Assembly (NCBI GenBank): GCA_017686895.1
Contig: GCA_017686895.1_4521.1
DNA: 64,000 nucleotides
Origin: a phage
Strand: one strand, 5' to 3'
In this document: positions 1 to 64,000 of the stretch, piece by piece
Layout of the letters: each line of letters opens with the position of its first letter
How positions within the stretch are numbered: the first letter of the stretch is position 1
The notes under the pieces: generated by a model
Told to the model about the DNA's origin: nothing
What the model saw: only the letters and a program-made list of their open reading frames with translations
Database searches by the model: none
Made by a program: the position numbers and the translations under genes

Positions 1-432
1 GAAATCTGTAAGAACGAAAATATCGAAATCGCTGATATGAAAGTTGTTGCAGCTCTGGTTAAAAAGAACTTCCCGGACTTTCGTCGCACAATCGGCCAAT
101 TAGACCAGTACTCGTCTAAAGGTGTTCTTGATGCAGGTATTCTGTCTATCGTAACTAATGATCGTGGCACAGTCTCTGATGTTATTGAAGCAATGAAGAA
201 CAAAGATATCAAACAACTTCGTGCATTAGCTCCAAAATATGCTGCAGATTATTCATGGTTCATCGATAAATTAGTTTCAGAATGTTACGACCAAGTTGCA
301 CCTGGTAAAAGTATTATTTCGCTTTACGAAATTGCAGGCGAAAATAATAAGTTTCATGGACTAGCAAGTAATATTGAATTACATGTTATGTATATGCTTC
401 TTCAACTGACCTGTGAACTGACTTGGAAATAA
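1..432 (+). CDS. 44: Clamp loader large subunit gp44, C-terminal part (5' end upstream of window)
   Basis: Open in frame from position 1; C-terminal sequence ([11 protein letters not shown]...[11 protein letters not shown]...) matches recalled T4 gp44; followed by 62/regA/43 as in T4. Confidence 0.85.
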
Positions 433-433
433 T

Positions 434-997
434 ATGAACTTATTCGATGATGACGTCCAGCTTAACGAGCACCAAATTGCATGGAAGTCTAATGACGCTG
501 ATGCGATTCAAAAATGTGCTGATATGTTTAAAGAAAAACCTGAGAATGAATTCTTTAAAATCATTAATGCTATTAATGAAAAGAAATCTATGTCAATTGC
601 TCAGGTCGACTACTCAAAATTTATGGTTGAGAACTCATTATCCCAGTTTCCAGAATGTATGCCAGCTGTTTACATGATGAACTTAGTCGGTTCTGAATTA
701 AGCGATGAAGCGCACTTCAACTATATGATGGCGGCAATTCCGCGTGGTCGTCGATTCTCTAAATGGGCTAAACTAGTCGAAGACACTTCAGAGTTACTAG
801 TTATCAAACTGTTGATGAAACATTACACAATCAACATGAATGACGCCACTGAGTATAAGCGGCTCCTTGAAAAAAATAACAAGTTGCCAATAGTCCTTAA
901 AGAACTGAAGGCCATGGTCACTGATGAATTTCTCAAAGAAGTTACCAAAAACGTGAAAGAACAAAAACAATTTAAAAAATTAGCATTGGAATGGTAA
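434..997 (+). CDS. 62: Clamp loader small subunit gp62
   Basis: 187 aa, same length as T4 gp62; near-identical recalled motifs (DDx[32 protein letters not shown]). Confidence 0.9.
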
Positions 998-999
998 AA

Positions 1000-1368
1000 A
1001 TGATTGAAATTAAATTGAAGAACCCCGAAGATTTTCTGAAAGTCAAAGAGACTTTGACCCGTATGGGCATCGCTAATAACAAGGATAAAGTCCTTTACCA
1101 GTCTTGTCATATCCTCCAAAAGCAAGGTAAATATTACATCGTCCACTTTAAAGAAATGCTGCGTATGGACGGACGTCAGGTTGATATTGATGGTGAAGAC
1201 TATCAGCGACGTGATTCGATTGCTCAGTTGCTTGAAGACTGGGGCTTGATTGTTATTGAAGACTCTGCTCGTGAAGATCTATTTAGCCTGACTAATAACT
1301 TCCGAGTTATCTCTTTTAAACAGAAAGATGACTGGACTTTGAAAGCAAAATATACAATTGGTAATTAA
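1000..1368 (+). CDS. regA: Translational repressor RegA
   Basis: Starts MIEIKLK like T4 RegA (MIEITLK); strong identity through YQSCHILQK...FKEMLRMDGRQV; ATG at 1000 preferred over the track start at 991. Confidence 0.85.
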   Translation: MIEIKLKNPEDFLKVKETLTRMGIANNKDKVLYQSCHILQKQGKYYIVHFKEMLRMDGRQVDIDGEDYQRRDSIAQLLEDWGLIVIEDSAREDLFSLTNNFRVISFKQKDDWTLKAKYTIGN

Positions 1369-1373
1369 AGCAA

Positions 1374-1389
1374 TGGGACTTCGGTCCCA
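1374..1389 (+). other. UUCG-tetraloop hairpin (TGGGAC-TTCG-GTCCCA) after regA
   Basis: Perfect 6-bp stem with TTCG loop directly after regA stop; weak U-tract (ATTTGG). Confidence 0.5.
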
Positions 1390-1421
1390 TTTGGAGTATA
1401 ATGAGTTCATCAACAAACAAA

Positions 1422-1449
1422 AGACAATAACTCGTCTAAAGGAAATTAA
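1422..1449 (+). promoter_or_regulatory. Putative gp43 autogenous translational operator (hairpin plus Shine-Dalgarno)
   Basis: Short stem AGAC/GTCT enclosing 8-nt loop AATAACTC, then SD AAGGAA and ATG 1450; the loop matches what I recall of the T4 gene 43 operator. Confidence 0.45.
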
Positions 1450-4161
1450 ATGAAAGAATTTTACTTAACGGTTGAACAGATTGGTGATTCAATTTTTGAA
1501 CGTTACATCGATTCTAATGGCCGTGAACGTACTCGTGAAGTAGAATATAAACCATCACTGTTTGCTCATTGTCCAGAAAGTCAGGCTACGAAATATTTCG
1601 ATATCTACGGTAAGCCGTGTACTCGTAAGTTGTTCGCTAATATGCGTGATGCCTCCCAATGGATTAAACGCATGGAAGATATCGGACTTGAAGCACTTGG
1701 CATGGACGATTTCAAATTGGCGTATTTGTCTGACACTTATAACTATGAAATCAAATACGACCATACAAAAATTCGTGTGGCTAACTTCGACATCGAAGTA
1801 ACATCTCCGGATGGGTTCCCTGAGCCGTCACAAGCAAAACATCCAATTGATGCTATCACCCATTATGACTCAATTGATGACAGGTTCTACGTATTTGATC
1901 TATTGAATTCTCCATATGGTAATGTAGAAGAATGGTCTATTGAAATCGCTGCTAAGCTTCAAGAACAAGGTGGTGATGAAGTTCCATCTGAAATTATCGA
2001 TAAAATCATTTATATGCCATTCGATAATGAAAAAGAATTGTTGATGGAATATCTCAACTTCTGGCAACAGAAAACTCCTGTCATTTTGACTGGATGGAAC
2101 GTTGAGTCATTTGATATTCCATATGTGTATAACCGAATCAAGAATATTTTTGGCGAATCTACTGCGAAACGTTTATCACCACATCGTAAAACTCGTGTTA
2201 AAGTTATCGAAAACATGTATGGTTCTCGTGAAATCATTACATTGTTCGGTATCTCTGTTCTTGATTATATCGACCTTTACAAAAAATTCTCTTTCACAAA
2301 CCAACCGTCGTATTCTCTGGATTACATTTCAGAATTTGAATTGAATGTCGGTAAACTGAAATATGACGGTCCTATTTCTAAACTTCGTGAAAGTAATCAC
2401 CAACGATATATTTCTTATAACATTATCGACGTGTATCGTGTATTGCAAATTGATGCTAAACGCCAGTTCATCAACTTGAGTTTGGACATGGGTTATTATG
2501 CTAAGATACAGATTCAATCTGTGTTTAGCCCAATTAAAACATGGGATGCTATTATTTTTAATAGCCTTAAAGAGCAGAACAAGGTGATTCCACAAGGTCG
2601 TTCTCACCCGGTTCAACCTTATCCTGGCGCTTTTGTTAAGGAACCTATTCCAAATCGATACAAATATGTAATGAGTTTCGACCTTACATCTCTGTATCCA
2701 AGTATTATTCGCCAAGTGAATATTAGCCCAGAAACAATAGCAGGAACGTTTAAAGTAGCTCCATTGCATGATTATATTAACGCAATCGCTGAACGTCCTT
2801 CAGATGTGTACAGTTGCTCTCCTAACGGCATGATGTATTATAAAGACCGTGACGGTGTAGTTCCAACCGAAATCACCAAGGTCTTTAATCAACGTAAAGA
2901 ACATAAAGGTTATATGCTTGCTGCTCAACGTAACGGTGAAATAATTAAAGAGGCATTGCATAATCCTAATCTTTCTGTTGATGAACCATTAGATGTTGAT
3001 TATCGTTTCGACTTCACTGACGAGATTAAAGAAAAGATTAAAAAGTTGTCTGCTAAATCTCTTAATGAAATGTTGTTTAGAGCTCAACGTACTGAAGTTG
3101 CAGGTATGACTGCCCAAATTAACCGTAAATTGCTCATCAACTCGCTTTATGGTGCACTTGGCAACGTTTGGTTCCGTTATTACGATTTGCGTAATGCTAC
3201 TGCAATCACAACATTTGGTCAAATGGCTTTACAATGGATTGAACGTAAAGTTAATGAATATCTGAATGAAGTTTGTGGTACAGAAGGTGAAGCTTTCGTT
3301 CTTTATGGTGATACAGACTCTATTTACGTATCTGCTGATAAAATTATCGATAAGGTTGGTGAATCTAAATTCCGTGATACCAACCATTGGGTAGACTTCT
3401 TAGATAAGTTCGCACGTGAACGTATGGAACCAGCTATTGATAAAGGTTTCCGTGAAATGTGTGAATACATGAACAATAAACAACACTTAATGTTCATGGA
3501 CCGAGAAGCTATCGCTGGTCCTCCGCTTGGTTCTAAAGGTATTGGTGGATTCTGGACTGGTAAGAAACGTTATGCATTAAACGTGTGGGATATGGAAGGA
3601 ACTAGATACGCTGAGCCTAAACTCAAAATCATGGGTCTAGAGACTCAGAAATCTTCGACCCCTAAAGCAGTACAGAAAGCTCTTAAAGAATGTATTCGTC
3701 GTATGCTTCAAGAAGGTGAAGAATCATTACAAGAATATTTTAAAGAGTTTGAAAAAGAATTCCGTCAATTGAATTATATTAGCATCGCGTCGGTATCTTC
3801 TGCGAATAACATTGCTAAATATGATGTAGGTGGATTCCCTGGTCCTAAATGTCCGTTCCATATTCGTGGAATTCTGACATATAACCGAGCTATCAAAGGT
3901 AATATTGATGCTCCACAAGTTGTAGAAGGTGAAAAAGTATATGTTCTGCCTTTACGTGAAGGAAACCCATTCGGTGATAAATGTATCGCATGGCCTTCTG
4001 GTACTGAAATCACAGATTTAATTAAAGACGACGTACTTCATTGGATGGACTACACTGTTCTCCTTGAGAAGACATTTATTAAACCACTTGAAGGATTCAC
4101 ATCAGCAGCGAAACTCGATTACGAGAAGAAAGCATCTCTGTTCGATATGTTCGATTTTTGA
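1450..4161 (+). CDS. 43: DNA polymerase gp43 (family B)
   Basis: 903 aa; sequence matches recalled RB69 gp43 (MKEFYLTVEQIGDSIFERYIDSNGRERTREVEYKPSLFAHCPES..., exo motifs FDIEV and YNIIDV, YGDTDS, KKRY). Confidence 0.97.
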   Translation: MKEFYLTVEQIGDSIFERYIDSNGRERTREVEYKPSLFAHCPESQATKYFDIYGKPCTRKLFANMRDASQWIKRMEDIGLEALGMDDFKLAYLSDTYNYEIKYDHTKIRVANFDIEVTSPDGFPEPSQAKHPIDAITHYDSIDDRFYVFDLLNSPYGNVEEWSIEIAAKLQEQGGDEVPSEIIDKIIYMPFDNEKELLMEYLNFWQQKTPVILTGWNVESFDIPYVYNRIKNIFGESTAKRLSPHRKTRVKVIENMYGSREIITLFGISVLDYIDLYKKFSFTNQPSYSLDYISEFELNVGKLKYDGPISKLRESNHQRYISYNIIDVYRVLQIDAKRQFINLSLDMGYYAKIQIQSVFSPIKTWDAIIFNSLKEQNKVIPQGRSHPVQPYPGAFVKEPIPNRYKYVMSFDLTSLYPSIIRQVNISPETIAGTFKVAPLHDYINAIAERPSDVYSCSPNGMMYYKDRDGVVPTEITKVFNQRKEHKGYMLAAQRNGEIIKEALHNPNLSVDEPLDVDYRFDFTDEIKEKIKKLSAKSLNEMLFRAQRTEVAGMTAQINRKLLINSLYGALGNVWFRYYDLRNATAITTFGQMALQWIERKVNEYLNEVCGTEGEAFVLYGDTDSIYVSADKIIDKVGESKFRDTNHWVDFLDKFARERMEPAIDKGFREMCEYMNNKQHLMFMDREAIAGPPLGSKGIGGFWTGKKRYALNVWDMEGTRYAEPKLKIMGLETQKSSTPKAVQKALKECIRRMLQEGEESLQEYFKEFEKEFRQLNYISIASVSSANNIAKYDVGGFPGPKCPFHIRGILTYNRAIKGNIDAPQVVEGEKVYVLPLREGNPFGDKCIAWPSGTEITDLIKDDVLHWMDYTVLLEKTFIKPLEGFTSAAKLDYEKKASLFDMFDF

Positions 4162-4167
4162 TATAAT
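4159..4167 (+). promoter_or_regulatory. Candidate extended -10 promoter (TGaTATAAT) for the sugar cassette
   Basis: TGATATAAT overlaps the gene 43 TGA stop, 35 nt before ATG 4202; no good -35 or MotA box seen. Confidence 0.35.
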
Positions 4168-4201
4168 ACCATGGACGGTAAACTAATTAAATGAGAGAAA
4201 T

Positions 4202-4837
4202 ATGAAAACTACACCAATCACTATCGCTATTGACGCAATCGTAAAACAAGCTTCTTCTTTGGCTACTATGGCCAAAGTAATTAGTCAAAACCCTGCTCGT
4301 TATAATGCTATTCTAGAAACTCTTCGACGCCCTGGACTGAGTAATTATGAAAGCCGAGTAATTATTACAGGTGTTGGTAAGAACGCTAATATCGCAACTA
4401 AAGCTTCCGAGACTTTTGCTTCACTAGGTATTCCTAGCATGTATTTGAACACCGGGCATTATTCTCATGGCGACGCAGGGTTTATTGCACCTAATGATGT
4501 ATTAGTTCACATCAGTCGTTCTGGTAAGACTGAAGAAATGATAGGTGTTGCTAAACATCTTCGTATGATTCGTCCTCAGGTTAAACAGATTCTGTTACAT
4601 TGTAACCCTGACATTCCGCAAGAATACGAAGCTCTTTTTGATTATACGTTCTGTACAGGCATCGCGGTAGAGGTTGATGAGAATTCTCTGGCTCCGACCA
4701 TGTCCACTACATTGTTGTTAGCGCTTATCGATACGTTTGCTATCAACCTTTCGTCTGAACGTGGATTTACCTCTAATGACTTCCTTAAGTTCCACCCTGG
4801 TGGTGCACTAGGTGCCATGTTACGAGGCGAACAATGA
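4202..4837 (+). CDS. SIS-domain sugar-phosphate isomerase, arabinose-5-phosphate isomerase (KdsD/GutQ)-like
   Basis: SIS motifs VGKNANIATKASETF, HGDAGF, VLVHISRSGKTEE resemble KdsD-type API rather than GmhA. Confidence 0.7.
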   Translation: MKTTPITIAIDAIVKQASSLATMAKVISQNPARYNAILETLRRPGLSNYESRVIITGVGKNANIATKASETFASLGIPSMYLNTGHYSHGDAGFIAPNDVLVHISRSGKTEEMIGVAKHLRMIRPQVKQILLHCNPDIPQEYEALFDYTFCTGIAVEVDENSLAPTMSTTLLLALIDTFAINLSSERGFTSNDFLKFHPGGALGAMLRGEQ

Positions 4838-4977
4838 AAGCAATAACAATAGGACTTTTACTATTGATGCTTGTCATGACTATCTACTGGAGCTTAACGG
4901 CTCCAGTAATGATTCCGACTCTTATAATCGGATGGATTATGATTGGACTACAAACAAAGTATGAATGCTTTAACTAG
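4834..4977 (+). CDS. Small hydrophobic protein (47 aa), not in ORF track
   Basis: ATG overlaps the upstream TGA (ATGA coupling); translation MKAITIGLLLLMLVMTIYWSLTAPVMIPTLIIGWIMIGLQTKYECFN is almost entirely membrane-like. Confidence 0.35.
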   Translation: MKAITIGLLLLMLVMTIYWSLTAPVMIPTLIIGWIMIGLQTKYECFN

Positions 4978-5018
4978 AATAGTGTACAATACACCTACTT
5001 ACCAATGAGGACCACAAC

Positions 5019-6704
5019 ATGAAAAAAGCTGTTATTCTTGGTGCTGGACTGGCAACTCGTTTGTATCCAATAACGCACCATATTCCTAAGGTGCTTGTTA
5101 ACTATAAACAAGACACTATTCTGAGCAATTTGTATACAATTTATTCTGACCTTGGTGCAGATGAAATTATTGTAGTAGTTCATTCAAAATTTGTTGAAAC
5201 TGTTCGAGCTTATTGTGAGCAAGAAGGGTTCAATGTGACTATTCGTACAGTTGATGAAGCGTATGGTTCTGCTTATGCTCTTGCTAAATTATACAAAGAT
5301 TTAGATGGCCATAACGTAATTGTTAACTGGTGTGATATTATTCCTGATTTTGGTTCATGGTCTTGGAATGTTAACGCAATCTATGTTAAGGGTGATGAAT
5401 GTCGATATAATTTCGATGGTGAAAATATCACTAACGTAGGTTCAACAGGCGGTAATGTTGTAGGAATTTATCAGTTCAAAGACTGGGAATTCTATATGGG
5501 TTCTACTGATGAGGAAATTCATGAATACTGCAAAGGGCGTGATTTCGTAGAATTCCTTTACGGCAGTGCATTCAATAAATCAGAGCTTATGAATCTAATT
5601 GATTTAGGTGATATGCCTAAACTTGAAAAAGCTCATGAAGTTCGTGAACTTAATCGTAGTTTTAATGCAGTTGAAATTGGTGAAGAAACTGTAACTAAAT
5701 TCGCATTAACCGAACAGGGACGAGCTCTTCAGAAAGATGAGATTTCGTGGTATCTTAAAGTGAAATCAGATTCAGTTCCTCAGTTAGTTTCTGTTAATGA
5801 AAATAACTTTGAAATGGAACGCATTAAAGGTAAGCCAGCATTTGAATATATTAAATCCAAATCAAGTCTTGCTCGTCCACAAATTGTTGATGCAATTTTA
5901 GATGCACTGAAATTCAGCACAGACACTTATTTTGTAAGTCCTGAAACTGTTCGTCGTGATTTCACTAAAGAATTCTATACGAAAGTTATTGATCGTTGTG
6001 AAAGCATTCAACCATTGATTGATTCATTTGGTAAAATCACACATGTGAACTACACTAAGATTGGACGTCTGAAGCCAATGCTGAAACAAGCTTTAGAACA
6101 CCTTATTCGTTATCATAACCGTTCTCAGGGACAGTACTCTGTTATTCATGGTGACCCGAACTTCAGTAATACTATGATTACTGATAACGGCGAAGTCAAG
6201 TTTATCGACCCTCGTGGATATTTTGGCGAAACCAAGATTTACGGGCCAAAATTGTACGATGAAGCTAAAGTGCTTTATGCTGTTTCAGGTTATGATGAAT
6301 TCAATGCTAATCCGACCTGGGGACAGTTTACTATTGATGAAACAACTTGTAATGTGACTATTAACATCAATCCATTAATTTACAAATATGGAAAGATGAG
6401 TTCGTTTAACGAGTATCATCATTTGGCGGTGGCAATTATCTGGATTGCATTAGGTGGTTATTTCAAGAATAATCCACTTAAAGCGGTAGCCGCATATTAT
6501 AAAGGTATGGAACTTCTGACTAAGCAATTACGCAACATGGGCCGTGTACTTCAAGACGGCTCTATTAGTTATGACGTAGCAGAACCTGTAACGGCTACTC
6601 TGATTACAAAAAATCCTGGTAAATGGGTACTAACTGATAAAGAAACTGGTGTTTCCTATCGTCCAATCGGTGGCGATATCACTCATCAATGGGAACGAAT
6701 CTAA
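5019..6704 (+). CDS. Bifunctional sugar-1-phosphate nucleotidyltransferase / APH-like sugar kinase
   Basis: N-terminal ILGAGLATRL nucleotidyltransferase motif; C-terminal HGDPNFSN...IDPRG kinase motifs (aminoglycoside/choline kinase fold). Confidence 0.7.
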   Translation: MKKAVILGAGLATRLYPITHHIPKVLVNYKQDTILSNLYTIYSDLGADEIIVVVHSKFVETVRAYCEQEGFNVTIRTVDEAYGSAYALAKLYKDLDGHNVIVNWCDIIPDFGSWSWNVNAIYVKGDECRYNFDGENITNVGSTGGNVVGIYQFKDWEFYMGSTDEEIHEYCKGRDFVEFLYGSAFNKSELMNLIDLGDMPKLEKAHEVRELNRSFNAVEIGEETVTKFALTEQGRALQKDEISWYLKVKSDSVPQLVSVNENNFEMERIKGKPAFEYIKSKSSLARPQIVDAILDALKFSTDTYFVSPETVRRDFTKEFYTKVIDRCESIQPLIDSFGKITHVNYTKIGRLKPMLKQALEHLIRYHNRSQGQYSVIHGDPNFSNTMITDNGEVKFIDPRGYFGETKIYGPKLYDEAKVLYAVSGYDEFNANPTWGQFTIDETTCNVTININPLIYKYGKMSSFNEYHHLAVAIIWIALGGYFKNNPLKAVAAYYKGMELLTKQLRNMGRVLQDGSISYDVAEPVTATLITKNPGKWVLTDKETGVSYRPIGGDITHQWERI

Positions 6705-7090
6705 TGCACCGTGTAGAAAACATGCTTAATCTTTGTTTTGATGTCGATGATTGTATAACAGAGTGGAATAACAATCGTGATTACGTGAACTTCAAACCAG
6801 ACGTCGAAATGGTGTCTGCCATTAATGCCCTGTATGATGCAGGGCATACCATAACGCTTTACACTGCTCGTGGTATGAAGTCAGTAGGTCCTGGTCGTAT
6901 AGCAATTGACATTCTCCCAAGTCTGATTCAGAACTTGGCAAACATTGGCTTGAAGTACCATAATTTGCTAACACATAAACCAGTATATGATTGGATTATC
7001 GACGACAAAGCTATGCGTCCTGACGAATTCAAAGCTCTTATGAATAAAGGCGAATTCGAAACATTTAAATCATATAAACCGAATCTATAA
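6704..7090 (+). CDS. HAD-superfamily phosphatase-like protein
   Basis: FDVDDCIT (DxD motif I), LYTAR, K...DWIIDDK; TAATG overlap with upstream gene; track start 6689 is an alternative. Confidence 0.5.
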   Translation: MHRVENMLNLCFDVDDCITEWNNNRDYVNFKPDVEMVSAINALYDAGHTITLYTARGMKSVGPGRIAIDILPSLIQNLANIGLKYHNLLTHKPVYDWIIDDKAMRPDEFKALMNKGEFETFKSYKPNL

Positions 7091-7136
7091 TAATTTAAGT
7101 AAGACCTGCAAAAACCATCGCATCAATTAACGCGAG

Positions 7137-8306
7137 ATGCAAAAAATGAATACTTTTAAAATCGGAACGAATTTTGATTTAGCTCTTCTTGATAAAATCG
7201 TAGAGCTCAATAAAACCTATCCTAATAGCTTGATAAACGAAGTATATGGCTCTACAAGAGAAATGGCTTTTGTAGCAGCCAGACCTGATTTTAGGCTTCC
7301 TGACGTTGACAAAAAGATGTTAGAAGATTACGTTAAACGTTGTAACGAATTAGGTATTTGCTTTAACTATACACTCAACACGATAAATCCTGGTTCAAAA
7401 AGAGAACTAGTTGAGTGGAAGAAGAAAGCTATTCAGGATTATGTTCAGTATCTTTGGTCAATAGGCGTATGGCGTATTACTATCGCTAACCCTGTTGTTA
7501 TGGAAATTGTTCGTGAAGTCAATAAAGATATTGAGATTGAAGTTTCAACAATTCTACATGTCGATGCGGTAACTCAAATCAAATACTTACATGACCAATA
7601 TAACATCAAAAAGGTCTGTTGCGGAATTCATAAGAACCGTTCAGTTTCTTTCCTGAAGCGTGCAGCAGAGTTTTGCAATAAGAACAATATAATATTTGAA
7701 GTTCTTGTAAATGAGTTCTGTTCTAATGCTGGTAAAGGGTATACAACACATTGTAGTTATCGTGACTCTTGCTATATTTTCCATAGTACTGATGTTACAG
7801 CTGATGATGCTAAATCCTTAAATGGATATCCAATGCAACACTGCATTAAAGCTCGTGATACAGACCCATTTAACTGGTTGAGAACTCGTTTTGTTCGTCC
7901 TCAAGATTTGAAACTTTATAATGATATTGGTATCACTCAATTCAAAGTTTCAGGACGTACAGGTAGCACAGACTACATTTTGAAAGTTCTTGAAGCATAC
8001 GCTTCTGAAAAGTTTGAAGGTAATTTGTTAGAACTGTGGAAGCCTTTAGAGACTATTTTCACTCTTGAAAATGAGACTGAGTTTTCACATACAGTAAATA
8101 TTGAAACCTCTTTGTTAGATGGCTTTTTAGAAAAAAGGTGGTTCAGACATCCAGATTTTGATTGTGCTAATGAAATCTGTGGGTCAACGTGTACATATTG
8201 TGAAAGGTATTATAAACGTCAATTATCTAAAAACGGGTTAGCAGAAAACTCCATATCTATTATTGATATAACTAACTCTGATGACGCTTTGAGGTACCCG
8301 GAATGA
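7137..8306 (+). CDS. Cys-rich protein of unknown function; weak resemblance to peptidase U32-family TIM-barrel proteins
   Basis: 389-aa ORF in the cassette; motifs NEVYGS, FKVSGRTGSTDY and clustered Cys (CxxxxGxGxxxxC, CANEICGSTCTYC); family assignment from memory only. Confidence 0.5.
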   Translation: MQKMNTFKIGTNFDLALLDKIVELNKTYPNSLINEVYGSTREMAFVAARPDFRLPDVDKKMLEDYVKRCNELGICFNYTLNTINPGSKRELVEWKKKAIQDYVQYLWSIGVWRITIANPVVMEIVREVNKDIEIEVSTILHVDAVTQIKYLHDQYNIKKVCCGIHKNRSVSFLKRAAEFCNKNNIIFEVLVNEFCSNAGKGYTTHCSYRDSCYIFHSTDVTADDAKSLNGYPMQHCIKARDTDPFNWLRTRFVRPQDLKLYNDIGITQFKVSGRTGSTDYILKVLEAYASEKFEGNLLELWKPLETIFTLENETEFSHTVNIETSLLDGFLEKRWFRHPDFDCANEICGSTCTYCERYYKRQLSKNGLAENSISIIDITNSDDALRYPE

Positions 8307-8542
8307 TTTCTAGAAAAAGTTTTAATTATAAACTTAACGAAGAGATTTTGACTATGAAACTGAACACTAACGAACAAATTCTTAAAAAGGCCCTTATGGG
8401 CCTGTTTGAAACCAAAGCGGCTAAAGTGATTAAAGAACCTGTTCAATTGGAATACTACACTGATGCATTCCTTCATAGTGTTCTTGGAAGTATAGATTCT
8501 GAAGCTTTACGTTATATCAACATTGTCAAGAAATTCAAATAA
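8303..8542 (+). CDS. Hypothetical protein
   Basis: 79-aa ORF, ATGA overlap with upstream gene. Confidence 0.45.
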   Translation: MISRKSFNYKLNEEILTMKLNTNEQILKKALMGLFETKAAKVIKEPVQLEYYTDAFLHSVLGSIDSEALRYINIVKKFK

Positions 8543-8565
8543 GCTTTATGAATTGAGTATATAAT
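8541..8565 (+). promoter_or_regulatory. Candidate middle promoter (MotA-box-like AAGCTTTAT plus TATAAT)
   Basis: MotA-like box about 12 bp upstream of TATAAT (8560-8565), 20 nt before ATG 8585. Confidence 0.3.
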
Positions 8566-8584
8566 AAATTGTATTGAGGTAAAT

Positions 8585-9301
8585 ATGGGAAAACATAACA
8601 CAATGAAATATATCAAAGCCGCAGATTTTCAAACCGCATTTAAAGCAGTCAATCGTGAAATTTTAGAAAACCCCGAATTCGTAACTGATTCTCGTATTGG
8701 ACGTTGTAATGAAATTGGGTCTATGACAGTAGTTGTTGACACTCCATCATCATTCAAAATGACCGACCCACGTATTAACCGCATCTCTTATGAATATGCC
8801 GAAGACTTCTGGAAGTTTATGATTTCTGGTGGTACCAACGCAGAAGAAGCGTTTAAGGCATATCCTAATGTCGCTAAATTTATTTCTAAACCAAAATCAG
8901 ATGTTTTGCCGGCGAACTTCAACACTTTCTATGGTCCTCGCATTGCGGCCCAATTACCAACTCTTCTAAAAGAACTTAAAGAAAAACCTAACTCTCGAAG
9001 AGTTGTGTTCCAAATTCTAGAAAGTTCTGATCAGGCTTTGCTTGATTCGGACGAAACACTTGAATATCCATGTACTGACTCAGTAACTTATTATATTCGT
9101 GATGGTAAGCTTTATACCCACTGTCATATGCGTTCTCAGAACTGTGCTGTTGTTATGCAGTTGGATTTTTATCTCCAAGGAAAATTACTTCATTATATCG
9201 CTAACGAATGCGGTGTAGAAGTTGGTGATTATACTCATACCATGGTAAGTGCCCATGTGTTTGAACGTGATTTTGATTATGTTAAAGGATTCCTTGACTA
9301 A
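8585..9301 (+). CDS. 42: Thymidylate-synthase-fold deoxycytidylate hydroxymethylase-like enzyme (gene 42 position)
   Basis: TS-fold motifs NSRRVVFQI, YPCTDSVTYYIRDG (catalytic Cys), Asp at the pyrimidine-specificity position (QLDFY) as in dCMP hydroxymethylase; more divergent from recalled T4 gp42 than neighbouring core genes. Confidence 0.6.
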   Translation: MGKHNTMKYIKAADFQTAFKAVNREILENPEFVTDSRIGRCNEIGSMTVVVDTPSSFKMTDPRINRISYEYAEDFWKFMISGGTNAEEAFKAYPNVAKFISKPKSDVLPANFNTFYGPRIAAQLPTLLKELKEKPNSRRVVFQILESSDQALLDSDETLEYPCTDSVTYYIRDGKLYTHCHMRSQNCAVVMQLDFYLQGKLLHYIANECGVEVGDYTHTMVSAHVFERDFDYVKGFLD

Positions 9302-10200
9302 TGGCTATTTTCCGCGTACCAATCTTGAGTATGCGGTCTTATGAAACTGGACAGTATGCTATCCTTAAGGATGGCAACTTCCAACTTCATTTGCACCGTG
9401 CTAATCCAGGTGATGTGATTACATATCCACGTAATGCATCTGATATTAAAGAATGCGAACGTCTTTTCCCAGAATTTAAGTTTGTTCCATTATGGTATAA
9501 AGATAACGCGTATAACACTCGTAAATATTTCTGGTCTGAAAATGAATTTGTGGTTGATTCATTAATTGCTTATTATGATTGTGATTTTCTAATCACAGAT
9601 ATCACCGGATATGACGGCGCTTTTGATGTGGAATTCAATTTCAATATCACTGCAGACCCTAATAAACCACGTTTTTATATTGACGAATTCTTAAAAACTG
9701 ATATGTTGTCGGTTAATCGTTCACTTCAAACTACTGTGTTGAATGAACGTCAAAAAGAAGTGCTGGTTAACGCAGGTGCAGATGGTAATAAGATTATCGT
9801 AACGCAGAAAGTTATACGTCCTTCCATCATGCAGCGTCTTGTAGGTGATTTGGCTCCTATTCATCTAGATGGTATTTTTCATCCATTTCGAATTAGTGAC
9901 CCGTGCTATCGTTTTGAACAAGTGGTTGAATGTGCAATTCAATTAGGCCAACCGCTTTATATAACCGATCCAAATAATAGCTTCGACAGAAATAAGTATC
10001 CTGAAGAAGCATTGATTCGAATTTTTAAACCAACTAAAACTGAGTACTATCAAATTCTTAAAGGACGTCCGAAGATTCAATATTTCGAAAATCCTGAAGA
10101 AGTATTCCATCCAGGTCTTGGTGAGTTCATCTACTTTAATGCTTTAATTTCTTCGCCGTATAATATACCTAAATATGAAGATGTCGTAATCGAGGAATAA
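9301..10200 (+). CDS. Hypothetical protein (occupies the T4 beta-glucosyltransferase position)
   Basis: 299-aa ORF, TAATG coupled to the hydroxymethylase gene; no recognisable motif. Confidence 0.55.
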   Translation: MAIFRVPILSMRSYETGQYAILKDGNFQLHLHRANPGDVITYPRNASDIKECERLFPEFKFVPLWYKDNAYNTRKYFWSENEFVVDSLIAYYDCDFLITDITGYDGAFDVEFNFNITADPNKPRFYIDEFLKTDMLSVNRSLQTTVLNERQKEVLVNAGADGNKIIVTQKVIRPSIMQRLVGDLAPIHLDGIFHPFRISDPCYRFEQVVECAIQLGQPLYITDPNNSFDRNKYPEEALIRIFKPTKTEYYQILKGRPKIQYFENPEEVFHPGLGEFIYFNALISSPYNIPKYEDVVIEE

Positions 10201-10201
10201 A

Positions 10202-10750
10202 ATGGCTAAAATTATTTTAGTAGATGGCCCGGATAATGCTGGTAAAACAACTTTCATTAATGACATAATGGAAATTAGTGAAAGATATGTAAAGATTGAT
10301 TTCCCTAAACGAACAGTTGATGGACGTTTCGATGTTAAGTCTCGAAATGAAGTTGGCTGTTTCGAAACTATGTTGAATTATTTAGACCCTACTAAGATTT
10401 ATCTATTAGACCGTGGATATATTAGTAACTGGGTTTATGGACGTATTCGACAAGATGCGGACTCGGTTCTTGACGTTTATGAACAGGATTATGTTCGTCT
10501 TTGCCAAAACCATGATGTGTTCACAATTATTTTAACACGTAACGAAATGACTGAAAGTTTTGAAGACGACCTTATTACTTTGTCTTCATTCGGTTTTAAT
10601 ACAGTAATTTCACATTTTGAAGAGTTTGCAATTCATAACGAAATCCAAACGTATCAATTACTTAATCATGATGGTGCTAACAAAGTTATAGGATTTAATG
10701 CAAGCGAACGTAATAATTTGATTACAGAAATCATCAAATGGGCTCGTTAA
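10202..10750 (+). CDS. P-loop NTPase, nucleotide/nucleoside kinase-like
   Basis: Walker A GPDNAGKTT near N-terminus; 182 aa. Confidence 0.55.
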   Translation: MAKIILVDGPDNAGKTTFINDIMEISERYVKIDFPKRTVDGRFDVKSRNEVGCFETMLNYLDPTKIYLLDRGYISNWVYGRIRQDADSVLDVYEQDYVRLCQNHDVFTIILTRNEMTESFEDDLITLSSFGFNTVISHFEEFAIHNEIQTYQLLNHDGANKVIGFNASERNNLITEIIKWAR

Positions 10751-10767
10751 GAGCCATTTAAAGTTTT

Positions 10768-10795
10768 AAATGCTGTATAACCCTTAGTATATAAT
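10768..10795 (+). promoter_or_regulatory. Candidate middle promoter for uvsX (MotA-box-like AAATGCTGTA plus TATAAT)
   Basis: Box 12 bp upstream of TATAAT 10790-10795. Confidence 0.4.
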
Positions 10796-10848
10796 CATCT
10801 TATCTTTTAAACATGAGTAAAATATAATGATGCCTATGGAAAAATACA

Positions 10849-12021
10849 ATGTCTGATTTAAAATCTCGTCTGATTAAAGCTTCTACTTCTAAAATGACTG
10901 CAGACTTGACTAAGTCTAAGCTGTTTAATAATCGTGATGAAGTCCCTACTCGTATTCCAATGTTGAATATTGCACTAGGTGGTGCACTGAATGCAGGGTT
11001 GCAATCAGGCTTAACTATTTTTGCTGCTCCTTCTAAACATTTTAAAACGTTGTTTGGGCTGACCATGGTTGCAGCATATATGAAGAAATATAAAGATGCA
11101 ATCTGTTTGTTTTATGACTCAGAATTCGGTGCTTCAGAATCTTACTTCCGTTCGATGGGTGTTGATTTAGACCGTGTAGTTCATACTCCGATTCAATCCG
11201 TCGAACAACTTAAAGTTGATATGACTAATCAGCTTGACGCGATTGAACGCGGCGATAAAGTTATTATCTTTATCGATTCAATCGGTAATACTGCATCTAA
11301 GAAAGAAACCGAAGATGCGTTGAACGAGAAAGTTGTAGGTGATATGTCTCGTGCTAAGGCACTTAAATCTCTTTTCCGTATTGTGACTCCTTATCTGACT
11401 ATTAAAGATATTCCGTGTGTTGCAATTAACCATACTGCAATGGAAATTGGCGGATTGTATCCTAAAGAGATTATGGGCGGTGGTACAGGTATTCTTTATT
11501 CCGCCAACACGGTATTTTTTATCTCTAAACGTCAGGTTAAAGAAGGTACAGAATTGACCGGTTATGACTTCACGTTGAAAGCAGAAAAATCTCGTACAGT
11601 TAAAGAGAAATCTACTTTCCCGATCACGGTTAATTTCGACGGTGGTATCGACCCATTCAGTGGCTTGTTAGAAATGGCAACTGAAATCGGTTTTGTGGTT
11701 AAGCCTAAAGCTGGTTGGTATGCTCGCGAATTCCTTGACGAAGAAACAGGTGAAATGATTCGTGAAGAAAAATCATGGCGTGCTAAAGCTACTGATTGTG
11801 TAGAATTCTGGGGACCTTTGTTTAAACATAAGCCTTTCCGTGACGCAATTGAAACTAAATATAAACTAGGTGCTATCTCTTCTATTAAAGAAGTTGATGA
11901 CGCTGTTAACGACCTTATTAATTGCAAAGCAACAACTAAAGTTCCGGTTAAAACTTCTAATGCTCCGTCTGCAGCAGATATAGAAAACGACCTTGACGAA
12001 ATGGAAGATTTCGATGAATAA
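10849..12021 (+). CDS. uvsX: Recombinase UvsX (RecA-like)
   Basis: 390 aa; syntenic with T4 uvsX; RecA-type Walker motifs. Confidence 0.92.
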   Translation: MSDLKSRLIKASTSKMTADLTKSKLFNNRDEVPTRIPMLNIALGGALNAGLQSGLTIFAAPSKHFKTLFGLTMVAAYMKKYKDAICLFYDSEFGASESYFRSMGVDLDRVVHTPIQSVEQLKVDMTNQLDAIERGDKVIIFIDSIGNTASKKETEDALNEKVVGDMSRAKALKSLFRIVTPYLTIKDIPCVAINHTAMEIGGLYPKEIMGGGTGILYSANTVFFISKRQVKEGTELTGYDFTLKAEKSRTVKEKSTFPITVNFDGGIDPFSGLLEMATEIGFVVKPKAGWYAREFLDEETGEMIREEKSWRAKATDCVEFWGPLFKHKPFRDAIETKYKLGAISSIKEVDDAVNDLINCKATTKVPVKTSNAPSAADIENDLDEMEDFDE

Positions 12022-12355
12022 TCTCGATGATTTAAATCTAGAAATCGTTGATGAATCCCCTTCTTCGGAAGGGGAGGACATTCGCAAAGAACGAGTGTTT
12101 AATGAATCTCTTAAAATTATCCGTTCAGCAATGGAAAATGTCATTCAAGAGATTCTGATTACACTTGAAGACGGTTCCCATCATATAGTCTATATTACAA
12201 AACTAGACTGGGTTGATGGTAAAATCGTAATGGACTTTGCAGTTCTTGACCAGGACAGAAAAGCAGAACTTGCACCACACGTTGAAAAATGTGTTACAAT
12301 GCAAGTACAACAAGCTTTTAATGAACGAACCAAGAAAAAATTTAAATTCTTTTAA
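11993..12355 (+). CDS. 40: gp40-like protein
   Basis: 120-aa ORF between uvsX and 41 as in T4. Confidence 0.5.
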   Translation: MTKWKISMNNLDDLNLEIVDESPSSEGEDIRKERVFNESLKIIRSAMENVIQEILITLEDGSHHIVYITKLDWVDGKIVMDFAVLDQDRKAELAPHVEKCVTMQVQQAFNERTKKKFKFF

Positions 12356-12364
12356 GGAGTTATC

Positions 12365-13807
12365 GTGGTAGAAATTATTTTGTCTCATCTAGTATACGAC
12401 CAGGCTTATTTTTCTAAGGTCTGGCCTTATATGGATTCTGACTATTTTGAGCGTGGACCGGCAAAAAATGTCTTTAAAATTATAAAGAGCCACGTTAACG
12501 AATATAATGCAATGCCATCTATCAATGCGTTAAAGGTGGCTTTAGATAACAGTTCTTTAACTGAAGCCGAATATAAAGGAACTTCAGACCTAATTGAAAA
12601 ATTGGCTGATACTCCTGAAGACCATGAATGGTTGGTTAAAGAAACTGAGAAATATATCCAGCAAAAAGCGATGTATAATGCTACATCCAAAATCATTGAG
12701 ATTCAGTCTAATGCTGAACTACCTCCGGAACAACGTAACAAGAAAATGCCTGACGTAGGAGCTATTCCTGATATTATGCGTCAAGCACTTTCAATTTCGT
12801 TCGATAGTTATGTTGGGCATGACTGGATGGAAGACTATGAAGCACGTTGGCTTTCTTATCTAAATAAAGCACGTAAGGTCCCGTTCAAATTAAACATTTT
12901 GAATAAAATCACCAAAGGCGGCGCAGAAACAGGTACACTAAACGTTTTAATGGCTGGTGTTAACGTCGGTAAATCTTTAGGCCTTTGTTCACTTGCTGCA
13001 GATTATCTTCAAACAGGTCATAATGTTCTTTATATTTCCATGGAAATGGCTGAAGAAGTTTGTGCTAAGCGTATAGATGCAAACATGCTTGACGTATCAC
13101 TCGATGATATCGATGATGGTAACATATCTTATGCTGAATATAAAGCCAAGATGGAAAAATGGCGTTCAAAAACAACATTAGGACGTTTAGTAGTTAAACA
13201 GTATCCTACTGGCGGAGCTAATGCTAATACATTCCGTGCATTGCTTAATGAGTTAAAACTTAAGAAGAACTTTGTGCCATCTGTAATCATGGTTGATTAC
13301 TTAGGTATTTGTGGGTCTTGTCGTATCAGAGTTTACACTGAAAATAGCTACACATTAGTTAAAGCTATCGCAGAAGAACTTCGTGCATTAGCAGTAGAAT
13401 CTGAAACAGTTCTATGGACTGCAGCTCAAGTAGGACGTGCAGCATGGGATGCTTCAGACATGAACATGAGTGATATCGCAGAATCAGCAGGTTTACCAGC
13501 AACGGCAGATTTCATGTTGGCTGTAATTGAAACCGAAGAACTTGCACAAGCTGAACAACAACTTATCAAACAAATCAAATCACGATACGGCGATAAGAAT
13601 AAGTGGAATAAATTCCTGATGGGTGTACGTAAAGGCAATCAGAAATGGGTTGAGATTGAGCAAGAAGGCATGAACACACCTAACACAGTAAATGAAAACG
13701 CAGGTGCTCAGATGCGTCAGGCAGAGGTGAATCGTACGGAACGCGTAGGTAAAGCCAAAGCAACACGTGCTGACCTAGATAGCTTAGCCAATGAGTTAAA
13801 ATTTTAA
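12365..13807 (+). CDS. 41: Replicative DNA helicase gp41 (DnaB-like)
   Basis: 480 aa; starts MVEIILSHL like T4 gp41; GTG start codon 7 nt after AAGGAG. Confidence 0.93.
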   Translation: MVEIILSHLVYDQAYFSKVWPYMDSDYFERGPAKNVFKIIKSHVNEYNAMPSINALKVALDNSSLTEAEYKGTSDLIEKLADTPEDHEWLVKETEKYIQQKAMYNATSKIIEIQSNAELPPEQRNKKMPDVGAIPDIMRQALSISFDSYVGHDWMEDYEARWLSYLNKARKVPFKLNILNKITKGGAETGTLNVLMAGVNVGKSLGLCSLAADYLQTGHNVLYISMEMAEEVCAKRIDANMLDVSLDDIDDGNISYAEYKAKMEKWRSKTTLGRLVVKQYPTGGANANTFRALLNELKLKKNFVPSVIMVDYLGICGSCRIRVYTENSYTLVKAIAEELRALAVESETVLWTAAQVGRAAWDASDMNMSDIAESAGLPATADFMLAVIETEELAQAEQQLIKQIKSRYGDKNKWNKFLMGVRKGNQKWVEIEQEGMNTPNTVNENAGAQMRQAEVNRTERVGKAKATRADLDSLANELKF

Positions 13808-13813
13808 TAAAAA

Positions 13814-13829
13814 GGAGACTTCGGTCTCC
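13814..13829 (+). terminator. UUCG-tetraloop hairpin (GGAGAC-TTCG-GTCTCC) after gene 41
   Basis: Perfect 6-bp stem, TTCG loop, followed by TTT. Confidence 0.5.
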
Positions 13830-13836
13830 TTTCGGG

Positions 13837-13866
13837 GTTTACATCTTCCTCTAGGCATGATATGAT
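13837..13866 (+). promoter_or_regulatory. Early-type promoter GTTTAC-N18-TATGAT
   Basis: Spacer contains TTCCTCT, complementary to the downstream SD AGAGGAA (13883-13889). Confidence 0.5.
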
Positions 13867-13895
13867 GTACTTACACAAACCAAGAGGAAAACATT

Positions 13896-14270
13896 ATGAA
13901 TATGTCTCAAGCAATTTTTACTGCAATCACCGAAAACACAACTGTTGAAGTAGTTTCTCCGCTGGCAACCTACGTTATTCTTGCTCCTAAAACTATTGTA
14001 TCTCGTATGGAAAACACAGGCAAACGTATCGTACAAATAGTTGGAGCTGGAAATCAAAAACTTGATTATCTACGAACCATCAAAGCTTACGAACATTTCC
14101 AACTCGAAAAAGGTTCTCCTATCCAGGTAGAACTCGTAAATGGTGATATCGTTCGAGCAATGTTCCATCATTTCTATGCATTGAATGACCCATCTAAAGC
14201 GGTTCGTTTAATTGCATATGACGCAAACCAAAACGAAATCAACGCAGATATATCTAAATTACATTTTTAA
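13896..14270 (+). CDS. Hypothetical protein
   Basis: 124-aa ORF with SD AGAGGAA. Confidence 0.5.
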   Translation: MNMSQAIFTAITENTTVEVVSPLATYVILAPKTIVSRMENTGKRIVQIVGAGNQKLDYLRTIKAYEHFQLEKGSPIQVELVNGDIVRAMFHHFYALNDPSKAVRLIAYDANQNEINADISKLHF

Positions 14271-14299
14271 GTTTACTTCTCCAGTAGTTGTGTTATTAT
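14271..14299 (+). promoter_or_regulatory. Early-type promoter GTTTAC-N17-TATTAT embedded in a 12-bp inverted repeat
   Basis: Arms CTCCAGTAGTTG (14279-14290) and CAACTACTGGAG (14308-14319) flank the -10; the downstream arm contains the SD. Confidence 0.55.
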
Positions 14300-14325
14300 A
14301 GACCTATCAACTACTGGAGAACAAA

Positions 14326-14643
14326 ATGAAAACCATCGATTGTAAAGCAGAATTTAAGATTTTTTATCACGGTTCAAGTAGTTCAGCTAACATCGAAAAC
14401 ATGCTTTGTCCTCCTGAAGAAACAGGAGTTCTGTCTGAAACTGGACGTAAGAAAAACTTGGATCGTGTATTCTTTACTGAAGATATCGGTTTAGCAAAGA
14501 TTTATGCAGGACGAGCAGCACGCTCTTATGGAGGTGAACCACGTCTCTATCGAGTAATTTCTCCGGTAGATGTAGTTCAAATGAATGATACTAAAGGCGC
14601 TACAGTTTATCACGCTGAATGGGCATTTTGCGAGGAAATATGA
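14326..14643 (+). CDS. Hypothetical protein
   Basis: 105-aa ORF. Confidence 0.5.
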   Translation: MKTIDCKAEFKIFYHGSSSSANIENMLCPPEETGVLSETGRKKNLDRVFFTEDIGLAKIYAGRAARSYGGEPRLYRVISPVDVVQMNDTKGATVYHAEWAFCEEI

Positions 14644-14831
14644 GCAAATTAACTAAAGTTACTTTTATCGGTTGGTTTAAAAGCGGTGAGATGTTCACTA
14701 AAGATATCATGTTATCAGGTGATCGCGAAGAAATCGAGTGGGTTACGGTACAACTTGCTGAAGTGAACAATGCATTAGTTAAAGCATTTATTAATGACGA
14801 GAAAGTTTTTGAAGCTGATTTCAGAGGATAA
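14640..14831 (+). CDS. Small protein, possibly Dmd (61.5)-like antitoxin
   Basis: 63 aa from ATG 14640 (SD GAGGAAA, ATGA overlap); position next to gene 41 and motifs KVTFIGWF, NALVKAFI resemble my uncertain recollection of T4 Dmd. Confidence 0.35.
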   Translation: MSKLTKVTFIGWFKSGEMFTKDIMLSGDREEIEWVTVQLAEVNNALVKAFINDEKVFEADFRG

Positions 14832-14832
14832 T

Positions 14833-15045
14833 ATGTATTCAACTGTGTTTAAACCATCAACATACGAATTTGCATCAACTACACAATGGAAAGCTCTTAT
14901 TCTGGAAGGATGGGAACTAATGATGGACTGCGAAGCATCTGAAAAGTTTCCACACGGCAAAGTGGACTTCGTTAAATTTGCTGTACGTCCGACTAAACGA
15001 CAGATTCGTCAAGAAAAACGCAAATTTCGAAAAAGTTTAAAATAG
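14833..15045 (+). CDS. Hypothetical protein
   Basis: 70 aa from ATG 14833 (SD GAGGA); basic C-terminus. Confidence 0.4.
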   Translation: MYSTVFKPSTYEFASTTQWKALILEGWELMMDCEASEKFPHGKVDFVKFAVRPTKRQIRQEKRKFRKSLK

Positions 15046-15047
15046 CT

Positions 15048-15077
15048 GTTTACAAGCACCACATACTGTGTTACTAT
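15048..15077 (+). promoter_or_regulatory. Early-type promoter GTTTAC-N18-TACTAT
   Basis: Followed by the CTATCAACTAC element shared with the 14300 promoter. Confidence 0.4.
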
Positions 15078-15105
15078 CTTTCTATCAACTACAGAGGAAA
15101 TTGAA

Positions 15106-15474
15106 ATGAAAAAATTAATCGCTTTAGCAATGGTATTTGGATTAACCGGATGTGGTGCCCATGGCTTTATCCCTAATAACGTCGGCCAATTGATTTACAA
15201 TCCGAATGTTAAACAGTACGACCAACCTAAAGTTGAAGTGGAAGACCCGGTTACTGTAGGTAATCGAATGATTCAAGCTGATGCCCATGCTCAACGTTAT
15301 CGTGACTCTGATACCGTAGCATTGTCAAAAGAACAACGCGTTAAAGAACATTGTCTACAGGCTACTGAAATCGCATTCATTCGCTATGTTGAAACAACTG
15401 GTAAAGAGCCTACCCAGAAACAAATCGCGAATAACTACGTCCAGTGTATTGAACGTTTAAACAAATTTAATTAA
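15106..15474 (+). CDS. Putative lipoprotein
   Basis: Signal peptide with lipobox LTGC (MKKLIALAMVFGLTGCG). Confidence 0.6.
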   Translation: MKKLIALAMVFGLTGCGAHGFIPNNVGQLIYNPNVKQYDQPKVEVEDPVTVGNRMIQADAHAQRYRDSDTVALSKEQRVKEHCLQATEIAFIRYVETTGKEPTQKQIANNYVQCIERLNKFN

Positions 15475-15535
15475 TTGGTTTACACCAAAGTTAAAATAAG
15501 ATACTATAAACATAACAAATCAAGAGGAAATTAAC

Positions 15536-15784
15536 ATGGAATTATTCGTAGCTAGTTCAGTAGCAGTTTTAATCGCAGGTATTGGTTCAATCATCATTTA
15601 CATGTTGCCTTGGGTAATCGCACTTATTCGTGGCACAAAAAGCACAACAGCAATCTTCTTTGTATCTTTACTCTTTAACTGGACGATGGTTGGTTGGATT
15701 GGAACTTTAATTTGGTCTATCGTTGCCGAAAAGAAATCTGCTCAGCAGCCTCAACAAGTAATTATTATTCGCGAAAAAGAATAA
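15536..15784 (+). CDS. Superinfection-immunity (Imm)-family small membrane protein
   Basis: YMLPWVIALIRG...NWTMVGWIGTLIWSI matches the Imm-family signature as I recall it. Confidence 0.55.
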   Translation: MELFVASSVAVLIAGIGSIIIYMLPWVIALIRGTKSTTAIFFVSLLFNWTMVGWIGTLIWSIVAEKKSAQQPQQVIIIREKE

Positions 15785-15788
15785 ACTT

Positions 15789-15818
15789 GTTTACATTATA
15801 GATGGACTATAGTATAGT
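15789..15818 (+). promoter_or_regulatory. Early-type promoter GTTTAC-N18-TATAGT
   Basis: Followed by AGTCCTATCAA box; imperfect inverted repeat GGACTA/TAGTCC around the -10. Confidence 0.45.
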
Positions 15819-15847
15819 AGTCCTATCAAATTAACTAAGGAGTTAAA

Positions 15848-16141
15848 ATGAAAAAGTTATCATTGGCAGCAATCTTACTTGCAGTATCATGTGCACCGGC
15901 TCCAGTTACGGCAGGTTATGATAAAGACCTCTGTGAGTGGTCAATGACTGCAAATCAAGAAGATGTTGAACAACAAATCTTCTCTGATATCATGAACATC
16001 ACTAAACGAGACCGTCCTAATATGGTTAATAAAGTTGTTGAACAACTTAAGTCTGGCGGTATCATGCAGTACAATTATGTTTTGTATTGTGACCCTAATT
16101 TCGATAACAAAGATATCGTAACCGAAATCACAGGTGAATAA
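15848..16141 (+). CDS. Secreted small protein, Spackle (sp/61.3)-like by size and position
   Basis: 97 aa with N-terminal signal peptide (MKKLSLAAILLAVSCAPA); T4 sp is about this size in this interval. Confidence 0.4.
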   Translation: MKKLSLAAILLAVSCAPAPVTAGYDKDLCEWSMTANQEDVEQQIFSDIMNITKRDRPNMVNKVVEQLKSGGIMQYNYVLYCDPNFDNKDIVTEITGE

Positions 16142-16793
16142 TATGATTTATTACATGCACAAAAACGCACCATTTAAATATGGTAAATTTCCTAATGCAC
16201 AATGTTATAATATAACGCCGAACGAAAATAATAACGGATATCATATTGGTGTAATTTTTGTAATTGTTAAAGATAACGAAATCGTTGCCTGGGCCGATTT
16301 TAAAGGTACAACATATGATGTTAATCCTGTGCCTTTCACATATTACAATATAATGGATTTGGCATATGATTATAATTGGTTTAATCATGACGCGTTGGCT
16401 CATATTGAAGGTGTAGGATTTGACATCTCTTATTCTAGCTATTCATTATGTCCTATGAGCAGGGCTCATGGTAAAGATGCATCATATCTTTCATTTCGGA
16501 AACGTGTAAACTTCAAACGTAGTACAGAGTATGTTGGCGGACTCTTTGTTAAAGATAATAAAATAACCCGTATTAGTTATCCTTTAAGTGTAGGTCAAAA
16601 AGATGTTGATGTTGATTTAGACTTAACTGAAAATAACATTAATCGTATTGCTTCTGTATATTTTGATATCGATGAAAAAATTGTAGTGTGTGGATACGAA
16701 TTACCACCTGAAGAAAAGGCTGAAGCAGTTGAAGTCGAATTAGAAATTTCTGTTGATGACCAAATATTTAATGCATTTATGAATCGAGGTTAA
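16134..16793 (+). CDS. Hypothetical protein (61.2 position)
   Basis: 219-aa ORF. Confidence 0.5.
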   Translation: MNNMIYYMHKNAPFKYGKFPNAQCYNITPNENNNGYHIGVIFVIVKDNEIVAWADFKGTTYDVNPVPFTYYNIMDLAYDYNWFNHDALAHIEGVGFDISYSSYSLCPMSRAHGKDASYLSFRKRVNFKRSTEYVGGLFVKDNKITRISYPLSVGQKDVDVDLDLTENNINRIASVYFDIDEKIVVCGYELPPEEKAEAVEVELEISVDDQIFNAFMNRG

Positions 16794-16794
16794 A

Positions 16795-16992
16795 ATGACT
16801 ACTGCAATTTGCACTGGTTCTAAAATTAGTGTTTTTACAAGTTTTGAAGATTATGAAGTTGTTTCAAAACACCAACGCCATATTAGCGTAAAAGCTAATG
16901 ACGGTGTAATTTGGAATATTCCACAGTATGAAGGCACTACATATGAAGTCACAGATATAAATGGTGACAAAGCAATCTTTGTAATTGATTAA
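16795..16992 (+). CDS. Hypothetical protein
   Basis: 65-aa ORF. Confidence 0.4.
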   Translation: MTTAICTGSKISVFTSFEDYEVVSKHQRHISVKANDGVIWNIPQYEGTTYEVTDINGDKAIFVID

Positions 16993-17011
16993 ATATACTC
17001 AGGAGGTACCT

Positions 17012-17479
17012 ATGGGTATTATTAACACTGCAATAGATTCTGTTTACGCATATAAGTTTATTCGACTAATGCAAAAACCTTTTACTGAATGGAAAGCGTA
17101 TGAAGCCAAAATCATCGATGAACGTGGGAGTGTTCTTAAACGCCCTTCCACTCCTGAAGAGAAAGCGGCTTATACACCTTTTCATGCTTCAGTTCGTTCA
17201 ATGAAGCGAATGATGAGCACTGTTCCAGGTCTTAATGGAATGGCCTCAATGATGTCTGCCTGGAGTGCTGTAGCTTCACGCTATAACATTACGGAAGAAC
17301 AACAGAAAGAAATATTTAAAGAACTCCCTTTATTTGAGGATATGGTTGCTGGTGATTCAGGTGGCAGCCCTCAAGCTATTGCATCAGGAACAACTACAGG
17401 TGCAGTAGTAAATAAAGGTCCAGAACAAATTCCTTCCAAGAAAAGAAAGCGAATTAAAGTAAATATTAATAAGTTGTGA
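17012..17479 (+). CDS. Hypothetical protein
   Basis: 155 aa from ATG 17012 (SD AGGAGG). Confidence 0.5.
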   Translation: MGIINTAIDSVYAYKFIRLMQKPFTEWKAYEAKIIDERGSVLKRPSTPEEKAAYTPFHASVRSMKRMMSTVPGLNGMASMMSAWSAVASRYNITEEQQKEIFKELPLFEDMVAGDSGGSPQAIASGTTTGAVVNKGPEQIPSKKRKRIKVNINKL

Positions 17480-17518
17480 TATGATGGCCTTATTAATTTA
17501 AGGCCTCTGGAGAATACT

Positions 17519-18541
17519 ATGGCTGAATGGATAGATAATGAATTTGCTTATCGTGCGTTTTCTCACCTACCTCGTTTTAGACAAATCAATAATTCAAGCA
17601 CATTTAAATTAACATTTCGATGTCCAGTTTGTGGCGACTCCCAGACAGATGCAATGAAAGCTCGCGGATGGTATTATGGTGGAACTCCAGGTAATGTGCA
17701 TTGCTATAACTGTCAATATCATAATACAATTTCCGGATACTTAAAAGAGTATGATGAAGAGCTTTATCGCGAATATCTAATGGAAGTTCGTAAAGAAAAA
17801 GCTAGAATGGAACCAAAGATTGAAAAGGTTCCTGAAGCTAAGCCGGAACCAGAGAAAAAGACTATAAATTCTTTGCCGTCTTGTTCTCGTCTGGACAAGC
17901 TGCCCGAAGAGCATCCTATTGTGAAATATGTTAAGTCTCGGTGTATTCCTAAAGAATCATGGAACAGATTATGGTTCACATTAGAATGGCCTAAATTGGT
18001 CAACAAGATTCAACCTGGTACGTATAAGAAAGAGATTCCCGAACCACGTTTAGTGATTCCTATTTTTAATAAAGATGGGAAGGCCGAGTCATTCCAAGGA
18101 CGTGCACTTCGTAAAGATGCTCCTCAGAAATATATCACTATTAAAGCGTTTGAGTCTGCAACAAAAATTTATGGTGTTGAACGTGTTAAGGAAGGGGACG
18201 TCTGGGTAATGGAAGGCCCTATTGATAGTTTATTCATACCCAATGCAATCGCTATTACAGGCGGCTCGATAGATTTAGATGTGGTACCATTTAAAGAACG
18301 TCGGGTATGGGTAATGGATAATGAACCTAGGCATCCGGATACTATAGCTCGTATGAAGCGATTAGTTGATGCAGGCGAACGTGTCATGTTCTGGGACCGA
18401 GCTCCATGGAGATCAAAGGATGTGAATGATATGGTAATGAAAGAAAATGCAACACCACAAGAAATTTTAGAATATATGAAACAGAATATTTCAAGTGGGT
18501 TGCATGCTAAAATGAGATTATCTCGTTATTCGAAGATTTAA
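17519..18541 (+). CDS. 61: DNA primase gp61
   Basis: 340 aa; zinc-ribbon CPVCGDSQTD...CYNCQYHN; syntenic with T4 61. Confidence 0.9.
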   Translation: MAEWIDNEFAYRAFSHLPRFRQINNSSTFKLTFRCPVCGDSQTDAMKARGWYYGGTPGNVHCYNCQYHNTISGYLKEYDEELYREYLMEVRKEKARMEPKIEKVPEAKPEPEKKTINSLPSCSRLDKLPEEHPIVKYVKSRCIPKESWNRLWFTLEWPKLVNKIQPGTYKKEIPEPRLVIPIFNKDGKAESFQGRALRKDAPQKYITIKAFESATKIYGVERVKEGDVWVMEGPIDSLFIPNAIAITGGSIDLDVVPFKERRVWVMDNEPRHPDTIARMKRLVDAGERVMFWDRAPWRSKDVNDMVMKENATPQEILEYMKQNISSGLHAKMRLSRYSKI

Positions 18542-18735
18542 ACAAGCCCTATAATAGCAAAGGCCAAATCAACTACAGTATCCAATGGAACAGAAGGAAC
18601 TATAATACCATGGGCAACTAACAATGGTGCAATCCCGAAGTTCCATGAAATAATGCCACCTACAACTATTGCAGCGATGGCAGTTTTCTTTTTATTGCCT
18701 TTAATAGCGTTGATTAACGACGGAAGTTTAAACAT
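18538..18735 (-). CDS. Small hydrophobic protein on the minus strand
   Basis: 65-aa ORF with strong SD (AAGGAG 7 nt upstream), two predicted membrane segments; convergent with gene 61. Confidence 0.4.
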   Translation of the reverse strand: MFKLPSLINAIKGNKKKTAIAAIVVGGIISWNFGIAPLLVAHGIIVPSVPLDTVVDLAFAIIGLV

Positions 18736-18823
18736 AATATCTCCTTAGTTACCTATTATTTATTACGCTTTATAAAATTAATGTTAGAATTAACTCTCTT
18801 ATACTGAATTGAAAGGAAAAATA

Positions 18824-19345
18824 ATGGCGCACTTTAATGAATGTTCACAACTTATTTCTGGTGTTGATAAAGCAGAAGAAGTTTATTTTAATGCTCTGAT
18901 TCACGAAGATAAAGACCCACTTCAGGTAATGCTTGATATGCAGAAATCTTTACAGGTTCGTCTGGCAAATGACAAGCCTGAACATAACAAACATCCTGAT
19001 GAATTGGCTACTGCTGGTGATGTTGTTGATTGGCTGCGTAATCAGAAAGATTATATTGATGATGAATTCCGTGAACTGTTGACTTCACTTGGTGGTATGA
19101 GCAATGGTGAAAAAGCCGCCAGCAGTGTATGGAAGCCTTGGAAAGCACAACATGCTGAATATCGAAATCGTCGTATCGATGAACTGTCTCCTGAAGACCA
19201 GCTTGAAATTAAATTTGAGATGATTGATATTCTTCATTTCGTTCTGAATATGTTCCAAGGTCTGGGTCTTTCTGCTGAAGAAATCTTTAAACTTTACTAC
19301 TTGAAAAACCAACACAACTTTGAACGTCAGGATAATGGTTACTAA
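18824..19345 (+). CDS. 56: dCTPase/dUTPase gp56 (MazG-like)
   Basis: Starts MAHFNEC like T4 gp56; DKDPLQVMLDMQ, FRELLTSLG, EEIFKLYYLKN conserved. Confidence 0.85.
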   Translation: MAHFNECSQLISGVDKAEEVYFNALIHEDKDPLQVMLDMQKSLQVRLANDKPEHNKHPDELATAGDVVDWLRNQKDYIDDEFRELLTSLGGMSNGEKAASSVWKPWKAQHAEYRNRRIDELSPEDQLEIKFEMIDILHFVLNMFQGLGLSAEEIFKLYYLKNQHNFERQDNGY

Positions 19346-19351
19346 TTAAGT

Positions 19352-19359
19352 TATAAATA
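19352..19359 (+). promoter_or_regulatory. Late promoter TATAAATA upstream of soc
   Basis: Exact T4 late consensus about 30 nt before soc ATG. Confidence 0.55.
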
Positions 19360-19390
19360 CACCTGTAATTAAACAACAAAGGAGTTAATT

Positions 19391-19627
19391 ATGGGTGGTT
19401 ATGTAAACATCAAAACCTTTACGCATCCTGCTGGTGAAGGCAAAGAAGTTAAAGGTATGGAAGTTTCTGTTCCGTTTGAGATTTATTCAAACGAACATCG
19501 GATTGCAGATTCTCATTACCAAATCTTTCCATCAGAAAAGGCAGCTTATTCTACTGTAGTTTCTAATGCAGCTGACTGGAAAACTAAGAACGCTGAAATG
19601 TTTACCCCTACACCAGTAAGTGGTTAA
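19391..19627 (+). CDS. soc: Small outer capsid protein Soc
   Basis: 78 aa; GYVNIKTF, HYQ.FPSEKAAYSTV match recalled T4 Soc. Confidence 0.8.
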   Translation: MGGYVNIKTFTHPAGEGKEVKGMEVSVPFEIYSNEHRIADSHYQIFPSEKAAYSTVVSNAADWKTKNAEMFTPTPVSG

Positions 19628-19635
19628 ATAATTTA

Positions 19636-19660
19636 AGGAATCCTTCGGGATTCCTTTTTT
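19636..19660 (+). terminator. Rho-independent terminator (AGGAATCC-TTCG-GGATTCCT plus T-run) after soc
   Basis: 8-bp stem, UUCG loop, TTTTT tail. Confidence 0.7.
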
Positions 19661-19728
19661 CGTTTCTAGAGTTTACATCCACTAAAAACTATGTTAAGAT
19701 ATTCTTACTTACTCAAGAGGAGAACATT

Positions 19729-19956
19729 ATGTTAAATCGTTGGATTAAACCTAATAACACATTAGGTGCTTTGATTGCTCAAGAAGTTTCGTTGAAATAC
19801 GGCCTTGGATATTATGATGACGTAGTCGTACACTCATTCATGATGGATGGTGAAGACGTCAAATTTAATGCCGAAATCCGTTGGGATGATGGTGGTGTTC
19901 GTTTTGTTCGAGGAACAATTAATGCTTACGATGCTGAAGAAGTTATTTGTTGTTAA
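19729..19956 (+). CDS. Hypothetical protein
   Basis: 75-aa ORF with SD GAGGAGAA. Confidence 0.45.
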   Translation: MLNRWIKPNNTLGALIAQEVSLKYGLGYYDDVVVHSFMMDGEDVKFNAEIRWDDGGVRFVRGTINAYDAEEVICC

Positions 19957-19969
19957 ACCAGGCGAAGGT

Positions 19970-20158
19970 ATGATGCCTATTCCTGATACACATGAAAAAA
20001 GTTGGGAATATATTGGTGACGGCATGATGGAAGAAGTTATTCGTCCTAAGTCTGCTTCAAGCTCTTCAAGTTATAATCATTCTTACGTATCATCCTGGTC
20101 TGGAGATTCTGGTTCAAGTTATTCTGATTGTAGTTCGGACTCAGGGAGCTGCGAATGA
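19970..20158 (+). CDS. Hypothetical protein with Ser-rich C-terminal tail
   Basis: 62 aa from ATG 19970 (SD GAAGG). Confidence 0.35.
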   Translation: MMPIPDTHEKSWEYIGDGMMEEVIRPKSASSSSSYNHSYVSSWSGDSGSSYSDCSSDSGSCE

Positions 20159-20333
20159 ACAGAATAGTAAAATGGTTTAAAAGCTGGAATGATGGAGTCG
20201 GACCAGAAGATTGGTTAGATGCTCTTGAAGAGAATATGGCTAAAGAATTCCAGAAACATGAAGAAAAACTCGTCGAAGATGAAGGCGAACGTATTGTAAA
20301 ACTTTATATGGGTGAACCATCGAGGAAATTATA

Positions 20334-20798
20334 ATGGATGCTATGTTATTTAAAATGTATTTGCTTGAAGCCAAGTCATTTAAACATATACCAGTAGAAG
20401 ATAAGACTCCACTAGAAATAGCTATTCTCATTAACAAAAGTCTAAATAATCCGCAATATATCGTAGAAGAATTCTGCAAATTGCAGATTCCTAAAGGTTA
20501 CAAAATTCGTGTAGAGCGAGTTGGAGCTATTACTCATTCTAAAAATTCTCCGTTTAGTCTTGAAGAAGGCATAAAGGACTTAGGGTATGAATCTACAGAA
20601 AATGCTGTTTATGTGAATCCTGAAAAGCGTTTAGACCTGTTTGAAAAGCGAGACCATACGTATTTTGCCAAAAAATACTTTATTACATCATTAGCAGATT
20701 TAATCCATTTGCAACGAGCTATTTGGAAATTTTTTAAGACAAAAGGTGTAGCACTAGAAACATTCTCTGAACCTGCTAGTTTTTATTTAGGTGAATAA
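20334..20798 (+). CDS. Hypothetical protein
   Basis: 154-aa ORF. Confidence 0.5.
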   Translation: MDAMLFKMYLLEAKSFKHIPVEDKTPLEIAILINKSLNNPQYIVEEFCKLQIPKGYKIRVERVGAITHSKNSPFSLEEGIKDLGYESTENAVYVNPEKRLDLFEKRDHTYFAKKYFITSLADLIHLQRAIWKFFKTKGVALETFSEPASFYLGE

Positions 20799-20979
20799 TA
20801 TGGACCTTATGAGTATGTTTGACGAGCCTGAAGTTGAGGCTCCTAAAGTGCATCGTAGTGAACTTGTTGATGAACTAGATAGTATTATACAACGACACGG
20901 CTTTAGTTTACCATTAGATGTCCTGAAAGACCTCGCCTCTTATTATGATGACCCTCCACCATGGAGTCCTTGGAAATGA
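20791..20979 (+). CDS. Hypothetical protein
   Basis: 62-aa ORF, acidic. Confidence 0.4.
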   Translation: MNNMDLMSMFDEPEVEAPKVHRSELVDELDSIIQRHGFSLPLDVLKDLASYYDDPPPWSPWK

Positions 20980-21139
20980 AAGAGAAATTGAAAGAGAAAT
21001 TCTTACTAGAAATCAAGGAAAAAGACTTTGAGACATGGTATCGAATGGTGAAAGGGTTGACATTGCTTTTTAAAGCATCGTTATTCGTGTTAGAACAACC
21101 TGGCCCTGATGGACCTTTAGTAGGAAAGCTTAAAAAGTA

Positions 21140-21168
21140 GTTTACATTCCCTCCTCTCGTGTTATGAT
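21140..21168 (+). promoter_or_regulatory. Early-type promoter GTTTAC-N17-TATGAT
   Basis: The G of GTTTAC is the last base of the upstream TAG stop; spacer CCTCC is complementary to downstream SD GGAGG. Confidence 0.5.
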
Positions 21169-21195
21169 AGGCTTATCTTTAAATGGAGGTCTATC

Positions 21196-21777
21196 ATGAC
21201 ATGTCAATCTGAACTTCAAGAACGCGAATATCTCGCAGCACTAATTGATGATAAATTCACTAAACAAGAACAAAACATTCTCTGGGCTTGCACTGATTAT
21301 AAGGAAGACCCGGATTTCCACTATGAATTAGACCATCTTGTTCGTAAGCATATGACTTCTACAGTACCAGTAGAACTCTACCGTGGTGTAACTCCAGAAG
21401 AAGTAGAACGTCTTTCCCTTCTTTCTGTTGGATGTCATTGGTCTCCCGGACGAGTAACATCGTTTACAACAGACTTTGGTACGGCCAGACAGTTCTCTGG
21501 GAGTTGGGAATATCAAACGTACACTATTCTTAGTCTCAGGAATGCTCCGTTCATTTTCGATTACTACCAAAACATGGTTAACATTGTACTCGCCGGAAAG
21601 AACCCTAAGCATGTTATGGAAGAAAAACGTGTTGACGTCCTAGATATGATTGAATCTGAACAAGAATACATGGTCTCAGGTATCTCTAGATTTGAGATTG
21701 TAGAAATTGAAGACTTAGAATATGACCCTTTATCTCGGTTATACAAAATCATTCATTTGAAAATGTTGAATTTTTAG
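21196..21777 (+). CDS. modB: ADP-ribosyltransferase, ModB-like
   Basis: R-S-E ART motifs: LYRG, SFTTDF, ESEQEYMV; T4 order modB-modA in this direction. Confidence 0.6.
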   Translation: MTCQSELQEREYLAALIDDKFTKQEQNILWACTDYKEDPDFHYELDHLVRKHMTSTVPVELYRGVTPEEVERLSLLSVGCHWSPGRVTSFTTDFGTARQFSGSWEYQTYTILSLRNAPFIFDYYQNMVNIVLAGKNPKHVMEEKRVDVLDMIESEQEYMVSGISRFEIVEIEDLEYDPLSRLYKIIHLKMLNF

Positions 21778-21834
21778 TGTACAAACTCTTCCGATGATGA
21801 TACTATACCTTTATCAACCACAGGAGAAACCTAA

Positions 21835-22443
21835 ATGTTTATGCCGTATAACGAGTGTGAAATTGAAGAAATGGTTCGTCGTGCTCAAAACCCCGAATAT
21901 CAAGATGTATTGCAGTACGAAATTGATAGTCAATTCAGCGACATTGAACAAAGTGTACTGTGGCAGTGTATGGAAAACAAGCCAGTCTGTATTCAACAGG
22001 AGTTAAGTTCAATCGTTCGTAGAAATTGGACGTCTTCTGTTCCTGAGACAATGTATCGTGGAATCTCTAAGAAAACTATGGCCGCACTCGATGATAAAGG
22101 CATTGGTAGTATTATTAAATTTGACAGAGTAATGAGCTTCAGCCCAGTGTTCGGTGTAGCACGTAACTTTGCTTCGTATAATTTTTACGGAACATTTAAT
22201 ATGTTCTGCATCAAAGATGCACCGTTTGCTTTCAACTTCCGTGAACATATGCTTAACATGATTCTGGCTGCGCCATCTTGTGAGTTCAATGGAGCTTTCC
22301 CTGAAGCGACAAGACGGTCTAATGCTAGACTTATATCTGACGAATGTGAATTTATGCTCCCTATAGGGACTACACTGCGTGTAGATTCTATTATTCAAGA
22401 TGGACGTTATACAATCTGGAATCTGTCTATTGTCAGTTACTGA
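21835..22443 (+). CDS. modA: ADP-ribosyltransferase, ModA-like
   Basis: MYRG, MSFSPVFG, SDECEFML; paralog of the preceding gene. Confidence 0.6.
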   Translation: MFMPYNECEIEEMVRRAQNPEYQDVLQYEIDSQFSDIEQSVLWQCMENKPVCIQQELSSIVRRNWTSSVPETMYRGISKKTMAALDDKGIGSIIKFDRVMSFSPVFGVARNFASYNFYGTFNMFCIKDAPFAFNFREHMLNMILAAPSCEFNGAFPEATRRSNARLISDECEFMLPIGTTLRVDSIIQDGRYTIWNLSIVSY

Positions 22444-22595
22444 CTGAATTGGAATAACCGGATGGAACTCAGAACCATTATAACACATAAAAAATTAAAG
22501 CATTTTATGAAAAAAGAGTGTACACTACCTGAGGGCATGATATTATAAGCTTATCAGCTAAATGACCTAACGTCCGTAAGACAGAGGAAAATATT

Positions 22596-23342
22596 ATGTT
22601 ATCAAATAATAAAATTAACAAAATCAATCGTCGTCTTGACCACACCAGAGCTTCTGCGAAGAGACACTCTAAGGATTTTAACTTGGACTTTAATTACCTT
22701 AAAAACATTCTTGATCAAAAGGTCTGCGCTTACTCAGGTGAATCTTTTAATAACTCTGTTGAAGGTGAGAAATTATCCTTAGAACGTTTTAATAATGATA
22801 TAGGCTACATTAAAGGTAATGTTATCCCGGTTAAGAAAAAATATAACACGGCTCGTTCTGATTTAACATTAGAAGAACTTATTGAGAAACGTGATGCCAT
22901 TGCAAGACGTATCGCTAATCCTTCTGCCCGTAAAGTAGAGAAACTTAATCTCGACGAGAAGAAATGGGCCCAAATTAAAAAGGTTTATGGTGCTATTTTA
23001 AAAATCCGAGCAAAACGTGAAAATCGTGTTAAGCATATGGCGAACATGATGAAAAATCAACCTTTATCTAACGAATCTAAACTTAGAATTGTTGCTTTAA
23101 AAGCACGCATTAATGGCTCACATCAAGCAGAAGGCCATGAACTTACTAAACTCAACGTTCTTCTTAAAGGCTCTGACTGGAAAACTAAAACTAAATTAAC
23201 TGACGCTGAATCGCTTTTCGATACATATGATAAAGTTATCCAAGGTCTGCAACGTTTTGAAAAGATTGGTTTCATTGGTAAATTAAAATTGAAACGTGGC
23301 TTACCACTTAACGCATCATTATTCCAACTGATTAAAGGTTAA
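22596..23342 (+). CDS. Hypothetical basic protein (srd position)
   Basis: 248-aa ORF; N-terminal region resembles a degenerate HNH motif. Confidence 0.5.
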   Translation: MLSNNKINKINRRLDHTRASAKRHSKDFNLDFNYLKNILDQKVCAYSGESFNNSVEGEKLSLERFNNDIGYIKGNVIPVKKKYNTARSDLTLEELIEKRDAIARRIANPSARKVEKLNLDEKKWAQIKKVYGAILKIRAKRENRVKHMANMMKNQPLSNESKLRIVALKARINGSHQAEGHELTKLNVLLKGSDWKTKTKLTDAESLFDTYDKVIQGLQRFEKIGFIGKLKLKRGLPLNASLFQLIKG

Positions 23343-23344
23343 TT

Positions 23345-23656
23345 ATGGTTTATGTATATGCAATAGTTTATCGAGATATGGAAGGATTTACTGTCCCGGT
23401 CCCACTTGATGAGCATCGTCCTGCAGTATTTTTTAGAAAGGATATTGCAGATAAAGTTTTCGATACTTTGAAAACACAGTATAAAACAGATTTAAAAACG
23501 GGAGTTCTAAGAATGGTCGAAACTCCGCGTAAGTTCTGGTTTAATAAGCTTGAAATGAAACACGTTAAACTAGATGCGGAGACGCAAAGATTGTATCAAC
23601 GAATCCTGGACACAGGCCGTATTGTTAGTATTCCAATTGCAGGGACTTTACGATGA
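23345..23656 (+). CDS. Hypothetical protein (dda.1 position)
   Basis: 103-aa ORF, ATGA overlap with dda. Confidence 0.5.
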   Translation: MVYVYAIVYRDMEGFTVPVPLDEHRPAVFFRKDIADKVFDTLKTQYKTDLKTGVLRMVETPRKFWFNKLEMKHVKLDAETQRLYQRILDTGRIVSIPIAGTLR

Positions 23657-24966
23657 CATTTGATGATTTGACTGAAGGCCAGAAAAACGCCTTCAACGTT
23701 GTTATGAAAGCTATTAAAGAAAAGAAACATCACGTAACTATTAATGGGCCTGCCGGTACAGGTAAAACAACCCTTACTAGATTCATCGTTGAAGCCCTTA
23801 TTTCTTCTGGAGAATCAGGTATTATTTTAGCAGCCCCTACACACGCTGCTAAAAAGGTTCTAAGCAAACTTGCAGGTCAAGAAGCATCGACTATTCATAG
23901 CATTCTTAAAATCAACCCAACTACATACGAAGAAAACGTATTGTTTGAGCAGAAAAAGGTTCCCGACTTAGCCTTGTGTCGTGTACTGTTATTTGATGAA
24001 GCGTCAATGTGCGACCGTCCTCTGTTTAAAATAATGTTAGCTAGTATCCCTAAATGGTGTACAGTAATTGGAATTGGTGACAGATGCCAGATTCGACCGG
24101 TAGACCCAGGCGAATCCACTGCGTATCTAAGTCCTTTCTTCACTCACAAAGACTTCGTGCAATGCAACCTTACAGAAGTTAAACGTAGCAATGCGCCAAT
24201 TATTGATGTTGCGACTGATATTCGTAATGGCAAATGGATTTACGATAAAGTAGTTGATGGGCATGGTGTTCATGGATATACAGACCTTAAATCGTATATG
24301 ATGAACTATTTTAACGTCGTTAAAACTCCTGAAGACCTTTTCGAAAATCGAATGATGGCATTCACAAATAAGTCGGTGGACAAGTTAAATTCAATTATTC
24401 GCCGAAAACTTCTTGAAACAGAAAAACCATTTATTAAAGACGAAGTCATTGTTCTACAAGAGCCATTTACTAAGACATATAAGCTAGACGGTAAAAATAT
24501 GACCGAAATGCTTTTCAATAATGGGCAATTCGTTCGTATTCGAGATGCTGTAGAAACGTCTACATTCGTTAAAGCACGTGGTGTTTCAGGCGAATATATG
24601 ATACGATACTGGAATCTTACAGTAGAAACATATGGTGATGATGAAGAATACATCCGCGAAGATATAAAGGTTATTTCTTCTGAAGAAGAGCTTTATAAAT
24701 TCAATTTGTTTTTGGCTAAGACCGCAGAAACATACAAATTTTGGAATAAAGGTGGTAAAGCTCCATGGAGCGAATTCTGGGATGCTAAACGTATGTTCAC
24801 TAAGGTGAAGGCGCTACCAGTATCAACCTTCCATAAGGCCCAGGGTATGTCTGTTGACACAGCCTTTGTTTATACACCGTGTATCCATTATGCTGATTCA
24901 GAATTAGCTAAACAGTTGTTGTATGTCGGCACAACTCGTGGTCGTTTTGACGTCCATTTTATTTGA
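23653..24966 (+). CDS. dda: DNA helicase Dda (SF1B)
   Basis: 437 aa; Walker A GPAGTGKTT, DEASM; syntenic. Confidence 0.9.
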   Translation: MTFDDLTEGQKNAFNVVMKAIKEKKHHVTINGPAGTGKTTLTRFIVEALISSGESGIILAAPTHAAKKVLSKLAGQEASTIHSILKINPTTYEENVLFEQKKVPDLALCRVLLFDEASMCDRPLFKIMLASIPKWCTVIGIGDRCQIRPVDPGESTAYLSPFFTHKDFVQCNLTEVKRSNAPIIDVATDIRNGKWIYDKVVDGHGVHGYTDLKSYMMNYFNVVKTPEDLFENRMMAFTNKSVDKLNSIIRRKLLETEKPFIKDEVIVLQEPFTKTYKLDGKNMTEMLFNNGQFVRIRDAVETSTFVKARGVSGEYMIRYWNLTVETYGDDEEYIREDIKVISSEEELYKFNLFLAKTAETYKFWNKGGKAPWSEFWDAKRMFTKVKALPVSTFHKAQGMSVDTAFVYTPCIHYADSELAKQLLYVGTTRGRFDVHFI

Positions 24967-24975
24967 GAGAAAATT

Positions 24976-25653
24976 ATGAGCACTGATGTTATTATAGATT
25001 TTGAAACATTCGGCAATACATCAAAAGCGGCTGTTATTGACCTTGCGGTTATTGCATATAATTCAGACCCTGAAGTTGTTGAATCATTTGAAGAACTTGT
25101 TCAACGAGGTAAGCGAATTAAATTTAATTTAGCTTCTCAAAAAGGGAAGCGAGTTTTCGCTAAATCCACTATGAAATGGTGGAAAGAACAATCAGCAGAA
25201 GCACGTAAAAACCTGGCCCCATCTGAAGACGATGTCACTACGCTTGAAGGCATTAAAATCTTTTTAGATTATTGTCGAGCTAATAAAGTTGACCAATGGA
25301 AATCACAGATGTGGTGCCGTGGTATGAGCTTTGACTTCCCGATATTGGTCGATTTGATTCGTGACCTCTATCGTGATGAAGGTGTTCTTGAACCAGATAT
25401 TGATACCGATAAATTAGAACCTGTTAAATTCTGGGCTCAACGCGATATTCGTACGGCAATCGAAGCTTACTCGTTGACACGAGGATTAAGTATGTGTCCA
25501 TTACCGATGGGTACTCTAAAAGGATTCGTTGCCCATGATAGTATTCATGATTGTGCTAAAGATATTTTGATGTTAAAATATGCTCAGCGTTATGCGCTTG
25601 GTCTTGAAGATGTACCTGAGAATCCTGACCCGTTAAGTGTAAAACAGCGATAA
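24976..25653 (+). CDS. dexA: Exonuclease A DexA
   Basis: 225 aa; IIDFE, RGMSFDFPILVDLIRD, AHDSIHDCAKDI match recalled T4 DexA. Confidence 0.9.
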   Translation: MSTDVIIDFETFGNTSKAAVIDLAVIAYNSDPEVVESFEELVQRGKRIKFNLASQKGKRVFAKSTMKWWKEQSAEARKNLAPSEDDVTTLEGIKIFLDYCRANKVDQWKSQMWCRGMSFDFPILVDLIRDLYRDEGVLEPDIDTDKLEPVKFWAQRDIRTAIEAYSLTRGLSMCPLPMGTLKGFVAHDSIHDCAKDILMLKYAQRYALGLEDVPENPDPLSVKQR

Positions 25654-25658
25654 AACCA

Positions 25659-25688
25659 GTTTACAACCAAGGATGGTTGGAGTATAAT
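25659..25688 (+). promoter_or_regulatory. Early-type promoter GTTTAC-N18-TATAAT
   Basis: Spacer ...CAAGGATGGTTGGAGTATAAT is near-duplicated at 26215-26245. Confidence 0.5.
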
Positions 25689-25718
25689 CTTTCTATCTTA
25701 ACCAAACAGGAAAACATT

Positions 25719-26213
25719 ATGAATATCAATACTACGGCTACTTACATCCTGAAAGATGAAAAACAAATCAACTGGTACGGTGCTTCAGTGCGAGCTTATG
25801 AAAAGTTTTGTGAAATTTTAGGTGCCACTCAAGGTAATAGTTTCACTATTGTTAACTTCATCAAACAAGTTGAAGGCCCTTGGTTATTCTTAGAAATTAA
25901 AAATTCATATGGTACAATTTCTACCACCGCCCTTCCAAGCACCGACTTTGAACTGTTGATTGAAGAAGTAGAACCCGTTAAAGATATCTGTATTGATATG
26001 GATATCGCTTGTATGTACGGTACTCTGATTAAGCCTATTGAGCCTACTGATTTGTTGTGTAAATATGTTTCAATTCGACGCCCATTCGCTGGTCCAGTAA
26101 ATGGATGGGTGACTGATCAGTGGATTGAAGACGGTGTTGAACTTCTGAACGTTGTTCATGCAGGTGATTTTAGTGTAGTTCCACGTAGTGCTGTGGTTAA
26201 TATCCTTAATTAA
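25719..26213 (+). CDS. Hypothetical protein, paralog family member 1
   Basis: Shares C-terminal motif W(I/V)EDG..L.N(I/V)V..GDF.VV with the next two genes. Confidence 0.5.
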   Translation: MNINTTATYILKDEKQINWYGASVRAYEKFCEILGATQGNSFTIVNFIKQVEGPWLFLEIKNSYGTISTTALPSTDFELLIEEVEPVKDICIDMDIACMYGTLIKPIEPTDLLCKYVSIRRPFAGPVNGWVTDQWIEDGVELLNVVHAGDFSVVPRSAVVNILN

Positions 26214-26214
26214 T

Positions 26215-26245
26215 GTTGTACATCCAAGGACGGGTGGAGTATAAT
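26215..26245 (+). promoter_or_regulatory. Promoter-like element GTTGTA...TATAAT (duplicate of the 25659 element)
   Basis: CAAGGACGGGTGGAGTATAAT nearly identical to the upstream copy. Confidence 0.4.
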
Positions 26246-26274
26246 GAATTCAACTTAAACAAAGAGAGAAAATT

Positions 26275-26760
26275 ATGAATCTTGGTATTATTGGTGAAAT
26301 CGTTCGCGTATCTAACAAATCTCGTTCTAAAGCAGCAGGAAAATTGGTCGAAGTTGTAAGTATTCAACTTAAAGAAGGCGTTAAAGATGAAGATTCTGAG
26401 GTAAAAGTTCGTATTATTCCTAGTCTTGGGTCGAGGGAAACTCAGTTCGCTTATGTTCGTGCAAAGTTCTTGGAAACTCCTGCGAGTAGTGCTTTTGCTT
26501 CAAGAGAAAAAGTTGAATCCACAGAGCCTAATGTACAGTTCAAATGGGCCTTGTGTAAAGGTGTTGAATTCCAGACTGATAAAGAATTTGACTTCATCGA
26601 TGAATATGGTTATCCAAGCACAACTGATACCATGTGTGGCTTCATTAGTGACCAATGGGTAGAAGATGGTGAAAAGTTATACAATATCGTATTCTTAGGT
26701 GACTTCCGAGTTGTTAAAGAATCCGAAATCACTCGCTATGTGTCTCCTCGTAAAGCTTAA
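26275..26760 (+). CDS. Hypothetical protein, paralog family member 2
   Basis: N-terminal SRSKAAGKLVEV and C-terminal ISDQWVEDGEKLYNIVFLGDFRVV shared with 26770-27189. Confidence 0.55.
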   Translation: MNLGIIGEIVRVSNKSRSKAAGKLVEVVSIQLKEGVKDEDSEVKVRIIPSLGSRETQFAYVRAKFLETPASSAFASREKVESTEPNVQFKWALCKGVEFQTDKEFDFIDEYGYPSTTDTMCGFISDQWVEDGEKLYNIVFLGDFRVVKESEITRYVSPRKA

Positions 26761-26769
26761 GGAATTATT

Positions 26770-27189
26770 ATGAATATTGTAAATCTCTCTACAGGTGATT
26801 ACGTATATGTATCTGTTGCTTCTCGCTCTAAAGTTGCCGGGAAGTTGGTTGAAGTTCTTTCTGTGAGTGATCCGGTTTTTGGTCGTAACCAAGTTAAAGT
26901 TCGTGATGCTAATGGTAATATTGGCTACGTCTCAAGCCAGTTCATTGAGCCAGAAGAAAAAGCGTTCAAATGGGGACTATGCAGATCAGTTTCTGTTGAA
27001 AAAGACCATGAATTCACTATTGCTGCGGCAACTGATGGAACGCCATGGAAAACTAAGCAAATCGCCGGATTTATTAGCGACCGTTGGGTAGAAGATGGTG
27101 TTAAGCTTTATAACATCGTTTTCGCTGGTCAGTTCATGGTAGTTCCTGAATTCCAAATTAAAAAATATAGCCCAGCTGCTTTCGCATAA
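26770..27189 (+). CDS. Hypothetical protein, paralog family member 3
   Basis: SRSKVAGKLVEV...ISDRWVEDGVKLYNIVFAGQFMVV. Confidence 0.55.
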   Translation: MNIVNLSTGDYVYVSVASRSKVAGKLVEVLSVSDPVFGRNQVKVRDANGNIGYVSSQFIEPEEKAFKWGLCRSVSVEKDHEFTIAAATDGTPWKTKQIAGFISDRWVEDGVKLYNIVFAGQFMVVPEFQIKKYSPAAFA

Positions 27190-27193
27190 AGTT

Positions 27194-27222
27194 GTTTACT
27201 TCTCCTCTGGTTTTGATATTAT
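27194..27222 (+). promoter_or_regulatory. Early-type promoter GTTTAC-N17-TATTAT embedded in an 11-bp inverted repeat
   Basis: Arms CTCCTCTGGTT (27202-27212) and AACCAGAGGAG (27232-27242); downstream arm is the SD of the 27249 gene. Confidence 0.55.
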
Positions 27223-27248
27223 AACCATATCAACCAGAGGAGAATAAT

Positions 27249-27773
27249 ATGTTAGTTTACCGCGTAGAACGTAGTTTTTGCACTCAACGTGAATCATTAC
27301 CAGGAATTGCTATCGAAGACGGTAAAGCCGTCAGAATTTGGGAAACCTCTTGGAATAAAGAACCTCGTTCGCCATACGGTTGGTCGGGCACCGACAACTC
27401 TGAAGAAACATGGGAGTTCCTTGATAAGCATGGAATACTCTCAGGTAACTTCTACCATCACGGCGACAACTATAATGTCCCTAATCGTCCTACAGTAAAT
27501 GAAGACAAACTTCTTGAACAAAATATCTTAAGATACCATAGAATTGAGTACACATTTGAATTGAGTGAAGATTGGGCTCAAGGGTTCTATTTTGGATTTG
27601 AAAGCGTTGACGCGGTTTATGCATGGTTTGATGACCAGGTGGATGTTGAACTCTTGAAAGCTAAAGGATACTACATCGCGGTCTATGAAGCACCTGATTT
27701 CATCCTCGGAAGTTGTCAATTAATGTTTAGACGTTCATTGGCAGAACAAGTTGATTTTATTTTGCTAAAATGA
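27249..27773 (+). CDS. Hypothetical protein
   Basis: 174-aa ORF. Confidence 0.5.
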   Translation: MLVYRVERSFCTQRESLPGIAIEDGKAVRIWETSWNKEPRSPYGWSGTDNSEETWEFLDKHGILSGNFYHHGDNYNVPNRPTVNEDKLLEQNILRYHRIEYTFELSEDWAQGFYFGFESVDAVYAWFDDQVDVELLKAKGYYIAVYEAPDFILGSCQLMFRRSLAEQVDFILLK

Positions 27774-27830
27774 TGTACAACAACTATGGTCTATGATACT
27801 ATAGACCTATCAAAACAAGAGGAGAATATT

Positions 27831-28058
27831 ATGAAACGTCAAATCATTAAAAACGTAACTACTGATTCAAACATCGATGAGTTTGAAGATGTTCTGTTTA
27901 ATCCTGATTTAGTTGTTGTACAGAAAAACTGGACCAGATTTTTATGCTACACCGAAGTGGTTTACGTTTACGAAAAACTCGGCGATGAAATGCCTATCTA
28001 CGGTATCTTCCGTGAAATCACTGAAAACGGTACAACTTATTGGAAGGAAACTTACTAA
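27831..28058 (+). CDS. Hypothetical protein
   Basis: 75 aa from ATG 27831 (SD GAGGAGA). Confidence 0.45.
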
Positions 28059-28468
28059 TGGCTAATAAATTCCGCGTTAACTCGTGGTACCAATTTAAAG
28101 ATAAACGTGCCCAAGAAGAGTTTATTAAAAACCACACTGATAATGGGATTTATGCACGACGTCTTGGCATGGAACCATTTAAAGTATTAGATGTTGACCA
28201 TCTTGGTCGTCCTACTAAAATTGTGACATCTACTGGCACGGTTGGATACGCAACAGGCGGTGATATCCTTGATGAAAACTTTATCTGGCTCTCCACGAAT
28301 GAAGCAGAATTCTTTGACGAAGTTGGAAATCCGTATCAAGCGTCCGAAGAGCAAGATTCTGGTGAACTTGACGAATTGTCTGAATTTCCGGTGATGACAA
28401 TTACTATCGAAAATAACGACCAGGCATGGTCTTTGTATCAAATGTTGAAAGCACATTTTAAGGAATAA
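28058..28468 (+). CDS. Hypothetical protein
   Basis: 136 aa from ATG 28058 (TAATG coupling). Confidence 0.5.
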
Positions 28469-28470
28469 TA

Positions 28471-28650
28471 ATGCCGTTATACGACTATAAATGCCAATCT
28501 GAAGATTGCGGACATGAATATGAAAAAATTAAAAGGATTTCTGAACGAGAAAACGATGTTTGCCCTGAATGTCATCGTCTGTCTACTCGTCGGGTTTCTG
28601 CTCCTAAACATGTGAACGGTGGTTTTTACGACTTACTTAAGAAGGGTTAA
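28471..28650 (+). CDS. FmdB-type zinc-ribbon small protein (59 aa), not in ORF track
   Basis: MPLYDYKCQSEDCGHEYE...CPECH: CxxC...CxxC with the FmdB-like N-terminus; SD AAGGAA. Confidence 0.5.
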   Translation: MPLYDYKCQSEDCGHEYEKIKRISERENDVCPECHRLSTRRVSAPKHVNGGFYDLLKKG

Positions 28651-28652
28651 TT

Positions 28653-29078
28653 ATGGCTTTTAAAGGTTTTGAAGTTGGTAAGAAATATCGTATTATCAAA
28701 GGTCAAGAAGATAATTTCTTGAGAATTCTTAATACGACCGGTAAACGTCTTAATACTAATCTGCATACTACTTTATTGTCCAAAGATTTTATTGTGGAAG
28801 AGATGATTGGTTACGGTGTTTCGGTTATTGCTGTAGAAGCCGTAGGCGATTATGGTCGAACTATTCATAGTATGCAAGGTGATATTCTGCTTTATGGTGC
28901 AGAATTTAAATTCTTTGAAGAAGTTCCGGAACCAGATACATCTGTCGATTTCAAAAAAGGCTCTATAGAATTTGTTGATGGATCGGTGATCGTATCAGGC
29001 GATGTGGTCATTACAGTTAAAAGTGAACAAGGGCGTTTGGCTGTAATTGATGCACTTCAGAAAATTAAATTTAAATAA
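28653..29078 (+). CDS. Hypothetical protein
   Basis: 141-aa ORF. Confidence 0.5.
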   Translation: MAFKGFEVGKKYRIIKGQEDNFLRILNTTGKRLNTNLHTTLLSKDFIVEEMIGYGVSVIAVEAVGDYGRTIHSMQGDILLYGAEFKFFEEVPEPDTSVDFKKGSIEFVDGSVIVSGDVVITVKSEQGRLAVIDALQKIKFK

Positions 29079-29095
29079 GGGCTTCGGCCCTTTTT
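29078..29095 (+). terminator. Rho-independent terminator (AGGGC-TTCG-GCCCT plus TTTTT)
   Basis: Overlaps the stop codon of the upstream gene. Confidence 0.6.
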
Positions 29096-29119
29096 GCTTT
29101 AGATTTCGGATGATAGAAT
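29093..29119 (+). promoter_or_regulatory. Candidate middle promoter for gene 39 (MotA box TTTGCTTTA plus TAGAAT)
   Basis: Box matches the MotA consensus; 12 bp to the -10. Confidence 0.45.
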
Positions 29120-29141
29120 ACCTTCATAACGAGGAGACAAC

Positions 29142-30959
29142 ATGATTAAAAACGAAATTAAGGTATTGTCAGATGTAGAACATATTAAGAAACGTAGTGG
29201 TATGTATATTGGTTCTTCGGCTAAAGAAGCACATGAGCGTTTTTTGTTTGGTAAATATCAACAAGTTGAATATGTTCCTGGTCTGGTTAAATTAATCGAT
29301 GAGATTATTGACAACTCGGTTGATGAAGCTATTCGTACATCATTTAAGTTTGCAAATAAAATTGATGTGCAAATTAAAAATAATCAAGTTTCGGTGGAAG
29401 ATAACGGACGTGGTATTCCTCAAGGTTTAGTTACTGACCAAACAGGTGAACAAATTCCTGGGCCTGTAGCAGCCTGGACTATTCCAAAGGCCGGTGGTAA
29501 CTTTGGTGATGATTCTGAACGCAAGACTGGTGGTATGAACGGCGTCGGGAGTAGTTTAACTAATATCTTCTCTACGTTGTTTACAGGCATCACGTCAGAT
29601 GGCGAAAATGAAATCACTGTTAACTGTTCAAACGGAATGGAAAACAAATCATGGTCTTCTAAGAAATCTAAAGGTAAAGGCACTAAAGTAATCTTCACTC
29701 CTGATTTCACTTCATTTGAAGAGAATAATTTATCTCAAATTTATTTAGATATTACTTTAGACCGACTTCAAACATTGGCAGTTGTTTATCCTGATATCAA
29801 GTTCACATTTAATGGTAAAAAGGTTGATGGTAATTTTAAACGATTTGCTAAACAATTTGGTGAAGATAACATCATTCAAGAAAATGATAAAGTCTCTATA
29901 GCATTCACAACATCACCAGATGGCTTCCGTCATTTAACTTATGTGAATAACATCCATACTAAAAATGGTGGTCATCATGTTGAATGTGTAATGGATGATA
30001 TTTGCGAACATCTTTTACCGGGTATTAAAAAGAAATATAAGGGTATTGAAGTCACTAAAGCTCGTGTTAAAGAATGCCTCACAATGTTGATGTTTATTAG
30101 AGACATGAGCAATATGCGTTTTGATTCTCAGACTAAAGAACGTTTAACGTCAACGTATGGTGATATTCGTAATCATATCCAATTAGATGCTAAGAAAATT
30201 GCTCAGGCACTTCTTAAAAACGAAGCCTTGATTATGCCTATTGTTGAAGCAGCATTAGCTCGTAAATTGGCAGCAGAAAAGGCTGCAGAAACTAAAGCAG
30301 CTAAAAAGGCAACTAAAGCTAAGGTTCATAAGCATATTAAAGCTAACCGATGTGGTAAAGATGCAGATACGACATTGTTTTTAACAGAAGGTGATTCGGC
30401 AATTGGTTATCTCATTGATGTTCGTGACCGTGAACTACACGGTGGATTCCCATTACGTGGTAAGGTGATGAATAGCTGGGGTATGTCATATGCTGATATG
30501 ATGAAGAACAAAGAGCTCTTTGATATCTGTGCTATCACAGGTCTTATTCTTGGTGAAAAGGCAGAGAATACGAACTATCGTAATATTGCAATTATGACTG
30601 ATGCAGATCACGACGGTCTTGGAAGTATCTATCCGGCTTTGCTTGCTTTCTTTAGTAATTGGCCTGAATTGTTTGAACAAGGACGTATTCGCTTTGTTAA
30701 AACGCCTGTAATTATTGCACAAATTGGCAAAACTCAAAAATGGTTTTATACTGTAGCTGAGTATGAAGAAGTTAAAGATACACTGCCTAAGCATAGTATT
30801 CGATACATCAAGGGATTAGGCTCCCTTGAAAAGTCAGAATATCGTGAAATGATTCAGAACCCTGTGTACGACGTAGTTAAACTTCCTGAAAATTGGAAAG
30901 AACTCTTTGAAATGTTGATGGGTGATGATTCAGAACTTCGTAAAGAATGGATGTCCTAA
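29142..30959 (+). CDS. 39: DNA topoisomerase II large subunit gp39 (GyrB-like, single unsplit ORF)
   Basis: 605 aa with GHKL ATPase (VEDNGRGIP) and Toprim (LTEGDSA, DADHDG) in one frame; T4 splits this into 39 and 60. Confidence 0.92.
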   Translation: MIKNEIKVLSDVEHIKKRSGMYIGSSAKEAHERFLFGKYQQVEYVPGLVKLIDEIIDNSVDEAIRTSFKFANKIDVQIKNNQVSVEDNGRGIPQGLVTDQTGEQIPGPVAAWTIPKAGGNFGDDSERKTGGMNGVGSSLTNIFSTLFTGITSDGENEITVNCSNGMENKSWSSKKSKGKGTKVIFTPDFTSFEENNLSQIYLDITLDRLQTLAVVYPDIKFTFNGKKVDGNFKRFAKQFGEDNIIQENDKVSIAFTTSPDGFRHLTYVNNIHTKNGGHHVECVMDDICEHLLPGIKKKYKGIEVTKARVKECLTMLMFIRDMSNMRFDSQTKERLTSTYGDIRNHIQLDAKKIAQALLKNEALIMPIVEAALARKLAAEKAAETKAAKKATKAKVHKHIKANRCGKDADTTLFLTEGDSAIGYLIDVRDRELHGGFPLRGKVMNSWGMSYADMMKNKELFDICAITGLILGEKAENTNYRNIAIMTDADHDGLGSIYPALLAFFSNWPELFEQGRIRFVKTPVIIAQIGKTQKWFYTVAEYEEVKDTLPKHSIRYIKGLGSLEKSEYREMIQNPVYDVVKLPENWKELFEMLMGDDSELRKEWMS

Positions 30960-30975
30960 GCTCCTTCGGGAGCTT
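30958..30975 (+). other. UUCG-tetraloop hairpin (AAGCTCC-TTCG-GGAGCTT) overlapping the gene 39 stop
   Basis: 7-bp perfect stem; weak U-tract. Confidence 0.5.
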
Positions 30976-31001
30976 CATTTTAATTTTAATAAGGCTTAAT
31001 T

Positions 31002-32102
31002 ATGAAAGTTATGTTTATCCCATCTCGTGCAGTCCCATTTAATCCTGACCGTGTACAAGGTGGTCTTGAAGCAGTACATTTAAATGTGTTGAAATATCTT
31101 GTGTCCATCGGTGCTGATATTGATTATATCGGCTTTGATAATGACGTGTTTGGTGATTGGAAAGTTACACACCATCCTGTCGGCCATCTGACTAAATTCA
31201 GTCTAGGTATGAGTTATACTATGGCTCGTAAGATTGTTGAACTAGCCGGCATCCATGAATACGATTTTGTTGTTACTATGGAACCGACTAAACTAACCGT
31301 TCAGGCAATTAAAGACGCAGGTCTCTCTAAAGTTCATAAGAATTTTATGGCAACACCATTTGAACCGGTATCTCGTGGCATTGTTCAAATTTGGGACCAG
31401 ACTATTCAAATTCATAAGAATGGTGGTAAGAGTTATGCTCCTACTAAAGCCTTCCGTGAATTTGAACGCAAATATTGTTATATGACTTCAGGTCTGACTG
31501 ACAAAATTGATTATGATTATTGGCGAGCAAATCCGTTGTTTGAAGCCGAAGATTATCCGGTTATTTGTTTGAATGAGAAACCTGAAGTTCTTCCGGCGAC
31601 TGATCTGATTATTAGTGCACAACGTTATGACACTAAAATGCGTCGTACTGATGTTGCTCTTGAAGCGATTAAAGCACTAGGCGAAAATGGTGTAGGATAC
31701 TGTCCTAGTAAATGGGCGCCACCGGCTAAGTATCCTGTTATTATTGATGCTCCACATAGTGAAATCATGGAACGTCTTAAAACAGCTAAAGCACTTATCA
31801 ATACGTGTCCTGACACAGGTACGGTAGAGAATAGTTCTATTGAAGCCATCTCTAAAGGTGTCCCTGTAATCCAGTTAGTTTTTAAGGATTATCCTCATGC
31901 GACATTTGAATACGACCCAGATACTGTGCGTGTAGAAATTGATTCCTCTACTCCTAAGAAAGAAGTAGTTGCGCTTTACACAAAAGCTGTATTAGAATTC
32001 ACTGACACATACGAAGCTCGAGTTAAACGTGCTGAAGCCGTATGGAAGAAGTATAACCGAGATGCAGTTGTTGCGATGTGGGATAAAATCTTCACAGCGT
32101 AA
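31002..32102 (+). CDS. GT-B-type glycosyltransferase, candidate hmC-DNA arabinosyltransferase
   Basis: 366 aa; N-terminal DRVQGGLEAVHL and C-terminal TGTVENSSIEAISKGVPVI (E-x7-E-like); lies between 39 and rIIA. Confidence 0.7.
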   Translation: MKVMFIPSRAVPFNPDRVQGGLEAVHLNVLKYLVSIGADIDYIGFDNDVFGDWKVTHHPVGHLTKFSLGMSYTMARKIVELAGIHEYDFVVTMEPTKLTVQAIKDAGLSKVHKNFMATPFEPVSRGIVQIWDQTIQIHKNGGKSYAPTKAFREFERKYCYMTSGLTDKIDYDYWRANPLFEAEDYPVICLNEKPEVLPATDLIISAQRYDTKMRRTDVALEAIKALGENGVGYCPSKWAPPAKYPVIIDAPHSEIMERLKTAKALINTCPDTGTVENSSIEAISKGVPVIQLVFKDYPHATFEYDPDTVRVEIDSSTPKKEVVALYTKAVLEFTDTYEARVKRAEAVWKKYNRDAVVAMWDKIFTA

Positions 32103-32194
32103 ATCCTGAATAGCCTGAGGCACTATTACACATAAGATGATAGATTATATGGTCTTTAGTAATAGTGCCCTAGGAATCTACTGAAGAGAATATT

Positions 32195-32395
32195 ATGAGA
32201 ACATATAACGTGGACTTGGAACTTTTTGATAAAGCAGTGCTCCGGGAATTCCGGCTTATCCAAAGATTTTTTGATATTGAGTCAGCAGAGTCCTTTAAAG
32301 AACGCTTTAAAGAAATTCGATATAAAATACAAACCGATACAGCTACTAAAGAAGAACTTCTTGAAGTAGCAGAAATTTTTAAACGTAACTTGTGA
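32195..32395 (+). CDS. Hypothetical protein (rIIA.1 position)
   Basis: 66-aa ORF. Confidence 0.45.
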   Translation: MRTYNVDLELFDKAVLREFRLIQRFFDIESAESFKERFKEIRYKIQTDTATKEELLEVAEIFKRNL

Positions 32396-32407
32396 TGAGA
32401 GAAAAAT

Positions 32408-34621
32408 ATGATTATTGAAACGGCTAAAGAAACGATTATTGGTTCAGGCGGTAAGAGCACAGCATTTACTATTCAAGGCAATAGCAAAGTTTATAAGATT
32501 TTGTCTAATGACCTTTATACAAACAAAGAATTGGCTTGTGTACGTGAATTAATTACAAACTGTATCGATGGACAAATTCTTAACGGTTGCACTGATAAGT
32601 TTATTATTCAGGCTCCAGGTCGGTTAGACCCGCGCTTTGTAGTTCGAGACTTTGGTCCTGGTATGAGCGATTTCACCATTAGAGGTAATGACGAAGAGCC
32701 AGGAATTTATAACTCATATTTTGCTTCAACTAAAACATCGAGTAACGATTTCATCGGTGGATTCGGACTCGGCTCTAAAGCTCCGCTAGCATATACCGAT
32801 ACGTTTAACCTTACGTCTTATCACAACGGCGAAGTTCGTGGTTACGTAATCTACCAAGATGACACGGGTCCACAAATTAAGCCGACCTTTGTAGATAAGA
32901 TGGGTCCTGATGACCGTACTGGTGTAGAAGTAGTTGTACCGGTTAACCCGGAAGATTTTGAAAAGTTCGCATCCGAAATTGCATATGTTATGCGTCCTCT
33001 AGGTGATATTGCAGAAGTTCGTGGTGTTAAAGATATTAAATACTTCCCTGAATTTGACGATGTATATTTGGCCAAGGAAGCTCCATGGGGTGAACGCGGT
33101 AATATCATGGCTGTTTATGGCGGTATTGTATATCCAATCGGAAGTGTTATTAAAGAACAAACATGGATGATGACTCGATGCACTACAGCTTATATTAAAT
33201 TCCCTATGGGTGAACTAGACGTAGCTCCGTCTCGTGAAGCATTGTCATTTGATAAACGTACAGTAGCAAATATCCATAAACGCGTTGCAGAAATCGATGC
33301 TAAATTGTTCGCTGAAGATTCTAAGAAATGGATTGATTGTAAATACCCGCGTCATGTGTTCCGTGAAATTGATTCTCTTGGCTATACCGCTCGTAAATAC
33401 ATGGAAAAGGCCGGGTCTAATATTGAATCGCTGAAATACTCCAAAGAACAACTAACTTATTCTGAGTTGTACAAACGTTTTAAAATGGGGCCTGAGTGGT
33501 GTAATCTTGGCGTAGTATACGATATCGTTGAATCCCCTCGTCTTCGTCGTATTCGTGAAAGTGGTAGCTCAACGGCAACCATTTCAATTAACAGTCTGAT
33601 TGGCATTAACATTAAAAATGTTGAAATTGTTATTGACGACGTTAAGGGACGCGTTCCATTAATGCGAGCTCTTAATTCAATTGAAATGTCTAAAGACGAG
33701 GTTAAATTAACTGGTAAAGTTCCACGCGGTTTTGGTAAAAGTGTACTATTCGTTGACCCTACAGACGAAGATGCAATGAAACTTCTGGAACGCCTTAAAG
33801 TTATCTTTGATGGCGACAATATTAACATGTACAAGACTTCAGAGCTTTTACAAATCGTTAAGCCATGGATTGAAGTCAGGAAACGGACTAATGAGCCTCG
33901 TCCTAAATCGCCAAGTGCTCATCGATTCTTTAAGAATGAAAATGATGTTTGGGTATCAGAAGACCTCTTTATTCCGGCAAGTGAAGCAGATGAAATCCAA
34001 GGTTATGCTATAGTTCGTAATCGTTCTAATGCTGAATGTCTTGACGCAGATAAAGGTTGGTTGAACTATGACTCCAATTTCTTGACCCGTATTGCTGATT
34101 TGTCAGGTATTAAAGAGTTCACTGTAGTTCGTCCGCAGATTGCTAAGAAAGTTCGTAAACTTGGTGAAGTAGAATGCTTGTTCGAAAAATCAATTAATGA
34201 CTATATTACGCTAATCGATAAAGTGGATTATGATGAGTATGTATCACCAAGTCGTAGAGCACAGCCTTATTTGAATCATATTACTCGTAATGAAGAGCTT
34301 AACTTCCTTAGTAAGTATTTTAGCTCTAAGAACAAAGAAATCAGTAAAGACTTTGCAAAACTCTCAACAGTAAATAATCGTTGGGGATGGAATCGATTCG
34401 CAGGTGCTACTAATACAGACCTGAATAAGAAGTTAGAATTGTGTGCTAAAATTTTCGATAAGCTTAAAGATAATGCTTACGATAATGATGATAAAATGGT
34501 TATTGAATTCGAAACCAATTATCATATTGTGTCAGACTACATGGGACGACGTGGTACTCTTTCTAAAGAACAAGTCGCTCAAATCGTTAAATTCATGAAG
34601 GCTGTGGAAGCAGCCAAATAA
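32408..34621 (+). CDS. rIIA: rIIA protein
   Basis: 737 aa; extensive identity to recalled T4 rIIA (ELITN.ID, GRLDPRFV.RDFGPGMSDF, NDFIGGFGLGSK). Confidence 0.95.
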   Translation: MIIETAKETIIGSGGKSTAFTIQGNSKVYKILSNDLYTNKELACVRELITNCIDGQILNGCTDKFIIQAPGRLDPRFVVRDFGPGMSDFTIRGNDEEPGIYNSYFASTKTSSNDFIGGFGLGSKAPLAYTDTFNLTSYHNGEVRGYVIYQDDTGPQIKPTFVDKMGPDDRTGVEVVVPVNPEDFEKFASEIAYVMRPLGDIAEVRGVKDIKYFPEFDDVYLAKEAPWGERGNIMAVYGGIVYPIGSVIKEQTWMMTRCTTAYIKFPMGELDVAPSREALSFDKRTVANIHKRVAEIDAKLFAEDSKKWIDCKYPRHVFREIDSLGYTARKYMEKAGSNIESLKYSKEQLTYSELYKRFKMGPEWCNLGVVYDIVESPRLRRIRESGSSTATISINSLIGINIKNVEIVIDDVKGRVPLMRALNSIEMSKDEVKLTGKVPRGFGKSVLFVDPTDEDAMKLLERLKVIFDGDNINMYKTSELLQIVKPWIEVRKRTNEPRPKSPSAHRFFKNENDVWVSEDLFIPASEADEIQGYAIVRNRSNAECLDADKGWLNYDSNFLTRIADLSGIKEFTVVRPQIAKKVRKLGEVECLFEKSINDYITLIDKVDYDEYVSPSRRAQPYLNHITRNEELNFLSKYFSSKNKEISKDFAKLSTVNNRWGWNRFAGATNTDLNKKLELCAKIFDKLKDNAYDNDDKMVIEFETNYHIVSDYMGRRGTLSKEQVAQIVKFMKAVEAAK

Positions 34622-34630
34622 GGAAACATT

Positions 34631-35578
34631 ATGTACAATATTAAATGCTTGTCTCAAGAAGAACAGTTAGAAGCTTACGGCCTGGTTGAATCAGGCAAAT
34701 GGACTCGTAAAGAAATTGCCGATTACTTCGACATTTCAACAGATACTCTTCGTAAGATTGTTAAGAATTTTAAAGCAGAAGGCGTTGTCCCTGAAGCAAA
34801 CGATGCCTCTTATGTAATCGAAGAAGTTCCAGAAAATGATGAACCTATTATCGGCGGACATCGTCCAGAAATCGTATGGAACGCATCATCTAAATTTATT
34901 TCAATCATTGAAGGACGCGTAGCATACAATGCGACCCCATCAAGTCATGCAAATTTTGAAGAAATTAAAGCTAATCTGGTCGCAGGAAACCTTAGTAAAG
35001 CTGTCGAACTTATTAACATCAAGAAAGCTATTACTAAGTTTGTTGATGGTAATGTTACTATTGAAGGTGGTAGTTTATTTTATCAAGGTATAGAGATTCG
35101 TTCAGGGCTGGTTAACCGTATTATTGATTCCATGGAAAAAGGTGAAGACTTTAAATTCTATCTGCCATTCCTTGAAAACCTGTTAGAAAACCCAAGCGAA
35201 AAAGCTGTACAACGTTTATTCGACTTCTTGGTTGCAAATGATATTGAAATCACTGAAGATGGGTATTTCTATGCGTGGAAAGTAGTTCGTAAAGACTATT
35301 TAGATTGTTATAGCGGTACATTTGATAACTCACCAGGTAAAGTTGTTTCAATGCCTCGTACTCGTGTTAACGATGATGATACACAAACCTGCTCCCGCGG
35401 TCTACATGTTTGCGCTAAATCATATATTCGTTACTTTGGTTCAAGCTCAGATAAAGTTGTTAAGGTTAAAGTTCATCCACGTGATGTTGTATCCATCCCA
35501 GTTGACTATGGTGATGCTAAGATGCGTACTTGTCGTTATGAAGTAATTTCAGACGTTACTGAATTATTTGCAGAATAA
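34631..35578 (+). CDS. rIIB: rIIB protein
   Basis: 315 aa; starts MYNIKCL; C-terminal half near-identical to recalled T4 rIIB. Confidence 0.95.
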   Translation: MYNIKCLSQEEQLEAYGLVESGKWTRKEIADYFDISTDTLRKIVKNFKAEGVVPEANDASYVIEEVPENDEPIIGGHRPEIVWNASSKFISIIEGRVAYNATPSSHANFEEIKANLVAGNLSKAVELINIKKAITKFVDGNVTIEGGSLFYQGIEIRSGLVNRIIDSMEKGEDFKFYLPFLENLLENPSEKAVQRLFDFLVANDIEITEDGYFYAWKVVRKDYLDCYSGTFDNSPGKVVSMPRTRVNDDDTQTCSRGLHVCAKSYIRYFGSSSDKVVKVKVHPRDVVSIPVDYGDAKMRTCRYEVISDVTELFAE

Positions 35579-35583
35579 TAATT

Positions 35584-35604
35584 GGGGACTTCGGTCCCCT
35601 TTTT
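35584..35604 (+). terminator. Rho-independent terminator (GGGGAC-TTCG-GTCCCC plus TTTTT) after rIIB
   Basis: Perfect 6-bp GC-rich stem, UUCG loop, T-run. Confidence 0.75.
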
Positions 35605-35618
35605 CTTTAGGGGTAATT

Positions 35619-35906
35619 ATGATTCATCCATTTGACGTATCAGAATCCAAAATTGCTAATCTTCGTGGTCATCATAAGTGTAAATCAGTTTATTGTGCTA
35701 AATTGGTAAAACATCCTGGTGATGCACACTACGGCTGGTTAGAATGCGACGAAGTTGTTATTGAAATCCCACCGGTAGATGCTAACTATCTTGAAGAAGG
35801 AGACCGCATTTATTTTGGCGAACTACACATCAGAGGTATCTATGGTAAAGACGAACTTGGGACTGTTGAGACTGAAGAATCTTCCGACATTTATCCTGTC
35901 GAATGA
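35619..35906 (+). CDS. Hypothetical protein
   Basis: 95 aa from the ATG after the terminator; track ORF 35568 begins inside the terminator. Confidence 0.4.
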   Translation: MIHPFDVSESKIANLRGHHKCKSVYCAKLVKHPGDAHYGWLECDEVVIEIPPVDANYLEEGDRIYFGELHIRGIYGKDELGTVETEESSDIYPVE

Positions 35907-35922
35907 GTTTTTGACTAGTGAA

Positions 35923-36399
35923 ATGAAAGTGAAGATTGCTGACACTGCTCGGTATTCACTAAGCCAAAATCCAGACCAAAACAAAGAAGATGTAGTTCGA
36001 CGTTGTAAGGTTGCAGTCTTTGCAGAGTATGTAGTAGCAAATTGGCTAGACGGATATGTTAATAAAGGTATTGAAGATGTAGAAGACCCGTACACGTATG
36101 CATGGGACGTGTTAGCCCATCCCAAATATTGTGGAATTCGTGTAGAAGTCAAGACACATCAGATGGATTCTAAATGGATTTCTGTTACCACAGGATACAG
36201 TGGTGATTATCCGGGTGGCAACGGAATCAACATAGGGCCCTTCCTTAATCATCGAGTCGCTGACTGTATTATTATATTGAATGTCAAAGAAACCTCACCT
36301 GACGTCTTCTCTTATTCTATAAAGTTCGTTGGAGACCATGAAGACCTAAAGAAAATCGTCCGCAAGAGCAACTACAACGGGTGGTATCTTCATCTTTAA
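35923..36399 (+). CDS. Hypothetical protein (denB position)
   Basis: 158 aa from ATG 35923; the upstream extension to 35779 would overlap the previous ORF by over 120 nt. Confidence 0.35.
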   Translation: MKVKIADTARYSLSQNPDQNKEDVVRRCKVAVFAEYVVANWLDGYVNKGIEDVEDPYTYAWDVLAHPKYCGIRVEVKTHQMDSKWISVTTGYSGDYPGGNGINIGPFLNHRVADCIIILNVKETSPDVFSYSIKFVGDHEDLKKIVRKSNYNGWYLHL

Positions 36400-36411
36400 T
36401 TTCATAAAAGT

Positions 36412-36441
36412 GTTTACAACTAAGTAGGACTATGATATAGT
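36412..36441 (+). promoter_or_regulatory. Early-type promoter GTTTAC-N18-TATAGT
   Basis: Followed by AGTCCTATC box. Confidence 0.45.
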
Positions 36442-36467
36442 AGTCCTATCTAAAAGAGGATAACATC

Positions 36468-36731
36468 ATGAAATTTAAATTTTTCTACGCAAAACATAAA
36501 GTGACTGGTGAGTTTGTTTCAATGTACAACACTGCAGATGACGAAGGGATGATTTATACTCATTTAGGTCTATCTCATTGGGACTCAGACGTGCCTTATA
36601 TGTCATCCGAAGCCGAAATAACTCGTTTAGTTAATGGACATATGAATGACCATTTTGGTGTTATTCTTTCTAAAGACCTTAAAGAGGTTATCAACAAAGG
36701 ATATATGGAACTCGCGGAAGTTGAGATATGA
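36468..36731 (+). CDS. Hypothetical protein
   Basis: 87-aa ORF. Confidence 0.5.
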   Translation: MKFKFFYAKHKVTGEFVSMYNTADDEGMIYTHLGLSHWDSDVPYMSSEAEITRLVNGHMNDHFGVILSKDLKEVINKGYMELAEVEI

Positions 36732-36923
36732 GCTCTAAAATGTGGATTGGAATATGGTTGCTTAGTATCCCAATGATTTGTATAATATTTTCAATTGTGT
36801 TGAGGTACTTATGAAAAATGCACTTCTTATTGTACTAAAAACAATTTGTGATACTGGTTTTTACATTGCATGTTCGTTCACTGGAACATGGCTGGCTTTA
36901 ACATATTTTAATGTAATTTAATT

Positions 36924-36953
36924 GTTTACATCATGGTAGGATTATGGTATAGT
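36924..36953 (+). promoter_or_regulatory. Early-type promoter GTTTAC-N18-TATAGT
   Basis: Followed by AGTCCTATCAA box. Confidence 0.45.
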
Positions 36954-36981
36954 AGTCCTATCAAAACACGAGGAATACAAA

Positions 36982-37182
36982 ATGGCTAAGCTTTTTAAAG
37001 ATGTTGAAATTGGTGAAAAATTTGTCCTGAATAATGGTCAGCAGCTTATTCGTGTAGCTTCTATAGCCGGACAAACTCATAACTGCATCGCCCCAACGTG
37101 TTGGACCCGATTCTTTATTGAGGATGACACCGAATGTTTAACCGTTGAAGAGCTTTTTGAACGTTCTGATATGACCGAATAA
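36982..37182 (+). CDS. Hypothetical protein
   Basis: 66-aa ORF. Confidence 0.45.
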   Translation: MAKLFKDVEIGEKFVLNNGQQLIRVASIAGQTHNCIAPTCWTRFFIEDDTECLTVEELFERSDMTE

Positions 37183-37184
37183 AA

Positions 37185-37221
37185 TTGTACAAACTCTTGA
37201 GAGCAGAGTATAATGCTCTCA
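37185..37221 (+). promoter_or_regulatory. Promoter-like element TTGTAC-N18-TATAAT with flanking inverted repeat
   Basis: TGAGAGC (37198-37204) and GCTCTCA (37215-37221) bracket the -10. Confidence 0.4.
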
Positions 37222-37258
37222 TGGATTACAAAAACATTAATCAATTGAGGAAATTAGC

Positions 37259-37705
37259 ATGTCCAAATATTTAACTCGTAAAGACCTTCTGGCCGTTGGC
37301 GGTGAAGTTGTTGCAGTAGTTCGTAATGGTGAATACGGTTCCGAAGTTTCTAAAGAGTTTCGTTCTCGTGAAGGTTTTTACTTCTTTGTTAAAGGTTCAT
37401 CTGACTGGCGACAAGTAGCAGCACGATTCTTTGTAGGACGTCAACGTTCTAAACAAGGGTTAGATGCAATTCTTTCTCACATTCGTCAAGGCCGTTCACA
37501 ACTAGCTCGTACCATGGGTACTAATAATATTGAATATGACGTAATTTTTGTTTCAGCCAAGAACATGAAACCTCTGACCACTGGTTATGGTAAAGGTCAA
37601 TTGGCTCTGGCATTCACTCGCAATCATTCATCAGAATATCAAACACTCACTGAAATGAACCGTCTCCTGGCTGATAATTTCAAATTCATTCTGCAGAGTT
37701 ACTAA
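37259..37705 (+). CDS. ndd: Nucleoid disruption protein Ndd
   Basis: 148 aa; FYVGNQRSKQG...LSHIRQ.RSQLART...[19 protein letters not shown] matches recalled T4 Ndd. Confidence 0.8.
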
Positions 37706-38048
37706 TTTATATAGGCCTATTAAGTTAGGCCTTTAATTTATTTTTGAGGTAATTAAAATGGTAGCATGGATTATTGCATTGCTGTGTTGGTCGTTTTTAT
37801 TCGTTAGCACTTTAGTTACAGGCGAAACAACAGTATTTCAACAGGCCGTATCACAAGGTACCTTAGCGGTCTTAGCTCTTATTAACGTGTTAAAAGGCGA
37901 GTAATGATTAAGAAAATCTTAGCAGGAGCCTTCGGGCTCTTGTTGTTGCTTACGGTTCTGTATTATGGTGTGATGTTTGGACTAATCCAAGTGGTGCTTT
38001 TCATTTCAGATGTTATAATGGTTATTCGTTCATTAATATGGTGAAAAT

Positions 38049-39374
38049 ATGCAATTGAATTCTCGTAATCTAAAAAGTATTATTGATAACGAAGCCTTAG
38101 CATATGCGATGTACACCGTTGAAAACCGTGCAATCCCAAACATGATTGATGGATTTAAGCCGGTTCAACGTTTTGTTGTTCATCGGGCATTAGATTTGGC
38201 TCGTGGTAATAAAGAAAAATTTCATAAACTTGCGTCAATTGCAGGAGGTGTTGCAGATTTAGGTTATCATCATGGCGAATCTTCTGCACAAGATGCAGGT
38301 GCATTGATGGCTAATACGTGGAATAACAACTATCCACTGTTAGACGGCCAGGGCAACTTTGGTTCTAGAACAGTCCAAAAAGCTGCAGCATCTCGTTATA
38401 TTTTTGCTCGTGTAAGTAAAAATTTCTATAATGTCTATAAAGATACTGAATATGCTCCAGCACATGAAGATAAAGAACACGTTCCACCAAAATTCTATCT
38501 TCCTATTATTCCGACAGTTCTTTTGAATGGCGTCTCTGGTATTGCAACCGGTTACGCAACAAATATTCTGCCTCATAGTTTTAAATCAGTTAAAAAGGCT
38601 GTATTACAAGCTCTTCAAGGTAAAAATGTCACTAAGCCAAAAGTTGAATTCCCAGAATTCCGTGGTGAAGTACATGAAGTTGATGGGCGTTATGAGATTC
38701 ACGGAACATATAAGTTCACATCTCGCACTCAAATGCAGATAACTGAAATCCCATATAAATTCGACCGTGAAACGTATGTGAGTAAGGTTCTTGACCCGTT
38801 GGAAGACAAAGGTCTAATCTCATGGGAAGATGATTGTGGTGAACACGGCTTTGGGTTTAAGGTGAAGTTCCGTAAAGAGTACTCGCTTCCAGATGACGAA
38901 GAGCTACGTCATGAAAAAATCATGAAAGATTTTAGTCTCATCGAACGTCGTTCACAAAACATCACAGTGATTAATGAAAAGGGTAAATTGGCGGTCTACG
39001 ATAACGTAGTGGACTTAATCAAAGATTTTGTTGAAGTCCGTAAGACTTACGTTCAGAAACGTATTGATAACAAAATCCTTGAATCTGAAAAAGCATTTAA
39101 ACTTGCTTTTGCTAAGGCACACTTCATCAAAAAAGTTATCAGTGGCGAAATTGTGATTCAGGGCAAGACTCGTAAAGCTTTGACTGAAGAGCTAGCACAA
39201 ATCGAAATGTATAAAGAACATGTCGATAAACTGGTAGGTCTTAACATCTTCCATATCACTTCCGACGAAGCACGGAAACTAGCAGAAGAAGCTAAAGCTA
39301 AGAAAGAAGAAAATGAGTATTGGAAGTCTACTGATGTTGTGACAGAGTACACTAAAGACTTGGAGGCACTTTGA
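38049..39374 (+). CDS. 52: DNA topoisomerase II medium subunit gp52 (GyrA-like)
   Basis: 441 aa; starts MQLN.R.LKSIIDNEALAYAMYTVENRAIPNMIDGFKPVQRF as in T4 gp52. Confidence 0.93.
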   Translation: MQLNSRNLKSIIDNEALAYAMYTVENRAIPNMIDGFKPVQRFVVHRALDLARGNKEKFHKLASIAGGVADLGYHHGESSAQDAGALMANTWNNNYPLLDGQGNFGSRTVQKAAASRYIFARVSKNFYNVYKDTEYAPAHEDKEHVPPKFYLPIIPTVLLNGVSGIATGYATNILPHSFKSVKKAVLQALQGKNVTKPKVEFPEFRGEVHEVDGRYEIHGTYKFTSRTQMQITEIPYKFDRETYVSKVLDPLEDKGLISWEDDCGEHGFGFKVKFRKEYSLPDDEELRHEKIMKDFSLIERRSQNITVINEKGKLAVYDNVVDLIKDFVEVRKTYVQKRIDNKILESEKAFKLAFAKAHFIKKVISGEIVIQGKTRKALTEELAQIEMYKEHVDKLVGLNIFHITSDEARKLAEEAKAKKEENEYWKSTDVVTEYTKDLEAL

Positions 39375-39450
39375 GTGCCCTAGCCTTAGGATTTCTCAGT
39401 GCAATAGCTGCACTAGTGATTTGGCTGTATTGGTTGGACAATCATGATTA

Positions 39451-39470
39451 GGGAGCTTCGGCTCCCTTTT
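39451..39470 (+). terminator. Rho-independent terminator (GGGAGC-TTCG-GCTCCC plus TTTT)
   Basis: Perfect stem, UUCG loop, T-run. Confidence 0.7.
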
Positions 39471-39492
39471 GTGCATTTTTTCTCACAAAACA

Positions 39493-39521
39493 GTTTACAT
39501 GTGCTTCAAACGTGATATTAT
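39493..39521 (+). promoter_or_regulatory. Early-type promoter GTTTAC-N17-TATTAT with TGCTTCA in the spacer
   Basis: Followed by AGACCTATCAAAAC; near-duplicate of the promoter at 39814. Confidence 0.55.
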
Positions 39522-39560
39522 AGACCTATCAAAACAAAACAACCAAATTGGAGAAATAAA

Positions 39561-39776
39561 ATGTCTAAAATGAAATTAACCCAAAACACAACTACTCGTT
39601 TCGGTAAAGTCAAACCCGGTATGAATGCTCTCCGTAAAGCACTTGTTGAAGAATTAAATTTCTTAGAAGTTGAAATCAATTCTTTAGTGGTTCGCGGTTC
39701 AAATGGACATCATTTAGAAAAGCTTCGTTCTAAAAAGGCAAAACTTATTAGCCTTATTAAAGAAATGAGTTTGTAA
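39561..39776 (+). CDS. Hypothetical protein
   Basis: 71-aa ORF; N-terminus similar to the motA N-terminus (MSK..., shared leader TTGGAGAAATAAAATGTCTAAA). Confidence 0.45.
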   Translation: MSKMKLTQNTTTRFGKVKPGMNALRKALVEELNFLEVEINSLVVRGSNGHHLEKLRSKKAKLISLIKEMSL

Positions 39777-39813
39777 ATTTTACCAGGGCTTTTGAAAAAG
39801 AGCCCAAAATAAA

Positions 39814-39842
39814 GTTTACTTTTGCTTCAAACATGATATTAT
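39814..39842 (+). promoter_or_regulatory. Early-type promoter GTTTAC-N17-TATTAT for motA
   Basis: Spacer contains TTTGCTTCA; followed by AGACCTATCAAAC. Confidence 0.55.
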
Positions 39843-39878
39843 AGACCTATCAAACAAATACTAATTTGGAGAAATAAA

Positions 39879-40511
39879 ATGTCTAAAGTTACTTACATCA
39901 TCAAAGCTTCTGAAAACGCTCTGAATGAAAAAACTGCTGCAATAATGGTTTATATCATTAAGAACAACTTCACCACTGCTGCCAATGTCCGTGAAGCTCT
40001 GAAAGCGGAATACAATGCATCGGTTGTTAACTCTAACATTGGTGTATTGATTAAAAAAGGTTTAGTCGAAAAATCCGGTGATGGACTTGTGGCAACCGGC
40101 GAAGCAATGGATATTATCCAAAAAGCTGCAGACCTATTTGCTCAAGAAAATGCTCCAGAACTTCTCCAGAAACGTAACACCAGAAAAGCACGTGGAGTTA
40201 CTCCTGAAATGCATGAACTAGCGAACTTTGTTTTTGAAAATATTAAAGATAAAGTTGAAGTTAAAGAAATTGGTGAAAACCGTAGTAACTTAGAAGTTCG
40301 ATTCGCTAAACGAGTTCTAGGCATTCGCCAAATTGAAATTCGACGAGATGGCGCTCTTAGAATCTTTGCATACAACATGTCAGAAACTGAATCAAAGCTG
40401 TTTACTTCTCTTGAAAATGATGTTAAGATTAAAATCGGTGGTAAATATACTTACATTGACTTCCCTAATGTGTCCAAAGAAATCATTACCCTTGTAACTA
40501 ACGTACTGTGA
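39879..40511 (+). CDS. motA: Middle-transcription activator MotA
   Basis: 210 aa; MSKVTYIIKAS...NSNIGVLIKKGLVEKSGDGL matches recalled T4 MotA. Confidence 0.85.
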   Translation: MSKVTYIIKASENALNEKTAAIMVYIIKNNFTTAANVREALKAEYNASVVNSNIGVLIKKGLVEKSGDGLVATGEAMDIIQKAADLFAQENAPELLQKRNTRKARGVTPEMHELANFVFENIKDKVEVKEIGENRSNLEVRFAKRVLGIRQIEIRRDGALRIFAYNMSETESKLFTSLENDVKIKIGGKYTYIDFPNVSKEIITLVTNVL

Positions 40512-40521
40512 GGAATACATA

Positions 40522-40851
40522 ATGAATAAGCTGAATATTATTAACGAACTTCGTAAATGTGCAGAACCTACTCAGGAAGGATGGGATATTTGGTACCACG
40601 GGGCTTATTTAGGGACAATTGTAAAGATTAAAGCAGGCCAATATACGGTTATTCGTGAAAATAATGACGCGCCATTTGGCCTTCGTAAAAACTACATGGC
40701 AGCGATCAGTTCATTTGTTGATGCAGCTTACGAAATCTATAAAGAAGATTATAAAGAATATCAGCAGTCACAACCGGTTATTCGTTCGATTGGTGTAAAT
40801 AAACAAGCACAAAAATCTATTTGGCAACGTATTAAGGAATGGTTTAAATGA
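40522..40851 (+). CDS. Hypothetical protein
   Basis: 109-aa ORF. Confidence 0.5.
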
Positions 40852-41309
40852 AATCATTTAAAGAACGTTTAGAGCTATTAGATTTAGCCTTGTCTCGTGA
40901 GACTCCTGAAAGTCTAGCAGAAAAATTCCAGTCCTACGGTTATAATTATTCTGCTGATGATATAATGAATGAAGTTCCTGAAATCTGTTGGCAAACGTGC
41001 TATTGGAATAATGACCAAAAAGTTCAACGTGTTATAGTATGTGCAGCTAATAGGTTTAAATTGAAGAGTGGTGGAACTCTGGTTATTCCTGGAGTTCGTC
41101 ATTACTCTAAAGATATGGCTGAAGTACTTGACATAGTTGGTCCTCAATTAGTCTCGCAACAAGTTTGTGGTGACGACCAAGGCTTTATTGACCAATACTC
41201 TAATTACTGGACACGTGAAGAAGCAATGATTATTGCAACGTATGCTGGACAGGTACGTATTGAACGTGGCGGAAGTGAGAAAGAACTTTATTCAGAGGAC
41301 CTTTATTAA
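40848..41309 (+). CDS. Hypothetical protein
   Basis: 153-aa ORF, ATGA overlap. Confidence 0.5.
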
Positions 41310-41590
41310 TGAATATTAAACAACTCCAGAAAGATGCTATTGAATCACGTATCCAAGATATCAAACGTCTTAATCATATGATGGAAGAAAACTATGGTAT
41401 GTATGCTAATCAGCCTGGTTGGGACGCTTTAGATCATCCTTATTTGGTTAATTTATGTAAAGGTGATACGTTAGCAATTATTCGTGATGGGTTAAAACCT
41501 TTCTTGCGTGACATGTATATTAAAATGAACGAAGAAATTATTAGCTCGTTGCAATATCAATTAAGGAAATTAGATGATGAGAATAATTGA
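41309..41590 (+). CDS. Hypothetical protein
   Basis: 93-aa ORF, TAATG overlap. Confidence 0.45.
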   Translation: MNIKQLQKDAIESRIQDIKRLNHMMEENYGMYANQPGWDALDHPYLVNLCKGDTLAIIRDGLKPFLRDMYIKMNEEIISSLQYQLRKLDDENN

Positions 41591-41792
41591 TTCTAAAGCA
41601 GATTATTTTAATTCTGTTAATGATAAGAATAAAGCTTTAATTCGCCACTTTATTACTGAGATGGGTTATACTGACTCTAAAGATTTGAAAGAGCACATTA
41701 TCGAATGTTCTGTGGCTAAAAAGTTTTCTTTCACAGACAAATGTTTAAACGAGGTTATAAATCATTATGAACAATCTTGTAGCAAAACATGA
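41574..41792 (+). CDS. Hypothetical protein
   Basis: 72-aa ORF. Confidence 0.4.
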   Translation: MMRIIDSKADYFNSVNDKNKALIRHFITEMGYTDSKDLKEHIIECSVAKKFSFTDKCLNEVINHYEQSCSKT

Positions 41793-41875
41793 TTTCAATA
41801 AGGCTTCTGTCCATAAGGACAAGAAGAAATCAGAACTTCAATCTAAGCGTAAACAAAAACATAAGGGTAAAGACT

Positions 41876-42163
41876 ATGTTTACTAAAATCAAAGAAAATC
41901 CTGCCACTGAACTTGTTATTCGTTGTGAAGAACTTGCAGAGCTTTATCAGGTTAACCGAGAAGTGTGTCGTAGTGTTATCGTAGATATGGCAGACGAAGT
42001 ATGTTCTCGTATTCCTTTTAGCGTTGATTTCAATCATATGAAGCCTGGTGAAATCACTATCGTCTTTGGTTCTGACTATACTGAAGAACGGGCTCTTAAT
42101 GTCCTAGAATATGAAATGTCGTTCTTTGACATACAGGACTACATTGATAGTTATAAGGAATGA
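41876..42163 (+). CDS. Hypothetical protein
   Basis: 95 aa from internal ATG 41876. Confidence 0.4.
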   Translation: MFTKIKENPATELVIRCEELAELYQVNREVCRSVIVDMADEVCSRIPFSVDFNHMKPGEITIVFGSDYTEERALNVLEYEMSFFDIQDYIDSYKE

Positions 42164-42372
42164 TATGAGCCATAATCTTCAGAACGTAGTAGAGGCAGAA
42201 CGTGAGCGTGAGGCTTTAGTCTATAATGAACTATTAGTCACGTTCTTGGCCTTACACTCGTACGAACAGGAAGACTACACTGATTACGTTAAAAGTGTAG
42301 AAAAAGCCGTTTACAATCAACACTGATAATGGTACTATACTCATATCAACCAAATGGAATGAATAAAACGTT

Positions 42373-42645
42373 ATGAATAAAGACATTGAAATCGTACGTG
42401 AAATTATTACTATTGCTTCTATTTTGATTAAATTCTCTAGGGAAGATATTGTTGAAGACCGAGCAAATTTCATCGGATTCTTGAATGAGATTGGAATTAA
42501 AAAAGATGGTCGGCAGCTAAATCAGAATTCGTTCAGAAAACTAATTACAAATTTAACTGCCGAAGAAAAGAAAACACTGATTAGTGAATTCAATGAAGGT
42601 TTTGAAAATATTTATCGCCATTTGACGATGTATTCTAACAACTAA
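42373..42645 (+). CDS. asiA: Anti-sigma-70 factor AsiA
   Basis: 90 aa; MNK.I..VREIIT.ASILIKFSREDIVE.RANFI.FLNEIG matches recalled T4 AsiA. Confidence 0.85.
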   Translation: MNKDIEIVREIITIASILIKFSREDIVEDRANFIGFLNEIGIKKDGRQLNQNSFRKLITNLTAEEKKTLISEFNEGFENIYRHLTMYSNN

Positions 42646-43305
42646 TTATTTAGCCCGCCCTAATATCCTTGCTGCTTGGTTGCATATTGCAGCCAAGCGT
42701 TCTTCATTTAGCACATCCGATCCCTTATACCAATACATAGAAACAGTTCCCGCATATATGTTATCCAAATTGAAGTAAGGACAACTATACATATACGCCA
42801 GTTCCGGAGTTTTTGATTTGGTAGGTAAGAAAGCAAAATCTGTTTTAGAAGTAAAGTGAAGTCCACTTAAATGGACCGAATATTCTGCTGTCGTTTTATC
42901 AACAGGAAATCCTCCCATAGATTTTTCAGTTACTGTGCTAGGTAACTTACCTTCATACGCAATAAGGTCGACGAAATAATTTAGATTTTTAGGTCTGAAA
43001 GAATACACCGAACTAAAATCCGCCCTTGATGTGACGTGGACTATTTGTAGTTGTTCTAAAGCCGCAGATTCAAATCGTGTATTTCTTTCTTTTTGAATTA
43101 CTTCTGTGTAAGTATCATATTTCGACCTCACGTAATAATCCATAAAAATATTCCCTTTGTACCATATTAGTGCCATTAGGAACAAAAGAACTACAACAGC
43201 AACTCTTGAAATAAGAATATTTCCAGAGGCGTTATCTTTGAAAATGCGGTCTAGCAACCCAAATAAAATATCACTAGGCGAAAATGATACTTTTGGTGCT
43301 GCCAT
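42646..43305 (-). CDS. t: Holin T
   Basis: Starts MAAPKVSFSPSDILFG (T4 T: MAAPRISFSPSDILFG); start placed at the second ATG after the GGAGG SD. Confidence 0.9.
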   Translation of the reverse strand: MAAPKVSFSPSDILFGLLDRIFKDNASGNILISRVAVVVLLFLMALIWYKGNIFMDYYVRSKYDTYTEVIQKERNTRFESAALEQLQIVHVTSRADFSSVYSFRPKNLNYFVDLIAYEGKLPSTVTEKSMGGFPVDKTTAEYSVHLSGLHFTSKTDFAFLPTKSKTPELAYMYSCPYFNLDNIYAGTVSMYWYKGSDVLNEERLAAICNQAARILGRAK

Positions 43306-43324
43306 ATTACCTCCCATTTATCAA

Positions 43325-43332
43325 TATTTATA
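43325..43332 (-). promoter_or_regulatory. Late promoter TATAAATA for t
   Basis: Exact consensus on the minus strand between gene 38 stop and t start. Confidence 0.55.
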
Positions 43333-43350
43333 ATTGAGAGGTATTATCGT

Positions 43351-44130
43351 TTAAATCCAGGAGCCGTAGATTGTGCCTGTAGCACCCCATGACGGTGAAC
43401 TTCCGAATACTGCTCTGCCAGGAGCACCACCGCCAGATCTAGATAAGTGATTACCCCATCCATCTCCGCCACGACCTCCAGCATCACCGCCATTGCCTCC
43501 GCCGAATTGGGAAGTGTAACCGGCCCCGCCCGGGGCGTCATAACTAGCATTACCACCCGGCCAATTAACGCCACCTCCGCCGATGCCAAATGGTCTACCA
43601 CCACCGCCACCTGCTGTAGCATTTGGCGCCCAGCTATTCTGTAATGACACTGCACCACCTCCGCCACCGCCTGATGCAATAACACCATAGTTCCAAATAC
43701 GAAGTCTTCCGCCGATATCATTTTGGATTACATCGCCACCATTAGTGCCTGGGTTTCCGTTTACAGTACCGTTACCACCTCGTCCCCACATATGAACTCC
43801 ACCATGAATATTCAAAGTAACATATTCATTTGGCGTATCGCCATACATAAAGAATAATGGAACATCTTTACTATATGATACTAAATTTCCAGTGATATTA
43901 AACACTATAGGTGCACTACCTGCCTCAAAACATCTATCTCGGAACCATTGACCATTGAAGTTATGGTCTGCTCCAAGTGTGTGAATAATCTCACGAGACC
44001 GACCAGCAAATTGCGACATTGATACCGGTAGTCCCAATCTTAACTGTCCAGCCGCTGCAGACATCAATCGCTGGCCTGTTTCAGCCACTGCTGATGTTCC
44101 AATCCAACCAGGAATTCCTACTACTGCCAT
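43351..44130 (-). CDS. 38: Tail fiber adhesin gp38 (T2-type, glycine-rich motifs)
   Basis: 259 aa with repeated poly-Gly blocks ([39 protein letters not shown]); immediately downstream of gene 37. Confidence 0.75.
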
Positions 44131-44140
44131 AAAAACCTCC

Positions 44141-44156
44141 AGGGCCCGAAGGCCCT
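44141..44156 (-). other. UUCG-tetraloop hairpin between genes 37 and 38
   Basis: On the minus strand AGGGCC-TTCG-GGCCCT, followed by SD GGAGG of gene 38; no U-tract. Confidence 0.5.
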
Positions 44157-44159
44157 TTA

Positions 44160-47100
44160 TTATAATAATGATTTAATTAATGCTTTCAATTCAGCAATTT
44201 CAGATTTCAATTCCTTGATTTCGTCAGTATGCTCGTTGATAGTAGCAGTATTTAAACCGATAATACCGTTATAGTTTAAACGAAGTAAGCCGGTCTCTTT
44301 ATCTTCAGAAACAAGTTCAGGTAATACTTCTTGAACTTCCTGAGCAATTAAACCTGCGGACGGTTTAACTTCGTCTGTAACAGAGTTTTTAAGCAGATAA
44401 GTATAACCGCCCAATAGTTTAGATTTCTCTTGGGCATTCTCTATAAGCTTAATTTCTGACTTACAACGAATATCAGAACGAATATAAACGTCGTTAACAT
44501 CGATGTTATCACGAACATACATACCTGCATTACAGTGGAAGTTAACATCACCGAATGTCTGAGCTAAACCAGGTCTAAAACTAAACACACCTTGGCCGTT
44601 TGCATATGCGTTGAAAATACCATCGTTTTCCCAAAGCAAACCGGTATCGTTATCTCCCAGTACAATACACGGCCCGGCCCATGCAGGGTCACCGCCGCCT
44701 GCTGATACTCTGCCGCTCTTAAGTAAGCTAGGGGCATAAAAAACACCATTATGATGGAATTCATAGATGGCTTGGGGGTCAGAACCGTTTTCCTGGTTAC
44801 CTACACGAATAATACCTTGTGCCCAGGTATTAGTAATGCGTTGCATACCAAAATCTACGCCGGATACGTATCCTTCGTTAGTAATACCGGATTTTCCTTT
44901 AATAATAGGATAATAACTATCATTACCGACATTACCAAAATCTACAAATATAGGAGCTTCTTGGCGCCATTGGTTAGCCCAGTCACCGCCCTGGTGTGCG
45001 GTCCATTGTGTACCGTTTATATGGAGGCGGTCTCTATTAAAATTAAATGTTCCTTGGCCTTGAGGAGAAAGCGATATTTCACCGTTAGTTGTTATGTATA
45101 CACCGCCTTGTGTAATGTAACTGTAAAAACCTAGACCATTGTCGGCACCGCCTTTACCAATATACCAATTATTGGCCCCGGCCGTATCAGAACGAATAAA
45201 TGATGAATCACTGGCCAAAGGAGGATTAAGAACTATTCCAGCAGCATCTTTATTAATCCAAAGAGTGCCGGTCATCGTATCACCTTCTTTGGCAACACGA
45301 GTAGCTATTGCGTCGCGAATATTAGTTACGTCGCCTGCAGAAGTAAACGTTTTCCAAATATCCGAGAAAATATTACCATTACGAGCAATAGCAGCTTCAC
45401 CACCACCGACCAGAACGTTATCTGGGAAGTTAACAGTACCGTCTTGATTAAAACGAGATGTATGTCCTTGAGTTCCGTCTTCTTTTAAATGATGAATAAC
45501 AAATGTGCCTGAATTAATTTCAGTGCCTAAAGACCAAACGGCTTTACCATTTAAAAACTTCTGTTTAACAATAGGATAATATTTGCTTACAGCATCGTCA
45601 TCGATTTCCTGGAAAATAGGAGCCGCTTGAGCATATTGAATATCATAACCGCCGGCACCCGCTCCATGGCCAACAAATTTAATATAGCCGTTCGCAGTGA
45701 TCGTATTGTATTTTGATTGTAAATCTGGAATAGTAACTTTACCAGTATCTAAAGCCATACTAAACGGGCGAAGTGGACCGATATCGCCGTGTTTACCTTC
45801 ACCGTAAGCAGTTGGAATAATATGAAGACTATCTTCTGAACGTCTAAAAATAGCTCCATAATCTGCGTTCCAAATACGAAGAGCATTCACTTCTCCAGAT
45901 GAAATTTCACCTGTTGTGTGAACTCCTCTATCTCCAGCAGTAACACCAGATGATTCAAATGAGCCATTAACGTTCATTTCTACTTCGCCAGTAGTAAGTC
46001 TTTGAATATAGCTCATCCAGCTAGTTGCATCAGAAATTTCCATAATGTTTTTACGGATACCTCCGCTTGGATCAACAAACGTATTACCCCAAACTTTAAT
46101 ATCCATATTATCAACCGAGCTGTATCCTGTTGTGTTGCCTCTAAACATTAGTGTAGAAGAATTATTTCTACCATCTATATTAACAGAACCGCCAATAACA
46201 TCAATATTACCAGGAGTAACCAACAAACCGCCATGAGTATTAATGTTTGTGGTACCCTTACCACGGAAATAGTGATGATAGTTACCGCCTTGATAATATC
46301 CCAAAAGAGTCTGACCATCTCCAAACGCGTTATTATCGTGATATGTCACAACAGTAGCAAGAGCATAGTTTTCAGTTGGAGGAGTAGTTAAATCGGCTCC
46401 ATTAGTAGAATATCCAGCTACAAATTTTCTTAGGCTAGTTGTTTCGCTAGGATTAAATAAAAACGTTTTTGTTCCATTATTAACGCTGAAATAATATCCG
46501 TCTTGATGCCATTTAAATCCAGTATCATTATCCCCAAGAACAATAGAACCTTTACCTAAGGTTGAATATGTCATAGGCCCTGATTCCATACCTACTGCAA
46601 TCGAATGGCCTGCTTGAAAACCGCCGGAATAAGCAAAAGATAACATATAATCAGTAGGGGTTGAACCAGAATACCAACTGATGCCGTTGTTTTCACAAAT
46701 TTCATGGAGCATTGCGGCCGCTGGGTCGGTACGTACAACACGTAAATTATTTTTATCTGTATTAGAATTATTATTTGCTAATGAATAGATGTCATAATCA
46801 CCTGCCTTCTTCCCGTCTGTAATGACTTTGTCAGTCAAAATCTGAGGAGTTGACATAGATTTCCATGCCGATACTTCAGGTGAAATAAATTGTCCACTGC
46901 CTGAAAATGCATAGGTGCTTTCGCTACCAGCTGCGTAGTCTTGAACTCTAATATTAATTACTTGTGTAGTTAATCCATCATTAGCAGGAGAAAAAATGAT
47001 TCCACGTTCACGGTCAGCTGAATCATGAAAACGAACATGTGATGTACCTGAACTTTTTGTAATAAGTTCTCCGCCTTCAGTCATAATCTGCCCAGCGGCA

Positions 47101-47396
47101 ATAATATCGCGAGTTACTCGAGCAATACCAGTTAAATTAAAATTACCAGTCTGAGTGAAGACGCCATTTAAAGTATAATCACCAGTTTGATTATAGTTTC
47201 CTATATGAATAACATTCCCGTCAATACTACCACCCTTAGCAAAACCAAGATCAATGATATTTCCTTGGTCGTCTTTAGTAAAAAGTACGCGGTCTTTTAA
47301 GTTTATAGCCAATTCACCTTCGGCTAATACTGAAGCGGCAGGACGTGCTCCTGCAGTTTTGCTTCTTTTAAATTGTATTTGTTTTAAAGTAGCCAT
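44160..47396 (-). CDS. 37: Long tail fiber distal subunit gp37
   Basis: 1078 aa; conserved N-terminus and C-terminal intramolecular-chaperone region; position between 36 and 38. Confidence 0.9.
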
Positions 47397-47404
47397 AAGT
47401 CCTC

Positions 47405-48061
47405 TTAATAATAGCCGAAATCTTGAACAGAATCCTTAATAACAATTTGATCAAATCGTGGAACATGTGAGGGTTGAGATGCAGGATTCTGTGAGAAAAA
47501 GTTTGGGGCGGTTAGCGCGCCGGTCATCGTATCTCCTGAACGGAGTACACGACTGTTTGCATTAGCATTAACTGTATTTATTTGACTATCAACATAATCT
47601 TTGCGAGTAAGGTCGTAATTATTTAAAGGTGCTAACGTTGTGGCTCTGAATTGAGATGCTTCAATAACGCCTTTAGAACTTATATTACCGGTGCGAGTAT
47701 CAATTACAGCAGTTCTTTCACCTGTACCTTGAGATGATTTAAACCCAATACCATACCACGAAACAATATCCATGTTTGTTTGGTCGAATGTCGCAGCGTC
47801 ACCACCACCAGAAAAAATACCATTCGTTTGGTCATCTGCTGTTTTGACTGCAATACCTTCGTTAAAGATTACCTTTTTGAGATATGTCCCACCATTTGCT
47901 TTAGATACGAAATCGTTATCAGCCGCTTTTGGCTTGTTATATTCGGTGTATAATTTAAATGTTTTATATAGGATGTCATCGCCAGCTGGCATTAAAGGAA
48001 AATTGCCTTGATGCCATATGACGGAACCACCAACTGTACTTCCGGCTTTTAAATCGGCCAT
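47405..48061 (-). CDS. 36: Long tail fiber distal connector gp36
   Basis: 218 aa (T4 gp36 about 221); position. Confidence 0.85.
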   Translation of the reverse strand: MADLKAGSTVGGSVIWHQGNFPLMPAGDDILYKTFKLYTEYNKPKAADNDFVSKANGGTYLKKVIFNEGIAVKTADDQTNGIFSGGGDAATFDQTNMDIVSWYGIGFKSSQGTGERTAVIDTRTGNISSKGVIEASQFRATTLAPLNNYDLTRKDYVDSQINTVNANANSRVLRSGDTMTGALTAPNFFSQNPASQPSHVPRFDQIVIKDSVQDFGYY

Positions 48062-48087
48062 TTCGTGTCTCCTTATTAATATTAAAG

Positions 48088-48095
48088 TATTTATA
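48088..48095 (-). promoter_or_regulatory. Late promoter TATAAATA for gene 36
   Basis: Exact consensus on the minus strand about 27 nt upstream of gene 36 ATG. Confidence 0.55.
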
Positions 48096-48099
48096 CGCG

Positions 48100-48119
48100 A
48101 AAAGGAGACCGAAGTCTCC
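48100..48119 (-). terminator. Rho-independent terminator after gene 35 (GGAGAC-TTCG-GTCTCC plus TTTT)
   Basis: Perfect hairpin on the minus strand directly after the gene 35 stop. Confidence 0.6.
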
Positions 48120-48120
48120 T

Positions 48121-49245
48121 TTATTCTGTGTACTCTTTAAATTCCTGCCCAAATACCTTACCTGTGTCGTTAGATAACTGAGTAGGCAAGTCCATTATAT
48201 CATTACCGGTTAATGATTCATCGATGTAATTAGCACGAATACCATTTAGGCCAAACTCGGCAGGTTTTGCTATACTTCCGTTACATGATACTTCAGTGAA
48301 AATAACATTTCTTAGTCCACCTTGACCGACTGGGACCGTACGGTAACAATATACTGTAAAGCCATCGGCTTCAGCTGGTATTTCAACGTATTCTTCATAT
48401 AGCTTCCACACTCCAGCAGTTCCGTCAAAGTTTATATCTTTAGATGATATAGGAGAGCTAGATGGAGACTTAAAGAAACGAATTGAAAGTCTTGTGGTTC
48501 CTTCCTCTAATAATTCTTCATCAGCCATTAATTGAAATTTCAAATAAAGAAAATCTGTAGGCTTTAATCCATAGTTTGCGATAGGAGTAACAAGGGATGA
48601 TGTAGGCATCCTTTTTATTTCATTGTTAGTTCCTCCAACAGGAGATAAAAACGTTTCTAGAGCTTCATATGTACGTCTAGGATAGCCGGTAGCACCTATA
48701 TCAGCAATAGAGTCATATACAATATCTAATGGAGTTGAGTAATCAGAAATTGTTTTCTTATTACTGTATTTTATGTGTTCTAATGCAATAGTATTTTTAC
48801 CTGAAACATAAAACGCCGAATATGAAATATCAACAAGACTAGCAACTTCAATTGACGGTATAACTGAACTCCCAGCAGCTTTAAACCATTCAATTATTTC
48901 TGGCGGCAAATTAAATTTGTTATTAGAAATAAATGCGAAAATGAAATTATCTGCGTATGTATTAACAAACGAAATAAATGCAGCTGAAGTTGCATTATTT
49001 GTAGGCGCAAAATTGTATAATTTACTATCAACTATAGTTCCATTTTCCGGATTTATTACCCTAACATTTAGTCCAATACCAAAAGACTGCAACCCTAAAG
49101 GCTCATTTTGGAACAAAATATACGGATTAGTTGTTGAAAGCGGGCATGAACCCGCTATACTTAGTTTAAATCTAACTGAATTGCTTTCCGATAAAAACGG
49201 CGTTTGGACGTATCCCTGTCCAAACCTTGCCATAAATTTTTCCAT
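48121..49245 (-). CDS. 35: Long tail fiber proximal connector (hinge) gp35
   Basis: 374 aa (T4 gp35 about 372); position between 34 and 36. Confidence 0.85.
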   Translation of the reverse strand: MEKFMARFGQGYVQTPFLSESNSVRFKLSIAGSCPLSTTNPYILFQNEPLGLQSFGIGLNVRVINPENGTIVDSKLYNFAPTNNATSAAFISFVNTYADNFIFAFISNNKFNLPPEIIEWFKAAGSSVIPSIEVASLVDISYSAFYVSGKNTIALEHIKYSNKKTISDYSTPLDIVYDSIADIGATGYPRRTYEALETFLSPVGGTNNEIKRMPTSSLVTPIANYGLKPTDFLYLKFQLMADEELLEEGTTRLSIRFFKSPSSSPISSKDINFDGTAGVWKLYEEYVEIPAEADGFTVYCYRTVPVGQGGLRNVIFTEVSCNGSIAKPAEFGLNGIRANYIDESLTGNDIMDLPTQLSNDTGKVFGQEFKEYTE

Positions 49246-49253
49246 ATAACCTC

Positions 49254-52200
49254 TTATTCAACCCATATAAATTTAACTGTTTTGTTAACCGGGTCTGGAA
49301 CAATTCTCACATTTCCTAATTGTAAGAAGTCTCGAACAGTAAGGTTTCCAATAACAGCATTATCAGATGGGATAGCACCGACATCGCTAGGTGAAGGTGG
49401 GTTGCCACTATCAAATACCATTGCAAATGAAGTCCAAGCATCTTTATTTTTCTGCCAGGTACGAGTATATCGAATACTACCACCATTTGCACCTGTAGGA
49501 TAACAAATCCAATCCTGATAAAGCGAATCTAAGCTATTGCCGAATTGAGTCAAAGTACCAGGATATTTAATTTCTTGGTCACGGTTACCTTTGTTATCAC
49601 GCGTCCAGTATCCAGGGAATTGGCTATATACGGCAGAATCGTTAATGTCAATAGACCAAAAACCTACAGTAGAAGCTGTTGGTTTATCGGTATAAACCGT
49701 GGCAGTTTTAACGCCGTTAGAAATAATCCTGTTATTTACAGTTAACCCACCGGTAGTTATTGTTGCACCACTTGTGATTTGAACACCGTTGTCAAGACGA
49801 ACTAGGCCTGTGGCATTGTTAATCGTGATCGGGCGTAAGTTATTAAACGTCCCGGTCTGGTCACCTGAGTTAGTTAATGCAATATAAGAACTGTCACCAG
49901 CATTATAAAGCATAACACCATAGTTACCGTTAATAGCTCTGAATGCAATAGGAGAACTAGAAACAATTTCGCCTGTAGCACTAATAGGCCCGGTAAATGT
50001 AGAAACACCTGTAACATTTAATCCATTTGTAGAAACAATACCTGTTGAATAAAGTGTTCCATTAATATTAAATGATACTTTATTATCAGAAGCGCGCTGA
50101 GAATAGAAATGGTATCCGGTTTCGTCACCCGCTTCAAATACTGTATCACGGGCACCATCTGTAGCGCTATTACCCCATGCTCTAACAACGAAATTCTCTT
50201 TATTACTAAGAGATTGGGTTCCTTTAGTGAAAACTATTTCGGAACCGCTAGAGTCATTAAGAGTTAATCTACGAGTAACAGATGCTTCGGAACCAAAAGA
50301 AGCAGTGCTTGTAGATACTAAAGGAGCACTCAGGTTGGTCTGTTTAGTAAGACTTAAAGAACCATTAACCGTCTGGTCGATGTCTCTACGGATGAACTGA
50401 AGAGAATCTAGACCATCTAACAGATTACTATCTACGGCTTTAGCTTTCAATGGTAAGTAGTTAGCAAGTACACGGTTTAATTCATATGGAGAAATAGCAT
50501 AACTATTTTTCTCATAAAGATTCAGGTCCTGGGTACTACCTTGAGTATCGTCACCAACGAATGTAATAGAACCGGATGAAGTTTTAACGAATCCGCGAAT
50601 TGCTGTAGTAGCAGCCCATGTTGGTTCATCCTGGACAATCCATTTTAAATTCTTAGGCGATACAGCAGTATTAGCAGAAGTTCCTGTTACAGTTTCAGCC
50701 TGAGTAGCAACCTTAATTACACCTTCAGATGTTTCAGTGGACTTAGTCCCTAAAAGCTTTTTAGGAGTAATAAGAACATCATCTAAAGTTCCTGCATTAG
50801 ATTCTGCCTGGGTCGCTACACGAAGTGTACCACGTTGTGTTTCATTTGCTTTAGAAATATCAAGAGTATAATGGTTCCACAAGGTTCCTTCTTCAATAAG
50901 TCCGGAATCAGAATTAACACTGGTACGGTCAGAAGAATCAAAATGAGTTTTAATTTTCAGTGGAGACGAGATACGAGTATCGTCAGTTCCAGTATCAAAT
51001 TCAACTTGCGTAGCAATTTCGGCTATGCCGGATAATCCTTCCGTAGCTTTCCTATCATTTAACGTCTTAGGCGTTACTGCTCTAGTATAATCAGTTCCAG
51101 TGTTAGTTTCTGCTTGCGTAGCAATTTCAATTAAACCAATACGTCCATCAGTAGAAGTTTTCTTATGCAGAGTTTCAGGAGTCACTACAGCATTAGCCCA
51201 ACCGGTTTGTGATTCACCAGCGATAACTTCACTTTCAATAGCAAGAATTACTGCGCCCTGTTGAGTAGGGGTAGCTTTATACTGGTCAAGAGCCTTTGGA
51301 GAAATAGTTAAATTATCTACGGCTTTGTTATAAACGTTAGTCCCAGCATTACCACGAACAGTAGCCGCTGTAGTACCAGTCGTAGATGTGTATTTTACAA
51401 TACCAGATAAAACTTCAGAACCTTGACGGGCATCCAATTTCTTAGGAGTAATAATAGTGGTATCATCTATGCCAGCATTAGTTTCATCCTGAGTTGCAAC
51501 TTCAGCAACACCTCTACGGGTTTCAGTTGCTGTACGTTCGTTCAATTTCTTAGGAGAAATAATCAAGTCGTCTTGGAATGCAAAATCGGTATTCTGGTTA
51601 ACTTGTGCAGTTGTTGCAATTCGAGCAATACCACGACGAGTTTCAGTTGCTGTACGATTTGCTAATGTTTCCGGAGTAATAGCCAGTTCTTTACCAGGAG
51701 CATTTTCTAAATCAACATTTGCTTGCGCTTGAGAAGCAAGAGCAATAACACCTAAACGAGCTCGAGTGGTATTGCTCGATGCATCGACTCGTTCGACGGT
51801 TACGGTGTTTTGTTGAACTACCCAATATTTTGTTTCAGATGAATAATCTTCTATATAAGCTAACTCAAGTACAGGTACATACGAAGTATCACCATTAAAT
51901 TCCAGCTCACTAACAGAAACCCATTGTGCATCAGGTGGATACTCTGAACGTTTTGGGAACTGTAATAAAGAAATACTGCTAGCAATTGTATCGCCTTCAG
52001 CAGCTTTAATTTTTACAGTTTGCCCTTTACGCATATAATTCAACGATATTTTAACAGTATCACCAGACAAAATATCTGTAGGCAAAGTAAGATTTACCGT
52101 CGAGATTGTATCATTATTAGTTCCAAAAACAAGAACTTCTTCATTAGGGCGTAAATCAGTATCATTACGAACTATACGTAAACGAGATTTCTGGTCACCT

Positions 52201-53087
52201 TCCCAAACACGCCATAAGCTATTAGCAGAATCATAAACAAAGAATGCTTCTGCAGTATTACGTCCTTCTGCTACATGAACACCGGCTTCTCGTATAGAAG
52301 TTGTATCATCGTAAGTTTTGACAATTGTGTGATATAACGGGTTTAATTTGTCTAAATCAACTAAATTAATAATATCGCCATTATTAGCATTGCGAGGCAA
52401 TGTAATATTAATAGGAGCGGCTGATGTAAAACGTCGAATGATAAAATCGTTAGGTTGCGCCTGATATGGCTTAGCAGGAGTTACTGTGACTGCATTACGT
52501 TCGTAATCAGAAACATACATTTGCCATAGGCGGTTGCTAAAAATGAAGACCATTTTAGATTTTGGGTGCGTCATTAAAACTGAACGAACCTGTTGTCCTC
52601 TAAAGTTTACAATACTTTGAGCCTCTGCAGTAATTTGAACTTTTACATAGCCTACTCTACCGCCAATATCAGACAAAATAACTGTATCGCCATTTAAAGG
52701 ATTTTTAGGCAAAGTGAAATTAATATCAGTGCCAGCTGAAGTATCAACCGCAATAGAGTTACCTACTGATAATTGGAAATCTCCGCCTTGAACTGTAATC
52801 CATTCTGCATCTGTACGAGTTGCCTTCCATTTAGCCAAAGAGAAAGGGCCCGCCGGAGCTGGAATATCACTTAAAGCTTGATAAAAACGATTATCATAAA
52901 GAACAATAAAATCTTTTGTATACGCGCGCGTATCGTCATAATTCTGTACGGTGTTTTCTTGCACCAAAAAGTCAACGTTCACGCCATCGGTGCCAACTGT
53001 GCGGTCAGCAAGCGCAACGTTAACTATCTTATCACCGCCTGCGTCAAGACCATCTTCGGCCCTGAACTTACGTTTGATGTCAACCAT
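49254..53087 (-). CDS. 34: Long tail fiber proximal subunit gp34
   Basis: 1277 aa (T4 gp34 about 1289); repetitive beta-rich sequence; position next to rnh. Confidence 0.9.
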   Translation of the reverse strand: MVDIKRKFRAEDGLDAGGDKIVNVALADRTVGTDGVNVDFLVQENTVQNYDDTRAYTKDFIVLYDNRFYQALSDIPAPAGPFSLAKWKATRTDAEWITVQGGDFQLSVGNSIAVDTSAGTDINFTLPKNPLNGDTVILSDIGGRVGYVKVQITAEAQSIVNFRGQQVRSVLMTHPKSKMVFIFSNRLWQMYVSDYERNAVTVTPAKPYQAQPNDFIIRRFTSAAPINITLPRNANNGDIINLVDLDKLNPLYHTIVKTYDDTTSIREAGVHVAEGRNTAEAFFVYDSANSLWRVWEGDQKSRLRIVRNDTDLRPNEEVLVFGTNNDTISTVNLTLPTDILSGDTVKISLNYMRKGQTVKIKAAEGDTIASSISLLQFPKRSEYPPDAQWVSVSELEFNGDTSYVPVLELAYIEDYSSETKYWVVQQNTVTVERVDASSNTTRARLGVIALASQAQANVDLENAPGKELAITPETLANRTATETRRGIARIATTAQVNQNTDFAFQDDLIISPKKLNERTATETRRGVAEVATQDETNAGIDDTTIITPKKLDARQGSEVLSGIVKYTSTTGTTAATVRGNAGTNVYNKAVDNLTISPKALDQYKATPTQQGAVILAIESEVIAGESQTGWANAVVTPETLHKKTSTDGRIGLIEIATQAETNTGTDYTRAVTPKTLNDRKATEGLSGIAEIATQVEFDTGTDDTRISSPLKIKTHFDSSDRTSVNSDSGLIEEGTLWNHYTLDISKANETQRGTLRVATQAESNAGTLDDVLITPKKLLGTKSTETSEGVIKVATQAETVTGTSANTAVSPKNLKWIVQDEPTWAATTAIRGFVKTSSGSITFVGDDTQGSTQDLNLYEKNSYAISPYELNRVLANYLPLKAKAVDSNLLDGLDSLQFIRRDIDQTVNGSLSLTKQTNLSAPLVSTSTASFGSEASVTRRLTLNDSSGSEIVFTKGTQSLSNKENFVVRAWGNSATDGARDTVFEAGDETGYHFYSQRASDNKVSFNINGTLYSTGIVSTNGLNVTGVSTFTGPISATGEIVSSSPIAFRAINGNYGVMLYNAGDSSYIALTNSGDQTGTFNNLRPITINNATGLVRLDNGVQITSGATITTGGLTVNNRIISNGVKTATVYTDKPTASTVGFWSIDINDSAVYSQFPGYWTRDNKGNRDQEIKYPGTLTQFGNSLDSLYQDWICYPTGANGGSIRYTRTWQKNKDAWTSFAMVFDSGNPPSPSDVGAIPSDNAVIGNLTVRDFLQLGNVRIVPDPVNKTVKFIWVE

Positions 53088-53121
53088 GGTAGTCCTCTTA
53101 TCATTATGTGTTCTATTTTAC

Positions 53122-53129
53122 TATTTATA
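53122..53129 (-). promoter_or_regulatory. Late promoter TATAAATA for gene 34
   Basis: Exact consensus on the minus strand about 35 nt upstream of gene 34 ATG. Confidence 0.55.
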
Positions 53130-53207
53130 AATGAGTAAAAGACTATTTACGCTTTCGAACTAGTATGTTACTATAGTCCAAGTTGACTAACTGAACAAGA
53201 GGTTCAT

Positions 53208-54125
53208 ATGGATTTAGAAATGATGTTGAATGAAGATTACAAAGAAGGTATTGCACTTGCCGACTTTAGTAACATTGCATTGGCAGCTGCATTAAACAAC
53301 TTTGAAGACGGTGATAAAATTACTGTTCCGATGGTTCGCCATGTAGTCTTGAATTCAATTCGTAAAAACGTAGTGATGTTCCGTAAGCAAGGTTATACAA
53401 AATTTGTATTGTGCATGGATAACGCTACTTCTGGATATTGGCGTCGTGACTTTGCTTACTATTATAAGAAAAATCGTAAAACCGATCGTGAAGCTTCAAA
53501 GTGGGATTGGGAAGGATATTTTACTGCACTTCATCAAGTTGTTGATGAGATTAAGAAATATATGCCATACGTTGTAATGGATATTGACAAATACGAAGCG
53601 GATGACCATATCGGTGTATTAACTAAATATTTGTCATTAGCTGGTCATAAGGTGTGTATTGTTGCATCAGATGGTGACTTTACACAATTACACAAGTACC
53701 CTAACGTTAAACAGTGGTCGCCACCGCAGAAAAAATGGGTTAAAATTAAGAATGGTTCTGCTGAAATTGATTGCATGACTAAAATTCTTAAAGGCGACCG
53801 TAAAGATGGTGTTGCGTCTGTTCGAGTTCGTGGTGACTTCTGGTTTACTCGAGTTGAAGGCGAACGAACTCCAAGCATGAAAACAACGATTATTGAAGCA
53901 ATTGCCAATGACCGTTCTCAAGCTGAAGTATTATTAAGTGCAGAAGAATATAAACGGTACCAAGAAAATTTGGTTCTCATTGATTTTGATTATATCCCTG
54001 ATAATATTGCTTCAACCATTATAGAGTATTATAACTCGTATAAACAACAACCTAAAGGCAAGATTTATTCATACTTTGTAAAATCTGGTCTTTCTAAATT
54101 AACAAGTGTAATTAATGAATTCTGA
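53208..54125 (+). CDS. rnh: RNase H (5'-3' exonuclease)
   Basis: 305 aa, same length as T4 RNase H; starts MDLEMML.EDYKEGI; SGYWRRDFAYYYKKNR and DKYEADDHI conserved. Confidence 0.92.
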   Translation: MDLEMMLNEDYKEGIALADFSNIALAAALNNFEDGDKITVPMVRHVVLNSIRKNVVMFRKQGYTKFVLCMDNATSGYWRRDFAYYYKKNRKTDREASKWDWEGYFTALHQVVDEIKKYMPYVVMDIDKYEADDHIGVLTKYLSLAGHKVCIVASDGDFTQLHKYPNVKQWSPPQKKWVKIKNGSAEIDCMTKILKGDRKDGVASVRVRGDFWFTRVEGERTPSMKTTIIEAIANDRSQAEVLLSAEEYKRYQENLVLIDFDYIPDNIASTIIEYYNSYKQQPKGKIYSYFVKSGLSKLTSVINEF

Positions 54126-54132
54126 GGTAAAC

Positions 54133-54402
54133 ATGGCTAAGAAAGAAGCAGTTGAATTTAATCAAGATGTGCATGGTGAAGAACTGGCTAAACTAGTCAA
54201 GGAAGCTTCCGATAACAAACTTAAAATTTCTGGTTATAATGAACTGATTAAAGACATTCGTACTCGTGCTAAAGAAGAGCTTGGCGTCGATGGAAAAATG
54301 TTTAATCGTTTGTTAGCTCTTTATCATAAAGACGCTCGTGACCAATTTGAAGCTGAAAATGAAGAGGTAGTCGAGCTTTATGACACAGTTTTCACTAAGT
54401 GA
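54133..54402 (+). CDS. dsbA: dsDNA-binding protein DsbA
   Basis: Starts MAKKEAVEF (T4: MAKKEMVEF); KISGYNELIKDIR, GKMFNRLLALYHKD. Confidence 0.8.
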   Translation: MAKKEAVEFNQDVHGEELAKLVKEASDNKLKISGYNELIKDIRTRAKEELGVDGKMFNRLLALYHKDARDQFEAENEEVVELYDTVFTK

Positions 54403-54718
54403 TATTAAACCGGTTGATGAGGCCGGTTTATCTGAACAAGAATTAGCAGTAAAACACGATAAAGATGATATCGCTAAATTGCTTGACCGACAAGAAAACG
54501 GATTCATTATCGAATCCATGGTTGAACAATTTGGTATGTCTTATTTAGAAGCAACAACTGCTTTCTTGGAAGAAAATTCTATTCCAGAAACACAATTTGC
54601 TAAATTTATTCCTACAGGAATTGTTGAAAAAATTACAAGCGAAGCAATTGACGAAAACATGCTTCGCCCATCAGTTGCTCGTGGTGAAAAAACTAATACG
54701 TTAGATTTCTTATTATGA
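54380..54718 (+). CDS. 33: Late transcription accessory factor gp33
   Basis: 112 aa, same length as T4 gp33; starts MTQFSL.DI.PVDE.GLSE. Confidence 0.85.
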   Translation: MTQFSLSDIKPVDEAGLSEQELAVKHDKDDIAKLLDRQENGFIIESMVEQFGMSYLEATTAFLEENSIPETQFAKFIPTGIVEKITSEAIDENMLRPSVARGEKTNTLDFLL

Positions 54719-55368
54719 TTAAAATACGCATGCCTCCTGATGGAGAACGTTATATTAACGGTAAATCAGTATATAAACTATACTTGATGTGCAAACAACA
54801 TTTTGGTGGTCGGTATGACGTAATCAAATATAACTGGTGCATGCGTGTTTCGGATAATGCATATCAAAAACGCCGAGATAAATATTTCTTTGAGAAACTA
54901 GCAGAGAAATATAAGTTAAAGGAACTCACTTTGATATTCATCAGTAACTTAGTTGCTAACCAAGATGCATGGATTGGTGAGATATCAGACGCTGATGCAT
55001 TAGTTTTCTATAGGGAATATATTGGACGTCTCAAACAAGCCAAGGAGACGTTTGCTGAAGATGTACGTAACATCTACTATTTCAGTAAGAAAGTGGAAGT
55101 TAGTGCGCTTCAAGAGATATTTGATTATAATAATAAAGTTCAGTCGAGCTACATATTTAAATTGCTACAAAGCAATATAATTTCGTTTGAAACCTTCTTG
55201 TTGTTGGATTCATTCTTGAATATTATAGATAAGCATGATGAACTTACTGACAATTTAGTCTGGCAAAATTATTCTACCAAATTAAAGGCATATCGAAAAA
55301 TACTCCAAATCGATGGAAATGCTGCCAAGAAATTGTTCATAGAAACAATAAAATCATGCAAGTATTAA
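54715..55368 (+). CDS. 59: Helicase loader gp59
   Basis: 217 aa; starts MIKIRMP; KYNWCMRVSD.AYQKRRDKYFF conserved. Confidence 0.92.
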   Translation: MIKIRMPPDGERYINGKSVYKLYLMCKQHFGGRYDVIKYNWCMRVSDNAYQKRRDKYFFEKLAEKYKLKELTLIFISNLVANQDAWIGEISDADALVFYREYIGRLKQAKETFAEDVRNIYYFSKKVEVSALQEIFDYNNKVQSSYIFKLLQSNIISFETFLLLDSFLNIIDKHDELTDNLVWQNYSTKLKAYRKILQIDGNAAKKLFIETIKSCKY

Positions 55369-55397
55369 GCTTTATTTCTTGTGTGTTAAAATTACTT

Positions 55398-55405
55398 TAT
55401 AAATA
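55398..55405 (+). promoter_or_regulatory. Late-type promoter TATAAATA upstream of gene 32
   Basis: Exact consensus about 80 nt before the gene 32 ATG. Confidence 0.4.
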
Positions 55406-55415
55406 AATCATACCA

Positions 55416-55484
55416 GCTACGAGGTATAAGTGTCGTAGCAACCAACTGTAAATAAATTAAATAATCTAAATAAAGGTAAATATA
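55416..55484 (+). promoter_or_regulatory. Gene 32 5' leader: hairpin (GCTACGA...TCGTAGC) plus AU-rich repeats, candidate autoregulatory operator
   Basis: 7-bp inverted repeat 55416-55439 followed by TAAATAAATTAAATAATCTAAATAAA; resembles the T4 gene 32 operator layout. Confidence 0.45.
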
Positions 55485-56384
55485 ATGTTTAAACGTAAAT
55501 CTACTGCTGACCTCGCTGCTCAAATGGCTAAACTGAACGGTAACAAAGGTTTCTCTTCAGAAGATAAAGGCGAATGGAAGCTGAAGCTAGATGCATCAGG
55601 TAATGGTCAAGCGGTAATTCGTTTCCTGCCAGCAAAAACTGATGATGCACTACCATTTGCAATTCTTGTTAACCACGGTTTCAAGAAAAATGGTAAATGG
55701 TATATTGAAAATTGCTCTTCTACACATGGTGATTACGACTCTTGTCCTGTATGTCAGTACATTAGTAAAAATGACCTGTACAATACCAACAAAACTGAAT
55801 ATTCTCAACTGAAACGTAAAACTTCTTATTGGGCTAATATTCTGGTTGTTAAAGACCCTCAAGCCCCAGATAACGAAGGTAAAGTATTTAAATATCGTTT
55901 CGGTAAAAAGATTTGGGACAAAATCAATGCAATGATTGCAGTTGATACCGAAATGGGTGAAACTCCAGTTGATGTTACTTGTCCGTTTGAAGGTGCTAAC
56001 TTCGTTCTGAAAGCTAAGCAGGTTTCTGGTTTTAGCAACTATGACGAATCTAAATTCTTAGGTCAATCTGAAATTCCTCGTATTAATGACGAAGCATTCC
56101 AGAAAGAACTATATGACCAGATGGTAGACCTTACTACTTTGACGGCTAAAGACCAGTTCAAATCCTTTGAAAAATTAAATGAATCTTTCGCTAAGGTTCT
56201 TGGTACTGCCGCTCTTGGTGGTGCAGCAGCCGCAGCAGCTTCTGTTGCAGATAAAGTTGCTTCTGACCTTGACGATTTTGATAAAGACATGGAAGCCTTT
56301 AGTTCTGCAAAAACTGAAGATGACTTCATGAGTTCCTCGTCTTCTGATGATGGCGACCTTGATGACCTGTTAGCTGGTCTATAA
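55485..56384 (+). CDS. 32: ssDNA-binding protein gp32
   Basis: 299 aa; starts [36 protein letters not shown]; acidic C-terminal tail. Confidence 0.95.
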
Positions 56385-56390
56385 TAAATT

Positions 56391-56412
56391 GGGAGACTTC
56401 GGTCTCCCTTTT
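56391..56412 (+). terminator. Rho-independent terminator after gene 32 (GGGAGAC-TTCG-GTCTCCC plus TTTT)
   Basis: 7-bp perfect stem, UUCG loop, T-run. Confidence 0.75.
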
Positions 56413-56439
56413 GAGTATCTGTAAATTGCCGAAAAAGTT

Positions 56440-56468
56440 GTTTACTTCTTCCCTGGATGTGTTAGTAT
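56440..56468 (+). promoter_or_regulatory. Early-type promoter GTTTAC-N17-TAGTAT
   Basis: Followed by AGACTTATCAACAAC. Confidence 0.45.
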
Positions 56469-56497
56469 AGACTTATCAACAACATGAGGAAATCAAA

Positions 56498-56890
56498 ATG
56501 GAAATCGGAAAATCTTATATCATTAACCCTTTATTTAAAGACGACTTTGTTCAAGAAGCACCACACAATAACGCTAAGATGTTAAAATTAATTGAACTCC
56601 ACGGGCCTAGTTTTGTTGTAAACGGAATGGAACCTGATTATGATAGCGATACGTCAAACGTAGTAAGTGTAACTATGGAAGATGGTACTGTATGTTCTGC
56701 CGGTGGTGAAATTGAAACTTATTTTGAGATTTATCCTGACGAGTTCAAATACTTTATTGAGGTAGATTTAGTAAAGCCTCAACCTACTAACGAAGGTATA
56801 ACTTTAGGTGTAACAAAAATCCATTGTATCGTAGATGAAACCAACGTCGACGAAATCATCAAACTTTTGCAAAAAACTTTTAAAAAGTAG
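56498..56890 (+). CDS. Hypothetical protein (frd.3 position)
   Basis: 130-aa ORF. Confidence 0.5.
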   Translation: MEIGKSYIINPLFKDDFVQEAPHNNAKMLKLIELHGPSFVVNGMEPDYDSDTSNVVSVTMEDGTVCSAGGEIETYFEIYPDEFKYFIEVDLVKPQPTNEGITLGVTKIHCIVDETNVDEIIKLLQKTFKK

Positions 56891-56927
56891 TTTATAACAA
56901 GATAGGGTTATGTTATAGTAGCCCTAT
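56890..56927 (+). promoter_or_regulatory. Early-type promoter GTTTAT-N18-TATAGT with flanking inverted repeat
   Basis: G of the -35 is the last base of the TAG stop; ATAGGGTTA / TAGCCCTAT arms bracket the -10. Confidence 0.45.
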
Positions 56928-56953
56928 CAAATAAAAGTGAAGAGGAGAATAAA

Positions 56954-57196
56954 ATGAGATTGCAACGCCAGAGCATCAAAGATTCTGAAGTTAGAGGTAA
57001 ATGGTACTTCAACATCGTCGGTAAAGACGCTGAACTTGTTGAAAAAGCTGAACATCTTTTACGCGATATGGGTTGGGAAGATGAATGCGATGGATGTCCA
57101 CTCTATGAAGATGGTGAAAGTGCAGGATTCTGGATTTACCACTCTGATGTTGAATCGTTTAAAGCTGATTGGAAAATTGTGAAAAAGTCTGTTTGA
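56954..57196 (+). CDS. Hypothetical protein
   Basis: 80-aa ORF. Confidence 0.45.
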   Translation: MRLQRQSIKDSEVRGKWYFNIVGKDAELVEKAEHLLRDMGWEDECDGCPLYEDGESAGFWIYHSDVESFKADWKIVKKSV

Positions 57197-57207
57197 GGAA
57201 AAATAAT

Positions 57208-57450
57208 ATGATTTTTGTATTTGAATTTATGAATGACGAATTCGATTATGCAATTTTTAACGCATTGCATAATCCCGATTTAAGTGAATTTAATGAAATG
57301 TTTTCTGACGCTTTGAGTATGTCAGAAGAATACTGTGGAGAATGTCAACGTGTTTGTGTGACAGTTTTTGAAAACAAAGAAAAGACATATGAAGAGTTAT
57401 TCTTTGACGCTAATAAAGCCACTGAATGGTTTATTGAAAAGGGGTTTTGA
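57208..57450 (+). CDS. Hypothetical protein
   Basis: 80 aa from ATG 57208 (SD GAGGAA). Confidence 0.4.
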   Translation: MIFVFEFMNDEFDYAIFNALHNPDLSEFNEMFSDALSMSEEYCGECQRVCVTVFENKEKTYEELFFDANKATEWFIEKGF

Positions 57451-58408
<958 letters not shown>

Positions 58409-58421
58409 TTATAGGTGCTAA

Positions 58422-59282
58422 ATGAAACAATACCAAGATTTAATTAAAAATATCCTTGAAAACGGTTACGAAACAGACGACCGTACAGGCACAGGAACAA
58501 TTGCTCTGTTCGGAACTAAATTACGTTGGGACCTGACTAAAGGATTCCCTGCAGTAACAACTAAGAAATTAGCATGGAAAGCTTGTATTGCCGAGTTATT
58601 GTGGTTCATGTCCGGTTCTACTAATGTTAATGAATTACGTCTTCGTACTCATGGTAGTCTAATTGAAGGTAAAACTATTTGGGACGACAACTATGAAAAT
58701 CAGGCAAAAGACCTTGGATATCATAGCGGCGAACTTGGTCCTATTTATGGTAAGCAATGGCGTGATTTTGGCGGTGTAGACCAATTGGTCAAAACTATCG
58801 ACCGCATTAAAGCTCTTCCTAATGATCGTCGTCAAATAGTTTCTGCATGGAATCCGGCCGAAATAAATCAAATGGCTCTTCCTCCTTGCCATATGTTCTA
58901 TCAGTTCAATGTGCGTAATGGTCATCTTGATTTACAATGGTACCAGAGAAGTGTTGATGTTTTCTTGGGTTTGCCATTCAACATTGCCTCGTACGCTGCC
59001 TTGACTCATATTGTAGCTAAGATGTGTAATCTTATCCCGGGTGATTTAGTGTTCTCAGGCGGCAACACGCATATCTACATCAATCATGTAGAACAATGCA
59101 AAGAAGTTCTTCGTCGTGAGCCTAAAGAACTGTGTGAACTTAAAATTGATTGGCCTGAAGGATTCTCTGATTGGAGCACGACATTACAGCTTCATTGGGT
59201 AACAGAGCATATGAATCCGAGTGATTTCATTCTTAAAAATTACGAATCACATCCAGCTATCAAAGCTAAAATGGCGGTATAA
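58422..59282 (+). CDS. td: Thymidylate synthase (uninterrupted)
   Basis: 286 aa; PPCH catalytic Cys, DRRQIVSAWNP, classic TS motifs; single continuous ORF. Confidence 0.93.
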   Translation: MKQYQDLIKNILENGYETDDRTGTGTIALFGTKLRWDLTKGFPAVTTKKLAWKACIAELLWFMSGSTNVNELRLRTHGSLIEGKTIWDDNYENQAKDLGYHSGELGPIYGKQWRDFGGVDQLVKTIDRIKALPNDRRQIVSAWNPAEINQMALPPCHMFYQFNVRNGHLDLQWYQRSVDVFLGLPFNIASYAALTHIVAKMCNLIPGDLVFSGGNTHIYINHVEQCKEVLRREPKELCELKIDWPEGFSDWSTTLQLHWVTEHMNPSDFILKNYESHPAIKAKMAV

Positions 59283-59283
59283 A

Positions 59284-59532
59284 ATGATTTTACGTTTTAT
59301 TAATTCATATGGCACCACAATTTTTGAAATGAAAAATCCAAGTGAACTGGATATCCCTTCACCAAATAGTGAAATCACAGTTAAAGGTGAACGATTCATT
59401 TGCCATTCACACGAACGAATTTATGAATATCGTGAATTTTGTGGTGGTTACGGTATGGAAAAAGAACCATTGGTTTATTTCGATATCACGGTCTTGACAC
59501 CTAAAGAATATGAAGAATTGGAACGTAACTAA
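59284..59532 (+). CDS. Hypothetical protein
   Basis: 82 aa from ATG 59284, directly after the td stop. Confidence 0.4.
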   Translation: MILRFINSYGTTIFEMKNPSELDIPSPNSEITVKGERFICHSHERIYEYREFCGGYGMEKEPLVYFDITVLTPKEYEELERN

Positions 59533-59750
59533 TGGGTATCAATATTCGTATTGTTCGTAAAGGACATGGTAGTAAAAAGGTGTTAGCTGAACTTTATAAT
59601 GCTAATCCTCTTGAGCTCCCTATTAAAACTGAGACAATTAATGTTGACGGCTTTGAAGAGAGAGAGTTCTCTCTGTTACAAAGGTGTATGAATATAATAA
59701 GCATAATCTTTTGGATAATGTTTATGACTGTTGGTTTGAGGTTGACGTAA
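59532..59750 (+). CDS. Hypothetical protein
   Basis: 72-aa ORF, TAATG coupling. Confidence 0.4.
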   Translation: MGINIRIVRKGHGSKKVLAELYNANPLELPIKTETINVDGFEEREFSLLQRCMNIISIIFWIMFMTVGLRLT

Positions 59751-59751
59751 C

Positions 59752-60057
59752 ATGAAAATATGCCGCGTAGTGAATAAATACAAATCAGATTTTGATGTTA
59801 ATATTCACCGTGGCACATTCTGGGGAAATTATGTAGGCAAGGATGCCTCTTCTCGAGAAGAAGCTATTGAGCTTTTCAAAAAGGATTTTATTAAAAGAAT
59901 TAGAAGTGGAGAAATCACAAAAGCTCATCTTGAACCTTTACGTGGGATGCGATTAGGATGCACATGTAAACCAAAAGCCTGTCATGGTGATATAATAGCT
60001 CTAGTGGTTAATAAACTTTTTAAAGATGAATTTAATATAGAGGACATATGCAAGTAA
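59752..60057 (+). CDS. Hypothetical protein with CxC...CHGD motif
   Basis: 101-aa ORF; LGCTCKPKACHGD. Confidence 0.45.
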   Translation: MKICRVVNKYKSDFDVNIHRGTFWGNYVGKDASSREEAIELFKKDFIKRIRSGEITKAHLEPLRGMRLGCTCKPKACHGDIIALVVNKLFKDEFNIEDICK

Positions 60058-62303
60058 CTAAGAGCAGTGGTGTATCCCAAAATTTTGATGCACAGAAAAT
60101 TATTCAAGTCTTAACTTGGCAGTGTGAAGGAACACAAATCGACCCATACGAATTGTATGAAGAAATTAAGACTCATCTGGTTGATGGGATGAGCACCAAA
60201 GATATCCAGAAGATTTGTATTAAAGTTGCAGCTAACTTGATTTCTGTCGAAGAACCTGACTATCAATATGTTGCCGCTAAAGGATTAATGTTTGCACTTC
60301 GTAAAGATGTGTATGGGCAGTTTGAACCGCCTGCTTTTATCGACCATATTTCTTACTGTGTTAATGAAGGCAAATATGACCCTGAGCTGTTGTCTCAGTA
60401 TTCAGCAGAAGAAATCATTTATCTCGATTCACAGATTAAACATGAACGAGACTTTGACTTGACTTATGCTGGTGCTATGCAGCTTAAAGAAAAATACCTG
60501 GTTAAAGATAAAACAACCGGTAAGATTTATGAAACTCCGCAGTTTGCTATCATGGCTATTGGCATGGCCTTACACCAAGACGAAACTCATGACCGTTTGA
60601 AACATATTATTCGTTTTTATGATGCTGTTTCTACTCATCAAGTTTCATTGCCTACTCCAATTATGGCAGGTGCTCGTACTCCAACTCGCCAGTTCTCTAG
60701 TTGTGTAGTTATTGAAGCCGGTGATTCGTTAAAATCTATTAACAAAACTTCAGCATCAATTATTGAATATATTTCTAAACGAGCTGGTATTGGTATCAAC
60801 GTTGGTATGCTTCGTGCAGAAGGTTCTAAGATTGGTATGGGTGAAGTTCGACATACAGGTGTTATTCCATTCTGGAAACATTTCCAAACTGCAGTAAAAT
60901 CTTGTTCTCAAGGTGGTATTCGTGGTGGTGCTGCTACAGCGTATTATCCGATGTGGCACTTAGAAGTAGAGAACCTATTAGTTCTGAAAAATAACAAAGG
61001 TGTGGATGAAAACCGTATTCGACATATGGACTATGGAATTCAGATTAATGACCTCATGATGGAACGCCTTGGCAAAAATGATTATATTACTTTATTTAGC
61101 CCTCACGAAATGTCAGGCGAACTATATTACTCGTTCTTTGAAGATCAAGATAAATTCCGTGAGCTTTATGAGAAAGCTGAAAAAGACCCAACAATCAGAA
61201 AGAAAAGAATCAAAGCACTAGAACTCTTTGAATTGTTCATGACTGAACGTTCTGGTACTGCTCGAATTTATCCACAGTTTGTTGATAACACGAATAACTA
61301 CACTCCATTTATTCGTGAAAAAGCTCCAATTCGTCAGAGTAACTTATGTTGTGAAATCGCTATTCCAACTAATGATGTGAATGGCCCTGATGCTGAAATT
61401 GGTTTATGCACGTTATCTGCTTTTGTATTAGATAAATTTGATTGGCAAGACCAAGATAAAATTAATGAACTTGCTGAAGTACAAGTACGTGCACTTGATA
61501 ACCTGTTAGACTATCAAGACTATCCGGTTCCAGAAGCTTTAAAAGCCAAAAAGCGTCGAAATCTCGGTGTTGGTGTGACGAACTATGCTGCATGGTTAGC
61601 TTCTAACTTTGCTTCATACGAAGATGCTAACGATTTGACTCATGAATTGTTTGAGAGATTACAATATGGCCTTATCAAAGCGTCAATCAAACTTGCCAAA
61701 GAAAAAGGACGTTGCGAGTATTATTCAGACACTAAATGGTCTCGAGGCGAATTACCTATCGACTGGTACAATAAAAAGATTGACCAAATCGCAGCCCCAA
61801 ACTATGTATGTGATTGGGAAGAACTACGAGCCGAACTTAAAGAACACGGGATTCGTAACAGTACACTCAGTGCTCTCATGCCATGCGAATCAAGCAGCCA
61901 GGTCTCAAATAGCACAAATGGTATTGAACCACCTCGTGGCCCAGTAAGTATTAAAGAATCTAAAGAAGGTAATTTCCGTCAAGTAGTTCCTAATATTGAA
62001 CACAACATGGGTCTTTATGACTATGCGTGGAAACTCGCTAAGAAAGGTAATAAGCCTTATCTGACACAAGTTGTTATCATGTTAAAATGGGTGTGCCAAT
62101 CTGCTTCTGCTAATACATACTACGACCCTTCAGTCTTTGAGAAAGGCAAAGTGCCAATGTCTGTAATGCTTGATGACTTGCTTTACTTCTGGTACTTTGG
62201 TGGTAAGAACCTTTACTATCATAACACTCGAGATGGTTCTGGTACAGATGACTATGAGTTAGAAACGCCTAAAGCTGAAGATTGCTCCGCTTGTAAGCTT
62301 TAA
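60048..62303 (+). CDS. nrdA: Ribonucleotide reductase class Ia large subunit
   Basis: 751 aa; catalytic NLCCEI motif and C-terminal Cys pair (CSACKL). Confidence 0.95.
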   Translation: MQVTKSSGVSQNFDAQKIIQVLTWQCEGTQIDPYELYEEIKTHLVDGMSTKDIQKICIKVAANLISVEEPDYQYVAAKGLMFALRKDVYGQFEPPAFIDHISYCVNEGKYDPELLSQYSAEEIIYLDSQIKHERDFDLTYAGAMQLKEKYLVKDKTTGKIYETPQFAIMAIGMALHQDETHDRLKHIIRFYDAVSTHQVSLPTPIMAGARTPTRQFSSCVVIEAGDSLKSINKTSASIIEYISKRAGIGINVGMLRAEGSKIGMGEVRHTGVIPFWKHFQTAVKSCSQGGIRGGAATAYYPMWHLEVENLLVLKNNKGVDENRIRHMDYGIQINDLMMERLGKNDYITLFSPHEMSGELYYSFFEDQDKFRELYEKAEKDPTIRKKRIKALELFELFMTERSGTARIYPQFVDNTNNYTPFIREKAPIRQSNLCCEIAIPTNDVNGPDAEIGLCTLSAFVLDKFDWQDQDKINELAEVQVRALDNLLDYQDYPVPEALKAKKRRNLGVGVTNYAAWLASNFASYEDANDLTHELFERLQYGLIKASIKLAKEKGRCEYYSDTKWSRGELPIDWYNKKIDQIAAPNYVCDWEELRAELKEHGIRNSTLSALMPCESSSQVSNSTNGIEPPRGPVSIKESKEGNFRQVVPNIEHNMGLYDYAWKLAKKGNKPYLTQVVIMLKWVCQSASANTYYDPSVFEKGKVPMSVMLDDLLYFWYFGGKNLYYHNTRDGSGTDDYELETPKAEDCSACKL

Positions 62304-62353
62304 GAATTTTGTTTATAATTGACTCATGGATGAGTCACTATTGAGAGAATATA

Positions 62354-63532
62354 ATGAGTACAGTTTTTAATACCCAAAAAGTTGATGTTTTGAATGAACC
62401 AATGTTCTTTGGTTCTGGTCTTGGCCTTGCGCGTTACGATATTCAACGCCATAAAGTTTTTGAAGAGCTTATTGAAAAGCAATTGTCGTTTTTTTGGCGC
62501 CCTGAAGAGGTAAACTTGATGTTGGACTCTGCGCAGTTCAATAAGCTTCCACAGTTCCAACAGAACATCTTTACGAACAACCTTAAGTATCAATCATTAT
62601 TGGATTCTATCCAAGGCAGGGCACCATCTGCGGTACTTATGGCATTACTTTCCGACCCTTCATTAGATACATGGGTTGCTACATGGACATTCAGTGAAAC
62701 CATTCACTCTCGTTCATATACTCATATCATGCGAAATCTTTATACTGATCCATCGAAGGTATTTGATGAGATTGTATTAGATGAAGCAATTATGAAACGT
62801 GCGGAATCCATTGGACGTTATTATGATGACGTTCTGATTAAAACCCGTGAATGGGAAAATGCTAAAGAAATTTTTAAACGTTTTTCCGAAAATGAATATG
62901 ATTTAGATGCATATTCAAATAGTCTTATGCACATGGAAGAATGTAAACATGACCTAATGAAGTCTCTTTATCTCTGTTTGCATGTTATCAACGCCTTAGA
63001 AGCTATTCGTTTTTATGTATCATTTGCATGTACTTTCAACTTCCATAAAAATATGGAAATTATGGAAGGCAATGCAAAGATTATGAAGTTCATTGCTCGT
63101 GACGAACAACTCCATCTCAAGGGTACTCAGTACATTATCCGTCAACTTCAATCTGGTACTGACGGTGATGAGTGGGTTCAAATTGCTAAAGAATGTGAAC
63201 AAGAAGCAGTTGACATTTTTATGGAAGTAAATAGTCAAGAGAAGGAATGGGCTGCACACCTTTTTAAAGATGGTACATGTCCGGGTATCAATACTCAGAG
63301 TATGTGTGCTTTTGTTGATTACTTGACTGTGTCTCGTATGAAACAGTGCGGTTTGCCATGCCCAATCACTGACGCTCCGACCAAGCATCCGTATCCTTGG
63401 ATTCGTGAATATCTGAACTCTGATTTAGTTCAAGCAGCTCCTCAGGAAGTTGAAATCAGTTCTTATCTTGTTGCACAAATTGATAATGATGTAGACCAAA
63501 ATGTAATCAATTCATACAAAAAATATTTCTAA
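62354..63532 (+). CDS. nrdB: Ribonucleotide reductase class Ia small subunit (uninterrupted)
   Basis: 392 aa; di-iron/tyrosyl radical motifs; single continuous ORF. Confidence 0.95.
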   Translation: MSTVFNTQKVDVLNEPMFFGSGLGLARYDIQRHKVFEELIEKQLSFFWRPEEVNLMLDSAQFNKLPQFQQNIFTNNLKYQSLLDSIQGRAPSAVLMALLSDPSLDTWVATWTFSETIHSRSYTHIMRNLYTDPSKVFDEIVLDEAIMKRAESIGRYYDDVLIKTREWENAKEIFKRFSENEYDLDAYSNSLMHMEECKHDLMKSLYLCLHVINALEAIRFYVSFACTFNFHKNMEIMEGNAKIMKFIARDEQLHLKGTQYIIRQLQSGTDGDEWVQIAKECEQEAVDIFMEVNSQEKEWAAHLFKDGTCPGINTQSMCAFVDYLTVSRMKQCGLPCPITDAPTKHPYPWIREYLNSDLVQAAPQEVEISSYLVAQIDNDVDQNVINSYKKYF

Positions 63533-63535
63533 GGA

Positions 63536-63551
63536 CGGGACTTCGGTCCCA
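63536..63551 (+). other. UUCG-tetraloop hairpin after nrdB (CGGGAC-TTCG-GTCCCA)
   Basis: Perfect stem; weak U-tract. Confidence 0.5.
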
Positions 63552-63558
63552 CTTTATT

Positions 63559-63969
63559 ATGAAAGATATTGCCGCCGAATATTCCTTTATTAAATATACA
63601 GAATTGGAGCTATTAGAAGATGCAACAATTAAAACAGTCGACGTCCCTAATAAGAAAAATGTCATATACGCTATTGCTATAGATGACGAACTTTTGTATA
63701 TTGGTAAAACCAAGAATTTAAAGAAACGCATTAACTATTATCGAACAGCCATAAATCGAAAAGACCAGACTTCAGATTCAAGAAAATCACTTATGATTTT
63801 GGATGCCTTAATGCAAGGCAAAAAGGTTGAATTCTGGGCCCGCCAATGTTTTGACCTTTCAGTCACTAACGAACTTGGTTCAATGACCATTGCAACAATG
63901 GACCTTGAAGAACCACTTTTTATCAAAAAGTTCAACCCGCCTTGGAATATCCAACATAAGAAAAAGTAG
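63559..63969 (+). CDS. denA: Endonuclease II DenA (GIY-YIG nuclease)
   Basis: 136 aa, same length as T4 EndoII; VIYAIAID...LLYIGKTKNLKKRI GIY-YIG motif; position after nrdB. Confidence 0.75.
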   Translation: MKDIAAEYSFIKYTELELLEDATIKTVDVPNKKNVIYAIAIDDELLYIGKTKNLKKRINYYRTAINRKDQTSDSRKSLMILDALMQGKKVEFWARQCFDLSVTNELGSMTIATMDLEEPLFIKKFNPPWNIQHKKK

Positions 63970-64000
63970 TTTACATACCACAAGGATTGTGGTACAATTT

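Follow-up and report, generated by a model that had tools for sequence, protein, structure and literature searches.

The closest described systems are the Afh cluster of phage HY126, gp45-gp55 of RB69 and gp76-gp83 of DLP3, whose genes and gene order match those of the locus analysed here. Their product is UDP-D-arabinofuranose (UDP-Araf) and the acceptor is 5-hydroxycytosine in DNA. ORF055c and ORF53_52c were proposed to act in UDP-arabinose synthesis in 2018 (Thomas 2018, PMC6024577), HY126 AfhE and AfhF were then tested biochemically (He 2026, Nat Chem Biol, as cited in PMC13326640), and the HY126 route was carried over to RB69 (Lee 2026, NAR, PMC13326640). As summarised in the latter paper, the tested order is Ru5P -> Ara5P -> Ara-1,5-P2 -> Ara1P -> UDP-Araf. 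The glucosylation of hmC in T4 (gp56, gp42, gp1 and alpha/beta-gt) shares the neighbourhood, from gene 43 to uvsX, and the logic: dCMP is modified, phosphorylated and incorporated, and the DNA is then glycosylated. Compared with T4, a hydroxyl takes the place of the hydroxymethyl and arabinofuranose that of glucose, and the sugar donor is made by the phage.

The window analysed, a stretch of 64,000 nucleotides, is from a Mosigvirus of the RB69 group. RB69-type (Mosigvirus) phages carry a module that hypermodifies their DNA with arabinosyl-5-hydroxycytosine, and the cassette studied forms its promoter-proximal half (Table 1). HY126 proteins are 96-100% identical to those of the window, the RB69 U32 protein is about 99% identical, and nothing substantive differs for genes 1-3. 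In the GenBank entry for RB69, sequencing errors interrupt both the 561-aa gene and the glycosyltransferase gene, one in each; in the window the two genes are intact. The original prediction had placed four genes in the slot where T4 carries imm. All four were found on the plus strand with the predicted boundaries, every quoted motif was located, and the TAATG overlap between the 561-aa and HAD genes was confirmed at 6702-6706; six ORFs were counted, however, two small ones being extra. In T4, genes 43 and 42 do flank imm.1 and imm, but homologues of these two were not lost from the window and are retained at 15112-15781. The GC content of the cassette is 0.35-0.41, with flanks of similar base composition, and the whole cassette is kept in 155 phage records.

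Table 1. Features of the module in the window, with the evidence for each
Coordinates	Strand	Feature	Length	Evidence and remarks
4202..4837	+	Single-domain SIS arabinose-5-phosphate isomerase, Ru5P <-> D-Ara5P; RB69 ORF055c orthologue	211 aa	Profile, PDB, HY126 identity
4834..4977	+	Hydrophobic small ORF; RB69 orf054c orthologue	47 aa	Start overlaps SIS stop (ATGA); annotated in HY126, 98% identical
5019..6704	+	Bifunctional nucleotidyltransferase/kinase; HY126 AfhE / RB69 ORF53_52c orthologue	561 aa	Pfam, PDB, motifs, identity
6704..7090	+	HAD-type Mg-dependent phosphatase; HY126 AfhF / RB69 ORF051c orthologue	128 aa	Profile, PDB, identity
7137..8306	+	Peptidase-U32-family Fe-S protein; RB69 ORF050c	389 aa	Pfam U32, structure model
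8303..8542	+	ORF	79 aa	Start overlaps U32 stop (ATGA); no Pfam match
8585..9301	+	TS-fold flavin/O2-dependent 5-hydroxy-dCMP synthase; RB69 gp48 orthologue		PDB 9iqc/9ir2 3e-160
9301..10200	+	GT-B-like DNA arabinosyltransferase 1; RB69 gp46:47 orthologue		Assignment per PMC13326640 Table 1
10202..10750	+	Thymidylate-kinase-like P-loop nucleotide kinase; RB69 gp45 orthologue		PMC13326640 Table 1; GPDNAGKT P-loop

The KdsD/GutQ-type assignment of the first gene is backed by Pfam (SIS, 8e-10), NCBIfam (KpsF/GutQ, 9e-32; KdsD, 4e-30) and PDB matches (3etn, 1e-24; 5uqi, 2e-22; 2xhz, 2e-18), 3etn and 2xhz being solved arabinose-5-phosphate isomerases. The protein is 97.6% identical to its HY126 counterpart. 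It has the SIS fold and motifs (VGKNANIATK, nt 4373-4402; HGDAGF, 4466-4483; ISRSGKTEE, 4511-4537) in common with KdsD, GutQ and KpsF, but KdsD and GutQ have tandem CBS domains, whereas the phage protein is SIS-only, in this like the single-domain enzymes 3etn and 5uqi. The fate of Ara5P also differs, a nucleotide sugar for DNA in the phage and Kdo for KdsD/GutQ/KpsF.

The predicted fusion of a nucleotidyltransferase to an APH/choline-kinase-like domain was borne out for the 561-aa protein, which is 96.4% identical to that of HY126 and carries the motifs ILGAGLATRL (5034-5063), HGDPNFSN (6147-6170) and IDPRG (6204-6218). Its N-terminus matches Pfam NTP_transferase (4e-9, residues 3-99) and PDB LicC 1jyk (3e-5). 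Pfam matches of the kinase half are weak (fructosamine kinase / EcKL, about 1e-2 to 1e-3), so it is the motifs and the orthologue that carry this assignment. No Pfam family matches the HAD-like protein; the phosphatase call is nevertheless supported by TIGR01689 (4e-13) and by PDB 1xpj (5e-10) and 9iqw (2e-87). It carries an FDVDDC motif and is 100% identical to the HY126 protein. A longer start at 6689 is possible for this gene; the HY126 annotation uses the short one. The PDB holds structures of proteins near-identical to the HAD (9iqw) and TS-type (9iqc) proteins of the window.

Genes 1-3, as isomerase, nucleotidyltransferase/kinase and phosphatase, together make NDP-arabinose for DNA modification, as had been predicted; the donor route, left there as possibly uncharacterised, is the one already proposed and tested in the studies cited above. 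Following what PMC13326640 relates of the orthologous phage, the SIS protein would convert ribulose-5-P to D-arabinose-5-P, the C-terminal half of the 561-aa protein would phosphorylate it at C1 to Ara-1,5-P2, the HAD phosphatase would remove the 5-phosphate to leave Ara1P, and the N-terminal half would combine Ara1P with UTP to give UDP-D-arabinofuranose. The original prediction had the phosphatase acting first, with Ara5P converted to free arabinose and the kinase then phosphorylating C1. Table 1 of Lee et al. (PMC13326640) words the functions that way, and free hydroxyl compounds are common substrates of APH/choline-kinase-like enzymes. That order is improbable, however: in the text of the same paper, as far as its account of HY126 goes, AfhE acts as a kinase on D-arabinose-5-phosphate and yields Ara-1,5-P2, which AfhF dephosphorylates, the kinase thus preceding the phosphatase with no free arabinose, and a heptose-1,7-bisphosphate 7-phosphatase is cited as the closest structural analogue of the HAD enzyme.

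The acceptor and transfer steps would come from the downstream genes, namely the 5-hydroxy-dCMP synthase, the Tmk-like kinase and the arabinosyltransferase. Here the prediction of arabinosyl-hmC has to be revised, the acceptor of the sugar being 5-hydroxycytosine, not hmC, and the supposed hydroxymethylase being the flavin/O2-dependent 5-hydroxy-dCMP synthase. This protein carries RSQN (D169N), QLDF (N177D) and LEYPC (L143E), the signature described for that enzyme, which draws its oxygen from O2 and needs reduced flavin; 5hodC appears in E. coli from gp48 alone (PMC13326640). The arabinosyltransferase has no match in Pfam, NCBIfam or PDB sequences. The family of the nucleotide kinase is related to the Tmk-like kinase of the non-T4 loci described below (Pfam Thymidylate_kin, 2e-8). 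We regard the donor and acceptor parts of this explanation, taken jointly, as very likely.

The fourth gene (7137-8306) had been counted in the arabinose-donor cassette, but it encodes an Fe-S protein of the U32 family, for which the sugar route offers no evident step. The original prediction gave it no assignment of its own. Its Pfam U32 match exceeds the gathering score, and a confident structure model has as top match the sole solved U32 protein. Characterised U32 enzymes are O2-independent hydroxylases with prephenate as oxygen donor, two of them acting at pyrimidine C5: TrhP makes tRNA ho5U34, RlhA makes 23S rRNA ho5C2501, and UbiU-UbiV serve anaerobic ubiquinone synthesis (PMC5727448, PMC6599085, PMC10990095). 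The phage protein shares with them the U32 domain, a conserved Glu and three Cys that align with Fe-S ligands. Residues E162, C170 and C177, essential in TrhP (PMC6599085), align with invariant phage residues, as do three of the four Fe-S ligands of UbiU (PMC6747719). Identity to TrhP/RlhA/UbiU is only about 19%, the cysteines are spaced C-X5-C-X23-C rather than CX6CX15CX3/4C, and the phage proteins have a further invariant motif, CX4CX3CX2C. U32 is the most conserved gene of the module (median 85% identity, versus 66-72% for the sugar enzymes).

We propose, with about even confidence, that the U32 protein is a prephenate-dependent, O2-independent pyrimidine C5-hydroxylase. As a probable [4Fe-4S] enzyme, it would place oxygen from prephenate at C5 of a pyrimidine nucleotide without O2. 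The substrate could be dCMP, dUMP, a dNTP or DNA; our guess is dCMP, the simplest. This lead appears to be new: no explanation of the role of the gene was found in the searchable literature, a scope that leaves out He 2026 and Mahler 2025, and the orthologue is labelled 'sugar or heterocycle reductase' in the table of Lee et al. and absent from the text (PMC13326640).

Gene neighbourhoods were compared at 54 U32 loci, 38 from non-T4 viruses and 16 T4-like. A phage chorismate mutase (Pfam CM_2, 2e-10 to 5e-20) and/or DAHP synthase (NCBIfam, 3e-70), enzymes toward prephenate, lies beside U32 in 24/54, and its start overlaps the U32 stop in eight. The phage chorismate mutases retain 6/8 EcCM catalytic residues. 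This mirrors the genetic dependence of TrhP, RlhA and UbiU-UbiV on chorismate mutase and prephenate. An HMM search found no chorismate mutase in the window itself, so the link applies here by orthology only.

A place in the sugar branch, where it would tailor the pentose or nucleotide sugar (by reduction or epimerisation, for instance), would suit the position of U32 inside the cassette, directly 3' of the HAD gene, its TIM-barrel fold, for which MTHFR, aldolases and sugar-phosphate enzymes are secondary structural matches, and the published labels (that of Lee et al., and the 'epimerase' that the Durham-collection paper lists in the cluster). The NT/kinase gene also accompanies U32 in 16/38 non-T4 loci. 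We nevertheless consider this role unlikely. The tested UDP-Araf route, as relayed in PMC13326640, needs no U32; seven of the 38 non-T4 loci combine U32 and a glycosyltransferase with no arabinose-donor (sugar-activation) genes; and sugar genes occur without U32 in phages of Acinetobacter, a strict aerobe, and in Dhakaviruses such as JS98, where the rest of the module is present. The U32 proteins of RB69, whose sugar is arabinose, and Thanatos, whose sugar is reported as a deoxypentose, are 81-82% identical, and the linkage to chorismate mutase and DAHP synthase would be unexplained.

The same loci bear on whether U32 could instead assist the TS-fold hydroxylase, by transferring electrons or reducing its flavin. 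At each of the 16 T4-like loci, no more than about 0.7 kb separates the TS-type and U32 genes, the TS-fold enzyme needs its flavin reduced, and the Fe-S clusters of U32 proteins are thought to carry electrons (PMC10990095). We give such a helper little credence, however, since gp48 by itself suffices for 5hodC in E. coli, the TS-type enzyme works without U32 in Acinetobacter phages and Dhakaviruses, and no 5hodCMP-synthase-type TS was found within 10 kb of U32 in any of the 38 non-T4 loci (contigs mostly incomplete); the prephenate linkage would again be unexplained.

A role in tuning translation through hydroxylation of RNA from host or phage (tRNA U34, 23S rRNA C2501), with an incidental position in the cluster, is very unlikely. 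T-even phages do encode tRNAs and RNA-modifying functions. Both characterised pyrimidine-hydroxylating U32 enzymes use RNA (PMC5727448, PMC6599085), but TrhP and RlhA have C-terminal domains that are missing from the phage protein, which has no RNA-binding or SCP2-partner context and for which we propose a deoxynucleotide or DNA substrate. Unrelated lineages, moreover, repeatedly place U32 by DNA glycosyltransferases (GT299-like in the 38 non-T4 loci), Tmk-like nucleotide kinases, and MazG/dCTPase-like, dCMP deaminase and dUTPase/DCD genes. The arabinosyltransferase family is the commonest partner (39/54 loci by clustering, 16/38 non-T4 loci by HMM).

A C5-hydroxylase would form a pair with the TS-fold enzyme like TrhO/TrhP and UbiI-H-F/UbiU-V, in which O2-using and O2-independent enzymes serve one step; NrdAB/NrdDG of T-even phages is another such pair. 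In the module, the O2-using flavin hydroxylase stands beside the candidate O2-independent U32 in phages of facultative anaerobes, the former is alone in Acinetobacter phages, and U32 alone is found in many uncultivated phages. If the proposal is correct, fully substituted phage DNA would be attainable in an anoxic host. The redundancy of the TS-type and U32 enzymes is one that we infer, and U32 is not required by every enteric phage, because the Dhakaviruses have E. coli hosts.

Two small ORFs complete the map. The 79-aa ORF occupies the slot of chorismate mutase in most related genera. An HMM of phage chorismate mutases failed to match it with the cutoff relaxed to E<50, and its counterpart is frameshifted in HY126 and missing from Klebsiella phage Marfa; judged by sequence, it is no detectable chorismate mutase and is not conserved. 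The annotation of JS98 also includes an ORF like orf054c.

The window belongs to a T-even-type phage of the RB69 group (Mosigvirus). Positions 4100-8600 are 99.4% identical to Escherichia phage TH12 and 97-99% identical to about 150 further phage records, and at least 80% of this stretch is present in 155 phage records. The gene order gp44 (C-terminal part), gp62, regA and gp43 leads into the cassette, which is followed by a thymidylate synthase (TS) homologue, a 299-aa gene, a gene for a 182-aa P-loop kinase and uvsX. Every ORF and motif quoted in the original prediction was found at its coordinates, as was the TAATG at which the 561-aa gene and the HAD gene overlap, but two small ORFs had been overlooked. 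The 47-aa ORF is 98% conserved in the Escherichia phage HY126, and JS98 has an annotated orf054c-like ORF. The 79-aa ORF was considered as a degenerate chorismate mutase and rejected: it cannot be aligned to that family, gave no Pfam match and no match to an HMM of the phage chorismate mutases at E<50, is frameshifted in HY126 by two 1-nt insertions, and is missing from Klebsiella phage Marfa. This ORF is probably dispensable. The cassette had been described as filling the slot where T4 carries imm. In T4, imm.1 and imm do lie between genes 43 and 42, and their homologues were located in the window about 7 kb downstream of that slot; they are displaced by the cassette, not replaced.

Features of the cassette and its surroundings. 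Median identities take the window as reference and cover 14 T4-like loci outside Mosigvirus; the fifth column gives the non-T4 viral loci with a homologue within 10 kb of the U32 gene.
Feature	Position	Strand	Median identity	Non-T4 loci	Remarks
gp43 DNA polymerase	1450-4161		71%		immediately upstream of the cassette
SIS isomerase	4202-4837	+	72%	9/38	211 aa
47-aa ORF	4834-4977				strongly hydrophobic; start overlaps SIS stop (ATGA)
MotA-like site	4964-4995				AATGCTTTA + 12 nt + TACAAT; upstream of the 561-aa gene
NT/kinase	5019-6704	+	66%	16/38	561 aa
HAD phosphatase	6704-7090	+	67%	1/38	128 aa
U32	7137-8306	+	85%		389 aa
79-aa ORF	8303-8542				start overlaps U32 stop (ATGA); chorismate mutase slot of related genera
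GAGTATATAATA	8556-8567				just 5' of the TS-type gene
TS-type hydroxylase	8585-9301		80%	0/38	5-hydroxy-dCMP synthase
GT299 glycosyltransferase	9301-10200		67%	16/38	299 aa; non-T4 count is of GT299-like genes
MotA-like site	10138-10170				AATGCTTTA + 12 nt + TATAAT; upstream of the Tmk-like kinase gene
Tmk-like kinase	10202-10750		60%		182 aa
UvsX			88%
imm.1/imm homologues	15112-15781	+			identity to T4: imm.1 32%, imm 64%

The base composition of the cassette is unremarkable and gives no sign of a recent foreign origin, and a generic scan for sigma-70 promoters and terminators showed no enrichment over shuffles. Two sites match the pattern of T4 MotA-dependent middle promoters. The short sequence GAGTATATAATA occurs unchanged in the window, HY126, phiE142 and Klebsiella phage Marfa, the last of which is otherwise divergent from the window, and it may be a promoter element.

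Domain, NCBIfam and PDB matches agree with the families originally proposed for the first three genes. The 211-aa protein contains a SIS domain with phosphosugar-binding motifs (Pfam SIS, 8e-10), and matches TIGR00393 (KpsF/GutQ) at 9e-32, KdsD at 4e-30, and the PDB entries 3etn (1e-24) and 2xhz (2e-18). These matches are confined to the first ~200 of 321-328 profile positions: KdsD and GutQ carry C-terminal tandem CBS domains, whereas the phage protein lacks them and resembles the single-domain isomerases 3etn and 5uqi. It is a single-domain SIS arabinose-5-phosphate isomerase, predicted from homology and pathway context to interconvert Ru5P and Ara5P. In the 561-aa protein, residues 3-99 match Pfam NTP_transferase (4e-9), the nucleotidyltransferase motif GAGLATRL is present, and LicC (PDB 1jyk) is matched at 3e-5. 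Its C-terminal half gave weak Pfam matches (Fructosamin_kin, 4e-3; EcKL, 7e-3) and contains the HxDxxxxN motif (HGDPNFSN, aa 377-384) with a downstream D-x-x-G (IDPRG, aa 396-400) of an APH/choline-kinase-like domain. The 128-aa protein has a HAD-like fold (TIGR01689, 4e-13; PDB 1xpj, 5e-10) with HAD motif I (DxD) as FDVDDC, and is identical across all 128 residues to PDB 9iqw (2e-87). Compared with the Afh system of HY126, the NT/kinase is 96.4% identical to AfhE over 561 aa at an identical position in the cluster, the HAD phosphatase is 100% identical to AfhF, and the isomerases share 97.6% identity.

Arabinose was found in RB69 DNA by Thomas et al. 2018 (PMC6024577), where RB69 ORF053c and ORF052c form a single 561-residue gene, for which UDP-arabinose synthesis was proposed together with ORF055c. 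Lee et al. 2026 (PMC13326640) assigned RB69 gp55, gp52:53 and gp51 to the arabinose-donor route, and also describe results that He et al. (Nat Chem Biol 2026) obtained with HY126. The tested order, as given there, is Ru5P to Ara5P to Ara-1,5-P2 to Ara1P to UDP-Araf; it runs through Ara-1,5-P2 and not, as had been predicted, through free arabinose, although the functions listed in Table 1 of Lee et al. follow the latter order. The base that accepts the sugar, through an ether oxygen at C5, is 5-hydroxycytosine and not hydroxymethylcytosine. The gene taken for a hydroxymethylase encodes a 5-hydroxy-dCMP synthase, which binds flavin and takes its oxygen from O2. Its product belongs to the 5-hydroxy-dCMP synthase branch of the thymidylate synthases, carrying the D169N, N177D and L143E signature (E. 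coli ThyA numbering) as RSQN, QLDF and LEYPC, and PDB entries 9iqc, 9ir2 and 9iqu are almost identical to it (3e-160). The activated-arabinose-donor cassette is real and was drawn correctly in outline; the order of steps and the acceptor had to be revised. As a finding it is already in the literature, and its importance is as part of anti-restriction DNA hypermodification.

The sugar route does not account for the fourth gene, which falls within the coordinates originally given for the cassette and had received no assignment. Its RB69 orthologue has only a table label, "sugar or heterocycle reductase", in Lee et al. (PMC13326640), and gp50, U32, chorismate, prephenate and iron-sulfur are all absent from the text of that paper. 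We found a U32 domain with a TIM-barrel fold. Because plain phmmer against PDB sequences gave no match at E<=1, and comparing the family profile with individual E. coli paralogues by hhalign gave weak matches (E 0.0025-0.007 with low probability), the assignment to the family depends on Pfam, on the fold search and on the alignment of residues. Aligned with the four E. coli paralogues, the phage protein has E188, C206 and C212 at the positions of the essential TrhP residues E162, C170 and C177; C206 and C212 are invariant, and E188 nearly so, across 56 family members. Phage C206, C212 and C236 also align with the UbiU cluster ligands C169, C176 and C193. The four-Cys [4Fe-4S] motif is CX6CX15CX3/4C in the U32 family and CX6CX16CX38C in UbiU, whereas three ligands align in the phage protein, with spacing X5/X23. 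Ten cysteines are invariant in the phage family, including a C-terminal CX4CX3CX2C motif. The characterised U32 proteins RlhA (ho5C2501 in 23S rRNA), TrhP (ho5U34 in tRNA) and UbiU-UbiV (anaerobic ubiquinone synthesis) are all O2-independent, Fe-S-dependent and prephenate-dependent hydroxylases, and the oxygen donor of UbiU-V was shown to be prephenate (PMC5727448, PMC6599085, PMC6747719, PMC10990095). As of the 2024 PNAS paper (PMC10990095), in vitro reconstitution had not been achieved for any U32 hydroxylase.

As a genomic proxy for dependence on prephenate, a chorismate mutase and/or DAHP synthase gene adjoins U32 in 24 of the 54 loci analyzed (16 T4-like and 38 other viral loci), the window not being one of the 24, and chorismate mutase is the second-largest family of U32 neighbours without a member in the window. 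The phage chorismate mutases match Pfam CM_2 (2e-10 to 5e-20) and keep EcCM R11, R28, K39, E52, S84 and Q88 (EcCM reference sequence verified). In T4-like loci, a chorismate mutase of 78-132 aa is found 3' of U32 in 13/16 cases, its start overlapping the U32 stop in seven of these. In six huge-phage loci it is directly 3' of U32, three loci encode a DAHP synthase-chorismate mutase fusion one gene from U32, and two have DAHP synthase directly 3' of U32, one of them overlapping the U32 stop. This chorismate mutase occurs in 54 records of the phage collection, some already so named, and lies no more than ~1.1 kb from the U32 gene in all seven phages with coordinates checked. An alternative assignment of the DAHP_synth_1 neighbour as KDO8P synthase, linking U32 to Ara5P, was rejected because DAHP synthase models score far better (3e-70 versus 3e-17) and because of the three fusions, making DAHP synthase a firm assignment. 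Chorismate mutase is absent in the window, HY126 and Klebsiella phage Marfa, where prephenate would have to come from host PheA and TyrA. Mosigviruses lack the enzyme, and Serratia phages of the LC53/CHI14 type and phage EcS1 encode one.

U32 was found in 222 records of sequenced phages, each at 80% identity or more, with hosts in Escherichia, Klebsiella, Serratia, Proteus, Yersinia, Edwardsiella and Shewanella. The NT/kinase is found in 374 records at identities down to 42-57%; 57 of the records with the sugar enzyme are from Acinetobacter, a genus absent among those listed for U32. Acinetobacter phage DLP1 and Dhakavirus JS98 lack U32, and their HAD gene adjoins the TS or kinase genes. U32 is a discrete insert in the module.

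The 38 non-T4 loci came from searching a large database and scanning viral contigs. Most of their U32 proteins are 44-57% identical, and three are distant (~25%). Neighbours within 10 kb of U32 were counted by unbiased clustering of ORFs followed by HMM searches, and no TS of the 5hodCMP-synthase type was detected in that span. The sole, marginal TS match, in L025, was rejected as a hydroxylase, being a canonical ThyA that keeps D169, N177 and L143. In seven loci U32 adjoins a Tmk-like kinase and a GT299-like transferase without sugar-activation genes, some of them also with a MazG-like gene; RB69 has this arrangement of kinase, transferase and hydroxylase, and U32 here occupies the place of the hydroxylase. 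In further loci it adjoins dCMP deaminase, UDG, dUTPase/DCD, a TAGT-like DNA glycosyltransferase or UDP-galactopyranose mutase.

The linkage to chorismate mutase and DAHP synthase, together with 38 non-T4 loci without a TS-type hydroxylase within 10 kb of U32, suggests a prephenate-dependent, O2-independent pyrimidine hydroxylase. U32 might instead act on RNA, as RlhA and TrhP do, tailor the sugar, a role that the RB69 label would accommodate, serve as a redox helper of the flavin-binding TS-type enzyme, or be a protease, but each of these readings fails to explain either that linkage or the loci without TS. In the orthologous system, the first three genes make UDP-D-arabinofuranose, the TS-fold enzyme makes 5-hydroxy-dCMP with O2, and this enters DNA via kinases and polymerase, to be decorated by arabinosyltransferases. 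U32 would be a second hydroxylase, independent of O2, that draws its oxygen from prephenate and acts at C5 of a pyrimidine nucleotide, the choice of substrate being conjectural; it would permit complete cytosine replacement in anoxic hosts. [quoted passage not shown] We propose, at evenly balanced confidence, that the 7137-8306 gene is the founding member of a phage subfamily whose enzymes hydroxylate pyrimidine nucleotides at C5 with prephenate and without O2, an anoxic backup of the TS-fold synthase in enteric T4-like phages and, in many uncultivated phages, the sole hydroxylase for glycosylated hydroxypyrimidine DNA, with their own chorismate mutase and/or DAHP synthase securing the donor. 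Weak points are that the Dhakaviruses of E. coli lack U32 and that the absence of TS applies to the 10 kb around U32.

The sole known 5-hydroxycytosine route in these phages requires O2, though their hosts are gut bacteria and every cytosine is replaced. An O2-independent hydroxylase, if confirmed, would explain replication without oxygen as well as the phage-encoded chorismate mutase and DAHP synthase, and would add DNA precursors to the RNA and quinone substrates of prephenate-dependent hydroxylation; with a nucleotide substrate that is small and soluble, in vitro reconstitution could also become feasible. Literature searches that paired phage or hydroxycytosine with U32, prephenate or chorismate mutase returned nothing relevant, and none of the papers searched connects U32 and chorismate mutase/DAHP synthase with DNA hypermodification. 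Shewanella phage Thanatos has the same U32 gene, and the authors of a December 2025 paper on this phage state that they lack a hypothesis for the origin of the hydroxyl group.

Several individual loci show further arrangements. The genes flanking U32 in L008 and L031 encode a Tmk-like kinase, a GT299-like transferase, a TAGT-like DNA glycosyltransferase, dUTPase/DCD and UDP-galactopyranose mutase. Rhizobium phage RL38J1, which has glycosylated 5-hydroxycytosine, carries a similar sugar toolkit; RL38J1 encodes a TS-type synthase, whereas U32 takes its place in L008 and L031. In L005 and L007, from huge phages of the Pol III-alpha type, dCMP deaminase is followed directly by U32, with UDG and Tmk-like genes near, and the substrate there could therefore be a uracil rather than a cytosine nucleotide. 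Finally, a cluster of ~160-220-aa proteins without a Pfam match (c19) was found between the NT/kinase gene and U32 in L032, L033, L035-L037, L040, L041, L043, L045-L047, L049, L050 and L052. They occupy the place of the HAD phosphatase, or lie close to it, in non-T4 loci without HAD homologues, and may be a non-homologous replacement phosphatase.

Follow-up and report, generated by a model that had tools for sequence, protein, structure and literature searches.

The analysis of a 64,000-nt stretch of DNA from an RB69-like phage (the window) reveals that the 389-aa open reading frame at positions 7137 to 8306 (plus strand, ATG to TGA) genuinely belongs to the peptidase U32 (PF01136) superfamily, and its product is probably a prephenate-dependent, O2-independent pyrimidine C5 hydroxylase. 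The protein, which is 99.2% identical to RB69ORF050c (RB69 gp50) by tblastn, would be an Fe-S enzyme that hydroxylates C5 of a pyrimidine, most likely that of dCMP, without O2 and with prephenate supplying the oxygen atom, in the manner put forward for UbiU/UbiV, TrhP, and RlhA. This route would run parallel to that of the flavin- and O2-dependent ThyA-type 5-hydroxy-dCMP synthase, and both would deliver 5-hydroxy-dCMP to be phosphorylated, incorporated into DNA, and arabinosylated. The hydroxylase reading follows from what characterized U32 members are tied to, namely O2-independent hydroxylation that requires prephenate. C5 of cytidine is hydroxylated via RlhA and C5 of uridine via TrhP, and prephenate is the oxygen donor or a required metabolite for UbiU/UbiV, TrhP, and RlhA (PMC5727448, PMC6599085, PMC10990095); the first-pass annotation had rightly pointed to such members of the family. 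In vitro hydroxylation has so far been shown for no U32 protein (PMC10990095).

The open reading frame is not a chance one. It belongs to PHROG 5757 and is present in 222 phage records, each at 80% identity or more (tblastn). A search of 5.8 billion proteins returned 282 homologs, all but three of those listed carrying PF01136, and an exhaustive profile search matched 1729 cluster representatives at E ≤ 1e-3. The first-pass annotation had described a Cys-rich protein weakly recalling the U32 TIM-barrel/Fe-S family, and this likeness was borne out by Pfam PF01136 (42.2 bits against a gathering cut-off of 22.4 bits, E = 7.4e-11, aa 97 to 289, profile positions 2 to 192 of 233), by the alignment of the motifs, and by the structural check on a predicted model that it had suggested. 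The AF2 model (pLDDT 94) has as its best fold match the TIM barrel of 5D88 (Mk0906), a solved U32 protein, while a PDB search by sequence gave no meaningful match. The profile stretch (7425 to 8003) corresponds to the second half of the barrel, visible as alternating strands and helices in the predicted structure. Most homologs begin with MNxFK..., which fits an alternative ATG at 7146 with GAG 9 nt upstream; translation from there would give a product of 386 aa, possibly the true one. At the other end, the stop codon shares the sequence ATGA (8303 to 8306) with the start of the following ORF, an overlap that suggests translational coupling between the two.

The strings that the first-pass annotation quoted are all found in the translation, namely NEVYGS (aa 34 to 39), CCG (161 to 163), CSNAGKGYTTHC (195 to 206), FKVSGRTGSTDY (269 to 280), and CANEICGSTCTYC (343 to 355). 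Of the 13 cysteines (69, 75, 161, 162, 180, 195, 206, 212, 236, 343, 348, 352, and 355), nine are invariant across 107 to 121 family members of 46 to 100% identity (161, 195, 206, 212, 236, 343, 348, 352, and 355), and C180 is nearly so (98%). The central group (C161, C180, C195, C206, C212, and C236; 7617 to 7844) is, on its conservation, a putative [4Fe-4S] site of the U32 type, with C195 kept in 131 and C236 in all of 133 wider-family representatives. Its spacing is non-canonical, CX10CX5CX23C (C195-X10-C206-X5-C212-X23-C236) plus C161 and C180, and the canonical CX6CX15CX3-4C [4Fe-4S] motif is absent as such from the phage protein. Since C212 aligns with RlhA C176 and UbiV C180, C206 and C212 may be the counterparts of Cys1 and Cys2, spaced one residue closer; UbiU too has a displaced fourth cysteine, C232.

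The segment encoded at 7941 to 7976 is the counterpart of the U32 "KIEGR" signature, where F-K270-V-S-G273-R274-T aligns with TrhP LKIEGRTKS, RlhA FKIEGRYKD, and UbiU VKIEGRQRS. K270 and R274 are present in 133 of 133 wider-family representatives, and the Glu of KIEGR is replaced by Ser or Thr in the phage U32 family. The KxxGR and YxxxC motifs together align to TrhP, RlhA, UbiU, and UbiV. A C-terminal CX4CX3CX2C group (C343, C348, C352, and C355, with Y354; 8163 to 8201) may form a second metal or Fe-S site, again on the strength of its conservation: it is kept in 110 to 116 of the 133 representatives, the remainder being gaps or truncations, and RlhA also requires its C-terminal cysteines (PMC5727448). 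The stretch C348-X3-C352-X-Y-C355 resembles the CX3CX2C motif of radical SAM enzymes, an assignment that was rejected given its C-terminal site, the fourth cysteine C343, and the lack of a PF04055 match.

The U32 gene lies in a plus-strand cassette for arabinosylated DNA. Upstream, at 4202 to 7090, are the genes for UDP-arabinose supply (Pfam, PHROG, PMC13326640): an arabinose-5-phosphate isomerase (4202 to 4837), an AfhE-like kinase/nucleotidyltransferase (5019 to 6704), and an AfhF-like HAD phosphatase (6689 to 7090). According to the account in PMC13326640, which cites He et al. 2026 on this point, an isomerase, an AfhE-like kinase/pyrophosphorylase, and an AfhF-like phosphatase suffice for UDP-arabinose, in agreement with the first-pass view that the other cassette genes explain arabinose activation. 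Downstream, a 79-aa ORF (8303 to 8542; PHROG 8601) gave no Pfam or NCBIfam match and has homologs in four other lineages (L010, L019, L021, and L025). About 280 bp beyond the U32 gene is the ThyA homolog of the 5-hydroxy-dCMP synthase type (8585 to 9301; RB69 gp48 homolog; Pfam Thymidylat_synt, 57 bits). It carries the substitutions L143E, read from the alignment, and D169N and N177D, read by ungapped register from R166-S167, MAFFT being one column off there. The first DNA arabinosyltransferase (9301 to 10200; RB69 gp46:47 homolog; PHROG 3891; PMC13326640 Table 1) and a thymidylate-kinase-like P-loop nucleotide kinase (10202 to 10750; RB69 gp45 homolog; PHROG 761) follow. Such phages make arabinosyl-5-hydroxycytosine, whose hydroxyl comes from the flavin/O2-dependent ThyA homolog as established by 18O2 labelling and flavin (PMC13326640). 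In the accessible papers on these phages, no function is discussed for gp50, and the literature searched for Afh genes, for phage U32 proteins, and for prephenate with phage chorismate mutase contained no paper that links them.

The comparison of phage genomes identifies the U32 gene as an optional insert in this cassette. Acinetobacter phage AM101 and the E. coli Dhakavirus Bp7 have AfhE, the HAD phosphatase, the ThyA homolog, the glycosyltransferase, and the kinase (AM101 additionally an annotated arabinose-5-phosphate isomerase) and no U32 gene, and Acinetobacter phage DLP3, which also lacks it, makes tri-arabinosyl-5hoC (PMC13326640); the sugar branch thus does not need the U32 gene. Where present, its product is the most conserved cassette protein, at 82 to 89% identity across T4-like genera versus 42 to 73% for AfhE and 51 to 72% for the glycosyltransferase, and at 45 to 56% in distant phages versus 26 to 31% and 22 to 27%, respectively. 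Judged by these identities, the protein is under strong constraint. The hosts of all 222 isolate-phage records are facultative anaerobes (Enterobacterales and Shewanella), and most metagenome-assembled contigs with U32 homologs fall in bins of strict anaerobes. The ten commonest names among the U32 records, with 3 or more records apiece, do not include Acinetobacter, for which there are 57 cassette-bearing records. A simple rule confining the absence of the gene to phages of aerobes was rejected, since about 40 E. coli Dhakavirus-type records are also without it.

Genes for prephenate supply adjoin the U32 gene in several independent phage lineages. A chorismate mutase ORF follows the U32 gene, no more than about 350 bp from its stop codon, in 13 of 15 T4-like loci, with at most an ORF like the 79-aa one in between; these chorismate mutases are unannotated and score 40.9 to 46.7 bits with Pfam CM_2 (cut-off 27). 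In a jumbo-phage group a 107-aa chorismate mutase (55.1 bits) comes after the U32 gene. DAHP synthase::chorismate mutase fusions, or DAHP synthase alone, adjoin it in L036, L038, L039, L008, L024, and L067, as does chorismate mutase in L063, L068, and L069. Six of the 28 lineages, T4-like included, have one or both activities encoded beside the U32 gene. The catalytic residues R11, R28, K39, S84, and Q88 are retained in the phage chorismate mutases, and E52 too in the T4-like ones. These observations suggest that phage chorismate mutase and DAHP synthase make prephenate for the U32 enzyme. In the window, the 79-aa ORF sits where 13 of the 15 related T4-like loci have the chorismate mutase gene; it was rejected as a chorismate mutase because it belongs to a different family from those of the phages, and a profile built from the phage enzymes found none in the whole window at E < 10. 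The proposed route would here therefore depend on host PheA/TyrA.

Other neighbours are concerned with nucleotides and glycosylation. A P-loop nucleotide kinase accompanies the U32 gene in 18 of 28 lineages, a glycosyltransferase likewise in 18, and a dCMP deaminase or dUTPase/DCD in 12, T4-like phages included in each count, and AfhE with the isomerase adjoins it in 9 of 28. Full-length homologs of the arabinosyltransferase directly adjoin the U32 gene in eight unrelated phages (L008, L009, L027, L031, L032, L040, L043, and L052; BLAST), and some loci without arabinose genes hold a compact kinase-glycosyltransferase-U32 trio. The gene directly after U32 in L009 and L032 encodes a TET-associated glycosyltransferase (TAGT; PF20691, 33.9 bits in L009). 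With the ThyA-type enzyme the relation is inverse: a ThyA of the 5hodCMP-synthase type was found within 10 kb either side of the U32 gene in none of about 27 non-T4 lineages; only L026 has any ThyA in that range, and it was rejected as a 5hodCMP synthase because it retains D169 and N177 and is an ordinary dUMP-type enzyme. A family of about 200 aa (f5) beside the U32 gene in other phages was rejected as a U32 partner; its DVDGVL HAD motif and its place at the position of the AfhF phosphatase suggest that it is this phosphatase.

We infer that the enzyme acts at the level of the nucleotide. In the enteric host, its route would sustain the pathway during anaerobic growth, when the O2-dependent enzyme would be inactive; as cytosine is completely replaced, there is no alternative C nucleotide for phage DNA. 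Many uncultured phages have no ThyA-type enzyme within 10 kb of the U32 gene, and in these the U32 protein may be the sole hydroxylase making the acceptor for DNA glycosylation. A broader scenario, to which we give roughly even credence, is that phages recruited prephenate-dependent U32 chemistry, until now linked with RNA and ubiquinone alone, for hypermodified DNA. RB69-like phages would then reach 5-hydroxycytosine in two ways, aerobically through ThyA/flavin/O2 and anaerobically through U32/prephenate, and in many uncultured phages of anoxic habitats the U32 enzyme would be the sole entry to O-glycosylated, perhaps O-methylated, 5-hydroxypyrimidines, some of these phages tapping the host shikimate pathway for oxygen with their own chorismate mutase or DAHP synthase.

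Other functions were weighed against this one. That the U32 protein acts on the sugar side, as a reductase, epimerase, or other tailoring enzyme of the arabinose donor or of a second sugar, is unlikely, even though the gene sits after the sugar genes and before the ThyA homolog, adjoins AfhE and the isomerase in 9 of 28 lineages, and has been labelled accordingly ("sugar or heterocycle reductase" in PMC13326640 Table 1; an "epimerase" in the cluster according to PMC13390438). The isomerase, AfhE, and AfhF already explain UDP-arabinose, and phages with mono- to tri-arabinosyl-5hoC exist without the U32 gene. Moreover, at least nine lineages combine kinase, glycosyltransferase, and U32 with no AfhE or isomerase in the locus, some of these loci carrying other sugar genes (UDP-galactopyranose mutase, TAGT), action on sugars is not known for any U32 member, and a sugar function leaves the linkage to chorismate mutase and DAHP synthase unexplained. 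An RNA hydroxylase like TrhP or RlhA, making ho5U in tRNA or ho5C in rRNA of host or phage and so tuning translation during infection, with an incidental location in the cassette, is a somewhat fainter prospect. T4-like phages encode tRNAs, the characterized U32 enzymes of nucleic acids target RNA, and a chorismate mutase linkage would suit any prephenate-dependent member of the family. However, the phage protein is without the DUF3656 domain specific to RlhA, no equivalog model of RlhA or TrhP matches it, its steady neighbours across unrelated phages are DNA-precursor enzymes and DNA glycosyltransferases rather than translation genes, and E. coli already has TrhP, TrhO, and RlhA.

It is very unlikely that the U32 protein is no hydroxylase itself and instead assists the ThyA-type 5hodCMP synthase by Fe-S redox chemistry, for instance by reducing its flavin. 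The loosely held flavin of the ThyA homolog must be reduced (PMC13326640), two conserved Cys groups would suit electron transfer, and the two genes are close together, but the ThyA homolog and a dNMP kinase alone give 5hodC in E. coli (PMC13326640), most U32 lineages have no ThyA homolog nearby, and many ThyA-bearing phages have no U32 gene. To a collagenase-type protease we give almost no credence: GenBank names such as "peptidase," "putative protease," and "collagenase-like protease" are inherited solely from the family name, itself derived from PrtC, while all the lineages examined have the gene in a context of nucleotide metabolism, the invariant Cys groups suit Fe-S binding over proteolysis, and the characterized family members are linked to hydroxylation. 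The prephenate-dependent hydroxylase is the reading we prefer.

Arabinosyl-5-hydroxycytosine was established only in 2025-2026, and the single known hydroxylase needs O2. These phages infect gut bacteria that often live without oxygen, and an O2-free U32 bypass, if true, would fill this gap and give gp50 a function. The recently discovered role of prephenate as oxygen donor would then reach beyond RNA and quinones to DNA precursors, and the chorismate mutase and DAHP synthase genes in phages would be explained. Because about 60,000 cytosines per genome have to be modified, the phage enzyme is likely far more active than the bacterial RNA enzymes, and may thus provide a tractable system for the in vitro U32 hydroxylation still missing in the field. 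For therapy candidates without the U32 gene (Dhakaviruses and Acinetobacter phages), the proposed function predicts an oxygen-dependent host range or fitness, and hundreds of uncultured phage lineages would be likely carriers of new 5-hydroxypyrimidine DNA modifications.

Among known systems, RlhA (E. coli YdcP), which 23S rRNA needs for its 5-hydroxycytidine at C2501, resembles the phage protein in its U32 motif and in the chemistry proposed for both, at C5 of cytosine. RlhA needs prephenate synthesis, Fe-S biogenesis, and cysteines in both the U32 motif and the C-terminal region (PMC5727448). The phage segment R-D-S-C212-Y aligns with RlhA Y-S-G-Q-C176-Y, and KxxGR is common to both. The two differ in that RlhA has 653 aa and acts on a ribosome precursor, whereas the phage protein has 389 aa and presumably a deoxynucleotide or DNA substrate; the Cys spacing is also different, and the profile comparison gives 10.7 bits. 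The combination of DUF3656 with the U32 motif is unique to RlhA (PMC5727448), and Pfam finds PF01136 only, with no DUF3656, in the phage protein. TrhP (E. coli YegQ) and TrhO follow the logic proposed here, an O2-dependent TrhO and a prephenate-dependent TrhP leading to the same ho5U34 in tRNA (PMC6599085, PMC12783734). TrhP is the best-scoring E. coli paralog of the family profile, with 16 bits over three short stretches, and the phage protein matches no NCBIfam TrhP model. The pair differs in its tRNA substrate and in its O2 partner, the rhodanese-type TrhO as opposed to the flavin-bound ThyA homolog of the phage.

UbiU and UbiV, with UbiT, are U32 Fe-S proteins that form the anaerobic counterpart to flavin/O2 hydroxylases, with prephenate as the oxygen donor by 18O labelling (PMC10990095). 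Their pair holds two [4Fe-4S] clusters, to be compared with the two conserved Cys groups within the single chain of the phage protein; UbiU and UbiV differ in their lipid quinone substrate, their heterodimeric state, and their need for the UbiT carrier. The sole NCBIfam match of the phage protein is the UbiU model NF047963, at 18.4 bits against a cut-off of 440. Because hhalign of the family profile to the single E. coli UbiU reaches only 6% probability, the alignment to the E. coli paralogs rests on short HMM stretches. Mk0906 of Methanopyrus kandleri (PDB 5D88), at 11 to 14% identity, has 247 residues and lacks the C-terminal helical region and the Cys4 group of the phage protein. The ThyA-type 5-hydroxy-dCMP synthases (RB69 gp48, DLP3 gp80, and the HY126 enzyme) share the proposed product, the place in the pathway, and the cassette, but have a fold unrelated to U32, are flavin-bound, and take their oxygen from O2; they occur without U32 in Acinetobacter phages and Dhakaviruses and are absent near U32 in other lineages. 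Unlike U32 proteins, TET enzymes act as Fe(II)/2-oxoglutarate/O2 dioxygenases and convert 5mC in DNA to 5hmC. In the TET/JBP dioxygenase-TAGT modules of phages, the base oxidant is directly followed by a TAGT glycosyltransferase, the same order as that of the U32 gene and TAGT in L009 and L032.

The Cys-rich 389-aa ORF that the first-pass annotation had placed at 7137–8306 is a real gene on the + strand, running from ATG to TGA with 13 cysteines in its translation, and every motif quoted for it is present there. A second in-frame ATG lies at 7146, nine bases past 7137, with a GAG located 9 nt before it. The N-termini of most homologs agree better with this ATG than with ATG 7137, so the 389-aa product as deposited may carry three extra codons at its start. 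The gene is the fourth in a cassette bounded by DNA polymerase (1450–4161) and uvsX (10849–12021), where it follows genes for an arabinose-5-phosphate isomerase (4202–4837), a nucleotidyltransferase/kinase fusion (AfhE-like, 5019–6704) and a HAD phosphatase (AfhF-like, 6689–7090). Its stop overlaps the start of a fifth gene (ATGA, 8303–8306), a 79-aa ORF (8303–8542, +; PHROG 8601) with no match in Pfam or NCBIfam, after which come a ThyA homolog (8585–9301), a glycosyltransferase (9301–10200) and, eighth, a thymidylate-kinase-like protein (10202–10750). Homologs of the 79-aa ORF, 42–54% identical, occur in other genera (L019, L021 and L025) alongside a chorismate mutase. A second ThyA-family gene in the window (58422–59279, +) carries the canonical QRSVD...PFN motif and is the phage's ordinary thymidylate synthase (td), separate from the 5-hydroxy-dCMP synthase-type homolog at 8585–9301.

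Mosigvirus genomes, among them TH12, p000v and HY126, match the window at 98–99% identity, and the protein shares 99.2% of its residues with RB69ORF050c (gp50). In RB69 DNA, all cytosine is replaced by mono- and di-arabinosyl 5-hydroxycytosine, with 5-hydroxy-dCMP supplied by the flavin-binding ThyA homolog gp48, which incorporates 18O from O2 (Lee et al., NAR 2026, PMC13326640). The earlier view that the other three cassette genes account for arabinose activation agrees with that paper, in which isomerase, AfhE and AfhF yield UDP-arabinose (PMC13326640, citing He et al. 2026). There, gp50 occupies one table row, where it is called a "sugar or heterocycle reductase" and 5D88 is given as its closest structural match; the running text is silent on it. 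GenBank records name the gene peptidase, protease or hypothetical.

The family call made in the first-pass annotation, peptidase U32, is supported by diagnostic short stretches that align with E. coli paralogs. In a comparison of the family profile with four such paralogs, which aligned over short stretches only, FKITGRTGS fell on the strand that carries KIEGR in TrhP, RlhA and UbiU, and Y-R-D-S-C212-Y matched RlhA Y-S-G-Q-C176-Y and UbiV Y-S-A-R-C180-F, where C176 and C180 are the second Fe-S cysteine. The phage protein falls outside the RlhA, TrhP and UbiU subfamilies: no DUF3656 domain was found in it, and it reached 18 bits with the UbiU equivalog model, whose cut-off is 440. Its cysteines do not follow the canonical U32 spacing. 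C161, C195, C206, C212, C236, C343, C348, C352 and C355 are invariant in 107–121 members (46–100% identity), and C180 is 98% conserved across them. In an exhaustive profile search, 1729 cluster representatives scored E<=1e-3, 494 of them reaching E<=1e-30; among 133 full-length representatives, C236, K270 and R274 are retained in all, N81 in 132 and C195 in 131, while the C-terminal CX4CX3CX2C is kept in 110–116, the remainder being gaps. These conserved positions therefore define two cysteine groups within one chain. In RlhA, too, cysteines are required both within the U32 motif and in a C-terminal region, and UbiU and UbiV each bind one cluster. The gene product is best described as a divergent, highly constrained U32 protein and a putative Fe-S protein.

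Among isolate phages, the U32 gene was found in 222 records at identity >=80% throughout, with hosts in Escherichia, Shigella, Klebsiella, Serratia, Proteus, Yersinia, Enterobacter, Providencia, Edwardsiella, Pectobacterium, Kosakonia and Shewanella. The cassette AfhE gene was found in 369 records, including 57 Acinetobacter phages, one Pseudomonas phage and some 40 additional Escherichia phages. Both Acinetobacter phage AM101 and Dhakavirus Bp7 lack the U32 gene, the HAD phosphatase being followed directly by the ThyA homolog or kinase; the gene is therefore an optional insert, unneeded for arabinosylation as such, and the Dhakaviruses are enteric phages able to do without it. The Bp7 cassette (L059, 6440–11151) also lacks a chorismate mutase, is ordered differently (AfhE, HAD phosphatase, kinase, ThyA homolog, glycosyltransferase) and offers a natural control for the oxygen hypothesis. 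Between genera, U32 identity is the highest of the cassette proteins (82–89%, against 42–73% for AfhE, 51–72% for the glycosyltransferase, 37–73% for the kinase and 74–82% for the ThyA homolog). HAD phosphatase and U32 are separated in Serratia phage CHI14 by a gene for a segB-like homing endonuclease (L062, 3852–4490), which marks this junction as a mobile-element insertion site.

Prephenate is the product of chorismate mutase, and 13 of 15 T4-like loci have a type II chorismate mutase (78–132 aa) downstream of the U32 gene, directly past its stop or past a small orf79-like ORF (Pfam CM_2, 40.9–46.7 bits, cut-off 27). In L013–L025 it sits at about 11130–11900 (e.g., L020, 11158–11502), and in CHI14 it is annotated "hypothetical protein" (record positions 21734–22078; L062 5658–6002); it is missing from Mosigvirus, the window's genus, and from Klebsiella phage Marfa. 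In a group of 190–290-kb phage contigs, the gene after U32 encodes a chorismate mutase of 107 aa (55.1 bits); a DAHP synthase::chorismate mutase fusion lies one gene away in L036, L038, L039 and L067, DAHP synthase is directly 3' in L008 and L024, and chorismate mutase recurs nearby in L063, L068 and L069. R11, R28, K39, S84 and Q88 (E. coli numbering) are kept in 9/9 phage chorismate mutases aligned, with E52 additionally kept in the T4-like ones. Because no chorismate mutase was found in the window, its phage would depend on host PheA and TyrA for prephenate. RlhA-dependent ho5C and TrhP-dependent ho5U both require prephenate synthesis (PMC5727448, PMC6599085), and 18O labelling identified prephenate as oxygen donor in the UbiU/V pathway (PMC10990095).

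Scans of IMG/VR, Logan/ENA/JGI and GTDB, with ORFs called and clustered and six-frame translations searched with profiles from the window's proteins, added about 55 loci with U32 homologs 44–58% identical; hosts of metagenomic contigs were assigned by binning only. Clustering of the U32 proteins at 70% identity gave 28 lineages, T4-like included, whose neighbors were a glycosyltransferase (18/28), P-loop nucleotide kinase (18/28), dCMP deaminase or dUTPase/DCD (12/28), AfhE (9/28), arabinose-5-phosphate isomerase (7/28) and a ThyA-like gene (2/28, T4-like and L026). The L026 gene was rejected as a 5-hydroxy-dCMP synthase, since it retains D169 and N177 and is an ordinary thymidylate synthase; no synthase of that type lies within 10 kb either side of U32 in non-T4-like lineages. 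Three layouts recur: glycosyltransferase, isomerase, AfhE, HAD phosphatase, U32; kinase, glycosyltransferase, U32, then DnaE-type polymerase; and, on megaphage contigs of as much as 466 kb, glycosyltransferase, kinase, UDG-polymerase, dCMP deaminase, U32. The glycosyltransferase of the kinase-glycosyltransferase-U32 loci is homologous over its full length to the first arabinosyltransferase of the window (24–27% over ~300 aa). Across distant phages, U32 identity is 45–56%, AfhE 26–31% and glycosyltransferase 22–27%.

The megaphage region of L001 (466-kb JGI contig, 944–11086) and L002–L004 lacks arabinose genes and runs through MazG/dUTPase-like, radical SAM/SPASM, a 402-aa glycosyltransferase-like protein (weak QTMAN_N match), thymidylate-kinase-like, UDG, DnaE-type polymerase (UDG-fused in L002) and dCMP deaminase to U32. 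In L009 (11098–12000) and L032, a TET-associated glycosyltransferase (PF20691, 33.9 bits in L009) directly follows U32, with dUTPase/DCD and UDP-galactopyranose mutase further along, which suggests galactofuranose-type DNA modification on a U32-made hydroxyl. A four-gene cassette ending in a U32 homolog (44–46% identity) occurs in L073 (Phocaeicola faecalis FXJYN30E22 scaffold 17, 3044–7137), L070, L072, part of L066 and IMG/VR L049, and comprises GP88 (PF17338), a guanylate kinase::SAM methyltransferase fusion (425–443 aa), a ~265-aa protein that faintly matches an HhH/AGOG glycosylase, and U32. The cassette may modify nucleotides or DNA by hydroxylation followed by O-methylation, in a manner comparable to B. 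subtilis yrrMNO. L035 groups U32, P-loop kinase, methyltransferase and dCMP deaminase.

A role for the protein on the sugar side is unlikely, given functional cassettes without the U32 gene and U32 loci without arabinose genes. RNA hydroxylation would be compatible with the chorismate mutase link but leaves the steady DNA-precursor neighborhood unexplained, and we consider it quite unlikely. That the protein serves the ThyA homolog as a flavin-reductase partner is improbable, as the two genes mostly do not co-occur, while a protease, for which the inherited name is the only argument, is scarcely credible.

We consider that the U32 protein probably performs O2-independent, prephenate-dependent C5 hydroxylation of a DNA pyrimidine; that it binds Fe-S, uses prephenate, acts on such a substrate and works without oxygen is what we infer. 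The pyrimidine ring would be oxidised via the Fe-S centres and quenched by a hydroxyl from prephenate, following the scheme of PMC10990095, giving 5-hydroxy-dCMP without O2, which would enter the known route through kinase, polymerase and arabinosyltransferases. We lean modestly toward action on nucleotides over DNA, because the gene comes with a dedicated kinase and dCTP is excluded in this phage; where a dCMP deaminase or dUTPase is adjacent, the substrate might instead be dUMP. With ~62,000 cytosines in a 168-kb genome (37% GC) and a burst of 100–200, a rough estimate is 6–12 million hydroxylations per cell; each would consume one prephenate, making a phage-encoded chorismate mutase or DAHP synthase understandable. 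In the window phage, this route would duplicate the O2-dependent gp48-type enzyme, an arrangement that mirrors the paired routes of TrhO/TrhP and UbiI,H,F/UbiU,V, as well as the NrdAB/NrdDG pair of T4.

Follow-up and report, generated by a model that had tools for sequence, protein, structure and literature searches.

The window, a 64,000-nucleotide stretch of phage DNA, originates from a Mosigvirus. Between 8585 and 10750 it carries three coupled genes on the plus strand (8585-9301, 9301-10200 and 10202-10750) which, as described in the initial annotation, stand at the place of genes 42 and beta-gt in the 43-imm-42-beta-gt-segA-uvsX stretch of T4. The start of the second gene, which encodes a protein of 299 amino acids, overlaps the stop codon of the first (TAATG at 9298-9302), the coupling that had been noted earlier, and a single A separates its own TAA stop from the ATG of the third gene. 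These genes, their neighbors and the other genes of the proposed pathway are:

4202-4837, plus strand: arabinose-5-phosphate isomerase (RB69 gp55); Pfam SIS, KpsF/GutQ and KdsD models, phrog_5670
5019-6704, plus strand: bifunctional sugar-1-phosphate nucleotidyltransferase/kinase (HY126 AfhE, RB69 gp52:53); Pfam NTP_transferase and weak kinase matches
6704-7090, plus strand: HAD-type phosphatase (HY126 AfhF, RB69 gp51); TIGR01689 capsule biosynthesis phosphatase; PMC13326640
7137-8306, plus strand: U32-family, putative Fe-S protein (RB69 gp50); Pfam Peptidase_U32
8303-8542, plus strand: ORF of 79 amino acids; phrog_8601; its start overlaps the stop of the U32 gene (ATGA)
8585-9301, plus strand: 5-hydroxy-dCMP synthase by homology, TS fold, flavin/O2-dependent (RB69 gp48 / HY126 homolog), 238 amino acids
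9301-10200, plus strand: predicted first arabinosyltransferase (RB69 gp46:47), GT-B fold, 299 amino acids
10202-10750, plus strand: P-loop nucleotide kinase, assigned by its TMPK fold (RB69 gp45), 182 amino acids
18809-19345, plus strand: dCTP/dUTP pyrophosphatase-like protein, T4 gp56-type; phrog_173 NTP pyrophosphohydrolase, dUTPase family
31002-32102, plus strand: second arabinosyltransferase (RB69 gp3; HY126 GT, PDB 9iqz); phrog_8302; between topoisomerase gene 39 and rIIA

Sequence comparison showed that the three module proteins are 97-100% identical to RB69 gp48, gp46:47 and gp45 and to their counterparts in phage HY126. At the DNA level the region is 98.3% identical to RB69 ORF045c-048c, many Mosigvirus genomes match it at 98-99%, and the same genes occur in the same order in RB69 and HY126. 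No essential difference from the RB69/HY126 pathway was found and the diagnostic residues are equal, whereas in the RB69 reference record the genes for the 299-residue protein (here called GT1) and for the AfhE homolog are split by frameshifts, both being intact ORFs in the window. The modified nucleoside of RB69 DNA is beta-Araf-3-alpha-Araf-5-hydroxy-dC, and the pathway leading to it, encoded by RB69 gp45-gp55 and gp3 or the Afh genes of HY126, was described by Lee et al. (NAR 2026, PMC13326640); for a further Mosigvirus the modification was independently confirmed (PMC13390438). We assign the trio at 8585-10750 to the arabinosyl-5-hydroxycytosine pathway of RB69-like phages (Mosigvirus), of which it would form the core; the probability of about 0.88 applies to what the whole module is and not to its sub-steps. 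The suspicion of a nucleotide- or DNA-modification module unlike that of T4 was therefore well placed, and the module is already known, having been published in 2025-2026. The arabinosyl-5-hydroxycytosine pathway of RB69/HY126 is reportedly also the subject of He et al. (Nat Chem Biol 2026) and Mahler et al. (Cell Host Microbe 2025). The triad of TS homolog, GT1 and kinase is kept in 50+ loci, among them some whose GT1 is as little as 25% identical. A scan for promoters and terminators between 4000 and 12200 gave fewer matches than shuffled sequence, or no more.

The product of 8585-9301 matches Pfam Thymidylat_synt (PF00303; E 1.9e-15, 57 bits against a cutoff of 24.3) and, in a PDB sequence search, many TS structures; 9iqc, 9ir2 and 9iqu are the structures of its counterparts. 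It shares 232 of 238 residues with 9iqc, which is the HY126 protein, and 235 of 238 with RB69 gp48. High full-length identity to T4 gp42 was looked for, and the alignment gave 25% over 218 residues (E 3e-13), less than the 68% between the UvsX protein of the window and T4 UvsX, as had been expected from the sequence. Residues E160, C163, N186 and D194 correspond to L143E, C146, D169N and N177D of E. coli ThyA; among these, the catalytic Cys (C163, ThyA C146) and the cytosine-specifying Asp (D194, ThyA N177) had been correctly recognized. At ThyA positions 143/146/169/177, T4 gp42 has D/C/D/D and ThyA itself L/C/D/N. An Asn at the position of ThyA Asp169 is the published diagnostic of 5-hydroxy-dCMP synthases (PMC13326640), and this N/D signature (L143E, C146, D169N, N177D) is present in the TS homolog upstream of GT1 in 50 of the 52 loci that have one. 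The window protein thus combines a TS domain with the diagnostic residues of 5-hydroxy-dCMP synthases, and it has neither the Asp at 169 nor the clear gp42 identity of a T4 gp42-type enzyme.

The hydroxymethylase activity originally proposed for this enzyme did not hold, because of the Asn at ThyA position 169 and the near-identity to the HY126 and RB69 enzymes. By its sequence the protein is a dCMP 5-hydroxylase and not a hydroxymethylase, an activity shown for proteins that are 97-99% identical. RB69 gp48, named "5hodCMP synthase", depends on a flavin and O2 for the 5-hydroxylation of dCMP and binds FMN; 18O2 label enters 5hodC, and gp48 together with a dNMP kinase leads to 5hodC in DNA (PMC13326640). 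A divergent dCMP hydroxymethylase, with the sugar carried by hydroxymethylcytosine as in the 2018 model, would share with T4 gp42 the fold, the catalytic Cys and the cytosine-specifying Asp, and the first report on RB69 DNA described arabinosyl-hmC (PMC6024577). This is very improbable and appears already refuted: Asn replaces the Asp169 of ThyA and T4 gp42 in this protein and in 50 of 52 relatives, NMR/MS and 18O2 labelling revealed an ether link from 5-hydroxycytosine (PMC13326640), and the 2018 assignment has been termed erroneous (PMC13390438).

The initial annotation saw no recognizable motif in the 299-residue protein. This stands at the sequence level, with no Pfam, NCBIfam or PDB sequence match and no homology to T4 beta-GT by BLASTP (best E 3.7), but not at the level of the fold, which is GT-B with two Rossmann domains and resembles retaining GT4 transferases and not nucleotidyltransferases. 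GT1 is orthologous to RB69 gp46:47 (179 of 182 and 116 of 116 residues identical) and, in agreement with synteny, its gene lies directly 3' of that for the 5hodCMP synthase. The predicted folds of GT1 and the kinase agree with Table 1 of PMC13326640, and from its modelled fold GT1 is predicted to put alpha-Araf on the 5-OH of 5-hydroxycytosine. In vitro activity of GT1 has not been reported, which counts against this assignment, as does the report that the homologous 300-residue TH1_063 of Thanatos is a UDP-xylose pyrophosphorylase, which in vitro converted UTP and xylose-1-phosphate to UDP-xylose (PMC12838424). By analogy, GT1 would not be a transferase but would produce the sugar donor as a UDP-pentose pyrophosphorylase. 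We consider this improbable, in view of the GT-B fold, of the AfhE homolog at 5019-6704 that already covers the pyrophosphorylase step, and of loci in which GT1 is kept while sugar-activation genes are missing nearby (L082, L083, L084, L087, L090 and L100).

The third protein was proposed to be kinase-like, and this is borne out by the P-loop GPDNAGKTT at residues 9-17, a DR motif and a thymidylate-kinase fold; there was no Pfam match, and a PDB sequence search yielded nothing useful. Public records carry the name 'thymidylate kinase', and the fold would suit a plain dTMP kinase or a general-purpose dNMP kinase with no part in the modification. Such a role is unlikely: the score with TIGR00041 is 15.8 bits against a cutoff of 83, below the dTMP-kinase equivalog level, T4-like phages already possess gp1, and the strict linkage of the family to GT1, or else to TS-type modifiers of cytosine, extends to very distant phages. 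We infer that the substrate is 5-hydroxy-dCMP or its arabinosylated form.

In T4, a TS-fold enzyme modifies C5 of dCMP, a kinase acts next, modified dCTP is used instead of dCTP, and the hydroxyl group is glycosylated. The module in the window has the same genome position and logic as T4 gp42, gp1 and the glucosyltransferases, but the product carries a hydroxyl instead of a hydroxymethyl group, the cofactor is flavin plus O2 instead of folate, the residue at ThyA-169 is Asn instead of Asp, the sugar is arabinofuranose, whose donor the phage makes itself, and GT1 lacks sequence similarity to T4 beta-GT. In the proposed pathway, Cys163 of the TS-fold enzyme would attack C6 of dCMP, whereupon a loosely bound flavin and O2, used in place of methylene-tetrahydrofolate, would hydroxylate C5 to give 5-hydroxy-dCMP. 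By analogy with T4, and from Table 1 of PMC13326640, the dCMP itself is presumably supplied by the protein encoded at 18809-19345, probably the counterpart of RB69 gp28. A nucleotide kinase would then convert 5-hydroxy-dCMP to the diphosphate and the host NDP kinase would form the triphosphate, after which the phage polymerase would insert 5-hydroxy-dCTP instead of dCTP. The first phosphorylation was shown for a T4 gp1-type kinase, and RB69 gp159 phosphorylates 5hodCMP (PMC13326640); we infer that the kinase at 10202-10750 performs the same or a closely related phosphorylation. The GT-B enzyme GT1 would transfer arabinofuranose to the 5-OH from UDP-Araf, a donor supplied by the isomerase, the bifunctional kinase/uridylyltransferase and the phosphatase encoded upstream, and the transferase at 31002-32102 would add a second arabinose. 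Identity to the HY126 proteins is 542 of 562 residues for AfhE (5019-6704), which makes UDP-arabinofuranose (PMC13326640), and 128 of 128 for AfhF (6704-7090). The 31002-32102 protein matches 9iqz/9ir0 over its full length (E 2.4e-250), and its neighbor at 29142-30959 is gyrase-B-like.

That the kinase acts on 5-hydroxy-dCMP and that GT1 acts on DNA, taken jointly, has about an even chance. Several observations weigh against it. The GT1 and kinase genes lie one base apart, are adjacent in 53 of 58 loci, and are fused in a single ORF in L097 (GT1 residues 22-345, kinase 377-532), a fusion that fits a mononucleotide acceptor better than DNA. GT1 is acidic (pI 5.1), in contrast to the DNA-binding T4 beta-GT (pI 9.05). 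The individual transferases were inactive on 5hoC-DNA, in experiments that do not tell a mononucleotide from DNA as acceptor of the first arabinose, and the activity of gp159 on 5hodCMP makes the TMPK-fold kinase look redundant with the gp1-type enzyme (PMC13326640). These points would be explained by glycosylation before replication, a possible but doubtful order in which GT1 would arabinosylate 5-hydroxy-dCMP, the kinase would take ara-5hodCMP and the polymerase would insert ara-5hodCTP; the TMPK-fold kinase would then exist because a gp1-type kinase cannot handle the bulky ara-5hodCMP. However, the acceptor of the second and of the third arabinose is DNA (PMC13326640). Moreover, in a family of phages of about 50 kb the same kinase family is paired with a T4-gp42-type TS and no GT, in L198 even as a TS-kinase fusion, and a glycosylated substrate is therefore not needed. 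To our knowledge, all phage DNA glycosylations are post-replicative, which also counts against the earlier transfer. Given the GT1-kinase fusion and the acidic GT1, the choice between nucleotide and DNA as acceptor is worth testing.

The U32-family gene at 7137-8306 may be the real lead of this analysis and the part that could matter. Its product matches PF01136 (Peptidase_U32) with 42.2 bits against a cutoff of 22.4 and aligns by hhalign to TrhP/RlhA/UbiU/UbiV with 96.2% probability (E 2e-9); a PDB sequence search returned nothing useful. With TrhP, RlhA and UbiU/UbiV it shares the U32 domain, a GxxxFK(V/I)xGR motif and three of the four canonical cluster cysteines, but the phage proteins form a distinct clade (18 bits with the UbiU model). 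They contain ten invariant Cys residues. In comparison with the canonical [4Fe-4S] motif (CX6CX15CX3/4C or a variant), C206, C212 and C236 match the first three Cys of TrhP, and an Arg stands in the place of the fourth; C161, C180 and C195, likewise invariant, are close by, and a C-terminal invariant CX4CX3CX2C is additional to what known U32 hydroxylases possess. Table 1 of PMC13326640 gives the protein no more than the label 'sugar or heterocycle reductase'.

In related uncultured phages with no TS homolog in the sequence covered, the U32 protein takes its place; in IMGVR_UViG_3300035520_000516, for example, the sequence covered is the part after bases 1-2896. A gene for a DAHP synthase or DAHP synthase/chorismate mutase adjoins the U32 gene in L269, L086, L088 and L089, and three of these four proteins have a chorismate mutase domain. 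Chorismate mutase makes prephenate. The U32 proteins RlhA and TrhP, which hydroxylate C5 of C and U, need prephenate (PMC6599085, PMC10990095). Because the U32 protein replaces the TS homolog and a chorismate mutase adjoins it in some phages, an O2-independent cytosine hydroxylase is suggested. From these sequence data we lean towards the view that the U32 protein hydroxylates C5 of cytosine (or uracil), in a deoxynucleotide or in DNA, in a reaction that depends on prephenate and not on O2, whereas the substrates of TrhP/RlhA/UbiUV are RNA or quinone. A literature search, whose scope did not include He et al. 2026, found no published proposal of this kind.

Other assignments around the U32 gene were tried and rejected. 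The adjoining DAHP-family genes do not look like KDO8P synthases, which would have provided a link to arabinose-5-phosphate: they score 118-216 bits with DAHP models against 36-63 with KDO8P, and three of the four products have the chorismate mutase domain as well. Proteins of 265-288 amino acids upstream of the TS-less clusters are not hidden TS enzymes; they gave nothing against TS profiles and are SSB-type-like with acidic tails. Nothing pointed to a chorismate mutase in the 79-residue ORF: it has no family match and is shortened in HY126, to 40 amino acids; it was detected in only 5 of 58 related loci.

As a discovery the three-gene module carries little weight and is ordinary; it re-identifies a published pathway and corrects the common database label 'dCMP hydroxymethylase'. 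The pathway protects RB69-like phages from restriction enzymes, from the Brig1 glycosylase and from some CRISPR systems. In enterobacterial phages the U32 protein would back up the O2-requiring enzyme encoded at 8585-9301 in the anoxic gut, where full modification of the DNA would remain possible, and it would be the sole hydroxylase of many uncultured phages of low GC content. The TS homolog and the U32 protein would then parallel the aerobic/anaerobic pairs TrhO/TrhP and UbiIHF/UbiUV. If true, this would extend such hydroxylase pairs to viruses, provide a soluble nucleotide substrate for the long-sought in vitro assays of U32 enzymes, and explain how gut phages keep their DNA modification without O2.

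The three co-directional ORFs at 8585-10750 (238, 299 and 182 aa) form part of the already published arabinosyl-5-hydroxycytosine module and hold no novelty of their own. The 238-aa protein matches Pfam Thymidylat_synt, and the stop of this thymidylate synthase (TS) homolog overlaps the start of the 299-aa gene in a TAATG at 9298-9302, whereas the stop of the latter is separated by one base from the gene of the third protein, a putative TMPK-fold kinase. In T4, imm, 42, beta-gt and segA lie between 43 and uvsX; in the window the same interval holds an eight-gene cluster with the three genes at its end. The initial annotation had noted this coupling, a P-loop GPDNAGKTT in the third protein (found at residues 9-17), a second protein lacking recognisable motifs (sequence searches of Pfam, NCBIfam and PDB gave no matches), and a TS homolog that retains the catalytic Cys and the cytosine-specifying Asp (C163 and D194, the latter at the position of E. 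coli ThyA Asn177) and is less T4-like than UvsX (25% identity to T4 gp42 vs 68% for the UvsX pair). This observation is confirmed as real and correctly placed in every respect tested. The proposal of a module different from that of T4 is also right; the label hydroxymethylase is wrong, given Asn186 at the ThyA Asp169 position and the identity of 235/238 residues to RB69 gp48.

The window is from a Mosigvirus: some 150 genomes of RB69-like phages match bases 4500-11000 at 98-99% identity, and the three genes are 98.3% identical to RB69 ORF048c-045c. The kinase shares 181/182 residues with RB69 gp45, and the 299-aa protein (GT1, a predicted arabinosyltransferase) corresponds to ORF047c (179/182) and ORF046c (116/116) joined, a split attributed to sequencing error (PMC13326640). 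Compared to phage HY126, whose TS homolog has the sequence of PDB entries 9iqc, 9ir2 and 9iqu, the identities are 232/238, 297/299 and 181/182. Frameshifts in the RB69 reference record (NC_004928) split both GT1 and the bifunctional sugar enzyme (ORF053c/052c); both genes (9301-10200 and 5019-6704) are unbroken in the window. In many public records the TS homolog is annotated as 'dCMP hydroxymethylase' and the HAD phosphatase as 'phosphoheptose isomerase'. Judged by homology, the remaining pathway genes are likewise encoded in the window.

Pathway genes and the neighbouring U32 gene in the window
4202-4837, arabinose-5-P isomerase
5019-6704, AfhE-like bifunctional enzyme
6704-7090, AfhF-like phosphatase
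7137-8306, U32-family putative Fe-S protein (RB69 gp50) within the 5-hydroxycytosine cluster, Pfam 42 bits vs cutoff 22
18809-19345, gp56-type NTP pyrophosphatase
31002-32102, second transferase, E 2e-250 to PDB 9iqz

A 79-aa ORF at 8303-8542, whose first 4 bases overlap the end of the U32 gene, matched no known family; it is truncated to 40 aa in HY126 and was detected in 5 of 58 related loci.

RB69 DNA contains beta-Araf-3-alpha-Araf-5-hydroxy-dC, not arabinosyl-hmC (Lee et al. NAR 2026, PMC13326640). The same chemistry was confirmed for another Mosigvirus, and the 2018 hmC assignment was called erroneous (PMC13390438). The 5-hydroxy-dCMP synthase gp48 binds FMN; together with a gp1-type dNMP kinase it brings 5-hydroxy-dC into E. 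coli DNA, and this product is labelled by 18O2 (PMC13326640). He et al., as cited there, describe a crystal structure with bound flavin and a reaction in vitro that depends on O2. Asn at the ThyA Asp169 position is diagnostic of these synthases (PMC13326640). The window protein has E160, C163, N186 and D194, where T4 gp42 has D/C/D/D and ThyA L/C/D/N. Among 58 viral loci encoding a GT1 relative, 52 carry a TS homolog, in nearly all directly upstream of the GT1 relative, and 50 of these 52 have the Asn/Asp signature. One TS homolog adjoining a GT1 relative (locus L054:3615-4304) has Ser in place of this Asn, and its surroundings showed no kinase gene.

Single transferases showed no activity on 5hoC-DNA, and the level of the first arabinosylation was left undecided (PMC13326640). 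After profile iteration, the kinase adjoins GT1 relatives in 53 of the 58 loci, with contig ends explaining three of the five exceptions. In a family of ~50-kb uncultured phages, members of the same kinase family adjoin a T4-gp42-type TS and no transferase is present; one ORF (L198:2562-4091) fuses such a TS to the kinase. This pairing and fusion fit the simple reading that the kinase phosphorylates C5-modified dCMP. Another ORF (L097:5318-7003) fuses GT1 to a TMPK-like kinase, so that the two fusions connect all three enzyme families in the Rosetta-stone sense. The L097 fusion, the acidity of GT1 (pI 5.1 vs 9.05 for T4 beta-GT) and the seeming redundancy of the kinase with gp1 in T4-like phages keep alive a rather unlikely model in which the nucleotide would be the acceptor for GT1 and ara-5hodCMP the substrate of the kinase. 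A Thanatos GT1 homolog was reported to be a UDP-xylose pyrophosphorylase (PMC12838424), which agrees poorly with the predicted GT-B fold of GT1.

The U32 protein aligns to TrhP/RlhA/UbiU/UbiV with 96% probability in hhalign; its published entry reads 'sugar or heterocycle reductase', without discussion (PMC13326640). Characterised U32 proteins take part in O2-independent, prephenate-dependent hydroxylations, with targets including cytidine C5 (RlhA) and uridine C5 (TrhP, partnered by the O2-dependent TrhO) (PMC6599085, PMC6747719, PMC10990095). Ten Cys are invariant in the phage clade, among them a C-terminal CX4CX3CX2C, and three of the ten align with cluster ligands of TrhP.

U32 genes occur in 222 phage records. 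The host genera listed for 210 of these, and Shewanella, are facultative anaerobes, a set that covers all but six of the host genera; the host correlation is confounded by phylogeny. The ten commonest hosts do not include Acinetobacter, and in the phages of Acinetobacter and Pseudomonas that were examined, which encode TS, GT1, kinase and sugar genes, no U32 lies within 6 kb. Dhakavirus-like E. coli phages (L013-L017, L022) are an exception to the host pattern: they encode TS(N169), GT1, an AfhE homolog and a phosphatase, with the kinase upstream of TS, while U32 and arabinose-5-P isomerase are both absent from the 6 kb around.

Among uncultured phages, 23 loci with U32 show no Asn169-type TS within 10 kb, and in most of these contigs a TS may lie outside the stretch covered; a kinase is nearby in about 19 and a GT1 relative in 11. 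Six have the order kinase-GT1-U32, followed immediately by a PolIII-alpha gene in those with annotated flanks (L052, L057), with U32 in the slot of the TS homolog, whereas other members of the same family have a gp42-type TS and kinase at that place. One such contig has no TS-family ORF in 46,414 of its 49,310 bases. Within the ~50-kb family, L184, L224 and L232 have kinase-GT1-U32 without TS and most of L186-L262 a T4-gp42-type TS (D/C/D/D) with a TMPK-like kinase, a contrast that suggests a natural exchange of modules for cytosine modification.

Chorismate mutase yields prephenate, from which U32 hydroxylases take their oxygen. A DAHP synthase/chorismate mutase fusion lies immediately upstream of U32 in three loci and a DAHP synthase directly after it in one; these genes would be a phage-borne prephenate supply.

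DAHP-synthase-family genes directly beside U32 in uncultured phages
L086:8399-9430
L088:3-968
L089:7290-8354
L269:11145-11891

In two contigs of 466 kb (L266:9447-11086) and 60 kb (L267:8279-9858), U32 directly follows a dCMP deaminase gene, with TMPK and UDG-family genes near the pair, a setting that hints at 5-hydroxyuracil rather than 5-hydroxycytosine as the product.

Family, cysteines, distribution, TS replacement and prephenate-gene neighbours are good comparative evidence that the phage U32 protein may be an oxygen-independent pyrimidine C5-hydroxylase, to which we assign a probability of about 0.6. What the three-gene finding still offers lies in the putative steps of the kinase and GT1 and most of all in the U32 gene beside them.
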